Shown here: piece after piece, positions 1 through 64,000 of the stretch
Layout of the letters: each line of letters begins with the position of its first letter
How positions within the stretch are numbered: position 1 is the stretch's first letter
NCBI GenBank assembly: GCA_963810615.1
Contig: CAWEOA010000001.1
Location: 119,297 to 183,296, forward strand
From: an uncultured Gammaproteobacteria bacterium
Lineage (GTDB): Bacteria; Pseudomonadota; Gammaproteobacteria; DRLM01
Direction of reading: 5' to 3'
DNA: 64,000 nt
Notes under the pieces: model-generated
What the model was told of the DNA's origin: nothing
Databases searched by the model: none
The model's input: the letters and a program-made list of their open reading frames with translations, nothing else
Program-made: the position numbers and the translations under genes

Positions 1-114
1 GCTGGGCAGGTCGAGCATCTGATGAGTGTAGGCGTTGACCAGGCGCGCGCTGTTCTCGGCGCGTTCGATGTAGCGTGCGATCCAATAGATGCGTTCCGCC
101 ACCCTCGACAGCAT
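1..114 (-). CDS. alpha-E domain protein (DUF403), 5' part; runs off window
   Basis: Manual translation MLSRVAERIYWIARYIERAENSARLVNAY has the alpha-E 'YxERAEN' motif; ATG overlaps the upstream stop (TAATG). Confidence 0.9.
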   Translation of the reverse strand, partial: MLSRVAERIYWIARYIERAENSARLVNAYTHQMLDLPS

Positions 115-1565
115 TACGCCGCCTCCGTGTTGACGATCCAGGTATCTTTGCTGCCGCCGCCCTGGGAGGAATTCACTACCGTCGAACCCTTGCGCAACGC
201 CACGCGGGTGAGTCCGCCGGGTGTTACGTACATCCGTTCTCCTTGGAGAACGAAGGGCCGCAGGTCGACGTGGCGCGGCTCGATGCAGTCGCCGCACATG
301 GTCGGTACGGTGGAGAGCTTGAGCATGGGTTGCGCGATATAGTTGCGCGGGTCGGCCTTGATGCGCCGCGCGAACTCCTCCAGTTCGCGCTTACCGGCGG
401 TGGGGCCGATGAGCATACCGTAGCCGCCGGATTCGTTGGCGGGCTTGACCACCAGTTTGTCCAGGTTATTGAGTACATAATCGCGCTCGGCTTTGTCGAG
501 ACAGACATAAGTGGGCACATTGGGGATGATGGGATCTTCGTCCAGATAATATTTGATGATCTTGGGCACGAAGGCGTAGACCGCCTTGTCGTCCGCCACC
601 CCCGCCCCCGGCGCGTTGGCCAGTCCCACATTGCCCTTGCGCCAGGCGCGCATCAGCCCCGGCACCCCCAGGGTCGAATCCTCGTTAAAGACCTCAGGGT
701 CGAGAAACAGATCGTCGATGCGGCGATAGATGACATCCACGCGCTGCAGGCCATCGATGGTGCTCATATACACGCAATCGTCGTCGCCCACCACCAGGTC
801 CGAGCCTTCCACCAGTTCCACGCCCATCTGTTGCGCCAGGAAGGAATGTTCGAAATAGGCCGAGTTATAGATGCCCGGGGTCATGACCACGATCTCGGGA
901 AACATATCGAGGCTGGGCGCGATGGAGGCCAGCATGTCGAACAGGTGATTGGGATAATCCGCCAACGGTTGGATGCTGTGATCCTCGAATAATTCGCCGA
1001 ACACCTGCTTGGTGAGGACGCGATTTTCCAGCATATACGACACGCCGGAGGGGACGCGCAGATTATCCTCCAGAACATAAAAGCTGCCTTGGTCGTCGCG
1101 CACCAGGTCGCTGCCGCAGATATGCGCCCACACGCCGTGTCGCGGCCGGATGCCGATGCACTCGTGGCGGAAATTTTTCGAATTGGCCAATAACTCGGCG
1201 GGGAATACGCCGTCGCGAACGATGCGTTGTTCGCCGTAAAGATCGCCGATGAATAAGTTGAGGGCCTGTACGCGCTGGCGCAAGCCCGCCGCGGTGCTCG
1301 CCCACTCCTTGGCGGCGATGATGCGCGGAATGATGTCGAAGGGCCAGGCGCGATCGATATTGCCGGCTTCACTGTAGACCGTGAAGGTGATGCCCATCTT
1401 GACGATGGCGGCTTCGGCCGCCTGTTGACGGGCGCGGATCTCCTCGCTGCTGAGTGCCTGCAGATGTTTGACCATGTCCTGTGCCAGGGCGCGTGGTCGT
1501 CCGGGCGAGGCTATCATCTCGTCATAAAAACCCTTGGCGTCGTAACGTGTCCAATCGATGCTCAT
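114..1565 (-). CDS. circularly permuted type 2 ATP-grasp protein (DUF404/DUF407)
   Basis: Motifs VLEDNLRVPSGVSY, NSAYFEHSFLA, YRRIDDLFLDP, VVNSSQGGGSKDTW. Confidence 0.95.
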   Translation of the reverse strand: MSIDWTRYDAKGFYDEMIASPGRPRALAQDMVKHLQALSSEEIRARQQAAEAAIVKMGITFTVYSEAGNIDRAWPFDIIPRIIAAKEWASTAAGLRQRVQALNLFIGDLYGEQRIVRDGVFPAELLANSKNFRHECIGIRPRHGVWAHICGSDLVRDDQGSFYVLEDNLRVPSGVSYMLENRVLTKQVFGELFEDHSIQPLADYPNHLFDMLASIAPSLDMFPEIVVMTPGIYNSAYFEHSFLAQQMGVELVEGSDLVVGDDDCVYMSTIDGLQRVDVIYRRIDDLFLDPEVFNEDSTLGVPGLMRAWRKGNVGLANAPGAGVADDKAVYAFVPKIIKYYLDEDPIIPNVPTYVCLDKAERDYVLNNLDKLVVKPANESGGYGMLIGPTAGKRELEEFARRIKADPRNYIAQPMLKLSTVPTMCGDCIEPRHVDLRPFVLQGERMYVTPGGLTRVALRKGSTVVNSSQGGGSKDTWIVNTEAA

Positions 1566-1604
1566 GGTGTCATCACCCGCCGTTGCGATATATGTGGAGT
1601 TTAA

Positions 1605-1621
1605 AGCAGCCTCCGTGCCAA
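1605..1621 (-). promoter_or_regulatory. sigma54 (-24/-12) promoter of ATP-grasp operon
   Basis: Minus strand TTGGCACGGAGGCTGCT fits TGGCACG-N4-TTGCW, about 40 bp upstream of the ATG. Confidence 0.8.
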
Positions 1622-1728
1622 GCTTCGACTTGGCCGTCGCGGCGAGTGGGAAAGCCTTTGATGTTTAAGAGTGCGCTGCGTTAAATAATTATTTAAGGTG
1701 CCGGCGGGGCATGGCCAGTCGCGTCGCA

Positions 1729-1786
1729 TGTTCCATGCCGGTGCAAGGCGCGCGCAGCGCAGTCGTGTCCGCACTATGTTGATGCG
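1729..1786. promoter_or_regulatory. two NtrC-like enhancer boxes
   Basis: TGTTCCATGCCGGTGCA (1729-1745) and CGCACTATGTTGATGCG (1770-1786) resemble TGCACCA-N3-TGGTGCA, at enhancer distance from the sigma54 site. Confidence 0.6.
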
Positions 1787-1940
1787 TTCGTCTTAAGTAG
1801 ATTTAATTAAAGATGATTTGTAGTGGGTCCGTACCGCGCTTTGTCTTGCACTGCACCGGCCACACTCTTCATGGCGCTTGAGTCGCACGAACCTCCGGCC
1901 GCACCCTTTGAGCGGGCGCGGCCTGTTGACTGAGATCCGC

Positions 1941-2183
1941 TTAACAGGCGATGCCGATTTCCTGCAGCATATGCGCGCTGTCATCCGCTTTGAGATCGAT
2001 GACGACTTCGTCGCCGATCACCAGGAAGTCAGGCTTTATCCTGCTGAGGCCTTCATGCAGTTCCGCATTAGTGTGGACTTGCAAGGTCATGACGCCGTAG
2101 CCGCTGTCACGCAGCGCCTGGGCAAGTAGGGTGGTACGTTCACTGGAGTCATCTACGATCACGATCTGCTGGTACATGGTCAT
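1941..2183 (-). CDS. small NasT-like pseudo-receiver protein lacking ANTAR domain (80 aa)
   Basis: IVIVDDSSERTTLLAQALRDSGYGV...IKPDFLVI resembles the NasT N-terminus; GGAGG RBS before the ATG at 2183. Confidence 0.6.
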   Translation of the reverse strand: MTMYQQIVIVDDSSERTTLLAQALRDSGYGVMTLQVHTNAELHEGLSRIKPDFLVIGDEVVIDLKADDSAHMLQEIGIAC

Positions 2184-2214
2184 GCCCTCCGCATGTCGCT
2201 GACATGGATTCGAT

Positions 2215-2230
2215 TGCAAGGCCGATGCCA
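2215..2230 (-). promoter_or_regulatory. sigma54 promoter
   Basis: Minus strand TGGCATCGGCCTTGCA, near-consensus, 31 bp upstream of the ATG at 2183. Confidence 0.8.
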
Positions 2231-2318
2231 TGAGAGGTTTTTGCGGCTTGGAGCTTGAAAATATCTTAAGCATCAATCAAATATGGTCTTGTCGGTTCAG
2301 ACCGGCCCTCGCAAATTG

Positions 2319-2365
2319 CGCACTGAAAATGTGGATCTGTTGCGGGGGCGTACTATCGTGGTGCG
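2319..2365. promoter_or_regulatory. possible NtrC-like boxes
   Basis: CGCACTGAAAATGTGGA (2319-2335) and CGTACTATCGTGGTGCG (2349-2365). Confidence 0.45.
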
Positions 2366-2441
2366 TACCCGCTCGCCGCGGCGGCAGGGATCCGGTATAT
2401 TTTTCATCCGATAAGTCACTTGCACGGCTGGGGCTGAGTTT

Positions 2442-3209
2442 ATGGAGGACAGTAATTTATATAGCCGCGTACGTGAGTTGCTTGGTCAAGAGGCGCGTTT
2501 GTTCGCCGCCTGCTCGAGCAGTGGGCGGATGGTGGCGTGGCCGGGGGTAATAGCCTCGCTGGTGGCCGTCGCACCGGATCGTTCCATGTTCAATTGGGTG
2601 GTGTACGAGCGAGTGGAGGCCTTGTTGGCCCATTACCCCGCCATTGCCCGGACCTATGAGGATGCCGGTGTGCGGGCATGGACTGTGTGGAGTGATCCTG
2701 GGGATACCGACGCCGCGGAGGCCTTGAGCAAACGCGGCCATCTATTGGATTCCCAGCCGGTGGCCATGGCCGCAGAGATCACGGAGCTTACGCTCCCGGA
2801 GACAGGCGGTCTCGACTGGATAGAAACCCGGGATATGGGCCTGGTGGGCCGCATCAACGACAGCGCCTATGGTTTTCCGCCGCCCGCCTTTGAGGCGGTA
2901 CTGGACCATTGGGCCGAGACGCGCTGGCGTGCCTACATCGCCTCTCTCAACGGCATTCCCGTGGGCTCAGTACTCGCTCACTTCGGTGCGAATGGTGATT
3001 GCGGGATTTCGGGGGTCGCCACTCTGCCCGAGGCGCGTGGTCATGGCATCGCGACACGGCTGTTGGCGGCGGTACTGGGCGAGGCGCAAAGACTCGGCAT
3101 GGTCACCACCTCGCTTCAGGCGAGTCCATCGGGGGCCAAGGTGTACGCTGCGCTGGGGTATTGCAACTTAGGTATCATGGGGATGTGGGAAAGACGCAAG
3201 ATCGTATAA
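2442..3209 (+). CDS. GNAT family N-acetyltransferase
   Basis: Acetyl-CoA motif VATLPEARGHGIA and LQASPSGAKVYAALGY. Confidence 0.9.
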   Translation: MEDSNLYSRVRELLGQEARLFAACSSSGRMVAWPGVIASLVAVAPDRSMFNWVVYERVEALLAHYPAIARTYEDAGVRAWTVWSDPGDTDAAEALSKRGHLLDSQPVAMAAEITELTLPETGGLDWIETRDMGLVGRINDSAYGFPPPAFEAVLDHWAETRWRAYIASLNGIPVGSVLAHFGANGDCGISGVATLPEARGHGIATRLLAAVLGEAQRLGMVTTSLQASPSGAKVYAALGYCNLGIMGMWERRKIV

Positions 3210-3318
3210 CGCCCTGGTGGCAGGGGGCGGCAGACGAGCGTTGGGAATAATCGTGATTCGATCCGGAGCCACGCCGGTATTGATAGAACATTTCTTTGGA
3301 AACGGCAGATATTAAGCC

Positions 3319-3714
3319 ATGAACTCTAGACTTATGATCGGCATGGTATTGCTCGCCGCGGGTGTATTCATGCCCGGCTGCGGTAAGCAAGTGTCAAATC
3401 CCAATACTTTAAGCGCCGGGGAGGATGCGCACCTGTTCAAGCTGGCGCAATTGAACGGCTGTATTGAATGCCATACCGTCACCTCCACATCGATCGGACC
3501 GTCATGGATGGCCGTTGCCGAGCGTTATAAGGAGGCACCTCGCGCCGAGACGCGGGCGCTGTTGATCAATAGCGTGATGAACGGCAGCAAAGGTAAGTGG
3601 ATTACCTGGCGGGGGGATGATGGCATGCCTCCCTTGGGAAAGCGTGTCGTCAAGGGGGATGTGGAGGAATTGGTGGATTTCATCCTGTCTTTGAATCGCC
3701 AGGGCAATGGCTAA
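3319..3714 (+). CDS. monoheme c-type cytochrome (c551/c552-like), probable lipoprotein
   Basis: Signal peptide ending MPGC, CIECH heme motif, IGPSW, distal MPP. Confidence 0.85.
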   Translation: MNSRLMIGMVLLAAGVFMPGCGKQVSNPNTLSAGEDAHLFKLAQLNGCIECHTVTSTSIGPSWMAVAERYKEAPRAETRALLINSVMNGSKGKWITWRGDDGMPPLGKRVVKGDVEELVDFILSLNRQGNG

Positions 3715-3772
3715 GGTATAGAACGCCCCGCTTGTGTGGCGCTGTCATCCGCAAAAGCGCAAAGGATCCGAT

Positions 3773-4372
3773 TTGACCAAACCCTATTCAGAGGCCTGCG
3801 AACGCAACCGCGAGCCGATATTGTCGGTGATTCGGCCCATATTGAGCGGCTGCCGGACGGTGCTGGAGGTCGGCAGCGGTACGGGACAGCATGCGGTGTT
3901 TTTCGCCGAGGGCATGCCGCATTTGCTGTGGTATCCCAGCGATCGCGAAGAACATCACGCCGGCATTGAGCTGTGGCTCGCCGAGGCCGCCCTCGCAAAT
4001 GTGCGGACGCCGTTGCTATTGGATGTCGGCCAAGCCGCCTGGCCAGAGGTGGTCGTGGATGCGGTTTTCTCGGCCAATACCGCGCACATCATGCATTGGC
4101 ACGAAGTAGAGGCCCTGTTTGCCGGCATCGGTAGATTATTGCCCGAGCAGGGCGTGTTTCTGCTGTATGGACCCTTCAACTATGAGCAGGCCTATACCTG
4201 CGAAAGTAATGAGCGCTTTGACGGCTGGCTGAAGGCGCGTGATCCCCTCAGCGGTATTCGCGGCTTTGAGGATGTGGATCGCCTGGCGCAGCAGGCGGGC
4301 ATGGTGTTGCGGGGGGATTTTGCCATGCCGGCCAATAACCGCTTACTGTTTTGGCAAAAACAAGCGGGGTAA
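3773..4372 (+). CDS. DUF938 family SAM-dependent methyltransferase
   Basis: ACERNREPIL, VLEVGSGTGQHA, YGPF, MPANN motifs; start (TTG) uncertain. Confidence 0.9.
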   Translation: MTKPYSEACERNREPILSVIRPILSGCRTVLEVGSGTGQHAVFFAEGMPHLLWYPSDREEHHAGIELWLAEAALANVRTPLLLDVGQAAWPEVVVDAVFSANTAHIMHWHEVEALFAGIGRLLPEQGVFLLYGPFNYEQAYTCESNERFDGWLKARDPLSGIRGFEDVDRLAQQAGMVLRGDFAMPANNRLLFWQKQAG

Positions 4373-4392
4373 CCAGCGGGGAGCGGTGCTGC

Positions 4393-5145
4393 ATGAGCGA
4401 GGGTGGTGGATATAGTTTAAGCGGACGCCGGCAGCAGGGTCTGTTGTTAGGGCCGTTACTGTTTTGCTTGTTGTTGCTGTTCCCGGTTCCCGCCGGCATG
4501 CCGCCCTTGGCTATGAAGGTGGCGGCGGTGACGGTGTTGATGGCGGTGTGGTGGATCATGGAGGCGATACCCATGGCGGCCACGGCCTTGCTGCCCATCG
4601 CCCTGTTTCCGCTGCTGGGCGTGATGCCCACCGCCAAGGTGACCGAATCCTATGCCAATCATCTGATCTATTTGTTCATGGGCGGCTTTCTCATTGCGGC
4701 GGCCATCGAGAAATGGCAGCTGCATAAGCGTATCGCCTTGCACACGGTCAGCCTGGTCGGGGTCTCGCCCAAGCGCATCGTGTTGGGTTTCATGCTGGCG
4801 ACCGGCTTCCTGTCGTGGTGGATCAGCAATACGGCGGCGGCCATGATGATGGTCACCATCGGCGTCGCCTTGCTGCATCAACTGAGCGGTGGCGATGGAG
4901 CAATAGCGGACTCTGACGAGGCCGGTCGTTCCAATTTCGGCACGGCGTTGATGTTGGGCATCGCCTATGCAGCCTCCATCGGCGGGGTGGCGACACTGAT
5001 CGGCACGCCGCCCAACGCCATTGTGTTCTGCAGTCGCCAGGTCACCATACCGCAAATGGTGCGGGCGGGGTTGTGGCTGAATCTGTTCGGGACGCTGTTG
5101 ATTACCTTGTTCGTGACCGCTTTTTACAAACAGATTGCGTCCTGA
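4393..5145 (+). pseudogene. SLC13/DASS anion transporter with large in-frame internal deletion
   Basis: N-half motifs (WISNTA, YAASIGG..TLIGTPPNAI) are fused directly to the C-terminal (TPPNAI)VF..QMVRAG segment; about 250 aa, roughly half the usual length. Confidence 0.75.
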
Positions 5146-6376
5146 GCAAAAGAATGTGCCCATTAGAAAGGAGACGATCATAGAACCTTCGTTATCACAA
5201 CCAGTACGTGCCTCAAAGCCGTCCGGTCCGGCCTTGTTCCGCTTGGGGTTTCGACCTTTTTTTCTGTTGGCGGGGATTGCCGCCGTGGTGCTGATGGCGA
5301 TTTGGCTGCTGGGCTATACCAAACGTGATCCACTGCTGACCTATTACGGATCAAGTGGTTGGCATGCGCACGAGATGCTGTTTGGTTATGTGGTGGCGGT
5401 GATTGCGGGCTTTCTGCTGACTGCGGTGCGTAATTGGACGGAAAGCGCTCCCCTGCGGGGAATACCGCTGGCCGCCTTGAGTTCATTGTGGCTGGCGGGA
5501 CGAATCCTGCCCTTGTTTCTGGGTGTTCCTCCCTGGTTGGTGGCCGCGGTCGACCTGGCCTTTTTGCCGATACTGGCGCTGATATTGGCAATTCCCCTGC
5601 TGCGTGCTGGCCAAAAAAGAAATTTGTTCATCCCCGTGCTGCTGCTGGTATTGATGGTGGCCAATGCCTTGGTCCACATGGAGTGGCTGGGTTATGCGAT
5701 GGATAGCGCACGTCTCGGTGTAGTGCTGGCAATCTATACTCTGGTATTGCTGATTACGGCGATTGCCGGCCGGGTAATTCCGTTTTTCATTGAAAGCGCA
5801 CTGCCCAAGGTGAAGATACAGCCGCGACCGCTAATAGGATATATGTGCATCATGACGGTGATTATCCTGGCCTTGGCCGACTTGTTTTCGCCCTCGGCCC
5901 AGATAGTGGTGATATGTGCACTGGCGGCAGCGCTGGTGCATGCGTGGCGTTTGAGCGGCTGGGTGGTGCGGCCCGCCCTGACGCAACCCTTGTTGTGGAT
6001 ATTGTTGGCGGGTTATGCCTGGCTGGTCGTGGGCTTCACGCTGCTTGCGGTCGCTTATAGCGGATTTATTTCGACCATGATCGCCTTTCATGCCCTGATG
6101 GTGGGCGGCATCGGGGTGATGACTCTCGGCATGATGGCGCGGGTGACACTGGGTCACAGCGGACGTCCGTTGCGCGCCCCGCCGCTGGTGACCCTGGCCT
6201 TCATCCTGGTGAACATTGCCGCGGCCGTGCGCGTCGCAGGACCGTTGTTGACCCTGCGTTACACGAAGGCGGTGATCGGCGCCGCCGGTGCCTTATGGAT
6301 CACGGGTTTCGTGTTATTTTTGCTGGTGTACGCACCAATGCTTATTCAGGCCCGTATCGACGACCGCCCCGGTTGA
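5135..6376 (+). CDS. nnrS: NnrS family protein
   Basis: LGFRPFFL, WHAHEMLFGY, GFLLTAVRNWT, GRVIPFF, RVTLGHSGRPL; start uncertain. Confidence 0.93.
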   Translation: MRPEQKNVPIRKETIIEPSLSQPVRASKPSGPALFRLGFRPFFLLAGIAAVVLMAIWLLGYTKRDPLLTYYGSSGWHAHEMLFGYVVAVIAGFLLTAVRNWTESAPLRGIPLAALSSLWLAGRILPLFLGVPPWLVAAVDLAFLPILALILAIPLLRAGQKRNLFIPVLLLVLMVANALVHMEWLGYAMDSARLGVVLAIYTLVLLITAIAGRVIPFFIESALPKVKIQPRPLIGYMCIMTVIILALADLFSPSAQIVVICALAAALVHAWRLSGWVVRPALTQPLLWILLAGYAWLVVGFTLLAVAYSGFISTMIAFHALMVGGIGVMTLGMMARVTLGHSGRPLRAPPLVTLAFILVNIAAAVRVAGPLLTLRYTKAVIGAAGALWITGFVLFLLVYAPMLIQARIDDRPG

Positions 6377-6467
6377 TCGCAGTAGCGGCGCAGCGTGGTG
6401 ATTGCTGGGGAGCGGGTGTGAATCGAGGACGAGTCAGGGGGATGTCTCCAAATGTGGGGAGATAGAT

Positions 6468-7691
6468 ATGAAAGCATCGCTGATATCCGGGATGGCCAAG
6501 CTAGGACTGGCAACTGTAGTGTGCTGCGTAACGGTGGTGGCGCAGGCGGCTACTCAGCCGCTGACTTACCATGAGCAAGTCCTGGTCCTTGATGGCGAGC
6601 GTCGCAGCGTGCGGGTGCCCGACGGATTTGAATTGGAGTCATTGACAGCGGCGCTGGATGGTCCGCGTTTATTGACGTTTTCCGCCAATGGCGATCTGTT
6701 CATCGGCTCGAAGTCCGGCCGGATCTATCGCCTGCCACCTCCCTATACATCACCCACGGTATTGGTAACGCTGGACGACTATCCCCACAGCGTGGCATTT
6801 CGTAACAACGAGATATTCATCGCGCGGACCGACGGTTTATATCGTGCCCCCTATCGGCCGGGGCAACAAGGCCTGGATCCCACCGCTGTGACATTGTTGG
6901 CCGCGCTGCCCGGCGGCAACGGCCATAACAGTCGTACGGTGGCGGTGGGGCCGGACGGGCGGGTGTATTTAAGCCTGGGTATCAGCCACAATTGCAGCGA
7001 CCAATATCTCGATGCCAGTTATCCGCCGGACGATCGGCGCGGCGGGATCATGGTATTGGATGAAGACGGCGGTAAGGCCACGTGGCGCCCCTATGCAACA
7101 GGGCTGCGCAATCCCGTGGGCTTCGCCTGGCAGCCGCATAGCGGTGTGCTCTACGCCAGCAATAACGGGCCGGATCACTGGGGGTTTGATCTGCCGCCGG
7201 AATATTTCAGCCGTATCGATGCCGGCTCGTTTCACGGCATGCCGTGGTTTCAATATGACGGCCATCGCCTGCAACGGGATAAATGCGTAAAGAGCGCGCC
7301 GCCGCGCCCCCTGCGGGAGGTGACGGTACCGGTGGCGACCTTTCCCGCCCGCAATGCGCCGATGGGAGTGACTTTTGTCCCGGCAGGAGCTTTGAGCAAA
7401 GCATTGGAAGGGGACGCCGTCGTGGCCTTGCACGGCTCCTGGGCGACGCGGCCCAGCGGAGGATTTTTTGGGGACGGAGCCACTCGGCGACCGCCGAAGA
7501 TTGTCGCGGTGCGCTTCAAAGGCGAGCGGGCGCAACGCGTCGATGACCTGATCAGCGGTTTTCAGCTGACGGACGGCAAACGGTGGGCGCGGCCGGTGGG
7601 TGTGGCCATCGGGCCGGACGGCGCCTTGTATTTCACCAGCGATAGCGGAGTCAATGGCCTGTTTCGTTTAAGGCGCGAGCAAGGTCATTAA
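6468..7691 (+). CDS. PQQ-dependent sugar/sorbosone dehydrogenase family beta-propeller, exported
   Basis: Signal peptide; GLRNPVG, ALHGSW, RPVGVAIGPDGALYFTSD. Confidence 0.85.
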   Translation: MKASLISGMAKLGLATVVCCVTVVAQAATQPLTYHEQVLVLDGERRSVRVPDGFELESLTAALDGPRLLTFSANGDLFIGSKSGRIYRLPPPYTSPTVLVTLDDYPHSVAFRNNEIFIARTDGLYRAPYRPGQQGLDPTAVTLLAALPGGNGHNSRTVAVGPDGRVYLSLGISHNCSDQYLDASYPPDDRRGGIMVLDEDGGKATWRPYATGLRNPVGFAWQPHSGVLYASNNGPDHWGFDLPPEYFSRIDAGSFHGMPWFQYDGHRLQRDKCVKSAPPRPLREVTVPVATFPARNAPMGVTFVPAGALSKALEGDAVVALHGSWATRPSGGFFGDGATRRPPKIVAVRFKGERAQRVDDLISGFQLTDGKRWARPVGVAIGPDGALYFTSDSGVNGLFRLRREQGH

Positions 7692-7819
7692 GCACCGCTA
7701 TTCCCATATGGAATACGGATACGCGGCAGGAATACGATTGGCGTTGTCCTGGCGGATACGACTACCGCATAATTGTGCGCAAGCTGCGGTTTACTCCTTG
7801 AAGCGGTATAGTCATCAGC

Positions 7820-8716
7820 ATGTCAGGAAATAAAACAGTCTCCTTGGTTCTGGGCAGCGGCGGAGCGCGCGGCATGGCCCATATCGGAATCATTGATGAA
7901 CTTGTACGCAACGGCTTTGAGATCAAGGCCATTTCCGGTTCGTCGATGGGTGCTTTGATCGGAGGCATTTACGCCATGGGTCAACTCGATGTCTATACCC
8001 GGTGGGTGACGGGCCTGGAACGTCGCGACGTTATTCGTTTACTGGATCTGACCTTTGCCCGTAGCGGCCTGATTAAGGGTGATCGTATCATTTCCGTGTT
8101 GAAGTCTTTGATAGGCGATGCCAACATCGAAGACTTGCCGATTCGATTCACCGCTGTGGCAACCGAAGTCGAGGATGAAAAAGAGGTGTGGTTTAATCAT
8201 GGTTCATTGTTCGACGCGATTCGAGCCTCGATCTCCATCCCCACGGTGTTTACTCCCCACCATTATTGCGGTAAACACTTCCTGGACGGCGGCTTAATCA
8301 ATCCTATCCCCATCGCGCCGACCCTCGAGGATGAAACGGATCTGACCATCGCGGTCAATCTGAGCGGCAAGCCGGAGAAAGCGGTTGAGATCAAGCCTCC
8401 GGCGTCAAAAGATAATAATCAGCAGCGCAACAGTTATCAGATACGCATCGCCCAATTTATCGATGAGCTTAAGCTGCGTTTTGATAGGCAGCCGGAAGGT
8501 GCATTGGGCGTATTGGATGTGATTATCAAATCCATGAATATCATGGAAAACACGCTGGCGGAAACACAGCTCATTACTTACTCGCCGGATATCATCATAG
8601 AAATTCCAAGAAATGTCTGTAATTTCTATGAGTTTCACCGCGCCCGGGAGATGATAGATGTCGGGCGGAAAAAAACTAAGGCAGTTTTAGCGCACTATGC
8701 AAAACAGCATGCATAG
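7820..8716 (+). CDS. patatin-like phospholipase (RssA-like)
   Basis: LGSGGARGMAHIG, GSSMG, DGG motifs. Confidence 0.93.
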   Translation: MSGNKTVSLVLGSGGARGMAHIGIIDELVRNGFEIKAISGSSMGALIGGIYAMGQLDVYTRWVTGLERRDVIRLLDLTFARSGLIKGDRIISVLKSLIGDANIEDLPIRFTAVATEVEDEKEVWFNHGSLFDAIRASISIPTVFTPHHYCGKHFLDGGLINPIPIAPTLEDETDLTIAVNLSGKPEKAVEIKPPASKDNNQQRNSYQIRIAQFIDELKLRFDRQPEGALGVLDVIIKSMNIMENTLAETQLITYSPDIIIEIPRNVCNFYEFHRAREMIDVGRKKTKAVLAHYAKQHA

Positions 8717-8749
8717 CACTCATTACAATCAAGCTTCTTGCCGACGCTA

Positions 8750-9163
8750 ATGCTGAAGATCTCCAGGCAGATTTCGATCCCGGATAGTGAGATCCATATC
8801 GCTGCGGTGCGCGCGCAGGGCGCGGGAGGGCAGAATGTCAATAAGGTATCGTCCGCGGTTCATTTGCGCTTCGATATCAAGTCTTCATCTCTGCCCCCGG
8901 CCTATAAGGAGCGCTTGTCCGCGCTGCATGACAAGCGCATCACCGCCGAGGGGATCGTGGTAATAAAGGCGCAACAATACCGTAGTCTGGAAAAAAATCG
9001 GGAGCAGGCCTTGCTCAGGCTTCAAGCGCTCATCAAAAGAGTGGCCGTGATGCCAAAAAAACGAAAGCCTACCAAGCCGCCGCAGTCTTCCCGAAGACAG
9101 CGACTGGACGAGAAGGCTAAACGGGGACGAATCAAGACCCTTAGGGCCAAGATAAGCGAGTGA
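8750..9163 (+). CDS. arfB: alternative ribosome-rescue factor B
   Basis: GAGGQNVNK motif and basic C-terminal tail. Confidence 0.95.
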   Translation: MLKISRQISIPDSEIHIAAVRAQGAGGQNVNKVSSAVHLRFDIKSSSLPPAYKERLSALHDKRITAEGIVVIKAQQYRSLEKNREQALLRLQALIKRVAVMPKKRKPTKPPQSSRRQRLDEKAKRGRIKTLRAKISE

Positions 9164-9261
9164 CTCATAACGAAAGGGTGGATTGTATAAAATTGCGATG
9201 CCGTGCCGATGGTCTGGAAGCTTGGAGCTTGGTTCGTAAACTATGAACGGAAGGATAAAGT

Positions 9262-9930
9262 TTGAATATTCAGCTTGACGCTTATGAGGTCCGTGTCATC
9301 GGCAGCTTGATCGAAAAAGAGCATACTACGCCGGAGCAATATCCGCTCTCGCTCAATGCGCTCACCAATGCCTGCAATCAAAAGAGCAGTAGAGATCCGG
9401 TCATGGATCTGGATGAAGGGATGGTGCAAGAAACCGTGGACGGGTTGATTAAGAAGCGGTTGGTCAGCGAGAAAACCGGCTTCGGAAGCCGGGTAGTCAA
9501 ATATCAACATCGGTTTTGCAATACCGATTTCGGTGATTTGACATTCTCTGCGCAAGAATTGGGGATTATTTGTGTGCTGCTGTTGCGCGGGGCGCAGACG
9601 CCGGGTGAATTGCGGATTCGCAGCGAACGCTTATGCAAGTTTAGTGATGTGCAGGAGACCGAAGCCGTCCTTGAACGCCTGATGGAGCGTGAAGATGGGC
9701 CGTTTGTCGTGAGATTACCCCGTGAACTGGGAAAGCGTGAATCACGATACGCACATCTTTTCTGCGGTGATGTTGAGTTTTCGCCTCCGCTGGAAGGCTC
9801 GGATGGGTCAGGGCCGGCCTCACTTAGCGGTCATGACCGGCTTGGGCTTATGCAGAAGGATTTACAGGCCTTGCGTGACGAAATCGAAGAGATCAAGCGT
9901 CGACTCGATCTGATATCACCTGAACACTAG
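9262..9930 (+). CDS. yceH: YceH family protein (DUF480)
   Basis: [44 protein letters not shown]. Confidence 0.92.
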
Positions 9931-9933
9931 AAA

Positions 9934-10866
9934 GTGAATAAACCTATGGTTGACATAGCTGTATTGAACCAAGAGTACGCAGTCGCCGGAAAAGTAATCT
10001 TCAAGGCCGGCCCCGGCGGTCTGCCGCTTGTGGAGTTGAGCAGCACCCACGGCAGCGCGGTGGTCGCATTGCAAGGCGGTCACTTGCTCAGCTGGATTCC
10101 ACGAGGTGAACAGCCTGTCATATGGCTGTCAAAGGATGCAAAATTCGCTCCTGGCAAGTCGATTCGTGGGGGTGTTCCGGTGTGTTGGCCCTGGTTTGGG
10201 CCTCATTCTGGGGAGGCAAGTTTTCCCGCCCACGGTTTTGCTCGGACTGTGCCCTGGCAAGTGATTGCCGCAGAAAAATATGGCGACGGCGGCACGCGCC
10301 TGGTGCTGAGCCTGGAGCATAATGCTACTACTCGTCGCTATTGGCCGTTCTCAAGCGAGGTAACTTTGCGGATCAGCTTGGCCGCCGCATTGGAGATCGA
10401 ACTTATCACGCGCAATACCGGTGTGACGCCGATTACCATAGGCGAAGCCCTGCATACATATTTTGAAGTCGGGAATGTGCGTGAAATCGCTATCCGGGGC
10501 CTTGAAGATTGCGAATTTGTCGATAAGGTTGACTGCGGCAAGAACAAGCGTCAGCAAGGCCCGGTCACATTTAGCGGCGAACTGGATCGCGTGTATCTCA
10601 ACACAATCAGCGATTGTCTGATTGATGATCCCGGTCTCAATCGTCGCATTCGCATCCAAAAGCGGGGCAGCCGATCGACCGTGGTGTGGAACCCTTGGCA
10701 TGAAAAGGCCGCCAAGATGGGAGACCTTGGTGAGCAAGGTTATCTGAATATGGTATGCGTCGAGAGCGCCAACGCCGCAGACAATACAGTATCAATCTCT
10801 GCAGGGGATGAGCATCACCTTGCGGCCATCTACCGAGTCGAAGCCTTGCCGAAGCAGCATTCCTGA
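9934..10866 (+). CDS. D-hexose-6-phosphate mutarotase
   Basis: IRGGVPVCWPWFG, HGFART, ALHTYF, VVWNPW, MVCVE. Confidence 0.93.
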   Translation: MNKPMVDIAVLNQEYAVAGKVIFKAGPGGLPLVELSSTHGSAVVALQGGHLLSWIPRGEQPVIWLSKDAKFAPGKSIRGGVPVCWPWFGPHSGEASFPAHGFARTVPWQVIAAEKYGDGGTRLVLSLEHNATTRRYWPFSSEVTLRISLAAALEIELITRNTGVTPITIGEALHTYFEVGNVREIAIRGLEDCEFVDKVDCGKNKRQQGPVTFSGELDRVYLNTISDCLIDDPGLNRRIRIQKRGSRSTVVWNPWHEKAAKMGDLGEQGYLNMVCVESANAADNTVSISAGDEHHLAAIYRVEALPKQHS

Positions 10867-10903
10867 TATGCGGCCAATTATCGCCGGCAATGATCCGATT
10901 AAT

Positions 10904-13408
10904 TCAGCTGGCGACTTTCTTTTGCATGTCATCGAGCAGGTTGTTGAAGGATGAATCCACCAGGAAGCTCAAATCATCGGCCAGAATGGCGCGGCCTGTA
11001 CGTAGGCTTTCTTCCAGTTCCTGAGTTGATACTTCCCGGGTTTTCAGGCCTTCATGGTTGGTGAACAGATAGCTGCCCAATACCGAGCTGATCCAGGCCA
11101 GGGTCTCCATGGATTTGGTACCGTCTTCCTGATGGAATTCAAACCAGATGCCCGGGACCAAATTTCTTACTAGCTCAGAGCATTCATCCTCGACAATGTC
11201 GGGTTCTGGATTACTCTCCGTGGCACTGGCGGCGGCAGGCAGATCGTAGTCGTCCACAATGTCCCCACCGAACAGATTCAGATTGATATCCAATCGCTCG
11301 GTTTGATTCTGACTATCATCGTTCAAGCTGGGAGGCAGATCCTGGCCGAGCACCCTGATTTCTTCGACGACTATCGAGCCGACCTGGTGGGGTCTTTGTT
11401 CGGCTGCTGGAGCGGTGGTCTCCTTTAATATCGGTGGATCTACATGAGTATTAGCATTATTGTTCATGGTGGTTTCTGGCTCCTTGTCGACTGCATCCAT
11501 AGGCTGCGCTTCGGAATTCACTAGTCTGGCATGGCAGCTGCTCAATTTTTCCATGAATCTATCCTGCTCGACCGTATCCATCGACATCAAACGCATGCCT
11601 TCCTCCATCCCGGGAAGCAAGGTCGGCAGCATATCCACCAATTTTTTTCTATCCTTCAATGTGGGTTTGGGCAGGGTGCTCCATATAAGGAGGTCTAGCA
11701 TCTCCAATTTGCTTCTCCAGGATTCGCTTTCCTGACCCTCTTTCATATAGGTGACGATTAGCAGATTCTTCCAGCATTCCATGGCGAAGCTTCTGATGAA
11801 CTGTGGGAAGGGTTTGCCTTCCAGTCTGCGCTCGATCTCTTCGCTTGATAAAGATTCCGCGATCAGAAGGCGTTCTCGACCTTGGATTAATTTCTTGGTT
11901 TCCTCGATATTCTCATCGAAATGGGATTGATGATTCGCGAGGTGGGATTCCAATTCGGAGATTGCGGTCTCGAAGACGCCGATATCAGTATCGAATTCAT
12001 CCAGTATCTTTTGCACACAGTCCGAGACGCCTTTATACAGGGAGCCTTGCTCGTCATCCGCGTTTAAGAGCCCGATGGTAGACTGCGCCAGGGTATTCAG
12101 CAGACGCCGCGCCGGATGATTTCTCATGGAGAAAAACGTGTTGTCCAGCATCGCCGCCTTGAGAACCGGAATTTGCAGCCGACCGATCAAGGCTTTAGCC
12201 TTGTCGGGTACTTTTGGGTTCTCAAAAATATAATCGAACAGCAGTGCGACGATTTCAATGATCATTGCGTCGCCTTTTTCGTCTTCCTTGGGGAGGGGGC
12301 TGTTCTTGATACTCCATAATACATTGGCCGTTCCCTGTGCCAAGGCGGAGGTGTCGATAGCCGAGGTATCCATGCCTAGGGCATCCCATTGCCCCTTTTG
12401 CATAAATGTTAGACTCTGCAAAGTATTCGGCATGCCTTGAGTCGAACCCGGCATCATCCCCGGCACGCCTTGCATGCCGGGATTGAATTCCCCCGGCATT
12501 CCTTGCGTCGGACTATATGTTGCCATGTTGGGCATTCCCTGGAAGGAAGGTCCGGAATACACTCCTCCGCTAGAGGGGAGGTTGTTGGTGCTAAATATCT
12601 GGGAAAAAGCCGAAAGAAAATCGGTTTCGCCGCCGTTGCCACTCTGGCCGGCCGCCACGCCGTTTATAAAGACCCCTTGTGCAGGATTGTCCCGGCCGAT
12701 CTGGGTGGGGATCTTGGGCAGAATGCCGCTCATTGCCATGTGGTTGTTGATGTCGTGATAAACCTGTTGAATGGTTTCGCAGAGATAGCGATCAATCAAT
12801 TTGAGCACTATCAGTTTAATATCGACGCCCGAATCAATCTTCCCGCAGGCCATCTTACAGGCGATGCAGATGGACTTCGGGCCGATGGGATTCGCCTCGG
12901 TTTCAAGATCCTTTTTGCCGAGCAGCAGTCCGACCCGCTTATCCAGTCCGTAGATCTCGTTGTGGCAAAGCGTGCTGATCTTGTCGGCCAGTGTGGTGAT
13001 GGCAAGCGATTCTTCCAGATCATCATCTTCGACCAGGCTCAGGCCGATGTCGGCCATGGAGGGGGTATTGCTTTGCGTCTGGAGCGAGAACTTATTTTCT
13101 ATGATTTCGTCGGATTTTTCCTTGAAGTGCTCTCTGAAAGACGCTTCAATCTCCTTGCGCTTCAGGCGGATCTCGCGCATGGCATCGAAATAGTGGCTTT
13201 GCAGGGTATTATTACTGGCTTTGTCCGCCAAGGCGAATAAGCTGTCGTCGACGTTATCCATGGCTCGGGCCAAGGCCTCGGCCGTTCGTTCCAGCACCGT
13301 GTTTCTGCAGTCCTGCAGCAATCGGGATGAAGTAGACGATCCTGACTTCTTGGTTAAGCCAGCATAGTCCTGTATCTGCACGATGTTTCCTGAGATTTTG
13401 TCGGCCAT
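10904..13408 (-). CDS. DUF1631 family protein
   Basis: YFDAMREIR, LSLVEDDDLEESLA, IGRLQIPVLKAA, HPARRLLN; start set at MADKISG. Confidence 0.85.
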   Translation of the reverse strand: MADKISGNIVQIQDYAGLTKKSGSSTSSRLLQDCRNTVLERTAEALARAMDNVDDSLFALADKASNNTLQSHYFDAMREIRLKRKEIEASFREHFKEKSDEIIENKFSLQTQSNTPSMADIGLSLVEDDDLEESLAITTLADKISTLCHNEIYGLDKRVGLLLGKKDLETEANPIGPKSICIACKMACGKIDSGVDIKLIVLKLIDRYLCETIQQVYHDINNHMAMSGILPKIPTQIGRDNPAQGVFINGVAAGQSGNGGETDFLSAFSQIFSTNNLPSSGGVYSGPSFQGMPNMATYSPTQGMPGEFNPGMQGVPGMMPGSTQGMPNTLQSLTFMQKGQWDALGMDTSAIDTSALAQGTANVLWSIKNSPLPKEDEKGDAMIIEIVALLFDYIFENPKVPDKAKALIGRLQIPVLKAAMLDNTFFSMRNHPARRLLNTLAQSTIGLLNADDEQGSLYKGVSDCVQKILDEFDTDIGVFETAISELESHLANHQSHFDENIEETKKLIQGRERLLIAESLSSEEIERRLEGKPFPQFIRSFAMECWKNLLIVTYMKEGQESESWRSKLEMLDLLIWSTLPKPTLKDRKKLVDMLPTLLPGMEEGMRLMSMDTVEQDRFMEKLSSCHARLVNSEAQPMDAVDKEPETTMNNNANTHVDPPILKETTAPAAEQRPHQVGSIVVEEIRVLGQDLPPSLNDDSQNQTERLDINLNLFGGDIVDDYDLPAAASATESNPEPDIVEDECSELVRNLVPGIWFEFHQEDGTKSMETLAWISSVLGSYLFTNHEGLKTREVSTQELEESLRTGRAILADDLSFLVDSSFNNLLDDMQKKVAS

Positions 13409-13563
13409 AGAATTAACCTTTCCCCTGCCGGGTGCCGCTAATAATCGTGAGGGAAATATTGCAAGAAAATCCGTCTCCAATCTGTGATTGAGTACTCAGA
13501 TACAAAGGGAAAAACATGGTGATATGTGTTGGACTTCAAGAAATGATACAGATGCCGACATAA

Positions 13564-13579
13564 CGTGAATCAGATCACA
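13564..13579. promoter_or_regulatory. CRP/Vfr-like binding site
   Basis: CGTGA-ATCAGA-TCACA, 9/10 match to TGTGA-N6-TCACA, in a divergent intergenic region. Confidence 0.5.
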
Positions 13580-13607
13580 AAAGTAGAGATTTCGGGTAAA
13601 CGGGACG

Positions 13608-14534
13608 ATGCAAACCGCACAATCAATACGCGTTGAAGACAGTTCTTCTGATGTGGCCTACCACTGGGTCAAGGATATTACTGGACTGGTGTCGCCGCCG
13701 GAGGTTTGTATCAGGCTTCTGGATTTGGTGGACTCGCCTAAATCGACGGCGCACGAAATCGGCGAAGTGATCGGCAGTGACCCCAATCTCACCGCGAGGC
13801 TGCTTAAGCTGGTTAACAGCTCCTTTTACAATTATTCAGGGCGGATCGATACCTTGTCGCGCGCCATCGCCATTGTCGGTACCCGTGAGTTGTACAGCCT
13901 GGCGATCTCGGTTTCCGCCGTTCGTGCCTTTTCCAAGATTCCGGCGCAATTGATAAATATGGATACCTTTTGGCGCCATAGCCTGTTTTGCGGGATCATA
14001 GCCCGCTATTTGGCCAAGCGCTGCGGCATATTGCATCCGGAACGGCTGTTTGTCGCCGGATTGCTGCACGATATCGGTGAACTGGTGCTGTTTGCCAGGG
14101 CTCCGGAGAAGAGCCGGGATTTGATGTTGATGGCCGAAGGGGATGAGAATGTGCTCGCCTATGCACAGCGGCAGGAATTCGGTTTCAACCATGCCGATCT
14201 GGGCGGCTTGCTGGCAACATTATGGCAACTTCCCGATACCTTGGTGGAGGCCATCAGCTGCCACCATACTCCCTTTGATGCGGTGTGTTCCAAGCAACAG
14301 GCCGCTATCGTGAAGATCGCCGATATATTGGCCGATCGCTCCGCGCTCGGTGCGCTGTTTGAATCGCGACCACGGCAGGCTACTCCTTTAGAAATAGATA
14401 GCGCTTTGTGGCGGGTAACCGGCTTAGTTGCGGCCAATTTCGATGAGACCCAAATTATCGGTGATGCCGGTCAGCAGTTTATTGAAACCTCCGGGATACT
14501 TTTTGGAGATTCAGATAACGCCGACAACGCTTAA
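13608..14534 (+). CDS. HDOD domain protein
   Basis: DPNLTARLLKLVNS, FWRHS, AGLLHDIG, HADLGG..WQLP. Confidence 0.92.
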   Translation: MQTAQSIRVEDSSSDVAYHWVKDITGLVSPPEVCIRLLDLVDSPKSTAHEIGEVIGSDPNLTARLLKLVNSSFYNYSGRIDTLSRAIAIVGTRELYSLAISVSAVRAFSKIPAQLINMDTFWRHSLFCGIIARYLAKRCGILHPERLFVAGLLHDIGELVLFARAPEKSRDLMLMAEGDENVLAYAQRQEFGFNHADLGGLLATLWQLPDTLVEAISCHHTPFDAVCSKQQAAIVKIADILADRSALGALFESRPRQATPLEIDSALWRVTGLVAANFDETQIIGDAGQQFIETSGILFGDSDNADNA

Positions 14535-14650
14535 CCGCTCAGAATGTTTGTTCCCTTTGACGATATCATCCAAGCGCACTCCTGCTAATCTCCAATTACT
14601 GCCTCAATCATCGCACCTAGCCTAGGTTCATGCCATCGATCGATTGGGGG

Positions 14651-17029
14651 TTACTTGCCTCTTGCTGCAATGATCTTGATCGTATGCTCAGATTGGGATT
14701 CCTGTTCGTATTGAATAGTGAAATTTAGGGATTGATTCGGTCGTAGGTGACGGGTGTCAAGCTCGATCATATGGAATCCGAGGCCGGTGGCCATAGTCGT
14801 TGCTTGCCGAGGGTTATTCATTTCCAGGGTCCGCCAGCGTACTGTGGCCGGTTGCGGCAGGTAGAGATGAAGCACCGAGTCCGCCGCAAGCGTAGACAGC
14901 TGAGCGTTGACCGTCCAAACGGTGAACCCGGGTGCGGAGCGTTGGCCGTGGTAGCGGTCCCATACCGGGCCGGGCCGATCAAAGGGACGATTTATCGCCC
15001 AGGAATGGGCCAGTTTAATGAATTCGGCATGAGCCCAGGCCAGGGGCATTGCCGAGCCCGTGGGCCGGCCGGGAAAGAGACCGCATTTTGCCAGAGGTTC
15101 TCCATCCCATATCTGTTCCGAGATCATGCCGCTCGGGCCGCTCATATCGGCCATTGCTTGCAGATAAGGTAAGGGCGAATTGCCTGCGGCGAGTTCGTAA
15201 TGGCCGCGCTCACCGGTCAGCAGGGGCCATGCCCGGCCTATGCCGCTGCCGTCGAAGGGCGAGCCGTCTTCATGTTCGCCATAACCGTCACCGTTATAGC
15301 GATGCCAGGCGGGACCGTTGGGAGTATCGACCCGTAAAAGCGCATCGGCGACTTTAATGCTCGACTTTATCAGCGGGTCATCGGCTTGACGCAGTCCGAA
15401 GCGGACTAATTGTAAAAAATCGGTTCCGATTTGTTCCTCGGCTTTCAGTTCCGGATCTTGTAAACGATTCTTGATGGGTAAGGTTTGGTGCATGGCCTCT
15501 TCGTCGATTAACGCGCGTCGCGGCTCGCCGCGTACGTAGTAGCCTTTGATGTCGTATCGATGCGCCAGAGCTGTTCCATATACCGCGGTCCAATCCTCGA
15601 TGCGACTGTTCCAAAAATCCGCAATAGCCAATGCGGCGTCGCGTTCGTCGTCGGGTAGGAACTGCGAGCCGGTCACCAAGGCGGCGATGCATATGGTTAA
15701 TGTGTAGGTGTTGACGCCGGCATTTTCTTCCCAGCGGTCTTGATCGCTGGCGGGGCCGTTGTGCGCAATGAATGACAAGGCGCGTCGCACCATGTCCACG
15801 ACATTGATGTCATCGAGGGCCTCGTGCTCGATCAAGGCGCCCGCCAGTAATATCGGAAAGGCCGCCTCGTCGAGTTGAATCCCTTCCCAAAAGCTCTTAC
15901 CGCCCAGCCACTGGTTTTGACACCAATGGCCGTCTTCGTTTTGAGTGGCGATGAGATAGCGCAGGATTTCGCGGGCCTTATCGTCGGCGCCGAGTGCCAG
16001 CAAGGCGCCGGCGCATTCCACCAGGTCCCGCGGCCATACTAAGTGATAGCCGCCACGTTCGTCGCGAATATTGCCCCATGGAATGCTTAAGCTGGCGACC
16101 ATGGCGCCCGGATAGGTCTGGTCCTGATGGACGCGCAATACCATGGCCGAGACCAATAATTGTTCGCGTAATGCTTCCGGCAAATCAGCAGCGGTAGCCA
16201 ATTGATACTGGCACTGTCCATGCCAGGCCTCCCATGCAGCGATTTGGCGATGCCACGGTTCATCAAAGCGCCGCGGCAGCGCGGAAAGTGCCAGTGTGGC
16301 GGCCGATTCCTTGCTGCTGCCGAAACCGAGAGCCAGTACGGAGCGCCGCGGCAGGCGCCCCATCAGTGCGACGTTACCCGGACCGGCATGACCATATTGC
16401 CACTGCATGGCGCCGTTGTGGGTGAAATCGCGCCAGCCATCGCTGACGCCGACATAGCCGGCGCTGGTTCGACTGAAGCCATCCTGTTGGCGGCTGTCAC
16501 TTGCCGCCAGGGCCAGCGCGAACGGTCCTTGTTCCGCCCAAAGAATACGGCGACCGCGATGGTGATCCGCCCAGGCGTGGTTGTCGTGACCGGTACCGCC
16601 TAAGTGAGGCGCCAGCAATACGTACGGGTGTAATTCCGTATCACCATCCAGGATGGTCTCAATGAGAAGTACATCGCGTTGCGGGTCGGGGGTGATGCGC
16701 AGTGTCAATATAAAGCGCGCATGGCTGTGTACGACCTTGACGGCGGGAATGCCGGGGCCGGTCAATGATAATTCATAATCGTTCAGACGCTTCACCTCGA
16801 CCCAAAATCCCTTGCCGTCAGCCACTATGAATCCTAAGTCGCGAAGCTGGGGAATATCGATGCGCGGGTAATATACTTCATTGACGATGCCGTGCCCCAG
16901 GGTGAACCAAAGTCGTGATGATTCGAGGGCGCAACCGACTACATCCTTGGCGCTGCTGCACCATGAAGGGGAAATGCCAGGCTCTCCGGGTGCCTCATTC
17001 GTGGTTTGTGCTGTGTGGACGTCGTTCAT
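14651..17029 (-). CDS. glycoside hydrolase family 15 (glucoamylase/glucodextranase)
   Basis: ASLSIPWG, YHLVWPRDL, QDRWEE, RYNGDGY, EQIWD, PLAWAHAEF. Confidence 0.93.
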   Translation of the reverse strand: MNDVHTAQTTNEAPGEPGISPSWCSSAKDVVGCALESSRLWFTLGHGIVNEVYYPRIDIPQLRDLGFIVADGKGFWVEVKRLNDYELSLTGPGIPAVKVVHSHARFILTLRITPDPQRDVLLIETILDGDTELHPYVLLAPHLGGTGHDNHAWADHHRGRRILWAEQGPFALALAASDSRQQDGFSRTSAGYVGVSDGWRDFTHNGAMQWQYGHAGPGNVALMGRLPRRSVLALGFGSSKESAATLALSALPRRFDEPWHRQIAAWEAWHGQCQYQLATAADLPEALREQLLVSAMVLRVHQDQTYPGAMVASLSIPWGNIRDERGGYHLVWPRDLVECAGALLALGADDKAREILRYLIATQNEDGHWCQNQWLGGKSFWEGIQLDEAAFPILLAGALIEHEALDDINVVDMVRRALSFIAHNGPASDQDRWEENAGVNTYTLTICIAALVTGSQFLPDDERDAALAIADFWNSRIEDWTAVYGTALAHRYDIKGYYVRGEPRRALIDEEAMHQTLPIKNRLQDPELKAEEQIGTDFLQLVRFGLRQADDPLIKSSIKVADALLRVDTPNGPAWHRYNGDGYGEHEDGSPFDGSGIGRAWPLLTGERGHYELAAGNSPLPYLQAMADMSGPSGMISEQIWDGEPLAKCGLFPGRPTGSAMPLAWAHAEFIKLAHSWAINRPFDRPGPVWDRYHGQRSAPGFTVWTVNAQLSTLAADSVLHLYLPQPATVRWRTLEMNNPRQATTMATGLGFHMIELDTRHLRPNQSLNFTIQYEQESQSEHTIKIIAARGK

Positions 17030-17264
17030 ATTGAGCTTGTCCCCGCTGGTTGAGTCGTGCAGCTACAGAATGACCTGGGTATTGTAATTACGAATATCGT
17101 TGAGCGCGTTCGATCCCTTCAGTGAGGTGAGGGGGAGATTCATGAGTGTTTTGGTGTCAGTCACGCCTGGTGTCGGTGCAGTGCAGTCGAAGATTTCGCA
17201 CCTCAGCAGGGAAGGGCGGCGGTCTCGAGCTTTATGACCACCTAATACCAGCCGTAGTTCAGAT

Positions 17265-20153
17265 TTATTCCACGGGTGCGGCGGGTGCCGCATCCGTCCA
17301 GGCGGAACGACGGCAGATACCCGCCATGGCGCAATAGCGACAGGTGAGTTCGTCACCCCAAGCGGGTAATGCCGCCCCCATGGCCATTTCGGTCATTAAG
17401 GTATGCAGTCGCTCGCCGTTTTGTTCGACGATGGCGTGCAGTTCATCTCCCTGCAAGACAGTGCGGCTGCCGAAGCGGTTGGCGTCCAGACTGAGATATT
17501 CAACTTGATGGACGGCATCATCCGCCAGCAGGGCATAGAAAGGCAGCTGTACTTCCTCGCCGTTAATGACCGCATCTTGCTGCGGGGTTGTTCCCGTCTT
17601 GTAGTCCACGATACCCGCGCCGTCGCTGCTGCCATCGATGCGGTCGATGCGCCCTTTTATCATCAATCCACGGTAGGTTTTTTCACAGGCCGTTTCCGTG
17701 GCTATCACCTGCCAGCTCTCGGCGCGGCCGATCTGCCAATCGATGTATTGCGGGATGATTTGTCGCCAGCGCTGCAGCCAGCCACGATGCATAAAATTGT
17801 CTTCCATGTCCTTGGCAAAAACCGCCTGGGAAATGTTATGCAGACAAGCAATCGCGGCCTCGCGATTGGCTATGGTGACAGCCTGTTGAAATGGGCCGGG
17901 ATAGCCTTGTACGTCGTTGTGGAAGGCATGCAGGGCCAGATGGATGCGCTGTCCATAGTCGGATTTTTCCAGGGCCTCCCGCACTTCTTCCGGCGCGGTC
18001 AGTTGCAGGCAACGCGCGGCAAAAAACTGATAGGGACAATTGATCAATTGTTGATAGGCATTGGCGGAGAGTTTGTCCGGCACCAAATTCGCTGTTACCG
18101 CCGGTCTCGGCATGGCCTTGGGCAGGGGGAGTTCGAGACTATCACTGCGGATTACCTGTGACTGCGGATGATCAACCAGGACGCCTAAGCCATCGTCGTT
18201 TAAAGGTATGCCGTAGGAAAAGCGGTGGAAAGCCTGCAAGGCCTCCAGCCAGGGGCTGGGAAGAACAGCTTCGTTGTTTTCCTCTCGCCGGGTGGTGATG
18301 AACACTTGCGGTGCCGCTTGCAGCAGCCGGCGGAAATAGTGGAAGCGCATGGTCCTGTGCTGCAGAAATCCGGGAAGCCCCAGCTCCCGCCGCACGGCTT
18401 CATTAAAAAAAGGTGAGGCCTGCCCGGAACCGGGCAAGTGCTGCGCCGTGGCGCCGGCGATGATGACAGCATCGTAGTGAGTCAGAGTGCTTTGTTCCAG
18501 GCTCAGGAGTTGAATTGTCGAGGCGCTGGCGGGCGGTTGGAAATTGTAGCGTTCCAAGGTGCGCCCCAGCCAGGTGCGGAATTCACGCCATGCCATTTTT
18601 AAATGACGGCCGGTAAGGGCCTGACGCATCGCCTGGAGTTCCTGCAGAATGCGCGCGCCCGCTGCATCCTGCTTGAAGCTTTCCACCAGTCCGAGACCTT
18701 GCAGGCTCTCCTCCAGGGCATCCAGCCAGCGCTGAGGTGATTGCGCGCGTTTGCTGAGCAGCAGGGACAACAGTGGTTTCGCCGCGCTCTCGATATCATC
18801 CAGCAGGCTTCGTAGGCGCTCGCCCAGCGCCTGCGGCCAGCGCGAGTGACGGTAGGCGAGATGGGTGCGATAGCGTTGCAGGTTGCGCGGGATGTTTTCG
18901 TGTAATACCAGGTCCTGCTCGAAGCGGTAGACCGCTTGCAACAATTCATTGTGATCATGGTGTGGAAAGATGAACGGTGACTTGAGCAGGTCGGTGAGGG
19001 GCTGATAAAAGAAATCTTCCTCCACACACTCCAGCCAGCGTTCCAAGGCCGCCGCCGCCGCCGTGGTGGACAAGGCCCAACCGGCGGCATCGTTCAGATT
19101 GATGTCGGCCCGTTCCAGCAGGGCACGGACACGGCGCGCCAGGCGGCGGTCGTCGCTGACGATGGCGATACGCCGTTTGCCTTGTAAAAGCCAGCGTCTG
19201 ACTTGGACGTCTACACCGCGTGCCTCGGCCTCCGCGGACGGAGCCGCATAGACGAATAATCGTTCTCCGGCCGGACTGGTCGAACAGTGCGCCGCGAACT
19301 GTTGGGCCCGTTCTTTGAAAGGGGCATAAGCAGCATCGCTCTGCATGGTGGCGAAGACCTGGTCGAGGTAACGCGTATACGGATCGGCCGGGATATCGTC
19401 GCGGGTAGGGCCATCCATGATCACGGTGAGCTGGCCACGGTCGGTCAATACATCCATCCAGCGCTGTTCGGAGGGTGATGGCGCGGTCTGACCGGCCAGG
19501 AAGATATGCAGGTTCGGGGCTAGTCTGTCGAGACTGTTATCCAACTGGGCGATATAGGCGGCTTGCGGGTCGAGGCTGCCTTCCTCATGTAATTGGCGAT
19601 GCCAGGCGTGCCACAGGGTGTGAACCAGATTCGCTTCCATGCTCAAGGCTGCGGGGCTGCGTGCCCCCAGTTGATAGGCGTTGCTCAGCCGCTCGATAAA
19701 GGCATCGAGTTCTGTTGGTAGCGTGACGCGATACAGGGTGAGCTGCCCAAACAGATCCAGGAGATTGGCGGCTAGCAACCACGGATCGCTGTCGCTGAAC
19801 AAGCGCCGATGCTGATTCAGGGTTTCGATCAGGATCAACTCTTGGGCCTGGGGCGACAGCGGGGCGGTTGCAAGAGGCACGACCTGGTTTAAAAACTGGT
19901 GCAGGCTCAGGATGGACGGCCCCAGCAGGGCCTGATAGCCGAGCGTCACGGCCTCATCGAGCAGGTGATGCCGCAGCCGCGGTGCATCGAGTGACTGCGG
20001 CAGTAATACCACGCACTCGGTCAAGTCCGGCAACTTGTGCCGGTAGCGCTTAAGGACGAGTTTGGCGAGTAGAACTAAGGGATCCTGGTGATAAGGTACC
20101 AGGATCCGGGACGATGATGGGATGGCTACTTGATGCGGGTCCTCAGCGTTCAA
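17265..20153 (-). CDS. addB: AddB-like PD-(D/E)XK nuclease (double-strand break repair)
   Basis: [32 protein letters not shown] and C-terminal [10 protein letters not shown] Fe-S cysteines; start uncertain. Confidence 0.8.
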
Positions 20154-20466
20154 GGTAATCGATTTTGCCCTTTTTGCCGTTCCACTCGTCGGCATCGGCA
20201 GGCGCATCCTTCATCTCGGTGATGACCGGCCATTCTTTGGCGAGTTCGGCATTGAGGGTGATGTATTCCTGTTGATCGTCGGGTACGTCGTCTTCGGCAA
20301 AAATCGCCTCGGCCGGACACTCCGGCTCGCACAGGGTGCAGTCGATGCACTCGTCGGGGTCGATCACCAGGAAATTGGGACCCTCGTGGAAACAATCCAC
20401 CGGGCACACCTCTACACAATCCGTATATTTACACTTGATGCAATTGTCGCCAACCACAAAGGTCAT
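20143..20466 (-). CDS. fdxA: 7Fe ferredoxin
   Basis: [18 protein letters not shown]...[12 protein letters not shown]. Confidence 0.96.
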
Positions 20467-20637
20467 GAGCTTCTCCGCCTATGTTTTTATGAATTCCTCT
20501 GCCCGACAAGTCTATGTCTAACGCGGGCTATTTATAATTCCTAACCTGTATCGTGCTGGATGAATACCAGGTGCTTTAAAGTCCCTTATGTTAATCGCTC
20601 TTTGCCTGGGTTGCGAGACTTTGAACGGTTTTTTATA

Positions 20638-23220
20638 TCACCGGCTGGGGTTTCCGTCTGCCAACTCTTTGAGTCGGTATAAGGTTTCCAAAGCTAGGCG
20701 CGGCGTCATGTCGTCGATGGCAACATCCGCCAGCGCAGTGAGTGCCGGGTGCTGGTGTGTAGCCGAAAACAGGTTCATTTGCTGCAACGGTGGCGCCGGC
20801 GTCTGTTGTCCGGCTTCCCGTTCCAGGAGGGACAAGCGCTGCTTTGCCTGCTCGATCACCGCGCGCGGTACGCCGGCCAGGGCCGCTACTTGCAAGCCGT
20901 AACTTTGGTTGGCCGGGCCTTCCTTTACCGCGTGGAGAAATACGATGCTGTCGCCGTGTTCCACGGCGTCGAGGTGGACATTGGCGACGCCTTCCAGGGA
21001 TTCGGCCAGGACGGTGAGTTCGAAATAATGGGTGGCGAACAAGGTGAAGGCCCGTATCTCGCGCACCAGGTGTTCGGCGCAGGCCCAGGCCAGGGAGAGG
21101 CCGTCGAAGGTACTGGTGCCGCGGCCGATCTCGTCCATGATCACCAGGCTGTAGGGCGTGGCGTTGTGCAGGATGTTGGCGGTCTCGGTCATTTCCACCA
21201 TGAAGGTGGAGCGCCCGGCGGCCAGGTCGTCGGAGGCGCCGATGCGGGTGAAGATGCGGTCGATGGGGCCGATGACGGCGCGTTGCGCCGGAACGAAGCT
21301 GCCGATGTGGGCCAGCAGGGCGATGAGGGCGGTCTGGCGCATGAAGGTGGATTTGCCGCCCATGTTGGGGCCGGTGATGATCAGCATGCGCCGTGCGTCG
21401 TGCAGTTCAAGGTCGTTGGGGACGAAGGGTGATTCCAGGGTCTGTTCCACCACCGGGTGACGGCCCGCAGTAATGTGCATGCCGCGGCGGTCCTGCAATG
21501 CGGGCTGGCAGAGATTCAAGGTGACGGCCCGCTCGGCGAGGTTGTTCACTATATCCAGTTCGGCCAGGGCGGCGGCGCTGGCCTGCAGGTGCGGCAGATC
21601 CGGCAACAATTTCTCCAGCAGTTCATCATATAGACCCTTTTCCCGGGCCAGGGCGCGTTCGCGGGCGCTGAGAACCTTGTCCTCATAGCTCTTGAGTTCC
21701 GGGGTGATGAAACGCTCCGCGCCTTTCAGCGTCTGGCGGCGGATATAATCGTCCGGGGCCTTTTCCGCCTGGCTGCGGCTGAGTTCGATATAAAAACCAT
21801 GGACGCGGTTGTAGTTGACCTTGAGGTTGGCGAGTCCGGTGCGGTCCCGTTCCCGCGCCTCCAGGTCCACCAGAAATTGTCCGGCGTTCTCGCTGAGATC
21901 GCGCAGTTCGTCCAGTTCGGCATCGTAACCTGGAGCGATGACGCCGCCGTCGCGGATGATCATCGGCGGATTGTCGCTGAGGGCACGCCGGAGCAGGCCG
22001 TGAATCTCGGGAAATTCGGCAATAGTGCCGCGCAGTTCGGCCAGGCGCGGCGACTCCACGGCGCTTAAAAATAGCTGCAGCTCGGGGAGGGTGGCCAGGG
22101 CATCCAGGAGCCGGGTCAGGTCACGGGGACGCGCGGATTTCAACGCCACCCGCGCCAGAATGCGTTCCATGTCACCGATGCGGCGCAACAGGGGGTGCAG
22201 CAATTCATGGGCGTGATTCTCCATCAGCGCCGCCACGCAGTGATAACGCCGGCGCAATGTCTCCTGATCGCGCAGCGGGCGATTCAGCCAGCGGCTGAGC
22301 AGGCGGCTGCCCATGGGCGTGGCGGTTCGATCGATACAGGACAGCAGGGTGTTTTCCGTGCCGCCGCTCAAGGTGATCTCCAGTTCCAGATTGCGGCGCG
22401 TGGCGGCATCCAGGAGCACCGCCTCGTCGCGCCGTTCCACGTGCAGGGCGCGGATATGGGGCAGGGCTGCCCGTTGCGTATCACGCGCATATTGCAGGAG
22501 ACAACCGGCGGCGCCGATGGCGGCACTCAGCCCCTCGCAGCCAAAGCCGCTCAAATCACGGGTACCCAGCTGGCTGATGAGTAAACGCGTCGCGCTGTCG
22601 GTCTCGAAATACCAGGGCGGCTGGCGGCGCACGCCGTCGCGTTCGGCCAGCAGCGGTGCATCGCTTAAGGCCTCACTCACCAGCAGCTCGGCGGGTCGCA
22701 GCCGTGCCAGTTCGTCGCGCACTGCGGCGCGCTCGTCCAATTCCATCACGGTGAAACGGCCGCTGCTGAGATCCAGCCAGGCCAGACCGTATTTTTTGTC
22801 GGTATGGTGGAGCGCGGCGAGGAGATTGTCGCGGCGTTCGTCGAGTAAGGCCTCTTCAGTGAGGGTGCCGGGCGTGACGACGCGCACCACTTGCCGTTCC
22901 ACCGGGCCTTTGCTCTTCGCCGGGTCGCCGATCTGTTCGCAGATGGCCACCGATTCTCCGGCCCGGACCAATTTGGCTAGATAGCCGTCCGCAGCGTGAT
23001 AGGGCACGCCGGCCATGGGGATGGGTTCGCCGGCAGATTGGCCGCGGGCGGTGAGGGTGATGTCCAGCAAGGCGGCGGCGCGGCGAGCATCATCGTAGAA
23101 CAGCTCATAGAAATCGCCCATGCGATAAAAGAGCAGCAGATCGGGGTGTTGGGCCTTGATGCGTAGAAATTGCTGCATCATGGGAGTGTGTTTTTCTACG
23201 TTGCCGCAAATGTCGTTCAT
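20638..23220 (-). CDS. mutS: DNA mismatch repair protein MutS
   Basis: [34 protein letters not shown]; start uncertain. Confidence 0.98.
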
Positions 23221-23503
23221 ATTGTCAGGATCGATTTTCTGGATGGTCTGTTTATGTGGGTGCCGCATCGAGTATTGGCGTGCCACGCTTAAATTCTTTG
23301 CTGGGCATTATCTCTAATCGGCCCGGTGCTCGCCACACGTCTTAGATTTTTAGGCGCACGAGGCCTCCGCTACAAAAAAGTTAAAACCTGCTTGACGTCC
23401 AGGACAGAGAATCTCCGTTCTTCGTTGTGCGGCCGCCGGAACAGGCGCATGGTCTCCAGATGCCTGGGTGAGTCGCCGCGCGCCTCCAGCCGGCGTAAGC
23501 GAC

Positions 23504-24322
23504 TTAGCGTTCAATCGGGGTGTCGGGATCATTACCCCATTCCGACCATGAGCCGGGATAGCCTCGGACGTGGTAACCCAGGCGCTTCAATACGATGTAG
23601 CTCAGGGCGGAACGGTGATGGGTCTGACAATAGACAACGACCGGTTTGTCGGCGGTGATACCCGCTTGTCGGTAGAGCGTCGCCAATTCCTCTTTGGGCT
23701 TGAGCCGCATATGGTGCTGCGGGTCGAGGGCGCGACTCCATTCGATGTTTACCGCGCCGGGAATATGGCCGCCGCGCCGTGCGCGTAGGTCCTGTCCTGC
23801 ATACTCCGCCGGGCTGCGGCAGTCCACCAAGCAGGTGTCCGCTTCTCCGAGGTGGGCAAGGATGTACTGTTTGTCGGCGATCGCTTCCTTGTTATTTAAG
23901 TGAGCCGTATAGGGCTGGGCGACCGTGGCGGTGGGCTGGATCTCGGTAGGATGATTTTCGTTGCGCCAGGCATTGAAGCCGCCATTGAGCAGTGAATAGC
24001 GATGATGACCCGCCACCTCCAGGGTCCATAAAAAGCGCGAGGCCCTGCCGCCGCCCTCGTTGTCGTAGGCCGCCACATGGCTGGTCTCGGTGAGGCCCAG
24101 GGAAGAGAATAATGCGCTGAGTTGGGTCGCTTCGGGTAGCAATCCCATCACCGGTGGCCTGGCGGCGATGACCCGCGCGTAGTCTATATGCGCCGCGCCG
24201 GGGATATGGGCTTGATGGTAGAACTGCGCTTTCGAAAGATCGACTACCAGGATCTGCTCGTCACCGAGAGCGGCCTGCAGCTCGTCCGGTTCAACGACGA
24301 GGGGCAGGCCGCTGTGCTTCAC
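23504..24322 (-). CDS. two-domain rhodanese/sulfurtransferase (RhdA-like)
   Basis: HIPGA twice, active-site loop YCQTHHRS, YPGSWSEW. Confidence 0.92.
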   Translation of the reverse strand: MKHSGLPLVVEPDELQAALGDEQILVVDLSKAQFYHQAHIPGAAHIDYARVIAARPPVMGLLPEATQLSALFSSLGLTETSHVAAYDNEGGGRASRFLWTLEVAGHHRYSLLNGGFNAWRNENHPTEIQPTATVAQPYTAHLNNKEAIADKQYILAHLGEADTCLVDCRSPAEYAGQDLRARRGGHIPGAVNIEWSRALDPQHHMRLKPKEELATLYRQAGITADKPVVVYCQTHHRSALSYIVLKRLGYHVRGYPGSWSEWGNDPDTPIER

Positions 24323-25203
24323 TGCGTTTCCTTGGGTGTCGGGCGGCGGGTGGTGAGTCGGCGCCGGGAGGCTCCCGCTGAGGTGTTGGTGTTGTCGGTA
24401 GCGGCTGGGGCTTGTAGCGCCGGGGTGAGGTGGGGCTGAATGACGGTGACCAATCCTTCAAAGACCCGCGCATTGCCCGTCACCACATTGCCGCTGGTGA
24501 AGAAGCTCGGGCCGCCGCGGAAGTCGCCGATAATGCCGCCCGCCTCTTGGATGAGGAGGATGCCGGCGGCCATGTCCCAAGGTTTGAGTCCTATCTCCCA
24601 AAAGCCATCCAGGCGGCCGGCGGCCACATAGGCCAGGTCCAGTGCGGCGGATCCGGCGCGGCGGATGCCGGCGGCGCGCGGCACCAAGGCCTTGAACATG
24701 CCGAGATAGGCATCAAGGTGGGTTTGATCCTTGAAGGGAAAACCGGTGCCGATGAGGGCGCCATCCACCCCCTTGGCCTTGCTGACCCGCAGGCGCCGGC
24801 CGTTCATTTGCGCGCCGGAGCCGTGGATGGCGGTGAAAAGCTCATCCCGCTGTGGGTCATAGACCACGGCCACTTCCATGCGCCCGTTGTGCTGCAGGGC
24901 GATGGATACGGCGAATTGCGGGAAGCCGTGCAGAAAATTGGTGGTGCCGTCCAAGGGGTCGATGATCCATACGGATTCATTGCTGCCTTGCCCGCCGCTT
25001 TCTTCCGCCAGGATGGCGTGGTGAGGATAGGCCTTATGGATGACCTGGATGATTTCCTGCTCGGCGCGGCGGTCCACCTCGGTGACGAAATCGTTGTAGC
25101 CTTTACTGTCTACCTGTAAGGTGTCAACCCGCTCGATGGCGCGGTTGATAAAACTGCCGGCCTTACGCGCGGCGGAAACGGCTATGTTCAATAATGCATG
25201 CAT
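24319..25203 (-). CDS. suhB: inositol monophosphatase / Nus factor SuhB
   Basis: WIIDPLDGTTNF, GSAALDL, WDMAAG; divergent from trmJ. Confidence 0.96.
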   Translation of the reverse strand: MHALLNIAVSAARKAGSFINRAIERVDTLQVDSKGYNDFVTEVDRRAEQEIIQVIHKAYPHHAILAEESGGQGSNESVWIIDPLDGTTNFLHGFPQFAVSIALQHNGRMEVAVVYDPQRDELFTAIHGSGAQMNGRRLRVSKAKGVDGALIGTGFPFKDQTHLDAYLGMFKALVPRAAGIRRAGSAALDLAYVAAGRLDGFWEIGLKPWDMAAGILLIQEAGGIIGDFRGGPSFFTSGNVVTGNARVFEGLVTVIQPHLTPALQAPAATDNTNTSAGASRRRLTTRRPTPKETQ

Positions 25204-25335
25204 GGATGTTCGCAGTCCGGAATGTCTTTACCGCCCTCGATGAAACTTGAGGGATGAGCAAAAGCGCTTAGGATAGCAAACTCGCCGCCGTGTAGGCAGG
25301 TAATTAGGGTAATCCATACGGGGCCAGAAAACTCA

Positions 25336-26076
25336 ATGCTGAAAAACATCCGCATCGTGCTGGTGGAAACCACCCATCCTGGAAATATCGGAGCGACGGC
25401 GCGCGCCATGAAGAACATGGGCTTGACGCGCCTGTCGCTGGTGAAACCCCAGCGTTATCCCAGTCATGAGGCCTCGGCGCGGGCCGCCGGGGCCGATGAT
25501 GTGCTGGCGGCGGCGCAGGTCTGCGAGTCCCTGGACCAGGCCCTGGAGGGTTGCGGTTTGGTATTCGGCGCCAGCGCCCGCAGCCGCAGCATCCCTTGGC
25601 CGCAACTCGACCCGCGCCAGGCGGCGGCCCGGGCGGTGCAGGCCAGTGCCGCGGGCGAGGTGGCCGTGGTCTTCGGCCGCGAACACGCCGGCCTCAGCAA
25701 TCTCGAGCTCGATCGCTGCAATTATCTGGTGAGCATCCCCACCGATCCGGAATTCGCTTCGCTCAATGTGGCGGCGGCGGCGCAAGTCCTGAGCTATGAG
25801 CTGCGCGTGGCAGCGCAGCAAGCGGCGCCGACGGCCGCGCACAATGAACCGCTGGCGTCGGCGGAGGAGCGGGAACGCTTTTACCAGCACCTTGAGCAGG
25901 TGCTGCTGGACCTGGAGTTTCTCAACCCCGATAACCCCAAGCATTTAATGCGGCGTCTGCGGCGTTTGTTCAATCGGGTAGAGCTGGACTGCAATGAGGT
26001 GAATATCCTGAGGGGAATTTTAACGGCGGTGGAGCGGCGCGGGATGGCGGGAAAGACCGGACAGTCTGAGTCATAA
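25336..26076 (+). CDS. trmJ: tRNA (C32/U32) 2'-O-methyltransferase
   Basis: HPGNIGATARAMKNMG, VFGRE, SLNVA. Confidence 0.95.
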   Translation: MLKNIRIVLVETTHPGNIGATARAMKNMGLTRLSLVKPQRYPSHEASARAAGADDVLAAAQVCESLDQALEGCGLVFGASARSRSIPWPQLDPRQAAARAVQASAAGEVAVVFGREHAGLSNLELDRCNYLVSIPTDPEFASLNVAAAAQVLSYELRVAAQQAAPTAAHNEPLASAEERERFYQHLEQVLLDLEFLNPDNPKHLMRRLRRLFNRVELDCNEVNILRGILTAVERRGMAGKTGQSES

Positions 26077-26172
26077 GCATCATGCTCGGTCGCCAGGCTT
26101 GTAAGGAGATGCCACGGCGATGACAAGACGTTAGTATAGTAAGCTCATTTCTCCATTGAATAGAAATTGAAT

Positions 26173-26973
26173 ATGTTTCAACGTCTACGTGAAGACATAG
26201 GCAGTGTTTTCGACCGTGATCCGGCGGCCCGCACCTTTTTCGAGGTGGTGACTACCTACCCGGGGGTGCACGCCGTCATCTTTTACCGCATGAGTCATGC
26301 ACTGTGGAATGCGCGGCTCAAATGGTTGGCGCGCTGGTTATCCACCTTGGCACGCTGGCTGACGGGCATCGAGATTCATCCTGCGGCCAAGATCGGGCGG
26401 CGTTTCTTTATCGATCACGGCATGGGGGTGGTGGTGGGGGAGACCGCGGAGATCGGCGACGATTGCACGCTCTATCACGGCGTGACCCTGGGCGGGACCA
26501 CCTGGAAAAAGGGCAAACGCCATCCCAGCCTGGGCGACGACGTGGTCGTGGGCGCGGGGGCCAAGGTGCTCGGTCCCATCACGATAGGCGCTGGTGCGCG
26601 CATCGGTTCCAACGCCGTGGTGGTAAAGGATGTCCCGCCGGGCGCCACCGTGGTGGGTATTCCCGGACGGGTGGTGAAGCAGGCGGCGGTCCCGGATGAA
26701 CACGATGAACGGCGCCGGGCCTTTGCCAAGAAGATCGGCTTCGATGCCTATGGTGCGTCCCAGGATATGCCCGACCCGGTAGCCAATGCCATAGACCGCA
26801 TGCTGGACCATATTCATGCCATGGACAGCAAGCTGGAGATGTTGTGCGATGCCCTGAAAAAGGCGGATATCGAGATCAAGGATATGCCCTTGCCTGAACT
26901 AAAATCCAACGAATTCAATGGGTCGTCGGATATTGTTGATGCGCAGCAAGCAAAGTCCTCCGGGGGAGAATAA
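26173..26973 (+). CDS. cysE: serine O-acetyltransferase
   Basis: [25 protein letters not shown] plus hexapeptide repeats. Confidence 0.96.
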
Positions 26974-26977
26974 AACA

Positions 26978-27009
26978 GTAGTTGACGCCTAAACTAAGGC
27001 AAGTACAAT
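26978..27009 (+). promoter_or_regulatory. sigma70 promoter of iscR overlapping an imperfect IscR-like site
   Basis: TTGACG-N16-TACAAT; GTAGTTGAC...GGCAAGTAC arms resemble a type-1 IscR box but with a longer spacer. Confidence 0.5.
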
Positions 27010-27047
27010 AAACCGTACATCATATACGGCAATAGGAAGGGTGAACA

Positions 27048-27512
27048 ATGAGACTCACTACCAAAGGGCGTTATGCAGTTACCGCAATGCTTGATTTGGC
27101 CATTCATGCCACGGAGAGTCCGGTGCCGTTGGCGGATATCTCGCAACGCCAAGGTATATCTCTATCCTATTTGGAACAGCTCTTTGCGCGCCTGCGTCGC
27201 CAGGGCCTAGTCAAGAGTGCCCGAGGACCGGGCGGTGGTTACCGTTTAAACAGGATCCCGGACGACATCACCGTCGTGGAAGTCTTAAAAGCCATCGATG
27301 AAAAGATCGATGCAACCCGTTGCGGCGGAGAAGGTAACTGCCAGGAGGGTCATGCTTGTCTGACCCACGATTTATGGTGTGATCTCAGTAAGCAGATTTC
27401 AGATTTCCTCAGCGGTATCAGCCTCGGTGAGTTGGTGGAACGCAACTCGGTGAAGGAGATATCCGCCCGCCAGGAATCGGTGGTGAGAGTGCATCCCGTC
27501 GGCATGTCTTGA
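27048..27512 (+). CDS. iscR: Fe-S cluster assembly regulator IscR
   Basis: [21 protein letters not shown], three Cys and His ([16 protein letters not shown]). Confidence 0.96.
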
Positions 27513-27550
27513 TGACGTTTGGAGCAGGTGGGGAAGCCTGTTCCTGGGGT

Positions 27551-28702
27551 ATGAACATCTATCTCGATCACAACGCCACTACGCCGCTGGACCCAAGGGT
27601 ATGGGCGGCGATGGCGCCTTATCTGCGCGATCACTATGCCAATCCCTCCAGCATCCATAGCCCGGGCCGCATGGTACGTACCGCCGTCGATCAGGCGCGG
27701 GAGCAGGTGGCGTTCCTGGTCGAGGCCCATCCCTCACAAGTGATTTTTACCAGCGGCGGTACCGAGGCCAATAATCTTGCCCTGAAAGGTGTGATGCAGT
27801 GTTTCCCCGGGCAGCGTGTGGCGGTGAGCGCCATAGAACATGCCTCGGTCTTGCAGCCCGCCCGTGCCTTGGCTGAGCAGGGCTGGGGACTGGACGTCAT
27901 TGCCGTGGATGAGCTGGGGCGGGTAGCGGCGGCGGCCTTGCTGGCGGCCGTGACCCCTGAGACGCGCCTGATTTCGGTGATGAGCGCCAATAATGAAATC
28001 GGCGTCATTCAGGATATTGCAGTGCTCAGCGAAGCGGCCCGGCGTGCCGGGGTGATGATGCATACCGATGCGGTGCAGGCCGCAGGGAAGCTTCCCCTGG
28101 ATTTTCCCGCCAGCGGTGTCCAGCTTATGAGTTTGTCGGCGCACAAGATCTACGGTCCCAAAGGCGTCGGTGCCCTGGTCGTTGAGCGCGGCGTCGAACT
28201 ACAACCCTTGCTCCACGGTGGTGAGCACGAGCGGGGTTTGCGAGCCGGCACGGAGAACGTGGCCGGTATAGTGGGCTTCGGTATGGCCGCCGAGCTGGCG
28301 CACGCGGAAGTTGCGGGGCGCGCCGCGCACAGCCTGGAATTGCGCCGCCATTTCGAGCGTCGTGTACGAGATGATTTGCCCGAAGTTGTTGTCGTCGCGG
28401 AGCAGGCCGAGCGGTTGAGCAATACCGTGATGATATTGGTGCCGGGGATCGAAGGGGAGACCCTGTTGATGCATTTGGATCAGGCCGGTATCGCGATCTC
28501 CAGCGGCTCGGCCTGTTCGGCGGGCAACGCCGCCCCCAGTCATGTATTGGTGGCCTTGGGCCTGGTGGGGGATACCGGGCGCAGCGCCATCCGGGTCAGC
28601 TTCGGCCGGGATAACACCCTCGCGGAGGCGGATGCCTTAGTGGTCGCCTTGAGCGGCATGCTTAAACAGTTTCGCGGCATGTCGTTAACCGGTTGGGCGT
28701 GA
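27551..28702 (+). CDS. iscS: group I cysteine desulfurase (IscS/NifS-like)
   Basis: YLDHNATTP, FTSGGTE, SAHKIYGPKG, SSGSACS. Confidence 0.9.
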   Translation: MNIYLDHNATTPLDPRVWAAMAPYLRDHYANPSSIHSPGRMVRTAVDQAREQVAFLVEAHPSQVIFTSGGTEANNLALKGVMQCFPGQRVAVSAIEHASVLQPARALAEQGWGLDVIAVDELGRVAAAALLAAVTPETRLISVMSANNEIGVIQDIAVLSEAARRAGVMMHTDAVQAAGKLPLDFPASGVQLMSLSAHKIYGPKGVGALVVERGVELQPLLHGGEHERGLRAGTENVAGIVGFGMAAELAHAEVAGRAAHSLELRRHFERRVRDDLPEVVVVAEQAERLSNTVMILVPGIEGETLLMHLDQAGIAISSGSACSAGNAAPSHVLVALGLVGDTGRSAIRVSFGRDNTLAEADALVVALSGMLKQFRGMSLTGWA

Positions 28703-28777
28703 GGGTTGGCGCCGGAACCGGTTATAATTGCCGCGGTCTTATTGAGTAACGATTGCAAGAGTTTGAGGTAAATTATT

Positions 28778-29101
28778 ATGGGAGTTGCACTTACACCGTC
28801 GGCCGTCGAGTATGTCAGGGGCTTTCTTGCCCGGCGCGGCTCGGGAGAGGGTCTGCGGGTGGGGGTCAAGAAATCCGGCTGTTCCGGTTTTGCCTATGTG
28901 CTGGATTTCGCGGAAACCGTCAATCCCGATGATGTCGTCTATGAACAGGGCGGGGTCAAGGTGATCGTGGCGGCGGACAGTCTGTCTTACCTGGAGGGCA
29001 TGGAGCTGGATTATGTCCGGGAGGGACTCAATTCGTTTTTCAAGTTCAACAATCCCAACGTCAAAGACAGCTGCGGCTGCGGCGAGAGCTTCAGCGTATA
29101 G
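28778..29101 (+). CDS. iscA: A-type Fe-S carrier IscA
   Basis: GCSGFAY, CGCGESF. Confidence 0.93.
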
Positions 29102-29237
29102 GCGTTGCCGGCGGCCGCGCCGGCGTTGATTCGCATTGCGGAACCTGCAGTAAGACGTTAAACTACCTGACCTTTTTTGCCTGAAATCCGCAGTGCGGAA
29201 TCCGTCTTTTTATTCATTTATGGTGTGGAGTATTTAA

Positions 29238-29669
29238 ATGGCCGTTGAGCATACCTTGTCTATTATCAAACCCGATGCCGTTGCCAAGAACGTTATCGGA
29301 GAAATCTATCGTCGTTTCGAGCAAGCCGGATTGAAGATTATCGCGGCCAAGATGCTGCACCTCAGCCGCGAACAGGCCGAGGCCTTCTATGCCGTGCATA
29401 AAGAGCGGCCGTTCTACAATGATCTGGTGAGCTTCATGATCTCGGGGCCGGTGATGGTGCAGGTCCTGGAAGGCGAAAACGCCGTGCTGCATCACCGCGA
29501 TGTCATGGGCGCGACCAATCCCGCCAATGCGGCGCCCGGGACCATCCGCGCCGATTTCGCCGCCAGCGTCGAGGAGAATGCGGTGCACGGCTCCGATGCG
29601 GCGGATACCGCCAAGCAAGAGATCGCCTTTTTCTTCGAGCCCAACGAAATTTGCGTGCGGACACGGTGA
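29238..29669 (+). CDS. ndk: nucleoside diphosphate kinase
   Basis: [22 protein letters not shown]. Confidence 0.98.
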
Positions 29670-29675
29670 CGGCTT

Positions 29676-30785
29676 TTGAGTCTTAGCGTCGACAAGATCA
29701 ATCTGCTGAATTTCGATCGGCAGGCAATGGAGGCCTTCTTCACCGCTGCGGGGGAGAAGGCCTTTCGCGCTACACAGGTGTTGCAATGGATACATCAACG
29801 CGGTGTCGATGACTTCGCGGCCATGAGCAATCTGAGTATGGCGCTGCGCGCCCGCCTGCAGGAAACGGCGGAGATCCGTTTGCCGGAGCTGGTCATGGAA
29901 CAGGGTTCCCGTGACGGTACGCGCAAATGGCTGCTTAGATTGGACAGCGGCAATTGTATCGAAACGGTATTTATTCCCGAGACCGATCGCGGCACCCTGT
30001 GCGTCTCGTCGCAAGTGGGTTGTTCGCTGAACTGCAGTTTTTGTTCGACGGCGCAACAAGGGTTCAACCGCAATCTCACCGCGGCCGAGATCATCGGCCA
30101 GTTGCTCGTGGCCTACCGGGCCTTGGGCGATACCCCCAAGGGTGAACGACGCATCTCCAACGTGGTGTTGATGGGGATGGGCGAGCCGCTGTTGAATTTC
30201 GACAACGTGGTGCAGGCGATGAACATCATGACCGATGATTTCGCCTACGGACTGTCGAAGCGGCGAGTGACCTTGAGCACCGCGGGCATGGTGCCCATGA
30301 TCGACCGCCTGCGCGAGGTGTGTCATGTCAGCCTGGCGGTATCCCTGCATGCGCCTAATGACGCATTGCGCAACGAGCTCGTCCCCTTGAATAAAAAATA
30401 TCCCATCGCCGAGTTGATGGCGGCATGCAAGCGCTATGTGGCAGGCGCGCCGCATCGTAAAGTGACCTTCGAATATGTGATGCTGGACGGCGTCAATGAC
30501 AGTCCCGCCCATGCCCGGGAATTGGTGACGGTATTGGACGGTGTTCCCGCCAAGGTGAATTTGATCCCTTTCAATCCGTTTCCCAATACCTCATATAGCT
30601 GCTCGTCGCCGGCGGCGATCGCTGAATTCCGCCATATCGTGACGCACGCCGGACTGGTGACGGTCACCCGCAAGACCCGCGGTGACGATATCGATGCCGC
30701 CTGCGGTCAATTGGTGGGCAGGGTGAAGGATCGGACGCGCCGTTCTCAGCGCTTCGCGGTGAGCGAGGATCGGATAGCGCGATGA
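29676..30785 (+). CDS. rlmN: 23S rRNA/tRNA m2A methyltransferase RlmN
   Basis: [28 protein letters not shown]. Confidence 0.98.
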
Positions 30786-31540
30786 GATGGTTGCAGTGGA
30801 CCTTGATCCTGGCGGTAATGGCGGCGGCGATGGGCTGCAGCACCACCGAGACCGGCGCATTGCAGAGTAACCCTAAGACCGCCGCCGACCTCAATGCCGA
30901 ACTCGGTCTCGCCTACATGGAGCAGGGCAATAATGAGGAGGCCCTGAAAAAACTGCAACACGCGTTGAAAATCAATCCGGATTCGGCCAACGCCAATCAT
31001 TACATCGCCGAGCTCTATAGGAAGCTGGGAAAAAATCGCGAAGCCGAGGAACACTACCGCAAGGCCTTATCCGTGGCCCCGTCGGATCCCATGCTGCTTA
31101 ATAATTACGGCGTATTCTTGTGCGGCCAGCACCGTTTGGACGAGGCGCTGAAGAAGTTCCTCGCCGCCGTCAAACAGCCCTTTTACAAGACACCCGAGGT
31201 GGCTTACGACAATGCGGGTTTATGCGCGCGACAAATCCCGGATATGGCCAAGGCCGAAGAATATTTCCGCAGCGCTCTGCGCTTGAATCCACGCATGCCC
31301 GATGCCCTGTATGAATTGGCCGACATCAACTTCCAGGAGCGGAAATATCTGCATGCCCGGGCCTTCGTACAGCGCTACATGGATGTCGCGACACCTAATC
31401 CGCAGATCTTATGGCTGGGGGTCAGGGTGGAACGCCAGCTAGGTGATCAGGCCGCCGCCGCGAGTTATGCCAAACAACTTAAAAAAAGATTTCCCACGGC
31501 TGAGGAAACCCTTTTATTGGAAGGACAAAAGGCGCCATGA
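30782..31540 (+). CDS. pilW: type IV pilus pilotin PilW/PilF (TPR lipoprotein)
   Basis: Lipobox AMGC, TPR repeats, NNYGVFLC; conserved synteny. Confidence 0.92.
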
Positions 31541-32448
31541 CAGAAGAGGCTGTCAACGATCACATCCCCGTCGAACCCGAACCCAAAGTGGGGCCGGGCC
31601 CCGCTTTGCGTGAGGCGCGCGAAGCGCGCAATTTCACACAGGAGGCGGTGGCCAAACAACTGCGTATCGATACCTCCCTGGTGCGTGCCTTGGAAGAGGA
31701 CGACTACAGTAAATTCGCGGCGCCTATTTTCGTGACTGGGCATCTGCGGACCTATGCTCGCTTGTTGGGGTTGCCGCCGGAAACCTTCATCGAGGCCTAT
31801 CAGAATCTGGGGACGGCAGCGGTGCCTTCTTTGGAGCGGGTCGCTCGTCTCGCCAATCAGCCGGAACCCAACGGCAATGCCCCGGTACCCCGTTGGGTGA
31901 TGTATCTGATGATAATAGCGGTGATGGGTATCGTGGGGTTCGTGTGGCGCTCCGAGGTGACGAAGTTATTGATGCCGATCATGGAATCGCCGTTTATGCC
32001 GGAAATGTCCGTGGAAGGCGTTCCGGGAAACGGCGGCAGCGCGGTACAACACTCGGACGGCACCGCTACGAAGCAAAGCTTATCCTTACCCAGCCTGCCC
32101 CAAGGAACGGTTAATCCGCCTGCCCCGCAGTCGGCGGCGCCCATGCCGGATACGAAGCAAGCACCCCCATCCCCACCCCAGGACCTGCCTCAAGCGCATC
32201 TCTCCCTCAAGGCGGAGAAGCCGTCCTGGGTGGAGGTCAAGGACGGGACCGGCAAGCGCTTGTTTTACGATTTGATGGTGCCGGGCGACGAGCAGACCCT
32301 GGACGGTGTGCCGCCGTTCGAGGTGCTGTTGGGCTATGCGCCGGGCGTGATCGTCGAATACAACGGCAAGCGGGTGGATCATTCCAGTTACACGCGTCAG
32401 GATATGGCGCGCTTCCGGGTGGGTGACAAGGGTACCAGCAGAAATTGA
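31537..32448 (+). CDS. rodZ: cytoskeleton protein RodZ
   Basis: N-terminal HTH (GHLRTYARLLG), one TM segment, C-terminal SWVEVKD domain. Confidence 0.9.
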   Translation: MTEEAVNDHIPVEPEPKVGPGPALREAREARNFTQEAVAKQLRIDTSLVRALEEDDYSKFAAPIFVTGHLRTYARLLGLPPETFIEAYQNLGTAAVPSLERVARLANQPEPNGNAPVPRWVMYLMIIAVMGIVGFVWRSEVTKLLMPIMESPFMPEMSVEGVPGNGGSAVQHSDGTATKQSLSLPSLPQGTVNPPAPQSAAPMPDTKQAPPSPPQDLPQAHLSLKAEKPSWVEVKDGTGKRLFYDLMVPGDEQTLDGVPPFEVLLGYAPGVIVEYNGKRVDHSSYTRQDMARFRVGDKGTSRN

Positions 32449-32559
32449 TGGAATAATCGGGCGGGGCGGGGCGCTTCGCCGCGCGGCGGATATGACGCTG
32501 CTATTTCGCATCGTTACTCAGTACAATATGGCGTTTATTTTCTCGGCCGAACTCGATAA

Positions 32560-33861
32560 ATGCGTACTACTCTTCAAGCCGTTCGCGGCATGCACGACAT
32601 CCTTCCGGAGCAATGCCGGTATTTCGCCTATCTGGAACAGGTAACCCGCGAGGTCCTGGAAGGCTACGGCTATGAAGAGATCCGCATGCCCTTGTTGGAG
32701 AGCACCGAACTGTTCAAACGCACCATCGGCGAGGTGACGGATATCGTCGAGAAGGAGATGTACACCTTCGAGGACCGCAACGGCGACAGTTTGAGCCTGC
32801 GTCCCGAGGGCACCGCCGGTTGCGTGCGCGCCGGGATCGAAAACGGCTTGCTGCACAATCAAACCCGCCGGTTTTGGTATGCCGGTGCGATGTTCCGCCA
32901 TGAACGGCCGCAACGGGGACGCTACCGGCAATTTCATCAGTTCGGTGCCGAGACCTTCGGCATGGCAGGTCCGGACATCGACGCGGAGTTGATCCTGATG
33001 AGCCAGCGCTTGTGGCGGCGTTTGGGGATAGCGGACGTGCGTCTGGAGATCAATTCCCTGGGCTCGCCGCAGGCACGGGCGGACTATCGTCAGCGCCTGG
33101 TCGACTATCTCAGCGGTTTTCAGTCCGAATTGGATGAGGACAGCCGGCGGCGTCTGCACAGCAATCCGCTGCGCATTCTCGACAGTAAGAATCCGGCCAT
33201 GCAGGCTATCATCGCCGGGGCGCCGCGCTTGCTGGAGATGCTCGATGCCGAATCCGAAGACCACTTTGCTAAGCTGCAACAGTTGCTGGATGACGCCGGC
33301 GTGGCCTATAACGTCAATCCGCGCCTGGTGAGAGGCTTGGATTATTACACCAAGACGGTGTTCGAATGGATCACCGATCGTCTCGGCGCGCAGGGCACGG
33401 TCTGCGCGGGCGGGCGCTACGACGGATTGGTGGAACAATTGGGCGGGCGGCCTACCGTAGCGGCGGGTTTCGCCATGGGCGTGGAGCGCTTGGTGGCCTT
33501 GCTGGAAGAGGGGGGCGCGGCGCCGGTTTTCGCGGCGCCTGATTTCTACCTCGCAGTGGTGGGCGACGAGGCGCAGCGCCAGGGTATAGCCTGGGCGGAA
33601 CAGTTGCGTACGGCGTGTCCGGCGGCGCGCCTGGTGGTTAACTGCGGCGGCGGCGGATTCAAGGCGCAACTGAAACGCGCGGATAAGAGCGGCGCGGTCT
33701 TTGCCTTGATACTGGGCGAGGAAGAGGTGCGCACCGGCCGCGTGGCGGTCAAACCCCTGCGGCAGGAGGCGGCGCAGCGCGACTGGGACTGGCAGGATTT
33801 TTTGCGGGTGATTACAGGGCAGGGCGGCGCCGCGATCGCCCGACTCATATTGCAGCATTAA
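32560..33861 (+). CDS. hisS: histidine--tRNA ligase
   Basis: [36 protein letters not shown]. Confidence 0.98.
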
Positions 33862-33880
33862 TTACAGAAAAGGACAGGTT

Positions 33881-34519
33881 GTGGAAGGTTACGAATCGGA
33901 GAAAGAACAGGTTGAGGCCATCAAGAAATGGTGGAAGGCCAATGGCAAGTCCATCATCGTGGGCGTCGTACTCGGCGTGGCGCTGGTAGTCGGCGGCAGG
34001 TGGTGGTTTGCCAATCAGGACAAGCAGGCCGAAATCGCCTCTGAACAGTATGGAGAGGTCCTGCAGGAGATCAACAAGGGCGATACCGACGCGGCCTTGA
34101 AGCGAGGCGGCACCGTGTTGGAGGTCTTCGCAAAATCCAATTATGCCGCGCTGACCGCGCTGGAACTCGCCAAGCTCAAGGTGGATAAAGCCGATCTGGA
34201 AGGCGCGCGTTACTATTTGCAATGGGTGGTGGATCACACTTCGTCGGCACCGCTCAAGGATGTGGCGAGATTGCGACTCGCCCGGGTCCTATTGGCCAAG
34301 GGAGATAAGGCCGGGGCCTTGCAGGCCGTGGATGCGGTGGATGTGAAGGCCTTTGCCTTACCGACCCAAGAGTTGAAGGGAGATATCCTACTGGCTAAGG
34401 GTAGTCGCGACGAGGCGCGGGCGGCGTACAGCGCGGCGGCCGCTGCCGTCCCCAAAGGGGGCGACCGCAGCCGTATCGAGATGAAGCTCGCTGAAGTCGG
34501 CGGAAAAGGCACGCCTTGA
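33881..34519 (+). CDS. yfgM: YfgM family TPR membrane chaperone
   Basis: EQVEAIKKWW, ARLRLARV; synteny. Confidence 0.92.
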   Translation: MEGYESEKEQVEAIKKWWKANGKSIIVGVVLGVALVVGGRWWFANQDKQAEIASEQYGEVLQEINKGDTDAALKRGGTVLEVFAKSNYAALTALELAKLKVDKADLEGARYYLQWVVDHTSSAPLKDVARLRLARVLLAKGDKAGALQAVDAVDVKAFALPTQELKGDILLAKGSRDEARAAYSAAAAAVPKGGDRSRIEMKLAEVGGKGTP

Positions 34520-35649
34520 TGCGCATTGCCTGCTTGGGGTTGGTCGTCCTCCTGATGGCGGCATGCAGCAGCGTCCCTCAAAGCGAACGTCCGGCGCCGC
34601 TTCCGGTATACAGCAAGGACGTGACGGCCAAGGCGTCGTGGTCGCATGGCATGGGCGCATGGAAGGACGCTCCGGAGGGGCGGGTACGACCGGTCATGGC
34701 CGACGGTATGCTGGTGGTGGTGGATGGTCTGAATTGGTTGCGTGCCTATGATGCTCACAGCGGCAGCCTGCGTTGGGAATTGCGCACCGGACTGACCATT
34801 ACCGGCGGCATCGGTGTGGCGGGTGAATCGCTGTTGGTGGGGACGCGTCGCGGTCAAGTGGTTGCGTATGCGCTCAAGGACGGTCATGTGCTGTGGCGGT
34901 CGTCGGTCTCCAGCGAGGTGTTGGCGCCGCCGGCGGTGGCGGACGGCGTGGCGGTTATCCGATCCGGAGATGGCAAATTGTTCGGTTTGAATGTGCAGGA
35001 CGGTAAGCAGTTGTGGATGTTCGAACGCTCGGTACCTACCCTCAGTCTGCACGGTACCGGCAGTGCGGTAATCGCGGGCGATGAAGTCTTCGCCGGTCTG
35101 GCGAACGGCAAGCTGGTGGACCTGAATTTGAAAGACGGCAGCCTGTTGTGGGAAGTAGCCGTTGCCATGCCGCAAGGCCGTTCTGAGCTGGAGCGTATGG
35201 TGGATGTGGATGCCGATCCGCTGGTGGTGGGTGATACCGTGTATGCGGTCGCCTACCAAGGCAGGGTCGTGGCCCTGGAACGCAGCAGCGGTCGAGAGCT
35301 GTGGGCGCGGGATATGTCCTCGTATCGCAATATGGCCGCTGATGAACACGCCCTCTATGTCAGCGATGACAAGGGCGATGTCTGGGCCTTCGATCGCAGC
35401 AGCGGCGCCGCGTTGTGGAAGCAGCAGAAGTTGCGCAATCGTTCCGTATCGGCGCCGGTGCTGTTCGGCGATTACCTGGTGGTGGCCGATTTCCAGGGTT
35501 ATCTGCACTGGTTGGCGCGGGACGACGGCCGCCTGGTGGGGCGTTACCACGTGGATGACGTCGGCGTTGTCGAGGCGCCGTTTCCTGCCGGGAAATTGCT
35601 TTACGTGCTGGGTCGCGATGGCGCGGTGGTGGCCTTGCGCATGCAATGA
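34519..35649 (+). CDS. bamB: outer membrane assembly factor BamB
   Basis: Lipobox MAAC, PQQ-like repeats, GRSELERMVDVD. Confidence 0.95.
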   Translation: MRIACLGLVVLLMAACSSVPQSERPAPLPVYSKDVTAKASWSHGMGAWKDAPEGRVRPVMADGMLVVVDGLNWLRAYDAHSGSLRWELRTGLTITGGIGVAGESLLVGTRRGQVVAYALKDGHVLWRSSVSSEVLAPPAVADGVAVIRSGDGKLFGLNVQDGKQLWMFERSVPTLSLHGTGSAVIAGDEVFAGLANGKLVDLNLKDGSLLWEVAVAMPQGRSELERMVDVDADPLVVGDTVYAVAYQGRVVALERSSGRELWARDMSSYRNMAADEHALYVSDDKGDVWAFDRSSGAALWKQQKLRNRSVSAPVLFGDYLVVADFQGYLHWLARDDGRLVGRYHVDDVGVVEAPFPAGKLLYVLGRDGAVVALRMQ

Positions 35650-35818
35650 TGCGCAAGGGCGCAGGCCTTGTGCGCCACCATTAAAACTAGAATCTCAGCC
35701 GCCCCGGACAATTGTACGGGGACGGAATGATAATATGCTCCCGTGCTCCTTGAGGATCGATCTCACCGAGCGGATGAGGGCGCTTTCGCTGATAAGTATT
35801 GAATGAGATCTAAAGGCC

Positions 35819-37204
35819 ATGAAGCCTGTTATCACCCTGGTCGGCCGACCCAATGTCGGCAAGTCCACGTTATTCAACCGCCTTACCCATTCCCGTGCCG
35901 CCCTGGTGGCGGATCTCCCGGGTCTGACCCGCGATCGCATCTACGGTGACGGCAAGATCGGCGATCGTCCCTACATGGTGGTGGACACCGGCGGTTTGAG
36001 CGGCGCGCACGAGGACATGGCCGAGCATATCGCCGGTCAGGCCCGGCAGGCCATTGTCGAGGCGGATGTCGTGCTGTTTTTAGTGGATGGACGGGGCGGT
36101 TTGACCGCCGGCGATGAACAAATCGCCGCCATGCTCCGCCAGATGAATAAACGAATTTTTGTAGTGGTCAACAAGAGTGAAGGCGCCGATCCCCATCTCG
36201 TCGCGGCGGACTTTCAGGCTTTGGCCTTGGGACAACCCTATGCTGTTTCCGCCGCGCACGGTCACGGCGTGCCGCAATTGATGGAGGCGGTGCTCGCGGA
36301 ATTGCCCGCGGCGGATGCAGGCGATGAGGAACTGCGGGATGGGATACGCGTTGCCGTGGTGGGAAAACCCAACGTCGGCAAGTCGACCTTGATCAATCGC
36401 ATGCTCGGTGAGGAACGGGTATTGGTCTATGACCAGGCCGGCACTACCCGTGACAGCGTCTATATTCCCTATGAGCGTGACGGACAGCGTTATGTATTGA
36501 TCGATACCGCCGGCGTACGCCGGCGCGCGCGGGTGGAAGACCTCGTCGAAAAATTCAGCGTGGTGAAAACATTACAGGCCATCGATGCCGCCCATGTGGT
36601 GATCATGGTCTTGGACGCGCGGGAAGGTGTGAACGCCCAGGATCTGACGCTGGCCGGCATGGTGGTGGAGCGCGGCCGTGCCTTGGTGGTTACTGTCAAT
36701 AAATGGGATGGCCTGTCCCAGGAGCAACGGCAACGGATAAAGACGGAAATCGATCGCCGGTTACCGTTCCTGAGTTTCGCGGCCCTCCATTACGTATCCG
36801 CCTTGCACGGCACCGGCGTCGGTAATCTTTTCGATGAGGTGCGCAAGGCCTATGCCGCCGCCATGCGCAAGTTGCCTACTCCTGAACTCACCCGTATCTT
36901 GAATCAAGCGGTGATCCATTATCCGCCGCCGCTTACCCGGGGGCGGCGGATCAAGTTGCGTTACGCTCATCAAGGCGGCAGCAATCCCCCACTCATCATC
37001 GTTCACGGCAGTCAGACCGCTGCGCTGCCGGCCACCTATCAACGCTATCTCATCAATACTTTTCGCGACACCCTGCATCTTGAAGGCACACCGGTCCGTA
37101 TCGAGTTCAAGACCGGCGCCAATCCCTACGCCGGGAAAAAGAATGTGCTGACCAAGCGTCAGGTGGCTAAGCGCCAGCGCCTGCGACGGCATGTAAAGAA
37201 ATAA
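35819..37204 (+). CDS. der: ribosome biogenesis GTPase Der
   Basis: Two GxPNVGKS P-loops and C-terminal KH-like domain. Confidence 0.98.
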
Positions 37205-37326
37205 GTCAAAGCGGCGTTCACCGTAAGAGCATTAAGGACGTGAAATTGTTTCAGTAGAATTCCTTTGCCTTTCTTTGCGCCTTGACGGCGTTATCTGGTT
37301 TTTGGTTTGGTGCTATCCTCAGCACC

Positions 37327-39150
37327 ATGAATGATTCCTACTTCACGGCGCCCATCGCCCGCCACATTTGGGACGTCAAATACCGCCACCGCGAGGGCGA
37401 CGTGGTGCGCGACGCGGTCGTTACCGATACGTGGCGACGCATTGCCCGTGCCGTGGCGGCGGTTGAAGGTCGGGAAAGACAAGACTGGCAGACACGGTTT
37501 TTCAATGCCTTGGAGGGATTCAAATTCCTGCCGGGCGGTCGCATTCAGGCGGGGGCCGGCACCGCGCACAAGGTCACCTTATTCAACTGTTTTGTCATGG
37601 GCGTCATCGGCGATTCCATGGACGGCATCTTCGAGGCCCTCAAGGAAGGTGCGCTCACCATGCAGCAGGGCGGCGGCGTCGGTTATGACTTTTCCACGTT
37701 GCGTCCGCGCGGTACGCGCGCCTATAGCGTCGGCTCGGTGGCATCGGGTCCGGTGTCCTTCATGCGCATCTGGGACAGTATGTGCGCCACCATCCTCTCT
37801 ACCGGTGCGCGCCGCGGCGCCATGATGGGGACGCTGCGTTGCGATCACCCCGATATTGAAGAATTCATCGCCGTCAAACAGGACCGGACCCAGCTGCGGC
37901 ATTTCAATATATCCGTCCTGGTCACTGACGCCTTCATGGCGGCGGTTCGCGAAAACGCTGATTGGTCCTTGGTGTTTCCTGTGGATGGACACGAGGTGCG
38001 CGGTGAAACGGTGTTGCGCGCGTGGCCGGGACGCAGCGGCGTGGTCGCGTGCGAGGTGCATCGCCGCGTGCGGGCGCGAATCTTGTGGGAAAAGATTATG
38101 CGCGCCACCTATGACTACGCCGAGCCCGGCGTGTTGTTCATCGATCGCATCAATCAATTAAACAATCTTTATTATCGCGAGACCATCGGCGCCACCAACC
38201 CCTGCGGTGAGGTACCGCTGCCCCCTTACGGCGCGTGCAACCTCGGCTCCATTAATCTTACCCAGTTTGTGCGCGAGCCTTTCAGTAGCCGGGCCTATCT
38301 GGATGAGAAAGGTCTCGGCGAGACCGCCGGCGCCGCGGTGCGGTTTCTGGATAACGTCATCGATCTCTCCCAGTATCCCTTGCCGGCGCAGGCTGAACAG
38401 GCGCGCGGCTCGCGGCGCATCGGCCTGGGTTTTACCGGTCTGGCGGATGCGCTGATGATGTTGGGTATGGCTTACGACGGCGATGACTCAATGGAATTGG
38501 CGCGAACGGTGATGCGTACTCTCTGTCAGAGCGCCTATCGCGCCTCCATTGCCATCGCCGAGGAAAAGGGGCCGTTTCCATTCTTCGATAAAGATCCATA
38601 CTTGGACGGTTTGTTCGCGCGCAGCCTGCCCGCAGACATCCGCGATGGCATCGCCCGTTACGGCATCCGCAACAGTCATCTCACCGCCATCGCGCCGACG
38701 GGCACCATCAGCCTGCTGGCCAATAATGTCTCCAGCGGTTTGGAGCCGGTGTTCGACAGCGAATTCACTCGGCGGGTACTGGAACTCGACGGCTCCTATT
38801 CCGAGTATCGGGTGGTCGATTACGCCGTGGCCTTATGGCGTGATCAGGGCGGTGCTGCGACGGCATTGCCGCCGGCATTCAGCGATGCCCATCACCTTGC
38901 ACCCGGCGTACACCTCGAAATGCAGGCCGCGATCCAGCCCTATGTGGATCAGGCCATCTCCAAGACCATCAATGTGCCGGCCGATTATGATTTTGCCGCG
39001 TTCCGTGACCTCTACCAGCTCGCTTTCGACAAGGGCTTGAAGGGTTGTACCACCTTCCGTCCCAACCCGGTGACCGGTGAGATCCTGCGCGGCACGGCAG
39101 CGGAGGAGGCGGCTTCACATTGCTGCAATCTGGAACGGGAGGCGGATTGA
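37327..39150 (+). CDS. nrdJ: class II (B12-dependent) ribonucleotide reductase
   Basis: TLFNCFV, TNPCGE, RRIGLG, AIAPTGTIS, ISKTIN, GLKGCTTFR; C-terminal CC. Confidence 0.93.
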   Translation: MNDSYFTAPIARHIWDVKYRHREGDVVRDAVVTDTWRRIARAVAAVEGRERQDWQTRFFNALEGFKFLPGGRIQAGAGTAHKVTLFNCFVMGVIGDSMDGIFEALKEGALTMQQGGGVGYDFSTLRPRGTRAYSVGSVASGPVSFMRIWDSMCATILSTGARRGAMMGTLRCDHPDIEEFIAVKQDRTQLRHFNISVLVTDAFMAAVRENADWSLVFPVDGHEVRGETVLRAWPGRSGVVACEVHRRVRARILWEKIMRATYDYAEPGVLFIDRINQLNNLYYRETIGATNPCGEVPLPPYGACNLGSINLTQFVREPFSSRAYLDEKGLGETAGAAVRFLDNVIDLSQYPLPAQAEQARGSRRIGLGFTGLADALMMLGMAYDGDDSMELARTVMRTLCQSAYRASIAIAEEKGPFPFFDKDPYLDGLFARSLPADIRDGIARYGIRNSHLTAIAPTGTISLLANNVSSGLEPVFDSEFTRRVLELDGSYSEYRVVDYAVALWRDQGGAATALPPAFSDAHHLAPGVHLEMQAAIQPYVDQAISKTINVPADYDFAAFRDLYQLAFDKGLKGCTTFRPNPVTGEILRGTAAEEAASHCCNLEREAD

Positions 39151-39464
39151 GTTTGAATGATCGATTGGGCAGTATCCGTAGCCAGCGCCATGGATCAATA
39201 ATAATGATGCGATAGAAAATCACTTGGTGACCACTAGATTTCCGCCGGTCTGGAGAGCGGTGCCCGCGTGCGCCGCCTAATCCAAACTATTCCCCTACTT
39301 TGGGCATGGAAATTAGTGAGGAAATTTATATAGTTAAGCTTTCCCGAGTCATCCTATCCTGCCATAATAGCCGCGACGTACCGTCGGCAGGCAACGCTAT
39401 AGCAACGGTTGAAGTCGACGGTCAATTCAATATTGGCTAGTGTAAGTTATAGGGGAGTTAATAA

Positions 39465-39545
39465 ATGAATCCAGTCATAGTATTTGTGCTTTTCCCGGTT
39501 TGTTTCATGTTGCTGATCCTGAATGCCGTGATGCAAGGATTGTAA
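39465..39545 (+). CDS. putative 26-aa single-TM small protein
   Basis: MNPVIVFVLFPVCFMLLILNAVMQGL, preceded by AGGGGAG, ends TAA TAG; below the ORF-track cutoff. Confidence 0.45.
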   Translation: MNPVIVFVLFPVCFMLLILNAVMQGL

Positions 39546-39946
39546 TAGCGTTTCTGCTCACGGAAAAAAATGTGGGGCTTCCCGTGTTGGTGATGGATAG
39601 GCGGGAAGAAAGAAAATATAAAATCCACGAACGATGAAGGGTGGAGGTAGCGCAGCAATGGATCCCCAAGCCTCCTGAGTGCCTGCCTGTTTGCTGCTGA
39701 TGATGATTATTGCCTAGCGGGATGGTTGTTGCACAGGTCGCGAGGAGAGGTATCTGCGTGTCCACCCAACGCAGGCCTCGAGTCGCGGCCTTCAAGTCCG
39801 TGCCGGGTTTCCGCTTAAACTCTCTTTTATGTTCCGACTATGGTCAGCCGTTGAACAGTGACGCCGCGTCTGGACCGGCATTCCTAACTTTATTAAGATC
39901 GCGCGGTTGATAATTAGGTTTTCAGCAGCATTCTGCAGCTTTTAAT

Positions 39947-40792
39947 TTATTTTCCTTCCAGCTTGGCCAAGGTATTCGGCGCCAAGAACAAACCGGGATC
40001 GACGCGGGCGTTATTGAGGCTGACTCCCCAATGCACGTGGGGCCCGGTGGCGCGGCCGGTTTGGCCCACCAGGCCGATCACTTCGCCGCGCGCCAGCTGT
40101 TGTCCCTTCTTTACCATGATCTTTTGCATGTGGCAGTACATGGTGACCAGTCCTTGGCCGTGGTCGATGAGTACGGTATTGCCGTCGAAGAAATAATTAC
40201 CGACGGCGGCCACCCGTCCCGCCGCCGGGGTGTGGATAGGCGCCCCGGCGTGGGCGGCGATATCCAGGCCGCTGTGGGGATTGCGCGCTTCACCATTGAA
40301 GATGCGGCGCAGACCGAAGGGGCTGCTGATCGGACCTTGCGCCGGCAAGTCGAAGCGTAAGGGCACAGTGTCTTGCGCATGCCATGCCGTAAACACGGCC
40401 TGCATGACCCGGTGTTCACGGTGAATACGTTTGAGGTCCTGGGTGTTTGGATCCACCTTGCGCTTGTCTTTGATGGTGATTCTTTGCGTCGTGTACGCTT
40501 TATCCTGAATGGTGAAAGTCCGGCTGGTGTGGTGTGCGGCATCGGTTCGGATCTGGAGCGTGGCGGTACCCGGGGTGCTGTTCAGGGGGATGCCGACGAT
40601 CGCCAGCCACTGTCCGTCATCCTTGAGCACCATGATGCGCTGGCCGTTGAAATAGACGCTGGGGGCGTGCTGGCCGCCGCCGCTCAGCGGCACGACGGCG
40701 ATCCCGCCGGGAACCGGTTCCGCCTGCGGCAGGACGGCGGCGTAGGATAGGCCGTAGAAAAAAGTCAGCAACAGGGCAAATAGATATTTCAT
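39947..40792 (-). CDS. M23 family metallopeptidase
   Basis: HSGLD, TMYCH, TGPHVH; signal peptide. Confidence 0.93.
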   Translation of the reverse strand: MKYLFALLLTFFYGLSYAAVLPQAEPVPGGIAVVPLSGGGQHAPSVYFNGQRIMVLKDDGQWLAIVGIPLNSTPGTATLQIRTDAAHHTSRTFTIQDKAYTTQRITIKDKRKVDPNTQDLKRIHREHRVMQAVFTAWHAQDTVPLRFDLPAQGPISSPFGLRRIFNGEARNPHSGLDIAAHAGAPIHTPAAGRVAAVGNYFFDGNTVLIDHGQGLVTMYCHMQKIMVKKGQQLARGEVIGLVGQTGRATGPHVHWGVSLNNARVDPGLFLAPNTLAKLEGK

Positions 40793-42168
40793 GTCTCGTG
40801 CTTTTCGTTGACAGTGGAGATCAAACGGCCTTGCGCGACGCGGGTTTCGATGCGGTCACCAATGTTAACGGCCTCCGCCGTGCGCACTATAGTGCCGTCA
40901 GGCAGCCGTTTGACGATGGCATAACCGCGGTTCAGGGTTGCCAGCGGGCTCACCGCATCCAGGGCTCGACCGAGACCGGCCAGCCGTTGACGGTGAGTTT
41001 GCAAGGTCGTTCTCATTACTTGGAGCAGACGATGGCCCAGCTGTTCCCGTTGTGATTGCAGTTGTTGCAGACGGCGGCTGGGGTCGTGACGCAGCAGTTG
41101 GGCGGTGACGGCGTTCAAGTGCGCCGCGGCGTGGCGCAGATGCCGGCGCCACGCCAGTTGAAAGCGTTGTTCCAGTTCGTCCAGGCGTTGGCCCTGATCA
41201 CTCAGGCGCCGCCCCGGGTGTTGCTGCGTCAGGCGCTTGCTCAGCCAGAGTAAGGACTGGGCCTTGTTTTGGTGTTGGCGTTTTATCTGGGTAAGCAGGC
41301 GATTTTCCAGGCTAATAAAAGTTTGCAGCCACTCTTCGCCGTTGGGGCTGACCAGCTCCGCGGCCGCGGAAGGGGTGGCGGCGCGCTGGTCGGCGGCGAA
41401 GTCGGCGATGGTGACATCGATTTCATGGCCTACGCCGCTGACGATCGGAATCGGGCAGGCGTAAATGGCGCGCGCCACGATTTCTTCGTTGAAGGCCCAC
41501 AGATCTTCCAGGGAGCCGCCGCCCCGCGCCACGATGATGACATCACAGCCCCGGCGTTCGCCGGCGAGACGGATCATGCGGGCGATCTCCGGCGCGGCCG
41601 CGGTGCCCTGTACTGGTACCGGATAGATCAGCACCGGGATGGCGGGAAAACGACGGCGGAGCACGCTCAGGATATCGCGGATCGCCGCCCCGGTGGGCGA
41701 GGTGACCACGCCGATGCAGCGCGGCAGACGCGGCAGGGCTTGTTTGTGGGCGGGATCGAACAGGCCTTCGCTGCTGAGGCGTTTTTTCAGTTCCTCGAAG
41801 GCGCGGCGCAGCAGTCCGTCGCCGGCCTCTTCCATGTGTTCCACCACCAGCTGGAAGTCACCGCGCGGCTCGTAGAGGCTGATCCGCGCCCTGACCAATA
41901 CCTGCACACCGTCGCGGGGGGCGAAGGACAACAGTTGGTTGCGCATCTTGAACATGGCGCAGCGTATCTGGGCATCCCGGTCCTTGAGGGAAAAATAGAG
42001 ATGCCCGGACCCCGGGCGGGACAAGTTGGAAAGCTCGCCCTCAACCCATACCAGGGAGAAATGGTGGTCCAACAGGGCGCGCACCTCACGATTGAGGCGT
42101 GAAATGGTGTAAACGTCGCGTTGCGGGCCGGTTCCTGCGGCAGGGCCGGGGCTAGACCGTGATTCCAT
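40789..42168 (-). CDS. xseA: exodeoxyribonuclease VII large subunit
   Basis: SGHLYFSLKD, RGGGSLEDLWAFN, ATPSAAAE. Confidence 0.98.
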   Translation of the reverse strand: MESRSSPGPAAGTGPQRDVYTISRLNREVRALLDHHFSLVWVEGELSNLSRPGSGHLYFSLKDRDAQIRCAMFKMRNQLLSFAPRDGVQVLVRARISLYEPRGDFQLVVEHMEEAGDGLLRRAFEELKKRLSSEGLFDPAHKQALPRLPRCIGVVTSPTGAAIRDILSVLRRRFPAIPVLIYPVPVQGTAAAPEIARMIRLAGERRGCDVIIVARGGGSLEDLWAFNEEIVARAIYACPIPIVSGVGHEIDVTIADFAADQRAATPSAAAELVSPNGEEWLQTFISLENRLLTQIKRQHQNKAQSLLWLSKRLTQQHPGRRLSDQGQRLDELEQRFQLAWRRHLRHAAAHLNAVTAQLLRHDPSRRLQQLQSQREQLGHRLLQVMRTTLQTHRQRLAGLGRALDAVSPLATLNRGYAIVKRLPDGTIVRTAEAVNIGDRIETRVAQGRLISTVNEKHET

Positions 42169-42286
42169 AGTAATATCTTAGCCTATACACGCATTTAATT
42201 GGGAATGTTTAAGTGGCTGCGGTTTACCTTCCCGGCGCTTGGCCCTATAATGCCCGGTTAATTTATCTATTGATGGGGTATCACTT

Positions 42287-43753
42287 ATGCTGCGCGTAAT
42301 CGAGGAAGCCCTCACCTTTGATGATGTGCTCTTGGTGCCCGCCCACTCCGCGGTAATGCCGCGGGACGTGGGACTCAAGACCCGCCTGACCCGAGAGATC
42401 ACCCTCAACATTCCCCTGGTGTCCGCGGCCATGGATACCGTGACCGAGGGACGTCTGGCCATTGCCCTGGCCCAGGAGGGCGGGATCGGCATCGTGCATA
42501 AGAATATGACCGCCGAGCAACAGGCCGATGAGGTGCGCAAGGTTAAGAAATACGAAGCGGGGGTGATCAAAGAACCGATTACCGTGCAGCCCAATGTCAC
42601 GATCAGCGATGTCCTGGCTATTACCCGCGCCCACGATATCTCCGGTGTGCCAGTGGTGGACAAGGACAATGAATTGGTGGGCATCGTCACCAATCGCGAT
42701 CTGCGTTTCGAGACCCGTTTCGATAATGCCGTCTCTAGCGTCATGACCCCCAAGGAACGCCTGATCACGGTCAAGGAAGGCGCCAGCCGCGAGGAGGTGA
42801 TGCGTCTGCTGCATCAATACCGCATTGAAAAGGTGCTGGTGGTGAACGACAGGTTCCAATTGAGCGGCCTGATCACCGTCAAGGATATTCAGAAGGCGCA
42901 AGATAAACCCAATGCCTGCAAGGACAGTTACGAGCGCCTGCGGGTCGGGGCGGCGGTGGGTACCGGCGAGGGTACCGATGAACGCGTGGCCGCCCTGGTC
43001 GCGGCCGAAGTGGACGTGATCGTGGTGGATACCGCCCACGGACATTCACAGGGCGTGCTCAATCGGGTGAAGTGGATCAAGCAGCATTTTCCCGATGTGC
43101 AGGTGATCGGCGGCAACGTGGCGACGGCCGCCGGTGCCTTGGCCCTGGTGGAGATGGGTGCGGACGCCGTGAAGGTGGGTATCGGACCCGGTTCCATTTG
43201 TACTACGCGCATTGTCAGCGGCGTGGGTGTGCCGCAGATCACCGCCGTTGCCAATACCGCCCAAGCCCTGGAGAAACTCGGGGTGCCGGTGATCGCCGAC
43301 GGCGGTGTTCGCTATTCCGGCGACCTGGCCAAGGCCATCGTCGCGGGGGCCAACTCGGTGATGGTGGGCAGCATGTTTGCCGGAACCGAGGAATCACCGG
43401 GCGAGGTGGAACTCTATCAGGGCCGTTCCTACAAATCTTATCGCGGCATGGGTTCCCTGGGTGCCATGCAGCGTGGCTCCAGCGATCGCTATTTTCAGGA
43501 GCTGGAATCCGAGGTGGAGAAGCTGGTCCCCGAAGGCGTGGAGGGACGGGTCCCTTATAAAGGCAGCATGGTGGCCATCGCCCATCAACTGATGGGCGGC
43601 TTGCGCGCCAGCATGGGTTACACAGGCTGCTCCAGCATCGACGAGATGCGCACCAAACCGATGTTCGTGCGGGTCACCAGCGCGGGCATGCGCGAAAGCC
43701 ATGTCCACGATGTCGCCATTACCCGCGAAGCGCCGAATTACAGAATAGATTAA
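42287..43753 (+). CDS. guaB: IMP dehydrogenase
   Basis: [11 protein letters not shown] pair, [11 protein letters not shown]. Confidence 0.99.
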
Positions 43754-43756
43754 TAA

Positions 43757-43830
43757 AGCGATCAGCCTTCAGCTGTGAGCAAAGATACAAGCTTTTGCCG
43801 CACAAAAGCTGAAAGCTGATCGCTGAAAGC
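43757..43830. repeat. inverted repeat built from GCTGAnn heptamers
   Basis: AGCGATCAGCCTTCAGCT (43757-43774) pairs 17/18 with AGCTGAAAGCTGATCGCT (43807-43824). Confidence 0.75.
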
Positions 43831-43835
43831 CAACT

Positions 43836-45410
43836 ATGACCGATATTCATCAACACCGTATTCTCATCCTCGACTTCGGTTCCCAATACACCCAGCTGAT
43901 CGCGCGCCGGGTGCGCGAAGCCGGCGTGTATTGCGAATTGCATCCCTATGACATGGATGCAGCGGCGATTCGCGCCTTCAATCCCCAGGGCGTTATCCTG
44001 TCGGGGGGGCCGGAGTCCGTGACATTGACCGAGACCCCGCGCGCGCAGCAACTGGTGTTCGAATTGGGCGTGCCGGTCTTGGGTATCTGCTACGGGATGC
44101 AGACCATGGCGGTGCAATTGGGCGGGACGGTGGAGACCTCGACACGCCGCGAATTCGGTTATGCCCAGGTGCGCGCCCGCGGCCATTCGCGCTTATTGCG
44201 CGACATCGAGGATCACACCACGGCCGAAGGCTATGGTTTGCTGGATGTGTGGATGAGCCACGGAGATCGCGTAGAGCAATTACCCCAGGGATTCAAGCTG
44301 ATCGCCAGCAGCGACAGCGCGCCCCTGGCGGGCATGGCCGACGAGGAACGCGGTTTTTACGGTGTGCAATTCCACCCCGAAGTGACCCATACCCACCAGG
44401 GTAGCCGCATTCTCAATCGATTCGTCCACGATATCTGCGGGTGCGCCGCAGACTGGACATCCAGCAATATCATCGACGACAGCATCGCGCAGATTCGTTC
44501 CCAGGTGGGAAAGGACGAAGTATTGCTGGGCTTGTCCGGCGGCGTGGATTCTTCGGTGGTGGCGGCCCTGCTGCATCGCGCCATCGGTGATCAGCTTACC
44601 TGCGTATTCGTCGACAACGGTTTGCTGCGCCTCGACGAAGGCGATCAGGTGATGGCCACCTTCGCCAAACACATGGGCATCCGCGTGATTCGCGTCGATG
44701 CCGAGGAGCGCTTCCTCAAGGCGTTGCACGGCATCGCCGACCCCGAACACAAACGCAGGATCATCGGCAATATGTTCGTCGAGGTATTCGAAGAGCAGGC
44801 CGCCAAGCTCAGCAATGCGCAATGGTTGGCGCAAGGCACCATCTATCCCGATGTGATCGAGTCCGCCGGCGCCAAGACCGGCAAGGCCCACGTCATCAAG
44901 ACCCATCACAACGTCGGTGGTTTGCCGGCGGCCATGCGCATGAAATTGATCGAACCGCTGCGGGAGCTGTTCAAGGACGAGGTGCGCAAGATCGGCGTAG
45001 AGCTGGGCCTGCCTCACGACATGGTATATCGCCATCCCTTCCCCGGTCCCGGTCTGGGGGTGCGCATCCTCGGCGAGATAAAGAAGGAGTACGCCGAGTT
45101 GCTGCGCCGCGCCGATGCGATCTTTATCGAGGAATTACGCGAACAAGATTGGTATGACAAGGTCAGCCAGGCCTTTACGGTGTTTCTGCCGGTACGTTCG
45201 GTGGGGGTGATGGGTGACGGCCGCCGCTATGACTATGTGGTGTCGTTGCGCGCGGTCCAGACCATAGATTTCATGACCGCCCATTGGGCGCCGCTGCCCT
45301 ATGAATTACTGGGTACCGTGTCCAACCGCATCATCAACGAGGTGCCGGGTATCTCGCGGGTGGTTTACGATATTTCAGGTAAACCGCCGGCCACCATAGA
45401 ATGGGAATAA
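43836..45410 (+). CDS. guaA: GMP synthase (glutamine-hydrolysing)
   Basis: [34 protein letters not shown]. Confidence 0.99.
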
Positions 45411-45445
45411 CACACTCAACCGCTGCAATGACCAGTTGTAATTAA

Positions 45446-45940
<495 letters not shown>

Positions 45941-46188
45941 TCGCATAAAACAAATATTATTCAAAGAGTTTTTTCATTTCTGTTGGGAGCGTGCCGACCA
46001 CTCGGTCGGTCTAATATTTCCAAATCTTACATCTGCGTGAATGTCCGGTTGACTTTATGCGGATATCACTAGAATCTAATAACTAATAATAGGTACTTAA
46101 GAATAAAAATTGGCCAAACCCAGTGGGGTATTTGGCGGGGGGAGGGGGCTGGTGTCAGATATGACGCTCCGGCCCATGAGGGTCAGTT

Positions 46189-49100
46189 ATGCGTGATCAA
46201 AACGACGAGAAGAGGCTTTCCGCCGGGCTGGGAGCGGGCACTATTTCGCTTGCCAAACTCAGTATGCCCCGCTCGGCAAAAGGTATTGTGCGGCCGCGCC
46301 TGCATAACATACTGGATGAGGCGCGCACAAGCAGTGCGGTGTGGATAGTATCCCCGGGCGGTGCCGGCAAGACCACGCTGACCGCCACCTATATCGCGGA
46401 ACGGCAGCTCCCCTATCTGTGGTATCAGATGGATAAGGACGATGCCGATCCCGCTACCTTTTTCTACTATCTTGGCTTGGCGGCCAAGCAGAGCCGGCCG
46501 GGTCAAGAAGTGTTTCTACCGCTGCTGACTTCCGAGTACCTCCACGACATTCCGGGTTTTGCGCGCCGCTATTTTCGTCAACTGTTTGCCTTGTTACCGC
46601 GCAAAAGTGTCGTGGTGCTGGATAATTACCAGGATCTCTTGAGTGCCGACGTGATAAATGAGGTGCTGCGCAATGCCATCGGCGAGCTGCCGGAGGGCAG
46701 CAATATCATTGTTATCGGCCGTAGCTCTCCGCCGCCTGTATTGGCGCGCTTGCAAGTGACCGGTGAACTGGAGATCATTGCCTGGGAGGATTTGTGCTTC
46801 AGCTACGATGAAACCGAAGCGATAGTCAGAGGGAATGACAGAAGCCTGGACACAAAAATCATACGCACGCTGCATAAGCGTTCGGAAGGCTGGGTCGCGG
46901 CATTGACCCTGATGTTGAAGCAGATTGGGAAAAAGCGTACGGAAGAGCAAAGTGTAGGGCTAGAGTCCCTGGAGCGGATATTTGATTTTTTCGCCAGTGA
47001 GTTTTTCGATGAGCTGCCGGATGCTACCCGTGATTTCCTGTTGCAAACTTCGCTATTGACGCATATTACGCCGAGTATGGCGGTTGCGGTGAGCGGGAAT
47101 AACGATGCCGGCAAGATACTCGCTACCCTCCATCGGCAGCAATTTTTCACCAGCCGGCGGGATTTGTCCGAAGTTACCTATCAATATCACGCCTTGTTCC
47201 GTGAATTTCTGATGGCAAGGGCCGTTGAGACCTACACCCGAGAACAATATCTCGAACTGACGCGCAGGGTGGGAAACTCGCTCGAAAAACACGGTCGCGA
47301 AGAGGAGGCCATTGCACTTTATCTTCAGTCCCAGGCATGGGCGGAGGCCGGAAGATTGATCCTGGTACAGGCGCCGCAACTGCTTGCTCAAGCCCGGGCG
47401 CAAATCGTCGCGGGTTGGCTACAATGCCTGCCCGAAGAAATACTGATGGCGACACCCTGGTTGTTATATTGGCGAGGTATCAGCCAGCAGTGCGTCAATC
47501 CATTCGAGGCGCGAGCGACGCTGGAGCAGGCCTATGCGAGTTTTGCGGATGATGGGGATGTTTTAGGGCAATTGTGCGCAGCATCCGCCATCATCGATAT
47601 CATATTTTTCGTAAGAGAAAGCCTGCTGTCCACCACCCGCTGGATCGAAGTGCTGCAAAATTCCCTTGCGATGCATTTGAAATTTCCTTCCGCGCAGATT
47701 GAGGCCCGCATCATATCTAGCCTGTTTTCGGTGTTGATGTACATTCGTCCCCAGGAACCACAGCTGCCGATTTACGCTGAGCGGCTCATGATATTGCTCG
47801 ATGAAGATTTGGAAATGAATCAGAAGGTGATGATTGGGGCGCATCTCGTCAATTATTACTCCCACGCGCTTGGCGATCTCAGCGCCTGCGAGCGCATCAG
47901 TATGCGCATCACGCCTGCGCTGTCTTCACCGCAGGTCACGCCCGTCACACAGATGATGTGGAGATGTTTTAACGTGCTGCCAAACCTCCTGAGCGGCGAG
48001 GATGAGCTGGCTTATGAATTGGTTCGTCCACTGCCGGCGCTGATAAAGGAAAATAATCTGCCATTCATGGGGCTGCTTGCGAAATTCTATTTAATACTCG
48101 TGAATATATATCGGGGAGATATGCGCGGCTCGCAACAGCTACTGGAGCGTATGTCGACAGTGATGAATACATCCCAACCCGCCGATGTAGCCTGGCTCTG
48201 TTTGGCCAGATGTTGGTATGCCTTATCGAGAGGCGATTATTCCACGGCACACAACCAGGGCCAGGCTTCATTGCAGGTTATTTCCAGCGTGGGTGCCACG
48301 CTCACAGAAATTGATGTCAGTTGCCTCATCGCGCTTGAGCGCATCCAAAGCAAAAAATATGACGAGGCCCTAGGTTACCTGGCCATGCCCCGTAAACTGG
48401 GCTTTGCCCATAGTCCGCGCATCCGTCATCAAGTGTTATTAGTTGAGGCCTATTCATATTTCCGGCAGAGTAATAGTCCGAATGGCCTCGAGCGCCTTCG
48501 GGAGGCCTTCGCTATCGGGAGCAATGAAAACTACTTTGGCAGTATCTATTGCTGGTTCCCGAAAGAGGTGATGACGCGACTTTGTTCCGAGGCGCTGAGA
48601 GCCGGTATCGAAGTCGAATATACGCAGCGCTTGATTTCCATTCGCAAGCTACTCCCCGACGATCCGTACATGGAGGACTGGCCATGGCCCATCAGAATTT
48701 ATACCTTGGGGTCTTTCAGGTTGGTTATTAACGGTCAGTCCCATTCTTTGGAGGGCAAAGCCCAGTACAAGCCGCTTAAGCTGCTCAAAATCTTGGTGGC
48801 CTTAGGTGGTCAGGAAGTGAAAGAAGAAAAAATAAGTGAGTTACTGTGGCCAGATGCCGAGGGAGATGCGGCCCATTCCGCATTTACCACCACCTTGTCG
48901 CGCCTGCGAAAATTGCTCGGCGACGACACGGTCGCCGTTAAAAACGGGCGATTGAGCCTGAATAAACTGCGTTGTTGGGTGGATGTCTGGGTCCTTGAAG
49001 AGCAGCTTGATCAACTGCAAATGACTAGTGCCGATCAGATGGAGCTGCGAACGCTTGTGGATAAAATCATTGCCCTTTATCGGGGGCCGTTCATGAATGA

Positions 49101-49413
49101 TGAGGATGGGATTTGGGTGGAGCGGTTGCGGCAGCGTCTACAGTCGGTGTTTTTCCGTTTCATATTGCACTATGGCCGAACCCTGTCCGTGGAGCATGCC
49201 GATGAGGGTCAAGTTGCTCGATCAGTCGAATTGAGCGCGGCATTTGATCCATGCGCGGATGATTTTTATCGCAGTCTCCTGACCAGCTATACAGTTATGG
49301 GCCAGAGAGCCGAGACGCTTGATGCTTATTCTCAGTGTCGTGAGATTCTCACTCGTGATTTTGGGGTCATTCCTGCCGATGTGAATAAAATCTTCCGCGG
49401 TAATTCAGATTAA
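46189..49413 (+). CDS. MalT-like STAND NTPase with helical/TPR sensor and C-terminal wHTH-BTAD (SARP-like) regulator
   Basis: SPGGAGKTT, VLDNYQD, SEGWVAAL, YQYHALFREFL; C-terminal IYTLGSF, LLWPD, LSRLRK, LYRGPF and BTAD-like tail. Confidence 0.85.
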   Translation: MRDQNDEKRLSAGLGAGTISLAKLSMPRSAKGIVRPRLHNILDEARTSSAVWIVSPGGAGKTTLTATYIAERQLPYLWYQMDKDDADPATFFYYLGLAAKQSRPGQEVFLPLLTSEYLHDIPGFARRYFRQLFALLPRKSVVVLDNYQDLLSADVINEVLRNAIGELPEGSNIIVIGRSSPPPVLARLQVTGELEIIAWEDLCFSYDETEAIVRGNDRSLDTKIIRTLHKRSEGWVAALTLMLKQIGKKRTEEQSVGLESLERIFDFFASEFFDELPDATRDFLLQTSLLTHITPSMAVAVSGNNDAGKILATLHRQQFFTSRRDLSEVTYQYHALFREFLMARAVETYTREQYLELTRRVGNSLEKHGREEEAIALYLQSQAWAEAGRLILVQAPQLLAQARAQIVAGWLQCLPEEILMATPWLLYWRGISQQCVNPFEARATLEQAYASFADDGDVLGQLCAASAIIDIIFFVRESLLSTTRWIEVLQNSLAMHLKFPSAQIEARIISSLFSVLMYIRPQEPQLPIYAERLMILLDEDLEMNQKVMIGAHLVNYYSHALGDLSACERISMRITPALSSPQVTPVTQMMWRCFNVLPNLLSGEDELAYELVRPLPALIKENNLPFMGLLAKFYLILVNIYRGDMRGSQQLLERMSTVMNTSQPADVAWLCLARCWYALSRGDYSTAHNQGQASLQVISSVGATLTEIDVSCLIALERIQSKKYDEALGYLAMPRKLGFAHSPRIRHQVLLVEAYSYFRQSNSPNGLERLREAFAIGSNENYFGSIYCWFPKEVMTRLCSEALRAGIEVEYTQRLISIRKLLPDDPYMEDWPWPIRIYTLGSFRLVINGQSHSLEGKAQYKPLKLLKILVALGGQEVKEEKISELLWPDAEGDAAHSAFTTTLSRLRKLLGDDTVAVKNGRLSLNKLRCWVDVWVLEEQLDQLQMTSADQMELRTLVDKIIALYRGPFMNDEDGIWVERLRQRLQSVFFRFILHYGRTLSVEHADEGQVARSVELSAAFDPCADDFYRSLLTSYTVMGQRAETLDAYSQCREILTRDFGVIPADVNKIFRGNSD

Positions 49414-49499
49414 AATTAATTTCGTCCTGGAGTTCCCGGCCTCATTCAAGCGATCCTGCCCCGCATCGTTACGTACCTTTTCCAATTGGCTTTTTGGCC

Positions 49500-49539
49500 G
49501 AATCGTGTGATCTATTTGTGACTTTCCATGTGGTATAGA
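49500..49539 (+). promoter_or_regulatory. TGTGA direct-repeat promoter, copy 1
   Basis: GAATCG TGTGA tctatt TGTGA ctttcca TGTGG TATAGA; repeats start at 49506, 49517, 49529. Confidence 0.65.
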
Positions 49540-49756
49540 GGTGGGAATGAGGCTGCATTATTTTAATAGTCTCGCGGCGATGCGAATAATTGCGGGCGAG
49601 GGGTGAGGGCAACTGTTCGGATGGTGAGCAAAAAGGTTGCGCCCTTCAATTTCAGACCAGGTACTTGGATGGCATTCCGGCGCTGAAAATGTGGTGGCCT
49701 TGCGAGGCGCTAATTTTTTATATCTAGGCGAGATGTGTATAAGCAATACGCCAAAT

Positions 49757-50479
49757 ATGGCTATGAATGAAGCGTTAACGGCAAAGATCATGCGCCCGCG
49801 CTTTGCACGGGCTCATCGGCGCAGTGATCTGCTTGGTTTGCTGGATGTATTGAATCCGGCGCGGTTGATCATAGTCAGTGGTTTGATCGGGGCGGGGAAA
49901 ACGGCGCTGGTCAGTAGTTACGTCGAGACTAGAAATGTGCCTTGCCTGTGGTATCAACTAGACCGGAATGACGAGAACCTTGTCAATTTCTTCGCTTTTA
50001 TGAGCATGGCGGCAGCCGCTGTCCAGCCGCGAAAGAAAGACGAGGTGCCGCTGGCTTCACCGGAATGCACCGTGGGTGTATCGATGCATGTGAAAAGTTA
50101 TTTTCGCGACTTATATCAATTTCTGGAATCGCCGTTCTTTGTGGTTTTTAACAATTGCCAAGAATTGCGGGTAGATGGGCCGTTGCTGGGGGTATTACGG
50201 GACGCTTGCGATGTGCTTCCGGCAAATGGTCGTATGATCATGATCAGCAGCAATGAAAATCCTCCGACGTTGGTGTGGTTACGGACCAATTGTTCGGTAA
50301 TCACAGTTGGCTGGCAGGAGCTGCGCCTCGATCCCAATAAGTTTGAAAATGATGCAGTCCTGAACGCGCGAGCCCTACCGACCGACGAAGCTGCCAAGCG
50401 ATTACGGCGCATGGTTGGTAATTGGGCGGCGGAGCTGCTACTGGACTTGCAGTCCTCGCTCAACGGCGATAGCAATTAA
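49757..50479 (+). CDS. NTPase-only MalT-like STAND paralog 1 (degenerate Walker B)
   Basis: AKIMRP, GLIGAGKT, LWYQLDRNDENLVNFF, FVVFNNCQE; ends after VGNWAAEL; start uncertain (49733/49757/49763). Confidence 0.8.
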   Translation: MAMNEALTAKIMRPRFARAHRRSDLLGLLDVLNPARLIIVSGLIGAGKTALVSSYVETRNVPCLWYQLDRNDENLVNFFAFMSMAAAAVQPRKKDEVPLASPECTVGVSMHVKSYFRDLYQFLESPFFVVFNNCQELRVDGPLLGVLRDACDVLPANGRMIMISSNENPPTLVWLRTNCSVITVGWQELRLDPNKFENDAVLNARALPTDEAAKRLRRMVGNWAAELLLDLQSSLNGDSN

Positions 50480-50716
50480 TCTATTCAAAATATATTACAG
50501 GTCGTGTTGATAGCCTATTTGCCAAGTCGAATCACCATGAATTCATGAGCGCTCTATTCACTGTGTTCACAACTTTATCTTTACTCCTTGAGTCTGCGAG
50601 TTAAAATTTATAATGACCTTGCTGCGCGGCTTTTATCCGGCATTCAATTTCACAGTTTTGACATTAAGTGAGTGATGTCATTTGCACGTAAGCGGCATAG
50701 CGTGATGTTATATCGG

Positions 50717-50757
50717 GAATCGGTGTGACTTTTTTGTGACCCATTTTGTGATATGTA
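50717..50757 (+). promoter_or_regulatory. TGTGA direct-repeat promoter, copy 2
   Basis: GAATCGG TGTGA cttttt TGTGA cccattt TGTGA TATGTA; repeats start at 50724, 50735, 50747. Confidence 0.65.
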
Positions 50758-50888
50758 TGGAAAACACTACATGCTAAATCTGGGGGTCAATTATCCAAGA
50801 GAGAAGGATTTGGTTTCAATGATCATCGGCGGTGACGCGGCATGCACTTTGCATTGTATCCACATGATAGCTCAATGGAGGAAATATC

Positions 50889-51686
50889 ATGAGTATGTGG
50901 TGGCGCAATATCATCGACCCCGTATTGGTTTCCGGCAAGACTAATCCTCGTGTAAATAAGGGGATAGGTATGAGAGGGAAGAAAGTGATACTCACCAAGG
51001 TCACGCGACCCCGTCTACAACTTACTTACCCACGCACTGATTTGTTCAATTTGCTGGACGAGTTAAGTGCAACGCCATTAATCATGGTTAACGGCTTGCC
51101 TGGCTCCGGTAAAACTACCCTGATGTCGAGTTATATAGAAACTCGTAATATCCCGTGTCTGTGGTTTCAAGTGGATCGCAATGACCAGGACCTGTCTACA
51201 TTCTTTTATTATCTTGGAATTGCCGCGCTCAGAAGCAATCCCTATAACAAGGCCGCCTTGCCTCGAGTTTCCCCCGAACGAGTCTTTAAGGTGGCTTCGG
51301 TGGCAAAGGAGTACTTTCAGAAGCTTTATCAATGTCTTGAACCTCCCTTCATGATTGTGTTGGATCAATATCATGAACTTCCCGCAGATGCCGCGTTGCA
51401 CGATGTGATAGCAGAAGCGTGTGTAGCACTTCCTCCGGGGGGGCGGATCGTATTGATCCGCAACAGTGATTGCCAAGCGAATGTCCCCCGTCTGCGCACT
51501 CAGCGCACGGTCGCCACCCTCGGTTGTGAAGAACTGCAACTGAGTCCGGGAGAAGTTAGAGAGATTGCGGCTTTGCACGGGGTGAGATTACCGTCCGAGC
51601 AGGCGGCCAGGCAGTTGCAGGCCAAAGTGGATGGCAGGGCGGCGGGACTTGTCAATGAGCTGAAAAGGGAATTTCTGCCCCAATGA
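50889..51686 (+). CDS. NTPase-only MalT-like STAND paralog 2
   Basis: TKVTRP, GLPGSGKTT, LWFQVDRNDQDLSTFFYYLG, VLDQYHE; ends after VDGRAAGL; GGAGG RBS. Confidence 0.82.
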   Translation: MSMWWRNIIDPVLVSGKTNPRVNKGIGMRGKKVILTKVTRPRLQLTYPRTDLFNLLDELSATPLIMVNGLPGSGKTTLMSSYIETRNIPCLWFQVDRNDQDLSTFFYYLGIAALRSNPYNKAALPRVSPERVFKVASVAKEYFQKLYQCLEPPFMIVLDQYHELPADAALHDVIAEACVALPPGGRIVLIRNSDCQANVPRLRTQRTVATLGCEELQLSPGEVREIAALHGVRLPSEQAARQLQAKVDGRAAGLVNELKREFLPQ

Positions 51687-52477
51687 AAGGACTTCACCAT
51701 GTATCGGATTGGATTTAGGGCGATGCGTTGGAGTGCTCGCCGGATATCCGATCACTTACAGGTGACGGTTCAGATAGCGGGCATTTCAATCGGTTCGTTA
51801 AGCGCGGGAGTGGGCGCCGGTGACGCTTAGTGGCAGAGTGTTCAGGCGCTTGCAGGGGTTATGTACGGCCGTAATAGGGTCTTTCAGATCTGGCGCCTGG
51901 TATCGTTAGTTTGTCGATGCAGAGTTTCTTTTAGCCGCCTGTTGATACCAATATCTGGCTCGTTCTTTATCCTTTATCAACCCTAACCACCCCTCTTGGT
52001 AGGCATGAGCAAGGAATTCCTGCGCAACCGCATTGCCGTTTGAAGCAATTTTATATAACCATTGTGCAGTATCATTATTATGCACTGTGGGATGCCTTAA
52101 GCTATTTCACCTTATTATTCTATAGATTGTAGCCCGGGAATTAATTACCAAAGCCTGAATAGGCCCCACGGATGCCATGCATACTGCGATATGGCCGTTT
52201 GGGCGTTGCGGGGACGTCGACATTTCAGTGCGATATGGGCTTGTCGCTCTCATATGTGCCGCTAGTACACGGCATCTGGTCTCGCGCCAAATGGCTTCCG
52301 TCTCCGCGATATGGGTAAGGGTACCAGTCCTAGGCTCAGCCATCATGGACGGGTGCCGGGGTGTGTAAACTCCATGGTGAGCGGCACGAATATTACCTAT
52401 AAATGTCCCTGTGTTACTTTATTTTGCCCAGTGGCTTGTTGTTGGGGCAGACAACGCTTATTCTATTGCCCCTTCCG

Positions 52478-52570
52478 GGAGAGGTACCGAAGTGGCCATA
52501 CCGGCACCGACTCGAAATCGGTTGGGGGCTTTACCGCCCCACGTGGGTTCGAATCCCACCCTCTCCGCCA
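52478..52570 (+). tRNA. tRNA-Ser(CGA)
   Basis: Acceptor stem GGAGAGG/CCTCTCC-G-CCA, anticodon arm ACCGA-CT-CGA-AA-TCGGT, long variable arm, GGTTCGAATCC. Confidence 0.97.
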
Positions 52571-53222
52571 TACCCTCGATGATTCACTTACTTTGATTGG
52601 TCTGCCGCACGGGGATTAGAACCCTCGTGGAAATCAATTATCCTGGTTTGACGACCGAGCGGATTTTGCGAGGGAGCACGTCGTCCCTAAGAGGTGGATA
52701 GGAATCCTCCCGTATCCTGAACCGAACTGTTCGGTTTAACGAAACGCATGGCTCATAAAATTAATTCGACGCTTGGCAGGTCGAACGCTCTAGGTCGGCT
52801 CATGCCTTGTTGCGTATGGGTATACGGGCGTTCCGGCTTTCTGGGTATCTTGAGCAGAGTCCGGCTTCAAACTGTCCCAATATATCTGCACAAAGGTGAA
52901 GTTGGTTGGCAGAACGTAGTGTAGGGAAGTCTTGAATCATGTTAAACATGACAATCAATATGGTATTAATCTTCCAGTTCATGGGGCGTTGTGGACGCTT
53001 GCTGTATAGAAGCGTTCATGCATCATGACGGGAAAGTGTGGATAAACCTTTGCTTATCGCCTCCAAGCGGCCGTTGTCGAACAATCACCCATCTGAATTC
53101 TGAACCGAGTCTTACTCGAGGGGTCTAATTCGCACCGAGACTCTGCAGCGGTTGTGTGGAGCCTGTCGGAATTGGTTGTAGCATGCGCGCTTTATTGTGC
53201 AAGAGATAAAGGAGACAGGCAT

Positions 53223-53570
53223 ATGAAAGTTATCTGGAAGAATGTGATATGTATGCTGGCGGGTTTGTGGTTGTGGTTATCTCCCTTTATTTTACAATTC
53301 AAGTTGGGTTCACACGCCTCCAGCGATGCAAATATCGTGGGGATCTTTATCGGGACCTTATCAATGATGGCGATTGCGACGCCACAGGTCTGGGAGGAAT
53401 GGACCAAGGTGGTATTGGGTGTCTGGTTGCTTGCCTCTCCCTGGCTGCTGGGCTTCAGCCATCAAACTGTGGCCGCAGACAATATTATGCTCGTAGGTTT
53501 GGTGGTGGTGATTCTGTCCTTGTGGTCTCTGGCTCGGCGTTCAATGCCGCAGCCGCTTACTAATAGTTAA
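53223..53570 (+). CDS. SPW repeat membrane protein
   Basis: GLWLWLSPFIL and GVWLLASPWLLGF repeats; AAGGAG RBS. Confidence 0.88.
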   Translation: MKVIWKNVICMLAGLWLWLSPFILQFKLGSHASSDANIVGIFIGTLSMMAIATPQVWEEWTKVVLGVWLLASPWLLGFSHQTVAADNIMLVGLVVVILSLWSLARRSMPQPLTNS

Positions 53571-53597
53571 TTGAAGTAGGGTATCTTTGGCCGTGTG

Positions 53598-53626
53598 CGG
53601 GAGAGGAGTGGTTTCTCCCTCCCGCC
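53598..53626 (+). terminator. GC-rich hairpin after SPW gene (no clear U-tract)
   Basis: GCGGGAGAGGAG...CTCCCTCCCGC imperfect stem. Confidence 0.35.
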
Positions 53627-53869
53627 GGGCCCGTTGCGCTCAGAGTAGGATAATTCTATGCACGAACGGTTCCCTTAAGTGCCTGTGATTTCGGTGTAGT
53701 GAAGGCTATGTACCGTTCCGCTGCGGTTGAGCAGGCGCTGCAGGTAATGGAAAAGCTTCACGGTCAGTCTCTGAACGATGTCTGTCTCGATGCACTCATT
53801 AAATGTCTGCCCGAGTTCAATCTGAACTGAAGTGCGATTCAGAAGCTATCGGGTTAAAAGCTGGTCGCA

Positions 53870-54757
53870 TCACCAGATGCATCTATGGACTACGTGCTGT
53901 TCCTTTAGGAAATCTTCGGCTTGGGCGCCGTGCAACATTGCGAAGGTCGCCAGCATTCCGGCCTCGATACAGGTCTGAGCCGCGACGGTGACCGCACGGG
54001 GGCCGTCGGGCACCGGCCAGCCGCTTTGAGGGTCGAGAATATGGCTATAGCGGACCCCGTCCTTGAAGAGAAAACGGCGGGCGTCGCCGCTGGTGGCGAC
54101 ACCGCCGTGGTGCAAACGCAGAATGCCGGCCTGCTTATTTTCACCGCCATAGGGGTCGTTGATCCCGACAATCCACTCGCCATCGCCGCGGCGTGGACCG
54201 CTGATGTACATATCGCCGCCGAAGTTGATCAGGGTGCTGACGGAAGTGGCCTGGCGGCATAGCAGGGCACAGCGATCCACGGCGTATTCTTTGCCGACGC
54301 CGCCGAAGTCCAGTTCCATGCCCGGGGGCAGGGTGAGGAAGGGGTTCTGCCAGGAGATCTTGGACCAGCCGATATGTTCCAGCAGGGTGGCGACGGCGGA
54401 TGGGGACGGGATGCGATCCGAGCCGTCGAAGCGCCATGCCTTGCGGAGTATGCCGGATGTGATATCGAATTTCCCCCCGCTCAATCGATAACACTGATCG
54501 GCGTAGTCCAGCAGTCGCGCCGTCTCGGTGTCGACGCGGACGGTTTGGCCGGTGCTGCGATTGATTCTGGAGGTTTCGCTGTCTTCGCGGTAGCGGCTGT
54601 ATTTTTGCTCGATGCGCAGCGCCTCCGCGCTGACCAAGCCAGCTAGCGATTGGGCGAGATCGGGGTCATCGCTGTCGATGAGAATCTCACATGGGCTGGC
54701 CATACAGGAAAAGGAGCCGCGCCAATGGCCGGCGGATTCCACCCAATCACACTCCAT
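53870..54757 (-). CDS. apbE: FAD:protein FMN transferase
   Basis: SRYREDS, GKFDIT, LDFGGVGKEYAVD, NFGGD, ATSGD, YSHILDP. Confidence 0.94.
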   Translation of the reverse strand: MECDWVESAGHWRGSFSCMASPCEILIDSDDPDLAQSLAGLVSAEALRIEQKYSRYREDSETSRINRSTGQTVRVDTETARLLDYADQCYRLSGGKFDITSGILRKAWRFDGSDRIPSPSAVATLLEHIGWSKISWQNPFLTLPPGMELDFGGVGKEYAVDRCALLCRQATSVSTLINFGGDMYISGPRRGDGEWIVGINDPYGGENKQAGILRLHHGGVATSGDARRFLFKDGVRYSHILDPQSGWPVPDGPRAVTVAAQTCIEAGMLATFAMLHGAQAEDFLKEQHVVHRCIW

Positions 54758-54794
54758 GGATGATTCCTCCCTGAGCTGAGTCTGTTAATAGACC

Positions 54795-56237
54795 CTAGAA
54801 GGTAAAGATATATCCCAATTGCGCGATGACCGCGTCCAGGCCGGGATAAAGGTCCAGGGTGCGTTGCACGCCTATAGCATCGGCAGGATGGCTATTGCCG
54901 GTCTGCTTCATGTAAGTGACGCGCGCGCTCACCTCGCTATCTTTGCCGATCGCCATGGCCAATTTCAAGCCATAGCTGGTGGACCGCATCTCCGCCAGGC
55001 GGTAGTCCGCGCTGGCGTAACGGGGCAGGGTTGTGCCGTCCACGAGGCTGTGGTGATAGAAGTCAGCGGCACTCTGGGTATAGTAGCGGAACTGCGGCTC
55101 TACATAAAAATCGTCGCCCAGGACAAAATGATAATGCAGGTCCACGGTATTGGAGCGAATACCCCAGTCATCCCAAAAATAGCGATAGGAAAAGTGGATG
55201 ACGTCTTCATTTAGATGATAGACCGCTTTCCAATATACGGATTGGCGCAAGCGTGAATTGGGTCGCAGCTCGGTGCGGTAATCCATAGTTTCGCCGCTGG
55301 TGCCGTTTATCATACTGATGATCTTGTAGGGATCGGTCAGATAGCCGCTGCTCACGCCCAGACTGTAATTGAGCTGCATCAGGGTGCGGCGGTTGACCAC
55401 CTGGGTTACACCGATCATCCCGTCGACACTATCTTTTTTCTTGGTCTGGCGGGCAATGCTGCCGTTGACGATTGAAGTGCTGGTTCCGCCGCTGCCGGTA
55501 CTGATTACCGCGCCGGATGCTGTGGTAATGGCATGCACCAGGGCCGTGGAGGCTGCGGCGGGTGTGGTGAGCGCGTCTTCGATATGCGGCCGGGATGAAG
55601 TCTCGAATTCGTAGTCGGATGACCCGGCCGGAGCGGCGCTTGCCACGGCATAGGCGCTGGACAAAGGCGTCAAGCCCTGCGGAACGATCCCTCCGGCCGG
55701 TTCGACGCTGTCTAGGCTACCGGAAATGCCGGCGCTGAGGGTGGTGAGCTTATTGTTGAAATCCCGCATCAGCGTAGCGCTGGCACCCAGGGAGTTGTAA
55801 TCCTTTTCCGTGGAGGCGCTGGCCCCCAGCACCGATCGGGTGAGGCGGTCGAGGGGTTGTTCCCACTCCACCGTGATGGCGTAACGGCGGTCGGAGAAGC
55901 TCTTGAGAGGCAGGGTGTTGGCGGGTGTGGTGTCCGTGGTGGTGAAGGTCTGCGGTTTGTCGCTCATGGTCGCCCCGGTGGGAGAGGCCCCGGTGATAAC
56001 GTCCACAGTGGGGGTGACGGTAACGGTCTCGCCGTCTCCCAGCGGCTGTTCCAGGCGGGCCGTTGCCTCGTTGACTTTGACTCGCCCGTCATGTTCGGCG
56101 TAATAGAGCAGCGCGGTATCCACCTGCGTGGCGTCACCGGCGGTGCCCGCTATAGCCGTCGGCGAAGCTAATCCCAGCAATCCGCAACTTGCCGCCGCCA
56201 AGGCCGCGCGTACGCACGATGGCCCTTCTAATTGCAT
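54795..56237 (-). CDS. DUF3570 family outer-membrane beta-barrel-like protein
   Basis: DVITGASPTGA, GYLTDPYK, YRYFWDDWGI, RYYTQSAADFY, SADYRL; C-terminal Phe. Confidence 0.85.
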   Translation of the reverse strand: MQLEGPSCVRAALAAASCGLLGLASPTAIAGTAGDATQVDTALLYYAEHDGRVKVNEATARLEQPLGDGETVTVTPTVDVITGASPTGATMSDKPQTFTTTDTTPANTLPLKSFSDRRYAITVEWEQPLDRLTRSVLGASASTEKDYNSLGASATLMRDFNNKLTTLSAGISGSLDSVEPAGGIVPQGLTPLSSAYAVASAAPAGSSDYEFETSSRPHIEDALTTPAAASTALVHAITTASGAVISTGSGGTSTSIVNGSIARQTKKKDSVDGMIGVTQVVNRRTLMQLNYSLGVSSGYLTDPYKIISMINGTSGETMDYRTELRPNSRLRQSVYWKAVYHLNEDVIHFSYRYFWDDWGIRSNTVDLHYHFVLGDDFYVEPQFRYYTQSAADFYHHSLVDGTTLPRYASADYRLAEMRSTSYGLKLAMAIGKDSEVSARVTYMKQTGNSHPADAIGVQRTLDLYPGLDAVIAQLGYIFTF

Positions 56238-56440
56238 CCGCAACCTCCGCCGCCGACGCCTTGGCCGCCGCTGGCCGCCTCCTTGCTAAAATACACGTGT
56301 TCGTCGAGGGCGTTATCCACGGGTGCGGGTACCAGCTGCATTTTCTTTTGCGCCAGCAGATCCCGGTCCCAGGGTTTGACGTCGGCGCAGCCGCTGATGA
56401 ACAGCGTCGAGCAGGTGATGACTATGGCTAGGACGCGCAT
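56228..56440 (-). CDS. DUF4266 family lipoprotein
   Basis: ISGC lipobox, VKPWDR, SKEAASGGQGVGGGGCGCN. Confidence 0.92.
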   Translation of the reverse strand: MRVLAIVITCSTLFISGCADVKPWDRDLLAQKKMQLVPAPVDNALDEHVYFSKEAASGGQGVGGGGCGCN

Positions 56441-56444
56441 GGGC

Positions 56445-56939
56445 TTAGTGACTCAAGGCGCTGCGCAGGGAGGCTTCCAGGTCCGCGGAATCTTCTTCGC
56501 GGAAACCGATATGTATCGCCTGGATTTTGCCGTTGCGATCGATGATAAAAGAAGACGGCATGCCCGGCACATGATAGTTTTCCGCCACCGTTCCCTGCGG
56601 GTCGAAGGCCACGGTGAATTCGGCCGGGACTTCGTTCAAAAACTTGGCGGCGAGTTCATGATCCTTGTCCAAATTCACCGCGATCACGGCGAAACCCTGA
56701 CGACTGTAGCGCCGTTCCATTTCGTTCATCCAGGGAAAGGACTTGCGGCATGGCGGGCACCACGATGCCCAGAAATCCAGGTACACCACCTTGCCCTTGA
56801 GGTCGGCAAGGGCAAGGGTGCCGGCCTGGGTGGGTAACGAAAAGTTAGGGGCCGTTTCCGCCGCCATGGCGGTATGGCTGAGAGACCAGCCCAACAACAG
56901 CAGCGATACAAACTGTGTAAATATTCGCGAGTTCATCAT
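56445..56939 (-). CDS. TlpA family disulfide reductase
   Basis: VYLDFWASWCPPC, GMPSSF; signal peptide. Confidence 0.93.
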   Translation of the reverse strand: MMNSRIFTQFVSLLLLGWSLSHTAMAAETAPNFSLPTQAGTLALADLKGKVVYLDFWASWCPPCRKSFPWMNEMERRYSRQGFAVIAVNLDKDHELAAKFLNEVPAEFTVAFDPQGTVAENYHVPGMPSSFIIDRNGKIQAIHIGFREEDSADLEASLRSALSH

Positions 56940-57080
56940 TCGTTCCAATTATTGCGAGAGGGGTAGGTGAAAGATGTCGGAGATGCCGTCCCGCTATCGG
57001 TCGATCGAATGCGGTCGCTGTTCAGGCAATATGCATGTGACAGGGATCCACCGTGCAACCTAGAGCTTATTCGCGTCGCC

Positions 57081-57114
57081 ATTTTATGCAGAACATCCTT
57101 AATTAACGCTTAAT
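57081..57114 (-). promoter_or_regulatory. OmpR-family (PmrA/QseB-like) direct-repeat box plus -10
   Basis: Minus strand ATTAAG-cgtta-ATTAAG-N11-TAAAAT upstream of tlpA. Confidence 0.6.
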
Positions 57115-57446
57115 TCCATCATCGTCACTGTCGCGCTGTGCTTGGGCTTTCTGCATTGCCATGCGCCCATTCGACTGCAGGGTGAGAATCTATCCCGGGC
57201 TACATTGGCAAATTACGCGCCAATTACTTAATGGCTTGAATTCATTAACCTCAAATGGAGCGAGCGATAAAAAACAGGTACGCAACTGTTTGCAGTCTGC
57301 AATTATTGTCAACAAGTTTTGCAGGGGACGCCGTGTGTCGTCGTGGATCGCATGAAGGTGTCGACACAAAAGGCTTGATGCTAGCCGGGTGCGCGTGCGC
57401 TTGTAAAGAATTGTTAAGTGGATGCGCGTGGCTTAGTTGCGATGGA

Positions 57447-57992
57447 TCATGATCCGTACTGCTGCTGCAATGTCTTGATGTCGGCGATGACCTCTGCGCT
57501 ATGGGTGTCGGGATCGACCTTGCGGTAGATCTTGGCGATGCGGCCCGCCGGATCGATGATGAAGGTGTGGCGGCGCGCCACGTGGATGAAGAACAAGGAC
57601 CAATAAGCGTCATAACGCTTAGCGATGGTGCCGCCGTCATCCGCCAGCAGGGGAAACGGCAGGCTGAATTTTTTCGAGAAGTGCTCGTGGCTCTCGGTGC
57701 TGTCCAGGCTGATGCCCACTACCTGCACGCCCAGGGCATGGAGTTGGGTGATGTCGTCACGGAAGTGGCAGGCCTCTTTGGTGCATCCCGGTGTATCGTC
57801 TTTCGGATAGAAATACACGACTAGCCATTTGCCGGCGTAATCGGCGAGTCGATGAAGTGTGCCGCTTTGGTCCTTCAAGGCAAACGGCGGCGCGGGCTGG
57901 CCCACCTGCGGCGCATCCGCATGGCTGCTCGCGCAGCCCATCAGGGTCAATAAGGCGATTAGACAGCTGGGTAAGGTGCGATGGGATGTCAT
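57447..57992 (-). CDS. bcp: BCP/PrxQ peroxiredoxin with lipoprotein-like signal
   Basis: YFYPKDDTPGCTKEACHFRD; N-terminal LLTLMGC. Confidence 0.9.
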   Translation of the reverse strand: MTSHRTLPSCLIALLTLMGCASSHADAPQVGQPAPPFALKDQSGTLHRLADYAGKWLVVYFYPKDDTPGCTKEACHFRDDITQLHALGVQVVGISLDSTESHEHFSKKFSLPFPLLADDGGTIAKRYDAYWSLFFIHVARRHTFIIDPAGRIAKIYRKVDPDTHSAEVIADIKTLQQQYGS

Positions 57993-58131
57993 GGCGCTTA
58001 CCTGGGTTGGGGGGGGCAACGGATAGCGGTGGTTGGACTCATTCAGCGTATCTTATGTCGAATCGTCGTGCAATAACGGCGGCGGCTATCAGGGTTTTAT
58101 GTTCCCAGGCGGAACTTTATAGGATACGGCT

Positions 58132-59061
58132 ATGACACTCACCGAACTTCGCTATATCGTTGCGCTAGCCCGGGAACGGCATTTCGGACGGGCCGCCGCG
58201 GCATGCTTCGTCAGTCAGCCGACCCTGAGCGTGGCGGTAAAAAAACTCGAAGATGAACTGGGCACGGCCTTGTTCGAGCGCGGCAAAACCGACGTGCGCA
58301 TCACGCCTCTGGGTGAGCGTATCGTTGCCCAGGCGAAACGGGTCATGGAAGAAGTGGAGGGCGTAAAGCGCATCGCCCGGCATGATCAGGACCCGCTTGA
58401 CGGGCCATTACGCCTCGGGGCGATCTATACGGTGGCGCCCTATCTGTTGCCGCAGCTGATTCCGTCCCTGCACAAACAGGCGCCCAAGATGCCGCTGGTG
58501 ATCGAGGAAAACTATACGGCGCGCCTGCAGGAACGGCTGCTGCAGGGAGAGCTGGATGTAATCATCATCTCCCTGCCCTTTGCCGAACCGGGTCTCGAGG
58601 TGCGTGCGCTCTATGACGAGCCGTTTATGGTGGTCTTGCCGGCCGGGCATTCGTGGCGGGAGCGTAGCGCCATCGCCGTCAAGGAGCTTGCCGAAGAACC
58701 GGTGCTGATGCTGGGTGCCGGGCATTGCTTTCGCGAACAGGTATTGAGCGTCTGCCCTGACTGCCAACGCTACGTGGCCAGCGATGATCCGCTGGCTAGG
58801 GCCATGGAAGGCGGGTCCCTGGAGACGATTCGGCATATGGTGGCCTCTGGCCTGGGTGTGACGGTGTTGCCGTGTACCGCCGCCGGCGCCGATAGATACG
58901 CCCAGCGCTTGTTGGTGCTGAAACGCTTCAAGCCACCGGTTCCCAAGCGGCGCGTGGCCTTGGTCTGGCGCAAGGGTTTTTACCGACCGCGGGCCGTTGC
59001 CGCGCTGGCCAAGGCGATACGCGCCTGCAAGCTGAGCTGCGTGGAGTTCGTCGGGAGATGA
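58132..59061 (+). CDS. oxyR: hydrogen peroxide sensor OxyR (LysR family)
   Basis: HFGRAA..CFVSQPTLS, GHCFREQVLSVC two-Cys motif, SLETIRHMV. Confidence 0.93.
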   Translation: MTLTELRYIVALARERHFGRAAAACFVSQPTLSVAVKKLEDELGTALFERGKTDVRITPLGERIVAQAKRVMEEVEGVKRIARHDQDPLDGPLRLGAIYTVAPYLLPQLIPSLHKQAPKMPLVIEENYTARLQERLLQGELDVIIISLPFAEPGLEVRALYDEPFMVVLPAGHSWRERSAIAVKELAEEPVLMLGAGHCFREQVLSVCPDCQRYVASDDPLARAMEGGSLETIRHMVASGLGVTVLPCTAAGADRYAQRLLVLKRFKPPVPKRRVALVWRKGFYRPRAVAALAKAIRACKLSCVEFVGR

Positions 59062-59073
59062 CCCAACCTTATT

Positions 59074-59110
59074 ATAGGTTTAGACTATTAAGTACTATTA
59101 AATAATCAAT
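59074..59110. promoter_or_regulatory. OxyR-like binding site upstream of rubrerythrin
   Basis: ATAG-gtttaga-CTAT followed by a degenerate second half ending CAAT. Confidence 0.6.
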
Positions 59111-59191
59111 TAGCTACATCGACAACCCGCCCCTATGATGTCTCCATGCCCGCCAGACGCGGCTCATTAATTTCACCAATGAGGAGACAAC

Positions 59192-59674
59192 ATGATGAGT
59201 AAGACAGCAGACAGCTCGGTTACCGTCAAGAATATCGAGGCCGCCTTCGCTGGCGAGTCCATGGCCCATATCAAATATCTGTATTTCGCCAGGGTGTGCC
59301 GTAGCCAAGGTGACGAGGACAGCGCCCGAATCTTCGAGGACACCGCCGCCCAGGAAGTGCAGCATGCCTTCGGTCACATGGATCTGCTTTATCCCCGAGA
59401 AGCGCTCGATCCGGTGAAGTGCCTGGACTTGGCGATTGCCGGTGAAACCTACGAGTATACGGAGATGTATCCTCAGTTCCGCCATCTCGCCGAGCAGGAA
59501 GGAAATCAGACGGCGGCGCGCGAGTTCGACGAACAGATCGCCGAGTCGCGTGAGCATGCCGACAGCTTCCAGGCAATGTTGAGCAAGGCCGCCAAGCGTT
59601 TCGCCGCCTTGACCAAGGTGGAGGAGCGTCACACGCAGCGCTATCAGGAGGCCTTGCAGCTAGCCCGGTCGTGA
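59192..59674 (+). CDS. rubrerythrin family protein without rubredoxin domain
   Basis: AAFAGESMA, EVQHA, GETYEYTEMYP, ESREHA, EERH. Confidence 0.92.
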   Translation: MMSKTADSSVTVKNIEAAFAGESMAHIKYLYFARVCRSQGDEDSARIFEDTAAQEVQHAFGHMDLLYPREALDPVKCLDLAIAGETYEYTEMYPQFRHLAEQEGNQTAAREFDEQIAESREHADSFQAMLSKAAKRFAALTKVEERHTQRYQEALQLARS

Positions 59675-59716
59675 GCGGGCGATATTTATCATGTTAATCG
59701 GATTAGGAGTGTCGAA

Positions 59717-59884
59717 ATGAAAAAATGGCAATGTGTGGTGTGTGGATTCATTTATGATGAGAGTAGTGGGCTCCCGGAGGACGGCATTGCGCCGGGGACG
59801 CGCTGGGAGGACATTCCCGTCGATTGGGAATGTCCGGATTGCGGCGTTGCCAAGGCGGATTTTGAAATGATAATGATGGCGTAA
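59717..59884 (+). CDS. rubredoxin (55 aa; absent from ORF track)
   Basis: [15 protein letters not shown]...[13 protein letters not shown]; AGGAG RBS. Confidence 0.97.
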
Positions 59885-59932
59885 CGGCTGTCAACGCTGT
59901 TGCGGGCGCACTGTCAAAAATGAGGAGAAGAG

Positions 59933-61078
59933 ATGCCGCCTATCGTGATTGTGGGTAGCGGCCTGGGCGGATATACCCTGGCCAAGGAATTGCGCAAACT
60001 CGCACCTGATGTGTCTTTACACATTATTACCCGCGACGACGGTGCCTTTTATTCCAAGCCGATGCTGTCTAATGCACTGGCCAAAGGTAAGACGCCGCAG
60101 ACCCTGGCGACCGCCAGTGCCGAACAGATGGCGGTCCAGTTGCATGCCACTGTTTGGCCGCACACGGAGGTGACGGCCATCGGTGTTGCGGCGCGCACCG
60201 TGACCGCCCGCGGCGAGACCGTGCACTACGATAAGCTGGTATTGGCAGTGGGCGCGCAGCCGATTGATCCACCGCTGACAGGTGATGCCGCGGCGGCGAT
60301 ATGTTCGGTAAATAATCTGGCGGATTATGCCCGTTTTCGCGAGTGCATCGAGTTTGCGCGGCATGTCGCGATCATCGGCCCCGGCTTGATCGGTTGCGAG
60401 TTCGCCAACGATCTGCTACTGGCCGGCAAGGCAGTGACGGTCATCGGGCCGGCCGCCGAGCCGCTGGATCGCCTGCTGCCTCCGGAAGCGGGGCGGGTCC
60501 TGCGGGAGGCCCTGGCCGCGGCCGGAGTGAACTGGCGGCTGGGGGTCAGTGTGCAAGGCGTGGATCGTCACGATGATGACTTGCTCTTAGAGCTGTCCGA
60601 TGGTTCAACGATGGTGGCGGATGCAGTGCTCTCGGCCGTGGGTTTGCGCCCCAATCTGGATTTGGCGCACAAGGCGGGCATCGCGACCCGGCGCGGTATC
60701 GTCGTGGACCGCTATCTCGAAGCCAGTGCGCCGAGTGTGTTTGCCCTGGGCGATTGCGCCGAAGTGGAGGGTCTGGTGTTGCCGTTTGTCATGCCCATCA
60801 TGCAGGCGGCGCGCGCACTGGCCAAAACCTTATCGGGCACGCGCACCGCGGTGAACTATCCCGCCATGCCAGTGGTGGTGAAGACGCCCGCCCATGCGGT
60901 GGTGGTAGCGCCGCCGCCGCCCGAAAGCGAGGGGCGATGGGAAATAAGGGTTACGGAGCAGGGCGCGCGCGCCGTCCATCGCGATGCGCAGGGAAGACTG
61001 CTGGGGTTTGCGCTGACCGGAGGGACCGTTGCCGAGAAGCAGTCCCTGACCAAGGAGATGCCGCCGTGGCTTGAATGA
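59933..61078 (+). CDS. rubredoxin-NAD(P)H reductase
   Basis: GSGLGG, YSKPMLS, GLIGCEFANDL, LGDCAE, PVVVKTP. Confidence 0.92.
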   Translation: MPPIVIVGSGLGGYTLAKELRKLAPDVSLHIITRDDGAFYSKPMLSNALAKGKTPQTLATASAEQMAVQLHATVWPHTEVTAIGVAARTVTARGETVHYDKLVLAVGAQPIDPPLTGDAAAAICSVNNLADYARFRECIEFARHVAIIGPGLIGCEFANDLLLAGKAVTVIGPAAEPLDRLLPPEAGRVLREALAAAGVNWRLGVSVQGVDRHDDDLLLELSDGSTMVADAVLSAVGLRPNLDLAHKAGIATRRGIVVDRYLEASAPSVFALGDCAEVEGLVLPFVMPIMQAARALAKTLSGTRTAVNYPAMPVVVKTPAHAVVVAPPPPESEGRWEIRVTEQGARAVHRDAQGRLLGFALTGGTVAEKQSLTKEMPPWLE

Positions 61079-61139
61079 ATGCGTTATTATCCGGCGGCAT
61101 GCCGTGCCCCGATATGATATGCAGATAACAATAAGAGAT

Positions 61140-61200
61140 TCACTGCAAAGACGCAGAGAAAAGGAAATTAATCATAAAGCCCTTTGCGCCTTCGCGGTGA
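61140..61200. repeat. short imperfect inverted repeat (REP-like)
   Basis: TCACTGCAAAGACGCAGAG...CTTTGCGCCTTCGCGGTGA, 15/19 complementary plus 2 G-U pairs, AT-rich loop. Confidence 0.65.
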
Positions 61201-61250
61201 TAAATAATACTATGGGACTACGGTCACGATCTCCCTGAAGGATCTACGGG

Positions 61251-62711
61251 ATGGAACAAATCAAGTTGCTGAGTTACGCCGTTCGTTTGCCGGTGCTTGC
61301 CAAGTACCTGGGACAGCTGGTGGTGGTAATGAGCGCCTTGGTCGCAGTGCAGTTGCTGGTCTCGCTGTATTTCGCCGACTATTTCCTGAGTGTTCGCTAT
61401 GCGGTGATCATCGCAGGATTACTTGCCGTAGGCGTGCCGGCGTCGCGTTTGCGCGCTCCCGATAAGATTCAAAGTAACGAAGCGCTTGTTATTACCGGTC
61501 TAGCCTTCATCATTTCTCCTTTTATTTTGGCCTATCCCTTCACCGCGTTGGGTATTCCCTACATGGATGCTTTATTCGAGGCGGTGTCGGGTGTGACCAC
61601 CACTGGCTTGTCCACCCTGCCTACGGTGACGGATATGCCTCACACCTTCTTGTTCAGCCGCGCCTGGATGCAGTGGTATGGCGGTCTGGGCATCGTCGTC
61701 CTGTCGGTGGCGCTATTGACGGGCCATGAGGCGGCGACCCGCCGTTTGCTCGACCCGGAATTGAGCGGTGAATCCCTGGCGGTCGCCACTCCCATCCATG
61801 CGCGGCGAGTGTTGGTGGTTTATACGCTGCTGACAGTGGTCGGCATACTATCGCTGTGGTGGTTGTCGGGGGACGGATTTGCTGCTGTCACCCATGTGTT
61901 GGCGGCGGTATCCACCGGCGGCTTTTCTTCTTTCGATAATAGCGTGGCGGGTTTTGCACAATGGCCGGCGCGCTTTTTGGTGATGGTCTTGGGACTGTTT
62001 GGCGCCGTGTCTCTACCCATATATTATCGCGCCTACCACCAGGGGTGGCGACAGGGCCTGAGCGATGTGGAGTTGCGCGCTTTGCTGGCGGTGGTGGTGG
62101 TGATCGGCGTTGCCCTAGCCTGGTCCATGATGCAATCTCGGGGCGCAAGTTGGGAAACCCTGAGGCATGCAGTATTCCTTACCTTATCCGCCCAGACCAC
62201 GACCGGGTTCGCCAGTTTATCCGTCGCCAGCCTGGATGCCGCTTCCAAGGTGGTAATGATCATCTCCATGGCCATCGGCGGCTGCCTGGGATCGACGGCC
62301 GGGGGGATCAAGATCTTGCGCCTGTTGCTCTTGCTCAGATTGTTCCAATTGACGATTCAGCGCATCGCGGTGCCCAGCCATGCCGTAGTGCAGGTGCAAT
62401 TGGGCGGACGGACTTTGGAGGACGATGATCTATTGCGGGCCTTGGTGTTGATCGCCTTGTTCGGCGTAGTAATACTCCTGTCGTGGCTGCCGTTCGTCGT
62501 GGCCGGATACGATCCCCTGAACGCCTTGTTCGAAGTGGTCTCCGCCACCGCCACGGTGGGTTTATCTACTGGAATCACCAATATGGAGTTGCCGTCCGCG
62601 CTTAAAGCCGTATTATGCGTCGACATGCTCGCCGGGCGCTTGGAGATCGTGGCCTTGTTGATTGTGTTGTATCCTGGTACTTGGTTCGGCAAACGGGCGG
62701 GATCGACATGA
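61251..62711 (+). CDS. trkH: TrkH family potassium uptake protein
   Basis: FEAVSGVTTTG, QWYGGLG, STGGF, STAGGIK, TVGLS, GRLEI. Confidence 0.93.
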   Translation: MEQIKLLSYAVRLPVLAKYLGQLVVVMSALVAVQLLVSLYFADYFLSVRYAVIIAGLLAVGVPASRLRAPDKIQSNEALVITGLAFIISPFILAYPFTALGIPYMDALFEAVSGVTTTGLSTLPTVTDMPHTFLFSRAWMQWYGGLGIVVLSVALLTGHEAATRRLLDPELSGESLAVATPIHARRVLVVYTLLTVVGILSLWWLSGDGFAAVTHVLAAVSTGGFSSFDNSVAGFAQWPARFLVMVLGLFGAVSLPIYYRAYHQGWRQGLSDVELRALLAVVVVIGVALAWSMMQSRGASWETLRHAVFLTLSAQTTTGFASLSVASLDAASKVVMIISMAIGGCLGSTAGGIKILRLLLLLRLFQLTIQRIAVPSHAVVQVQLGGRTLEDDDLLRALVLIALFGVVILLSWLPFVVAGYDPLNALFEVVSATATVGLSTGITNMELPSALKAVLCVDMLAGRLEIVALLIVLYPGTWFGKRAGST

Positions 62712-63358
62712 GAATTGTATTCGTCGGCGCAGGATCTTTGGCGGTCATGACCGCCTCCATGCTGGTCAAACAGGGGCACGAGGTGATCATCGTCGAGCGC
62801 GACAAGCAGCGTATCGAAGAATTGACCACTCAACTGGATTGCGGCTTTGTCCATGGCGACGGCAGTACGCCGGCCATTTTGGAGGAAACAAATCCAAAGC
62901 AGACAGATTTTCTATTTTGCCTCACCGGTAACGATCAGGCCAATATCATTACCAGCCTGGTGGGGCGTTCACTGGGTTTTGCGCGTGTCGTCACCAAGAT
63001 CGAAAGCGCCGATTTTGAACATATTTGTATCGAACTGGGCTTGAAGGACACCATCATTCCGGCACGCACCATTGGTCGCTATCTCTCCGATATGGTGAAG
63101 GGGCAGGACCCGTTGGAGTTGTCTGCCATGATCAAGGAGGAGGCGCGGGTATTTTCCTTTGTAGTGCATGCGGAGGAAGAAGGTCCGGTACAGGATTTAA
63201 AGCTTCCCGAGCAAAGCCGGGTCATATGCTTATATCGTGACGGTCATTTCCTGTTGGTCGATGAAAACACCACCCTTAAGATCGACGATGAAGTGGTGAT
63301 CCTGCTGAACAGCAAACACTTGCCTGAGCTTACCGAGCGCTGGAGCGTTCACGCGTAG
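62708..63358 (+). CDS. trkA: TrkA family RCK regulatory subunit (single RCK)
   Basis: FVGAGSL, HGDGS, TGNDQAN; C-terminal TrkA-C. Confidence 0.9.
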   Translation: MRIVFVGAGSLAVMTASMLVKQGHEVIIVERDKQRIEELTTQLDCGFVHGDGSTPAILEETNPKQTDFLFCLTGNDQANIITSLVGRSLGFARVVTKIESADFEHICIELGLKDTIIPARTIGRYLSDMVKGQDPLELSAMIKEEARVFSFVVHAEEEGPVQDLKLPEQSRVICLYRDGHFLLVDENTTLKIDDEVVILLNSKHLPELTERWSVHA

Positions 63359-63416
63359 CGCAGTAAGCCGTGATTGATCGCGGCTTACCCTGTTGACGGA
63401 TGGATTAGGAGCGCTC

Positions 63417-64000
63417 ATGGAGCTGGAAACTAAAGTCGTCGCTTGGCATATTCTGGGCGCGGCCGAAGTATGCGCAGTCTTGGAGGTCGATCCGGATAAG
63501 GGGTTGACTGATGCCGTTGTTGAGCAGCGTCGCACGGTATATGGTGATAACACCATCCAAGAACAGCATCGACGCAGCTTGTGGCGCCTACTGCTCTCCC
63601 AATTCACCGATTTCATGATTGTGGTGCTGATCGTTGCGGCAGTGATTGCCGGTATGGTTGGGGAACTCGCCGACAGTATTGCCATCGTCGTCATCGTGCT
63701 GCTCAACGGGCTGATCGGTTTTATCCAGGATTACCGTGCCGAACAGGCCATAAATGCCTTGCGGCAACTGTCTGCACCCACGGCCAAGGTGCGCCGAAAC
63801 GGCCGCATCCTAACCCTGGCGAGCAATGAATTGATCCCCGGCGACATAGTCTTGCTGGAGGTAGGCAATATCGTCCCGGCGGATCTGCGGGCGTTGGAGA
63901 TGATTCAGCTGCTGGTTAACGAGGCATCTCTGACCGGCGAGTCGGTGTCGGTGGAGAAAGACGCGGGCGCCGTTGCGGCGGCGCAATCGTCGCTCGGTGA
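63417..64000 (+). CDS. cation-transporting P-type ATPase (P2A-like), 5' part
   Basis: Manual translation: GLT..YGDN, QFTDFMIVVL, IQDYRAEQAINAL, PGDIV, VPADLR, EASLTGES. Confidence 0.93.
   Translation, partial: MELETKVVAWHILGAAEVCAVLEVDPDKGLTDAVVEQRRTVYGDNTIQEQHRRSLWRLLLSQFTDFMIVVLIVAAVIAGMVGELADSIAIVVIVLLNGLIGFIQDYRAEQAINALRQLSAPTAKVRRNGRILTLASNELIPGDIVLLEVGNIVPADLRALEMIQLLVNEASLTGESVSVEKDAGAVAAAQSSLG

Follow-up and report, generated by a model that had tools for sequence, protein, structure and literature searches.

We find that downstream of the gene for a full-length STAND regulator (P0001) of an uncultured gammaproteobacterium, and on its strand, lie two members of a conserved, lineage-restricted family of STAND genes that encode NBD and HD only, are under purifying selection and are linked to the regulator. 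The locus lies in a stretch of 64,000 nucleotides, which we call the window. The first-pass annotation had described P0001 and two intact ORFs resembling its N-terminus only, and open reading frames, domains and pairwise alignments all agree with that description. The short proteins may be pseudo-NTPase subunits that are induced and then act back on STAND oligomerisation, a reading that we favour tentatively.

A STAND-SARP regulator followed by two NBD-HD genes

P0001 belongs to the MalT-type STAND NTPases; it has a helical sensor, and its output is a C-terminal wHTH-BTAD (SARP) module. The NCBIfam MalT model spans residues 22–430 with a score of 183 bits, far under the equivalog cut-off of 537, and the sequence matches in the PDB are MalT (8bob, residues 22–423) and the SARP domain of AfsR (8hvr, residues 823–1063). 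An OmpR-type wHTH followed by a BTAD, the arrangement by which SARPs are recognised, is present: the Pfam model Trans_reg_C matches residues 861–914 (E 8e-4, under its gathering score) and BTAD residues 931–1063 (49 bits against a cut-off of 22), while no GerE/LuxR-type HTH was matched by Pfam at E ≤ 0.1. In the AlphaFold2 model (pLDDT 84.7), residues 438–819 are all-helical and the HD/WHD linker (residues 251–256) has low confidence. The NOD is complete (NBD, HD and WHD), and the Walker B aspartate and sensor-I arginine are present both in P0001 and in P0088, a second full-length paralog encoded on another contig of the same genome; these two are the only strong BTAD proteins genome-wide.

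The order of N-loop, NBD, HD, WHD, arm and helical sensor is that of E. coli MalT, and the best matches of the locus are the NCBIfam MalT model and 8bob; the output, however, is a C-terminal OmpR-type wHTH with BTAD rather than a LuxR-type HTH. Like AfsR and other Streptomyces SARPs, P0001 joins a wHTH and BTAD to a STAND NTPase plus TPR-like repeats, but its SARP module is C-terminal instead of N-terminal and its NTPase is MalT-type.

Features of the locus, in window positions
Feature	Position	Strand	Details
P0001 gene, full-length STAND-SARP regulator	46189–49413	+	1074 aa; N-loop, NBD and HD to about residue 248; linker 251–256; WHD and arm to about 433; helical repeat sensor 438–819; OmpR-type wHTH 835–931; BTAD 932–1058
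Putative promoter/operator, P2-type gene	49506–49539	+	TGTGAT-N5-TGTGAC direct repeat at 49506–49522; 11 nt; TATAGA at 49534–49539, preceded by TG
First short gene, NBD-HD protein, P2 type (P0002)	49757–50479	+	240 aa from ATG 49757; 238 aa from ATG 49763
Putative promoter/operator, P3-type gene	50724–50757	+	Three TGTGA repeats (50724, 50735, 50747) with 11–12 nt spacing, then TATGTA
GGAGG ribosome-binding site	50877–50881	+	7 nt before ATG 50889; invariant columns in 7 loci
Second short gene, NBD-HD protein, P3 type (P0003)	50889–51686	+	265 aa
tRNA-Ser(CGA)	52478–52570	+	Neighbour conserved downstream of the short gene(s) among relatives

Residues 22–244 of P0001 align with residues 49–272 of P0002 (30% identity, E 2e-25) and residues 9–245 with residues 21–260 of P0003 (32% identity, E 2e-36); the two short proteins are 41% identical to each other (E 1e-62). 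As had been observed at first pass, neither short ORF has an internal stop and both end just past a helix, GNWAAEL or DGRAAGL, that aligns with EGWVAAL of P0001. The stops fall 8–14 residues beyond this helix, at the point that corresponds to the HD/WHD linker in P0001; their products consist of N-loop, NBD and HD, without a WHD, repeat sensor or DNA-binding output. For the first short gene the start had to be re-set: its ORF call has 280 aa from a TTG (49637–50479, + strand), and the start most likely lies at one of the two ATG codons listed in the table. The database copy of this protein has 238 aa, as do eight of the ten orthologue clusters among those listed (the other two have 262 and 248 aa), alongside a 209-aa fragment. 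The P3-type protein carries a conserved N-terminal extension of 30 residues (MSMWWRNII...), predicted to be disordered, ahead of the N-loop, NBD and HD.

The short-family profile aligns to MalT residues 5–221; the available text of PMC10427625 places the MalT NBD at 1–181, the HD at 182–248 and the WHD at 249–336. The closest structure to an AlphaFold2 model of a short protein (pLDDT 75) is MalT 8bob_C (TM 0.69). Complex prediction for P0001 residues 1–440 with P3-type residues 31–265, each entered as an alignment, scored 0.00 twice, which counts neither for nor against binding.

Both short proteins retain the K and RP of the N-loop. The Walker A (GxxGxGK[ST]) lysine is present in each of the 16 rows of the short clade with a residue at that position and in 87/87 full-length rows, while the sensor-I arginine is found in 2 of 17 short sequences and the Walker B aspartate in 13 of 17, against 87/87 full-length sequences for each. 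Among P2-type orthologues the Walker B aspartate is invariably asparagine (11/11 rows, including the copy in the window); the P2-type protein here has an intact Walker A and a replaced sensor-I arginine. Walker B is thus intact only in the second of the two short genes, so that the Walker motifs reported for both ORFs at first pass hold for Walker A in each and for Walker B in P0003. Members of the short clade also show a relaxed GW motif in the helical domain. With the sensor-I arginine lost and, in the P2 type, Walker B altered, the short proteins are degenerate NTPases that lack residues needed for sensing or hydrolysing ATP. The WHD, which they lack, contacts ADP and locks a STAND protein in the ADP-bound closed state.

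Conservation, selection and ancestry of the short genes

The nearest relatives of the short ORFs are themselves short. In a length-restricted search, 44 of the 52 matches at 50–94% identity have 236–284 aa, and the top three of 20,505 matches in an exhaustive profile search (238–268 aa) score well above any full-length protein. Lengths and termini of the short orthologues are constant down to about 50% identity. A single-protein query against genome contigs gave no match, and an alignment-based scan gave 80 loci, at no more than 42% identity and almost all full-length. NG86 dN/dS is 0.16–0.35 for 15 P3-type pairs; two pairs of the P2 type give 0.18 and 0.135, and all these values are comparable to that of the neighbouring regulator (0.245). 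Neither tblastn with P0001 and P0088 nor a full-length profile HMM (--max, six frames) found C-terminal remnants, the sensor domain included, downstream of the short genes (49400–53200). Where judgeable, a P0001-type STAND-BTAD gene lies directly upstream of the short gene(s) at seven of nine loci; a contig end interrupts six more loci, which stand outside this count. The proposal that the two copies look selected rather than decayed is thereby borne out on four of the points raised for it: short closest homologues, no downstream remnants, dN/dS of 0.13–0.35 instead of near 1, and a conserved neighbourhood.

In a maximum-likelihood tree, all 17 short genes group together (SH-aLRT 90) and split into two subclades (SH-aLRT 99 and 96). 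Many lineages retain one short subtype only. Identity of the short genes is 50–57% to P0088 (about 52%) versus 30–33% to P0001, and the short clade is sister to the P0088 clade (SH-aLRT 99), with the constraint of a joint short and P0001 clade not rejected (AU test, delta lnL 16.4, p-AU 0.35). The first-pass description of paralogs of the neighbour's N-terminus is to be revised: the sister group in the tree is P0088, not P0001, and the catalytic motifs are degenerate. No P0088-type match was found in two relatives that carry short genes. A congener (G002) has an intact short gene with the upstream repeat motif described below and no adjacent full-length gene; its sole P0001-like copy sits elsewhere and reads through frameshifts. 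A metagenomic short gene (L113) has neither a full-length neighbour nor the motif. Assignment to a defence system (anti-phage STAND proteins, Avs and others in PADLOC) was considered and rejected, as matches were weak and at the P-loop level only (best E 2e-7, mad8); the first short protein has no match among the PADLOC models.

Putative promoters and a TGTGA direct repeat

The pattern TGTGA-N5-7-TGTGA precedes 13 of the 15 short genes that were examined and none of five full-length genes. In the window there are three matches against 0.40 expected, every one upstream of short genes, and the whole genome has four matches versus none for a control pattern. Elsewhere in the genome, an HDOD-GGDEF gene has a match 166 nt ahead of it, at a site that is kept in a congener; other matches stand 151 nt ahead of a CARDB/DUF642 gene and 945 nt ahead of P0088. 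The P3-type promoter block is invariant across seven aligned loci. A CRP site was rejected because the repeats are direct, not inverted, and so was a terminator-like hairpin at 50707–50729, which overlaps the repeat block and whose stem is not conserved in the alignment.

Nearly every short gene has a putative promoter of its own, in which direct TGTGAC repeats spaced by 11 nt overlap the -35 region; this is the layout of sites for SARP/OmpR-type winged-helix activators, the class to which the C-terminus of P0001 belongs. In the available text of PMC11301090, SARP dimers bind direct repeats overlapping the -35 element, and the repeats of SARP target promoters are spaced by about 11 nt. The main target of AfsR, afsS, is a small regulatory gene, as we propose for the short genes. 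Unlike in the AfsR case, the repeat here is TGTGAC, the downstream repeat ends 11 nt rather than 8 nt before the putative -10 hexamer, and the products of the candidate target genes are truncated versions of the NTPase class to which the regulator itself belongs. As the genome's only strong BTAD proteins, P0001 and P0088 are the candidate regulators. Direct repeats of 11 nt are also bound by OmpR-family response regulators, so the TGTGAC sites could belong to another factor.

Possible roles of the short proteins

We tentatively favour the reading that the short proteins are induced pseudo-NTPase subunits acting back on STAND oligomerisation. In the available text of PMC10427625, MalT oligomerises through NBD-HD surfaces and the N-loop, and an inhibitor acts by masking them. 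By analogy, the activated STAND-SARP regulator would oligomerise and induce the short genes along with a small regulon, of which the HDOD-GGDEF enzyme may be a part. The short proteins, permanently 'open' and devoid of an output domain, would then enter the NBD-NBD assembly interface of the regulator and limit or reshape its oligomer, the net effect most likely being negative feedback. We infer the identity of the repeat-binding factor, the contact between short protein and regulator, and the sign of the effect. The partner is ambiguous between P0001 and P0088, because the short NBDs are nearer P0088, yet two relatives with short genes have no P0088-type match.

A fuller version of this idea, which we consider possible but rather doubtful, is a self-limiting STAND circuit, in which induced pseudo-NTPase copies of the activator's oligomerisation module would co-assemble with it and cap the oligomer. 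Such a circuit would be the first in bacteria to parallel the truncated NLRs that serve plants as antagonists, and the P2 and P3 types may address two full-length regulators, linking them to c-di-GMP synthesis. MalT itself is held in check by proteins that cover the oligomerisation surface of its NBD (available text of PMC10427625), and an action of this kind is proposed here; where MalT has the inhibitors MalY, MalK and Aes, the proposed modulators would be NBD-HD paralogs, not unrelated enzymes. The truncated plant NLR NRG1C antagonises its full-length neighbours NRG1A/B, as stated in the available text of bioRxiv 10.1101/2021.01.27.428547. The present locus likewise places a truncated paralog of an oligomerising STAND/NLR protein beside a full-length gene, a parallel shown here at the level of genomic adjacency. 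NRG1C, however, is truncated N-terminally, keeps C-terminal parts and acts in immunity, whereas the short proteins keep the N-terminal NBD-HD only and belong to a setting of bacterial transcription control.

The short proteins could instead be neofunctionalised small P-loop proteins, outputs of the regulon that act elsewhere than on the STAND oligomer, for example on the HDOD-GGDEF enzyme or via the N-terminal WWRN peptide. This would fit the persistence of a short gene in the congener without an adjacent intact regulator and in the metagenomic locus without any neighbouring one, as well as catalytic and GW motifs diverged from every full-length relative; stand-alone AAA_16 proteins of 220–290 aa are known in other phyla, which we note as a lead only. 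We nevertheless regard it as unlikely, given that adjacency to a P0001-type gene is kept at most judgeable loci (7/9) and that the N-loop and overall NBD-HD fold are preserved.

The same parts could also act with the opposite sign, NBD-HD proteins that are never autoinhibited seeding or stabilising regulator oligomers in positive feedback, or serving as an adaptor that joins P0001 to P0088. The lack of the WHD that enforces the closed state and the retention of N-loop residues required for MalT to oligomerise (available text of PMC10427625) are in keeping with seeding, and a bridge between two distinct full-length proteins could be formed by the two diverged subtypes. Against this, seeding by subunits that bring no DNA-binding domain would cost the oligomer valency, many lineages keep a single subtype, and no P0088-type match was seen in two of the relatives that carry short genes; we consider this reading improbable. 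Finally, decaying partial duplications, or halves of a split STAND gene with the C-terminal half elsewhere, are a very improbable source of the short genes: although independent truncated copies exist in the family (L018/L025 in G001, L093, L099) and several catalytic residues are gone, the pseudogene and split-gene readings are largely refuted by the low dN/dS, by lengths and termini fixed to about 50% identity, by the lack of C-terminal remnants and by a genome in which no orphan WHD-sensor-SARP gene was found, P0088 residues 233–1056 yielding only P0088, P0001 and one weak TPR match.

STAND/NLR proteins signal via nucleotide-driven oligomerisation in all kingdoms. How cells control the size and lifetime of their assemblies is for the most part an open question; in plants, truncated NLRs serve as antagonists, and our literature searches found no bacterial equivalent. 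The same searches returned no described counterpart of NBD-HD-only paralogs beside a full-length STAND activator, in line with the first pass, which did not recognise it as a described system, and by this measure the layout is new for bacteria. The locus offers a compact, testable system, comprising a sensor-activator, one or two conserved degenerate NBD-HD-only paralogs, a repeat operator and a small candidate regulon. More generally, short ORFs annotated as 'AAA ATPase' or 'MalT-like' beside large regulators should not be discounted as fragments without a test for selection.

A full-length regulator and its two short neighbours

Residues 22–430 of the full-length STAND-SARP regulator P0001 match the NCBIfam MalT model; the protein also carries Trans_reg_C (861–914) and BTAD (931–1063) domains, with PDB matches to MalT (8bob, residues 22–423) and to the SARP part of AfsR (8hvr, 823–1063). 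Its AlphaFold2 model (pLDDT 84.7, pTM 0.68) starts with a nucleotide-binding domain (NBD), a helical domain (HD) to residue 248 and a low-confidence linker (251–256), beyond which follow a winged-helix domain (WHD) with an arm to ~433, helical repeats (438–819), the wHTH and the BTAD domain. These likenesses suggest that its NBD-HD-WHD unit and sensor work as in MalT, and its output part as in AfsR. On sequence, however, P0001 belongs strictly to neither family, because it has no LuxR HTH, scores far under the MalT equivalog cut-off, and bears its SARP module C-terminally, unlike AfsR.

Features of the STAND gene set and candidate regulon (window positions unless a locus is named)
Feature	Position	Strand	Description
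P0001	46189-49413	+	1074-aa ORF, full-length regulator
P0002	49637-50479	+	280-aa ORF counted from TTG, first short protein
P0003	50889-51686	+	265-aa ORF, second short protein
TGTGA-N5-7-TGTGA copies	49506, 50724, 50735		upstream of short genes
Out-of-frame M-W-W	49689-49697		ATGTGGTGG, leader of first short gene
N-terminal peptide	50889-50978	+	P0003 residues 1-30, MSMWWRNIIDPG...
Spacer	51687-52477		790 bp, second short gene to tRNA-Ser
Sel1 ORF	51906-52085	-	59 aa, inside spacer
Low-G+C stretch	46000-53500		G+C 0.46-0.54
HDOD-GGDEF motif site	G000 C2:852063 (L133:4064)		diguanylate cyclase gene
CARDB/DUF642 motif site	G000 C7:86892 (L134:3893)		
Motif-to-P0088 stretch	L005:9169-10113 (G000 C3)		945 nt, no convincing ORF
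P0001-like sequence of G002	L128:6495-9486 (G002 C2)		three frame changes

The two short proteins, P0002 and P0003, share 41% identity (E 1e-62) and align to the N-terminus of P0001 only: residues 49–272 of P0002 with 22–244 (30% identity, E 2e-25), and 21–260 of P0003 with 9–245 (32%, E 2e-36). Both proteins end within ~5–8 residues of where these alignments stop, at the HD/WHD linker of P0001. ORFs, domain matches and alignments agree with the first-pass annotation, which had described a long protein followed by two N-terminus-only ORFs. ATG 49757 or 49763 is probably the start of the first short gene. Its database copy has 238 aa, as do eight of the ten orthologue clusters listed (61–88% identity), the other two measuring 262 and 248 aa, besides a 209-aa fragment. 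The out-of-frame M-W-W in its leader resembles the conserved MSMWW with which P0003 begins and may be left over from an N-terminal extension that has been lost.

The same annotation had inferred that the short genes are selected, a view that C-terminal remnants downstream would have contradicted. None appeared: tblastn with P0001 and P0088, a second full-length paralog, over six frames of 49400–53200 (word size 2, E ≤ 10) and a --max run over the same interval with a profile HMM built from 36 full-length relatives returned nothing besides the two N-terminal matches. In most relatives the same tRNA-Ser lies ~80–400 nt 3′ of the short gene, leaving no space for lost domains. Nor is the missing part encoded by an orphan gene elsewhere in the genome: residues 233–1056 of P0088 match just P0088 itself and P0001, plus a single weak TPR stretch. 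Together, these results reject the reading of the short genes as remnants or halves of a split gene.

Selection, lineage and synteny of the short form

NG86 dN/dS was 0.16–0.35 among six genes of the P3 type, the subtype of P0003 (15 pairs, dS 0.04–1.1), 0.18 between the first short gene and its L119 counterpart (dS 1.24, near saturation) and 0.135 between L118 and L120; P0001 against its L107 orthologue gave 0.245, and P0088 0.09. Short-gene pairs thus span 0.135–0.35, away from the values near 1 that would have counted against selection. Among individual copies, P3-type L109 has an altered C-terminus (304 aa), and L113 a stop within the N-terminal extension.

A homologue search with P0003 restricted to 145–464 aa gave 84 matches. 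The 52 at 50–94% identity measure 171–341 aa (44 of them 236–284 aa) and share their ends, N-terminal MSMWWRNII... and C-terminal ...LKRECLPQ. An exhaustive profile search, in which all 1.84 billion representatives were read, produced 20,505 matches at E ≤ 0.001; the top three are short (238–268 aa, 369–482 bits), so the closest homologues are not all full-length, and are followed by a 1049-aa protein at 314 bits and then by a very large ~1070-aa family. Within a huge full-length family, the short form is thus one narrow lineage. In a search of 61 genomes, short-clade genes turned up in 3 of 12 from the window's family (G000, the window's own, G002 and G005) and in none of 49 from other families.

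In a maximum-likelihood tree of 118 N-domains, 17 short genes group as one clade (SH-aLRT 90) with two subclades: the P2 type (7 rows, support 99), to which the first short gene belongs along with the sole short gene of G002 and that of G005, and the P3 type (10 rows, support 96), holding the second. The tree unites the short clade (support 99) with that of P0088, a 1056-aa protein from a separate contig of the same genome whose N-domain is 52% identical to P0003, and places the P0001 clade elsewhere; an AU test did not reject the alternative in which short and P0001 clades are forced together (delta lnL 16.4, p 0.35). Three further truncated copies outside the short clade (G001 L018/L025, L093, L099) look like independent events.

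The window's gene order is guaB, guaA, a cytidine/adenosine-deaminase-family gene, P0001, the two short genes, tRNA-Ser(CGA) and an SPW-repeat gene. Over 15 loci, a P0001-type gene lies upstream of the short gene in seven and is absent in two, the remaining six being cut too near the short gene. It stands immediately 5′ in the window, G005 (L023), L107, L112, L118 and L119, with just its BTAD end in view in L114, and is missing from that position in G002 (L024) and L113. L119 has the complete trio (65–74% identity) and L111 both types of short gene; in L107 precisely window 49478–50580 is missing and the P3 type alone remains, and G005, G002, L118 and L120 keep the P2 type alone. At least one short gene is thus kept, its identity varying by lineage. 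The sole P0001-like sequence of G002 lies ~214 kb from its short gene, and its frame changes could be real (a pseudogene) or long-read assembly errors.

The spacer is 82–88% conserved in three metagenomic loci (L106–L108), its position in other relatives spanning just ~80–400 nt; the ORF inside it encodes a single Sel1 repeat (E 1e-9). Flanks of the low-G+C stretch are at ~0.60, and P0088 is likewise low (0.54; guaA, 0.60), which makes the entire STAND gene set atypical in composition.

Residues kept and lost

In the AlphaFold2 model of P0003 (pLDDT 75, pTM 0.75), residues 1–30 are disordered, and the NBD has five strands and is followed by three to four closing helices, with MalT 8bob_C as the closest PDB structure (E 1.5e-10, TM 0.69, 228 columns). 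The short-family profile covers MalT 5–221; published MalT domain limits are NBD 1–181, HD 182–248 and WHD 249–336, and MalT oligomerisation requires N-loop residues K6 and R19 (PMC10427625). In the short clade, the N-loop K (15/16), the RP motif and the Walker A Lys (16/16) are preserved. At positions that never vary among 87 full-length or contig-cut relatives, by contrast, the sensor-I Arg is found in 2/17 short-clade genes, the Walker B Asp in 13/17 (Asn in 11/11 rows of the P2 orthologue alignment), and the GW motif as G in 8/17 and W in 11/17. Because of this pattern, we infer that the short proteins bind nucleotide without sensing or hydrolysing it. The P3-type N-terminal peptide is conserved and predicted to be disordered, with synonymous divergence below that of the remaining gene; it may serve for docking or reflect RNA-level constraint.

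Putative promoters and a proposed feedback

TGTGA-N5-7-TGTGA occurs three times in the window against 0.40 expected (0/100 shuffles reach 3). The direct repeat, consensus TGTGAC-NNN-TTTGTGAC, precedes 13/15 short genes examined and 0/5 full-length genes; over 13 loci (~157 kb, both strands) it is found elsewhere just once, upstream of P0088 in the window's own genome. A TAnnnn hexamer, mostly with TG before it, lies 11 nt past the second repeat, which puts the repeats between roughly -40 and -24. Upstream of P3-type genes, the repeat block, a third TGTGA and a GGAGG 7 nt 5′ of the ATG are invariant in seven loci with diverged flanks. SARP dimers are described as binding direct repeats on one DNA face that overlap the -35 element (PMC11301090). 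P0001 and P0088 are the sole strong BTAD proteins of the genome (two additional weak matches are ordinary TPR proteins), and either may bind the putative sites; alternatively, OmpR-family response regulators may bind them.

Genome-wide, TGTGAS-NNN-TTTGTGA has four sites and its reversed control none. The sites lie upstream of P0003, the HDOD-GGDEF gene (by 166 nt), the CARDB/DUF642 gene (by 151 nt) and P0088 (by 945 nt). In the congener G004, the motif recurs 163 nt before the HDOD-GGDEF orthologue (66% identity); the P0088 motif is absent in orthologous loci L115 and L116. The stretch before P0088 may be a long leader, or else encode an unannotated RNA.

In a literature search that covered only part of the subscription journals, we found no publication on bacterial NBD-only STAND paralogs. 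The closest functional precedent we found is the truncated plant NLR NRG1C, reported to antagonise its full-length neighbours (bioRxiv 10.1101/2021.01.27.428547). We favour negative feedback, in which the short proteins would be induced together with the regulon, join the full-length activator at its NBD-NBD interface and, having neither a WHD for closure nor a DNA-binding domain, cap or dilute its oligomer. Alternatively, they may act with the opposite sign, by nucleation, or have a function unconnected with the oligomer. The short, HDOD-GGDEF and CARDB/DUF642 genes may, judging by their shared motif, form a small regulon that ties the STAND regulator to c-di-GMP.

Follow-up and report, generated by a model that had tools for sequence, protein, structure and literature searches.

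A phased TGTGAC direct repeat marks a small set of promoters in an uncultured gammaproteobacterium and probably serves the adjacent STAND-SARP regulator

In a 64,000-nt stretch of DNA from an uncultured gammaproteobacterium (contig CAWEOA010000001.1; hereafter, the window), two short genes downstream of a large STAND regulator gene are each preceded by TGTGA direct repeats that abut a -10-like hexamer. The locus raises the question of what kind of promoter these repeats form, which protein reads them, and which other genes they serve. The relevant features are listed below, in window positions unless a contig is named.

46189 to 49413, forward strand: ORF of the full-length regulator (FULL), 1074 aa, with a NOD, a helical/TPR-like middle, and a C-terminal SARP module
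48862 to 48918, forward strand: codons of the predicted recognition helix, FULL residues 892-910 (...GDAAHSAFTTTLSRLRKLL...)
49500 to 49539, forward strand: predicted promoter 1, 93 bp past the regulator stop (PWM score 44.4), composed of the flank GAATCG (49500-49505), TGTGAT (49506-49511), a CTATT spacer, TGTGAC (49517-49522), N8 (49523-49530), and an extended -10 made up of TGG (49531-49533) and TATAGA (49534-49539)
49757 to 50479, forward strand: short1, a NOD-only gene (~240 aa); the ORF is open from 49637, and the ATG at 49757 fits the homologues
50717 to 50757, forward strand: predicted promoter 2 (PWM score 40.1), composed of the flank GAATCGG (50717-50723), TGTGAC (50724-50729), a TTTTT spacer, TGTGAC (50735-50740), N8 (50741-50748), and an extended -10 made up of TGA (50749-50751) and TATGTA (50752-50757)
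50889 to 51686, forward strand: short2, a NOD-only gene (265 aa, from the ATG at 50889)
Contig C3, 219113 to 222283: second full-length paralog, 1056 aa, with the same domain set as FULL

The preliminary description had placed an identical triple direct repeat in front of both short genes. The triple pattern is present at both sites as described, but "identical" was too strong, since 28 of 40 aligned positions agree. Allowing at most one mismatch, TGTGA-N6-TGTGAC-N6-TGTGR matches the window twice (49506-49533 and 50724-50751), compared with a mean of 0.01 matches in 100 shuffled windows, none of which reached two; the whole genome (3,339,879 bases) holds only those two matches. The motif is real and above chance. 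The third "repeat" was not kept as a repeat, because TG-n-TA alone is constant there among ten aligned sites, and it is the TG element of an extended -10, as had been suspected at the outset. The refined form is TGTGAC-N5-TGTGAC-N8-TGnTAnnnT: the -35 element is replaced by two 11-bp-phased repeats, with an extended -10 behind them. In nine of the ten aligned sites, 8 nt separate the proximal hexamer from the TG of the extended -10, and 11 nt separate it from the -10 hexamer; the exception is C3:218168, where the TG is displaced by one base. Transcription is predicted to start near 49546 at promoter 1 and near 50764 at promoter 2.

This layout resembles that of SARP-type operators. Both sites carry TGTGAY-N5-TGTGAC, that is, at least two direct repeats spaced at a period of 11 nt and facing the same side of the helix, and repeats of the same period are found in the ten aligned sites and in distant loci. 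The repeats lie over the -35 region, with a short and constant gap (~8 nt) to the -10 region and no good -35 element; SARP repeats are likewise described as overlapping the -35 element and lying 8 nt upstream of the -10 element (PMC11301090). A sigma-70 scan called no -35/-10 pair at promoter 1 or promoter 2, and a search of the leaders for known RNAs returned none, a tRNA being the sole match. CRP and FNR recognize the inverted repeat TGTGA-N6-TCACA. A site of this type was ruled out, because the second half is again TGTGA and the repeats are thus direct.

Exact TGTGAC-N5-TGTGAC occurs seven times in the genome, compared with ~0.4 occurrences expected from base composition. A genome-wide scan with a 38-nt PWM, which the preliminary description had proposed, yielded seven sites scoring 32.5-44.9 and no other at or above 18. 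TG-n-TA stands at the same distance past the second hexamer in six of these seven regulon sites, namely four of the seven exact matches and the one-mismatch sites C1:168802 and C2:366302. A sequence-agnostic detector, designed to find any NGTNNN hexamer repeated at 11 nt and followed by TGnTA on either genome strand, gave four matches with identical hexamers, every one TGTGAC; relaxing the identity to 5/6 added C1:168802, C2:366302, and three GC-rich matches. There are seven such promoters in this genome and nothing intermediate. Among the exact matches, C8:423287 (ppk) is the reverse-strand reading of a Pho-type box, and C7:164986 has no -10 after the repeats.

The operator precedes seven transcription units, those of short1, short2, and five others, which include an HDOD-GGDEF diguanylate cyclase, a Crp/Fnr-type regulator, a secreted DUF642/CARDB protein, and a lipoprotein-like gene. 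The seventh site, C3:218168, reads TGTGAC-CGATT-TGTGAC without a mismatch and is located 945 bp ahead of the second full-length paralog. The earlier proposal that the motif defines a regulon is borne out by these seven promoters and by comparative evidence. Neither the PWM scan nor the agnostic scan found the motif upstream of FULL itself, in agreement with the first reading of the locus. A feedback loop, as put forward in the preliminary description, is at most hypothetical.

Comparison with related genomes showed that the motif block is the conserved part of the leaders. The leaders of short1, short2, and the orthologous short genes of two other species are unalignable outside the block, and the remark that the spacers are otherwise unrelated was therefore correct. 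In G002 (same genus) and G005 (another genus), the orthologous short gene has the block 274 bp upstream, and in G004 the block precedes the HDOD-GGDEF orthologue. A search for the exact pattern with TGNTA in 401 genomes from across the class found it only in G000 (four matches) and G005 (one), and a reversed-pattern control gave none in the same genomes. In G002, the regulator orthologue lies 212 kb from the short gene and reads in four pieces, in different frames, in that assembly; G004 retains a site, and an orthologue of the adjacent regulator was not found in its 83%-complete assembly. Exact TGTGAC-N5-TGTGAC repeats in G016 (six) and G006 (two) were set aside, as they adjoin integrase genes or form part of repeated elements and no -10 follows them. 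These two genomes have no SARP-module homologue, and their repeats are something different from the promoters described here.

The domain composition of FULL suggests how such a site might be read. The protein combines an N-terminal MalT-like NOD (a P-loop STAND ATPase) with a C-terminal OmpR-type winged helix-turn-helix (wHTH) and BTAD. The Pfam BTAD model matched residues 931-1063 with 49.1 bits (cut-off 22.1), and Trans_reg_C matched residues 861-914 with 19.9 bits, under its cut-off of 26.2. The NCBIfam models for MalT (residues 22-430, E 7.4e-54) and AfsR (residues 836-1063, E 6.6e-12) matched under their equivalog cut-offs, and the PDB sequence matches were MalT (8bob_C, E 1.2e-24) and AfsR (8hvr_I, E 4.9e-5), the latter from an entry of AfsR in a transcription activation complex. 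In an AlphaFold model of residues 825-1074 (pLDDT 81.4), a helix spans fragment residues 68-86. A Foldseek search with the modelled C-terminal 250 aa retrieved the AfsR SARP domain (8hvr_I, E 1.9e-9, TM 0.67), followed by EmbR (2ff4, E 2.9e-8), with further matches at E of at least 0.025. Residues 825-1074, which comprise both the wHTH and the BTAD, are predicted from this model to adopt the SARP fold. Pfam detected no LuxR/GerE domain in FULL; the protein thus shares the N-terminal NOD of MalT and the LAL regulators and lacks their C-terminal LuxR-type HTH, nor does it show the order of the large SARPs of AfsR type (an N-terminal SARP module followed by an NB-ARC-type ATPase and TPRs). In a HMMER alignment, FULL T900 falls at the position of AfsR R87, a residue reported to contact bases (PMC11301090, section 9).

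Evidence that the operator belongs to this regulator came from other phyla. Proteins with a MalT-like NOD and a C-terminal SARP module occur commonly in Desulfobacterota, Nitrospirota, anammox bacteria, and some Gammaproteobacteria; a single locus scan confirmed 150 relatives, and no studied member of the family was found in the literature searched. Homologous loci had been proposed for scanning at the outset, and 53 of them (Desulfobacterota, Nitrospirota, and others) contained a complete ~1070-aa regulator gene with its 3′ flank. In 17 of the 53, TGTNAC-N5-TGTNAC was present on the same strand within 600 bp past the regulator stop, reproducing the architecture seen in the window. Each of two control windows inside the gene gave 0/53, and the opposite strand gave 3/53. 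Several opposite-strand matches in another search were the same near-palindromic sites read backwards. The remaining loci showed no site in the available flank, the positive fractions being 17/53 with the fixed hexamer and 18/65 with the agnostic detector. Other distant loci have the same layout with different hexamers, such as TGTAAG, TGTAGG, and CGTGAG. Short ORFs in distant loci were considered as true short genes and rejected, most of them being full-length genes broken by frameshifts.

The hexamer also varies together with the predicted recognition helix. This comparison used the 18 of 65 loci with exactly one agnostic-detector site, and its counts ignore kinship. Among loci whose proximal hexamer has G as its last base, nine of ten have an acidic residue at the position aligned to AfsR R87; among those with C as the last base, none of eight does, the residue being Lys or Arg for TGTAAC (4/5) and Thr for TGTGAC (2/2). 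All TGTGAC-type loci, FULL (T900) included, have Thr at this position, and the regulators adjoining TGTGAC sites all read AFTTT[LVA][S/Q]RLR. The TGTGAC-type loci fall in three separate places of a tree whose deep forks lack resolution. Exceptions are G007 (Thr with TGTTAY) and L094 (Asn with CGTAAG/TGTAAG), and L071 and L143 are out of register in the alignment. Two loci of the set, L113 and L139, are near-identical.

Both motifs are probably activator-dependent promoters of one type, with the adjacent 1074-aa STAND-SARP protein as the most likely activator, because the same architecture follows homologous regulator genes and the hexamer covaries with a helix residue. The same gene linkage and covariation favor the earlier suggestions that the repeats are an OmpR/SARP-type operator beside the promoter core and that the adjacent full-length regulator is their likely binder. 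In the mechanism we propose, the two TGTGAC hexamers, 11 bp apart, would take the place of the -35 element, and FULL would act as a MalT-type ATP switch (a STAND NOD) with a C-terminal SARP output. Each hexamer would then be occupied by one of two SARP modules in head-to-tail arrangement, and the pair would recruit RNA polymerase in the manner of AfsR. From these comparisons we infer both binding and activation rather than repression.

An improbable alternative is that the binder is the second full-length paralog, or that the operator is common to both paralogs. The ancestry of the short genes lends this reading some weight. The preliminary description took them for truncated paralogs of the adjacent regulator, which the data contradict: in an N-terminal tree, the short genes and the second paralog form one clade (100/100) with FULL apart, and short2 shares 50% identity with the second paralog's N-terminus vs 31% with FULL. 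By sequence, the short genes are best regarded as truncated relatives of the second paralog, which shares the domain set of FULL and has the perfect operator C3:218168 in its upstream region. However, the recognition helix of the second paralog reads ..SLATSLFRLRK, with Ala at the R87-equivalent position, which departs from the pattern common to the TGTGAC-adjoining regulators. No repeat promoter was found behind the stop of the second paralog. G001, where of the two full-length regulators only the orthologue of the second paralog is present, lacks promoters of this type, including in front of its own short homologue, and does not preserve the site ahead of the second paralog.

The chance is slim that the repeats are bound by PhoB or another OmpR-family response regulator, which would place the short genes in a phosphate-starvation or other two-component regulon. 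The half-site consensus of the E. coli Pho box is TGTCAY. TGTnACA is palindromic, and TGTGAC is both the reverse complement of, and one base off, the local Pho half-site; since a single central base separates it from this genome's own TGTCAC, cross-binding by PhoB is possible. The pstS, phoB, and ppk promoters of this genome carry GTCACA-N5-GTCAYA/TGTCAY repeats with 11-bp phasing ~10 nt before the -10, two of the seven exact matches (C8:423287 and C7:164986) are unlike the rest, and the genome encodes PhoB and seven other full-length OmpR-type regulators. In contrast to real Pho boxes, however, the promoters described here have G rather than C as the central base, a distance of 11 rather than 10 nt to the -10, and an extended -10, and no recognizable phosphate gene lies behind any of them. 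PhoB is expected in most genomes of the class, whereas the pattern occurs in just two of the 401. The STAND-SARP gene of other phyla, moreover, is followed by the same architecture with non-Pho-like hexamers that covary with its helix.

It is similarly doubtful that FULL binds the operator and represses, with constitutive extended -10 promoters being blocked to RNA polymerase by occupancy of the -35 place until a signal makes the bound protein let go. The operator overlaps the core promoter, and occupancy of this kind could repress, because an extended -10 promoter need not have a -35 element to be active; STAND proteins also change oligomeric state with ligand and ATP. On the other hand, the hexamer-to--10 spacing is fixed in nine of the ten aligned sites and in distant phyla, which is the signature of protein-polymerase contact, and an output module of SARP fold activates from exactly this position. 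Finally, the spacer likeness is hardly credible as a functionless leftover of the tandem duplication behind short1 and short2 (40% protein identity), because the leaders are otherwise too diverged to align while the block is retained in two other species and recurs before four unrelated genes in this genome.

The NCBIfam MalT model matched short1 at model positions 5-228 (E 3.4e-11) and short2 at positions 3-222 (E 6e-17). Walker A is retained in short1, with Asn at the position of the Walker-B Asp of the others, as read from the alignment. Alternative starts are ATG 49733 for short1 and, for short2, ATG 50967, where homologues begin (239 aa). A possible, though doubtful, reading is that the NOD-only proteins are regulated decoys: FULL would switch on truncated copies of the ATP-binding/oligomerization domain of the other paralog, and these would cap or seed the oligomers of that paralog or of FULL itself. 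If true, a domain fragment would here link two STAND transcription factors in a cross-paralog circuit, for which truncated NLRs in plants offer an analogue. In distant relatives, the hard-wired slot after the regulator holds an unrelated 75-aa protein, for which all matched database clusters are named "hypothetical protein"; because of this replacement, a modulator of the regulator may be what the slot generally encodes.

The window gives the family with a MalT-like NOD and a C-terminal SARP module a precise predicted operator, together with a covariation rule that ties one recognition-helix residue to the last base of the operator. It also gives an unstudied regulator family its first predicted target set, a complete predicted regulon in one genome, comprising a c-di-GMP synthase, a Crp-like regulator, secreted proteins, and two NOD-only proteins. 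Activation in the manner of SARPs, from phased repeats, may also operate outside actinomycete antibiotic clusters. Together, the operator, the residue rule, and the regulon form a system ready for gel shifts, reporters, and specificity swaps.

Several known systems share parts of this arrangement. The Pho box of PhoB likewise consists of 11-bp-phased direct repeats in place of a -35 element, with half-sites one base apart (TGTCAY vs TGTGAC). Besides the central base, the distance to the -10, and the extended -10, the present motif differs in its target genes, in being lineage-restricted, and in its linkage to a STAND-SARP gene. MalT of E. coli and the LAL regulators share the NOD, with which the N-terminal 430 residues of FULL are homologous, and the short proteins correspond approximately to MalT residues 3-228. 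MalT acts at MalT boxes; FULL has a SARP output module instead of a LuxR-type HTH, so its DNA site would be a phased direct repeat at -35. GSU1771 of Geobacter sulfurreducens, a regulator likewise from outside the actinobacteria, carries a SARP-type wHTH and an activator domain at its C-terminus (PMC10599522), but it has an N-terminal receiver domain rather than a MalT-like NOD and represents a separate family. PimR, a SARP-LAL, is a large ATP-binding SARP regulator hard-wired to a single neighboring target, pimM, through heptamer direct repeats with 4-nt spacers, and hence with the same 11-nt period (PMC5930380). Its SARP module is N-terminal and its role lies in antibiotic clusters, whereas the hard-wired target here is a NOD-only paralog (a 75-aa protein in distant relatives), with five further sites. 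AfsR and other Streptomyces SARPs (afsS promoter; PDB 8hvr, 8k60) have the output module in common, an OmpR-type winged helix with a BTAD, and AfsR is also a STAND ATPase. Their direct repeats are one helical turn apart over the -35, 8 nt upstream of the -10 region (PMC11301090). The system in the window inverts the AfsR domain order by placing the SARP module at the C-terminus, behind a NOD that is MalT-like rather than AfsR-like, and it pairs a TGTGAC hexamer with an extended -10 in Gram-negative and other non-actinobacterial hosts.

By sequence comparison, the two promoters at 49500-49539 and 50717-50757, where the letters reported in the preliminary description were found again, are a real, conserved pair, presumably of the activator-dependent type. 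They are called promoters 1 and 2, and their surroundings in the window are as follows.

Features of the promoter region
45482-45940: tadA, left bound of a low-G+C stretch
46189-49413, plus strand: FULL, regulator of 1074 aa
49500-49539: promoter 1
49757-50479, plus strand: short1
50717-50757: promoter 2
50889-51686, plus strand: short2
52478-52570: tRNA-Ser(cga), right bound of the low-G+C stretch
53154-53570: SPW-repeat membrane protein (Pfam PF03779, E 6.2e-24), just past the tRNA, with no evident link to the promoters

The two 40-nt blocks, at first called identical, agree at 28 of 40 positions by manual count and are alike only. The remainder of the leaders is dissimilar, as had been noted, and an alignment of the leaders of orthologous short genes, with two other species added (A3), revealed the motif block as the sole conserved part. 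The pattern TGTGA-N6-TGTGAC-N6-TGTGR, with at most one mismatch, matched twice in the window, compared to a shuffle mean of 0.01 (0 of 100 shuffles reached two), and a search of the whole genome (3.34 Mb, 8 contigs) returned the same two matches only. Ten sites, namely seven of this genome (G000), those of the short genes of the related genomes G002 and G005, and that of an HDOD-GGDEF orthologue in G004, were aligned as TGTGAC-N5-TGTGAC-N8-TG-n-TAnnnT. In the third "repeat" TG alone is constant across these sites and is therefore read, by the extended -10 consensus, as the TG of an extended -10 element, a reading that had been allowed for from the start. A sigma-70 scan found no -35 hexamer at the motif promoters.

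The genome scan with a position weight matrix, proposed in the preliminary description, singled out seven sites at 32.5-44.9 bits, with nothing else reaching 18 bits.

Genes behind the seven sites
Sites 1 and 2: short1 and short2
One site: HDOD-GGDEF protein, 511 aa
One site: Crp/Fnr-type regulator, 247 aa
One site: secreted DUF642 and CARDB protein, 687 aa
One site: lipoprotein-like protein, 326 aa, without family
One site: second paralog of FULL, 945 bp away

At the last of these the TG is displaced by one base, and the site is not conserved in G001. In the promoter of the Crp/Fnr-like gene (C3:13757-13790, minus strand), an inverted copy precedes the distal hexamer, and the resulting palindrome, GTCACA-AG-TGTGAC, could be the site of a second factor. 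Exact TGTGAC-N5-TGTGAC occurs seven times in the genome, compared to about 0.4 expected, whereas the 10 one-mismatch copies are at chance level (13.1). A detector that ignores the hexamer sequence, seeking any hexamer repeated at 11 nt and followed by TGnTA, returned TGTGAC in 4 of 4 identical-hexamer matches; its 5-of-6 matches added the two one-mismatch sites among the seven and three GC-rich, random-looking ones.

Exact matches include look-alikes. This genome has Pho boxes in front of pstS, phoB and ppk, as does G001 in front of pstS (L033). Their sequence towards the gene is GTCACA-N5-GTCAYA, which gives TGTCAY half-sites, and a -10 follows about 10 nt downstream.

Pho boxes
C8:905638-905654: pstS
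C8:897984-898000: phoB
C8:423287-423303: ppk

Since TGTnACA is palindromic, TGTGAC within it reads as TGTCAC on the other strand, and the Pho boxes and the regulator operator match one search pattern, so that a scan for either picks up both. Thus, the exact match at C8:423287 was rejected as the Pho-type box of ppk; that at C7:164986 was rejected because no -10 lies behind it. The motif promoters differ from Pho boxes in the central base, the 11-nt spacing and the extended -10, and no phosphate gene was found behind any of them. Further copies of TGTGAC-N5-TGTGAC, with T-rich spacers, occur in G016 (six: L030, L035, L037, L039, L041, L043) and G006 (two: L019, L032), adjoining integrase genes or within a repeated element (flank caagggcagaggag). 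They have no -10, their host genomes are without the regulator, and they may be recombinase arm sites.

FULL resembles the MalT NOD over residues 22-430 (NCBIfam E 7.4e-54; PDB 8bob, E 1.2e-24). The NOD would presumably gate the protein with ATP and a ligand. Residues ~836-1063 resemble the SARP module of AfsR by NCBIfam and PDB sequence comparison, with Pfam BTAD above and the winged helix (Trans_reg_C) below cut-off. A structure model of the last 250 residues (pLDDT 81.4) best matched the folds of AfsR in its transcription activation complex (8hvr_I, E 1.9e-9, TM 0.67) and EmbR, and all remaining matches had E of at least 0.025. The second paralog (1056 aa, contig C3) has the same domains.

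Five lines of evidence from sequence point to FULL as the binder of the motif. The SARP module is present in 13 of 41 relatives, including all five of the genus, and the full promoter pattern among relatives only in G000, G002, G004 and G005; a class-wide sample of 401 genomes gave only G000 (four times) and G005 (once), with no control matches. G004 has the site, yet no FULL orthologue was detected in its 83%-complete assembly. In G001, only the orthologue of the second paralog is present, and no such promoter was found. The G002 orthologue of FULL (C2, ~308.5-311.4 kb; L014 and L048) lies in four pieces (frames 3/1/2/1) covering residues 18-978, which may reflect sequencing errors (indels) in a long-read MAG or decay of the gene; it is unlinked to the short gene of G002, and its own target promoter, 212 kb off, is perfectly kept.

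One scan of species-representative genomes yielded 80 distant loci, mostly full-length homologues, in MAGs of Desulfobacterota, Nitrospirota, Geobacteraceae and Brocadiaceae. Of these, 53 have the complete gene and a 3′ flank, and 17 of the 53 carry TGTNAC-N5-TGTNAC downstream of the regulator stop, in the same orientation and no more than 600 bp away. As controls, the opposite strand gave 3 such cases among the 53, and neither of two windows inside the gene gave any. This position matches that of promoter 1, 93 bp after the FULL stop. At most distant loci the detectors used found no site. The second paralog has a recognition helix different from that of FULL, and no repeat promoter was found after its stop.

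The hexamer varies among loci (TGTAAC is commonest; TGTTAC, TGTAAG, TGTAGG, CGTGAG and others occur), while the layout is always hexamer-N5-hexamer-N8-TGnTA, and the hexamer appears to covary with the recognition-helix residue that aligns with AfsR R87, which in FULL is T900. R87 is listed among the base-contacting residues in section 9 of PMC11301090. Among 18 of 65 loci with a site by the sequence-agnostic detector (one site each), taken irrespective of shared ancestry, Asp or Glu occupies this position in 9 of 10 with a hexamer ending in G and 0 of 8 with one ending in C; Lys or Arg accompanies TGTAAC (4 of 5), Thr TGTGAC (2 of 2), and Val TGTTAC. Exceptions exist. All regulators beside TGTGAC-type sites (FULL with its G005 and G002 orthologues, plus L087 and L131, which belong to other phyla) share AFTTT[LVA][S/Q]RLR, and they occupy three distinct places in a tree whose deep forks lack resolution. 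One well-supported clade places L115 (Lys, TGTAAC) next to L098 (Glu, CGTAAG/CGTGGG), the site of the latter having been missed by the strict detector; L089, outside the tree, has the same Glu/CGTG-G pairing by the strict detector.

By analogy with AfsR (PMC11301090) and PimR (PMC5930380), two SARP modules would bind head-to-tail on the two hexamers, replace the contact of sigma region 4 with the -35 element, and recruit RNA polymerase to the extended -10 promoter. What is inferred is that FULL binds, in which direction it regulates, and where transcription starts.

Short1 and short2 are conserved proteins of ~240 aa, resembling MalT residues ~3-228. Identity between the two, and with the single short genes found in G002 and in G005, is 40-50%, and all of them retain Walker A (alignment A1). 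In short1 (49757-50476), Asn-Asn replaces the Asp of the putative Walker B (VVFNN, IVLDN elsewhere in A1), and the protein may bind nucleotide without hydrolysing it. The proposal that the short genes are truncated paralogs of FULL itself was not upheld: in an N-terminal tree they form one clade (100/95) that is sister to that of the second paralog (joint support 100/100), apart from the clade of FULL (100/99). FULL thus seems to switch on truncated versions of the NOD of the other paralog.

The stretch 46000-54000 has a G+C content of ~0.49-0.54, compared to 0.57-0.63 in its surroundings. In G002 the short gene comes straight after tadA, and in G002 and G005 a frame resembling a translated, putative tRNA follows it; given these neighbours, the slot appears to be old. 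In distant relatives, the gene in the position of the short genes encodes a conserved, unannotated ~75-aa protein (core YIVRIYR..NP..VG.VE...AF..ELW.IL), found at 21 of 80 loci, always directly after the regulator and behind its repeat promoter.

The ~75-aa protein
L072:7322-7543
L124:5072-5287
L136:7359-7592
L131:7572-7805
17 further loci

It matched no Pfam or NCBIfam family and only "hypothetical protein" clusters in the protein atlas, and no homologue was found in the G000 genome.

The window contributes NOD-only targets, a predicted whole-genome regulon and helix/operator covariation, and the promoter pair is well suited to direct tests. A literature search for MalT/STAND proteins with a C-terminal SARP turned up only N-terminal-SARP regulators and GSU1771, for which a receiver with C-terminal SARP is described in passages of PMC10599522. 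FULL differs from AfsR-type large SARPs in its inverted domain order and MalT-like NOD, and from LAL regulators in lacking the LuxR HTH, whereas its C-terminal module is that of the SARPs and its operator would work like a SARP operator.
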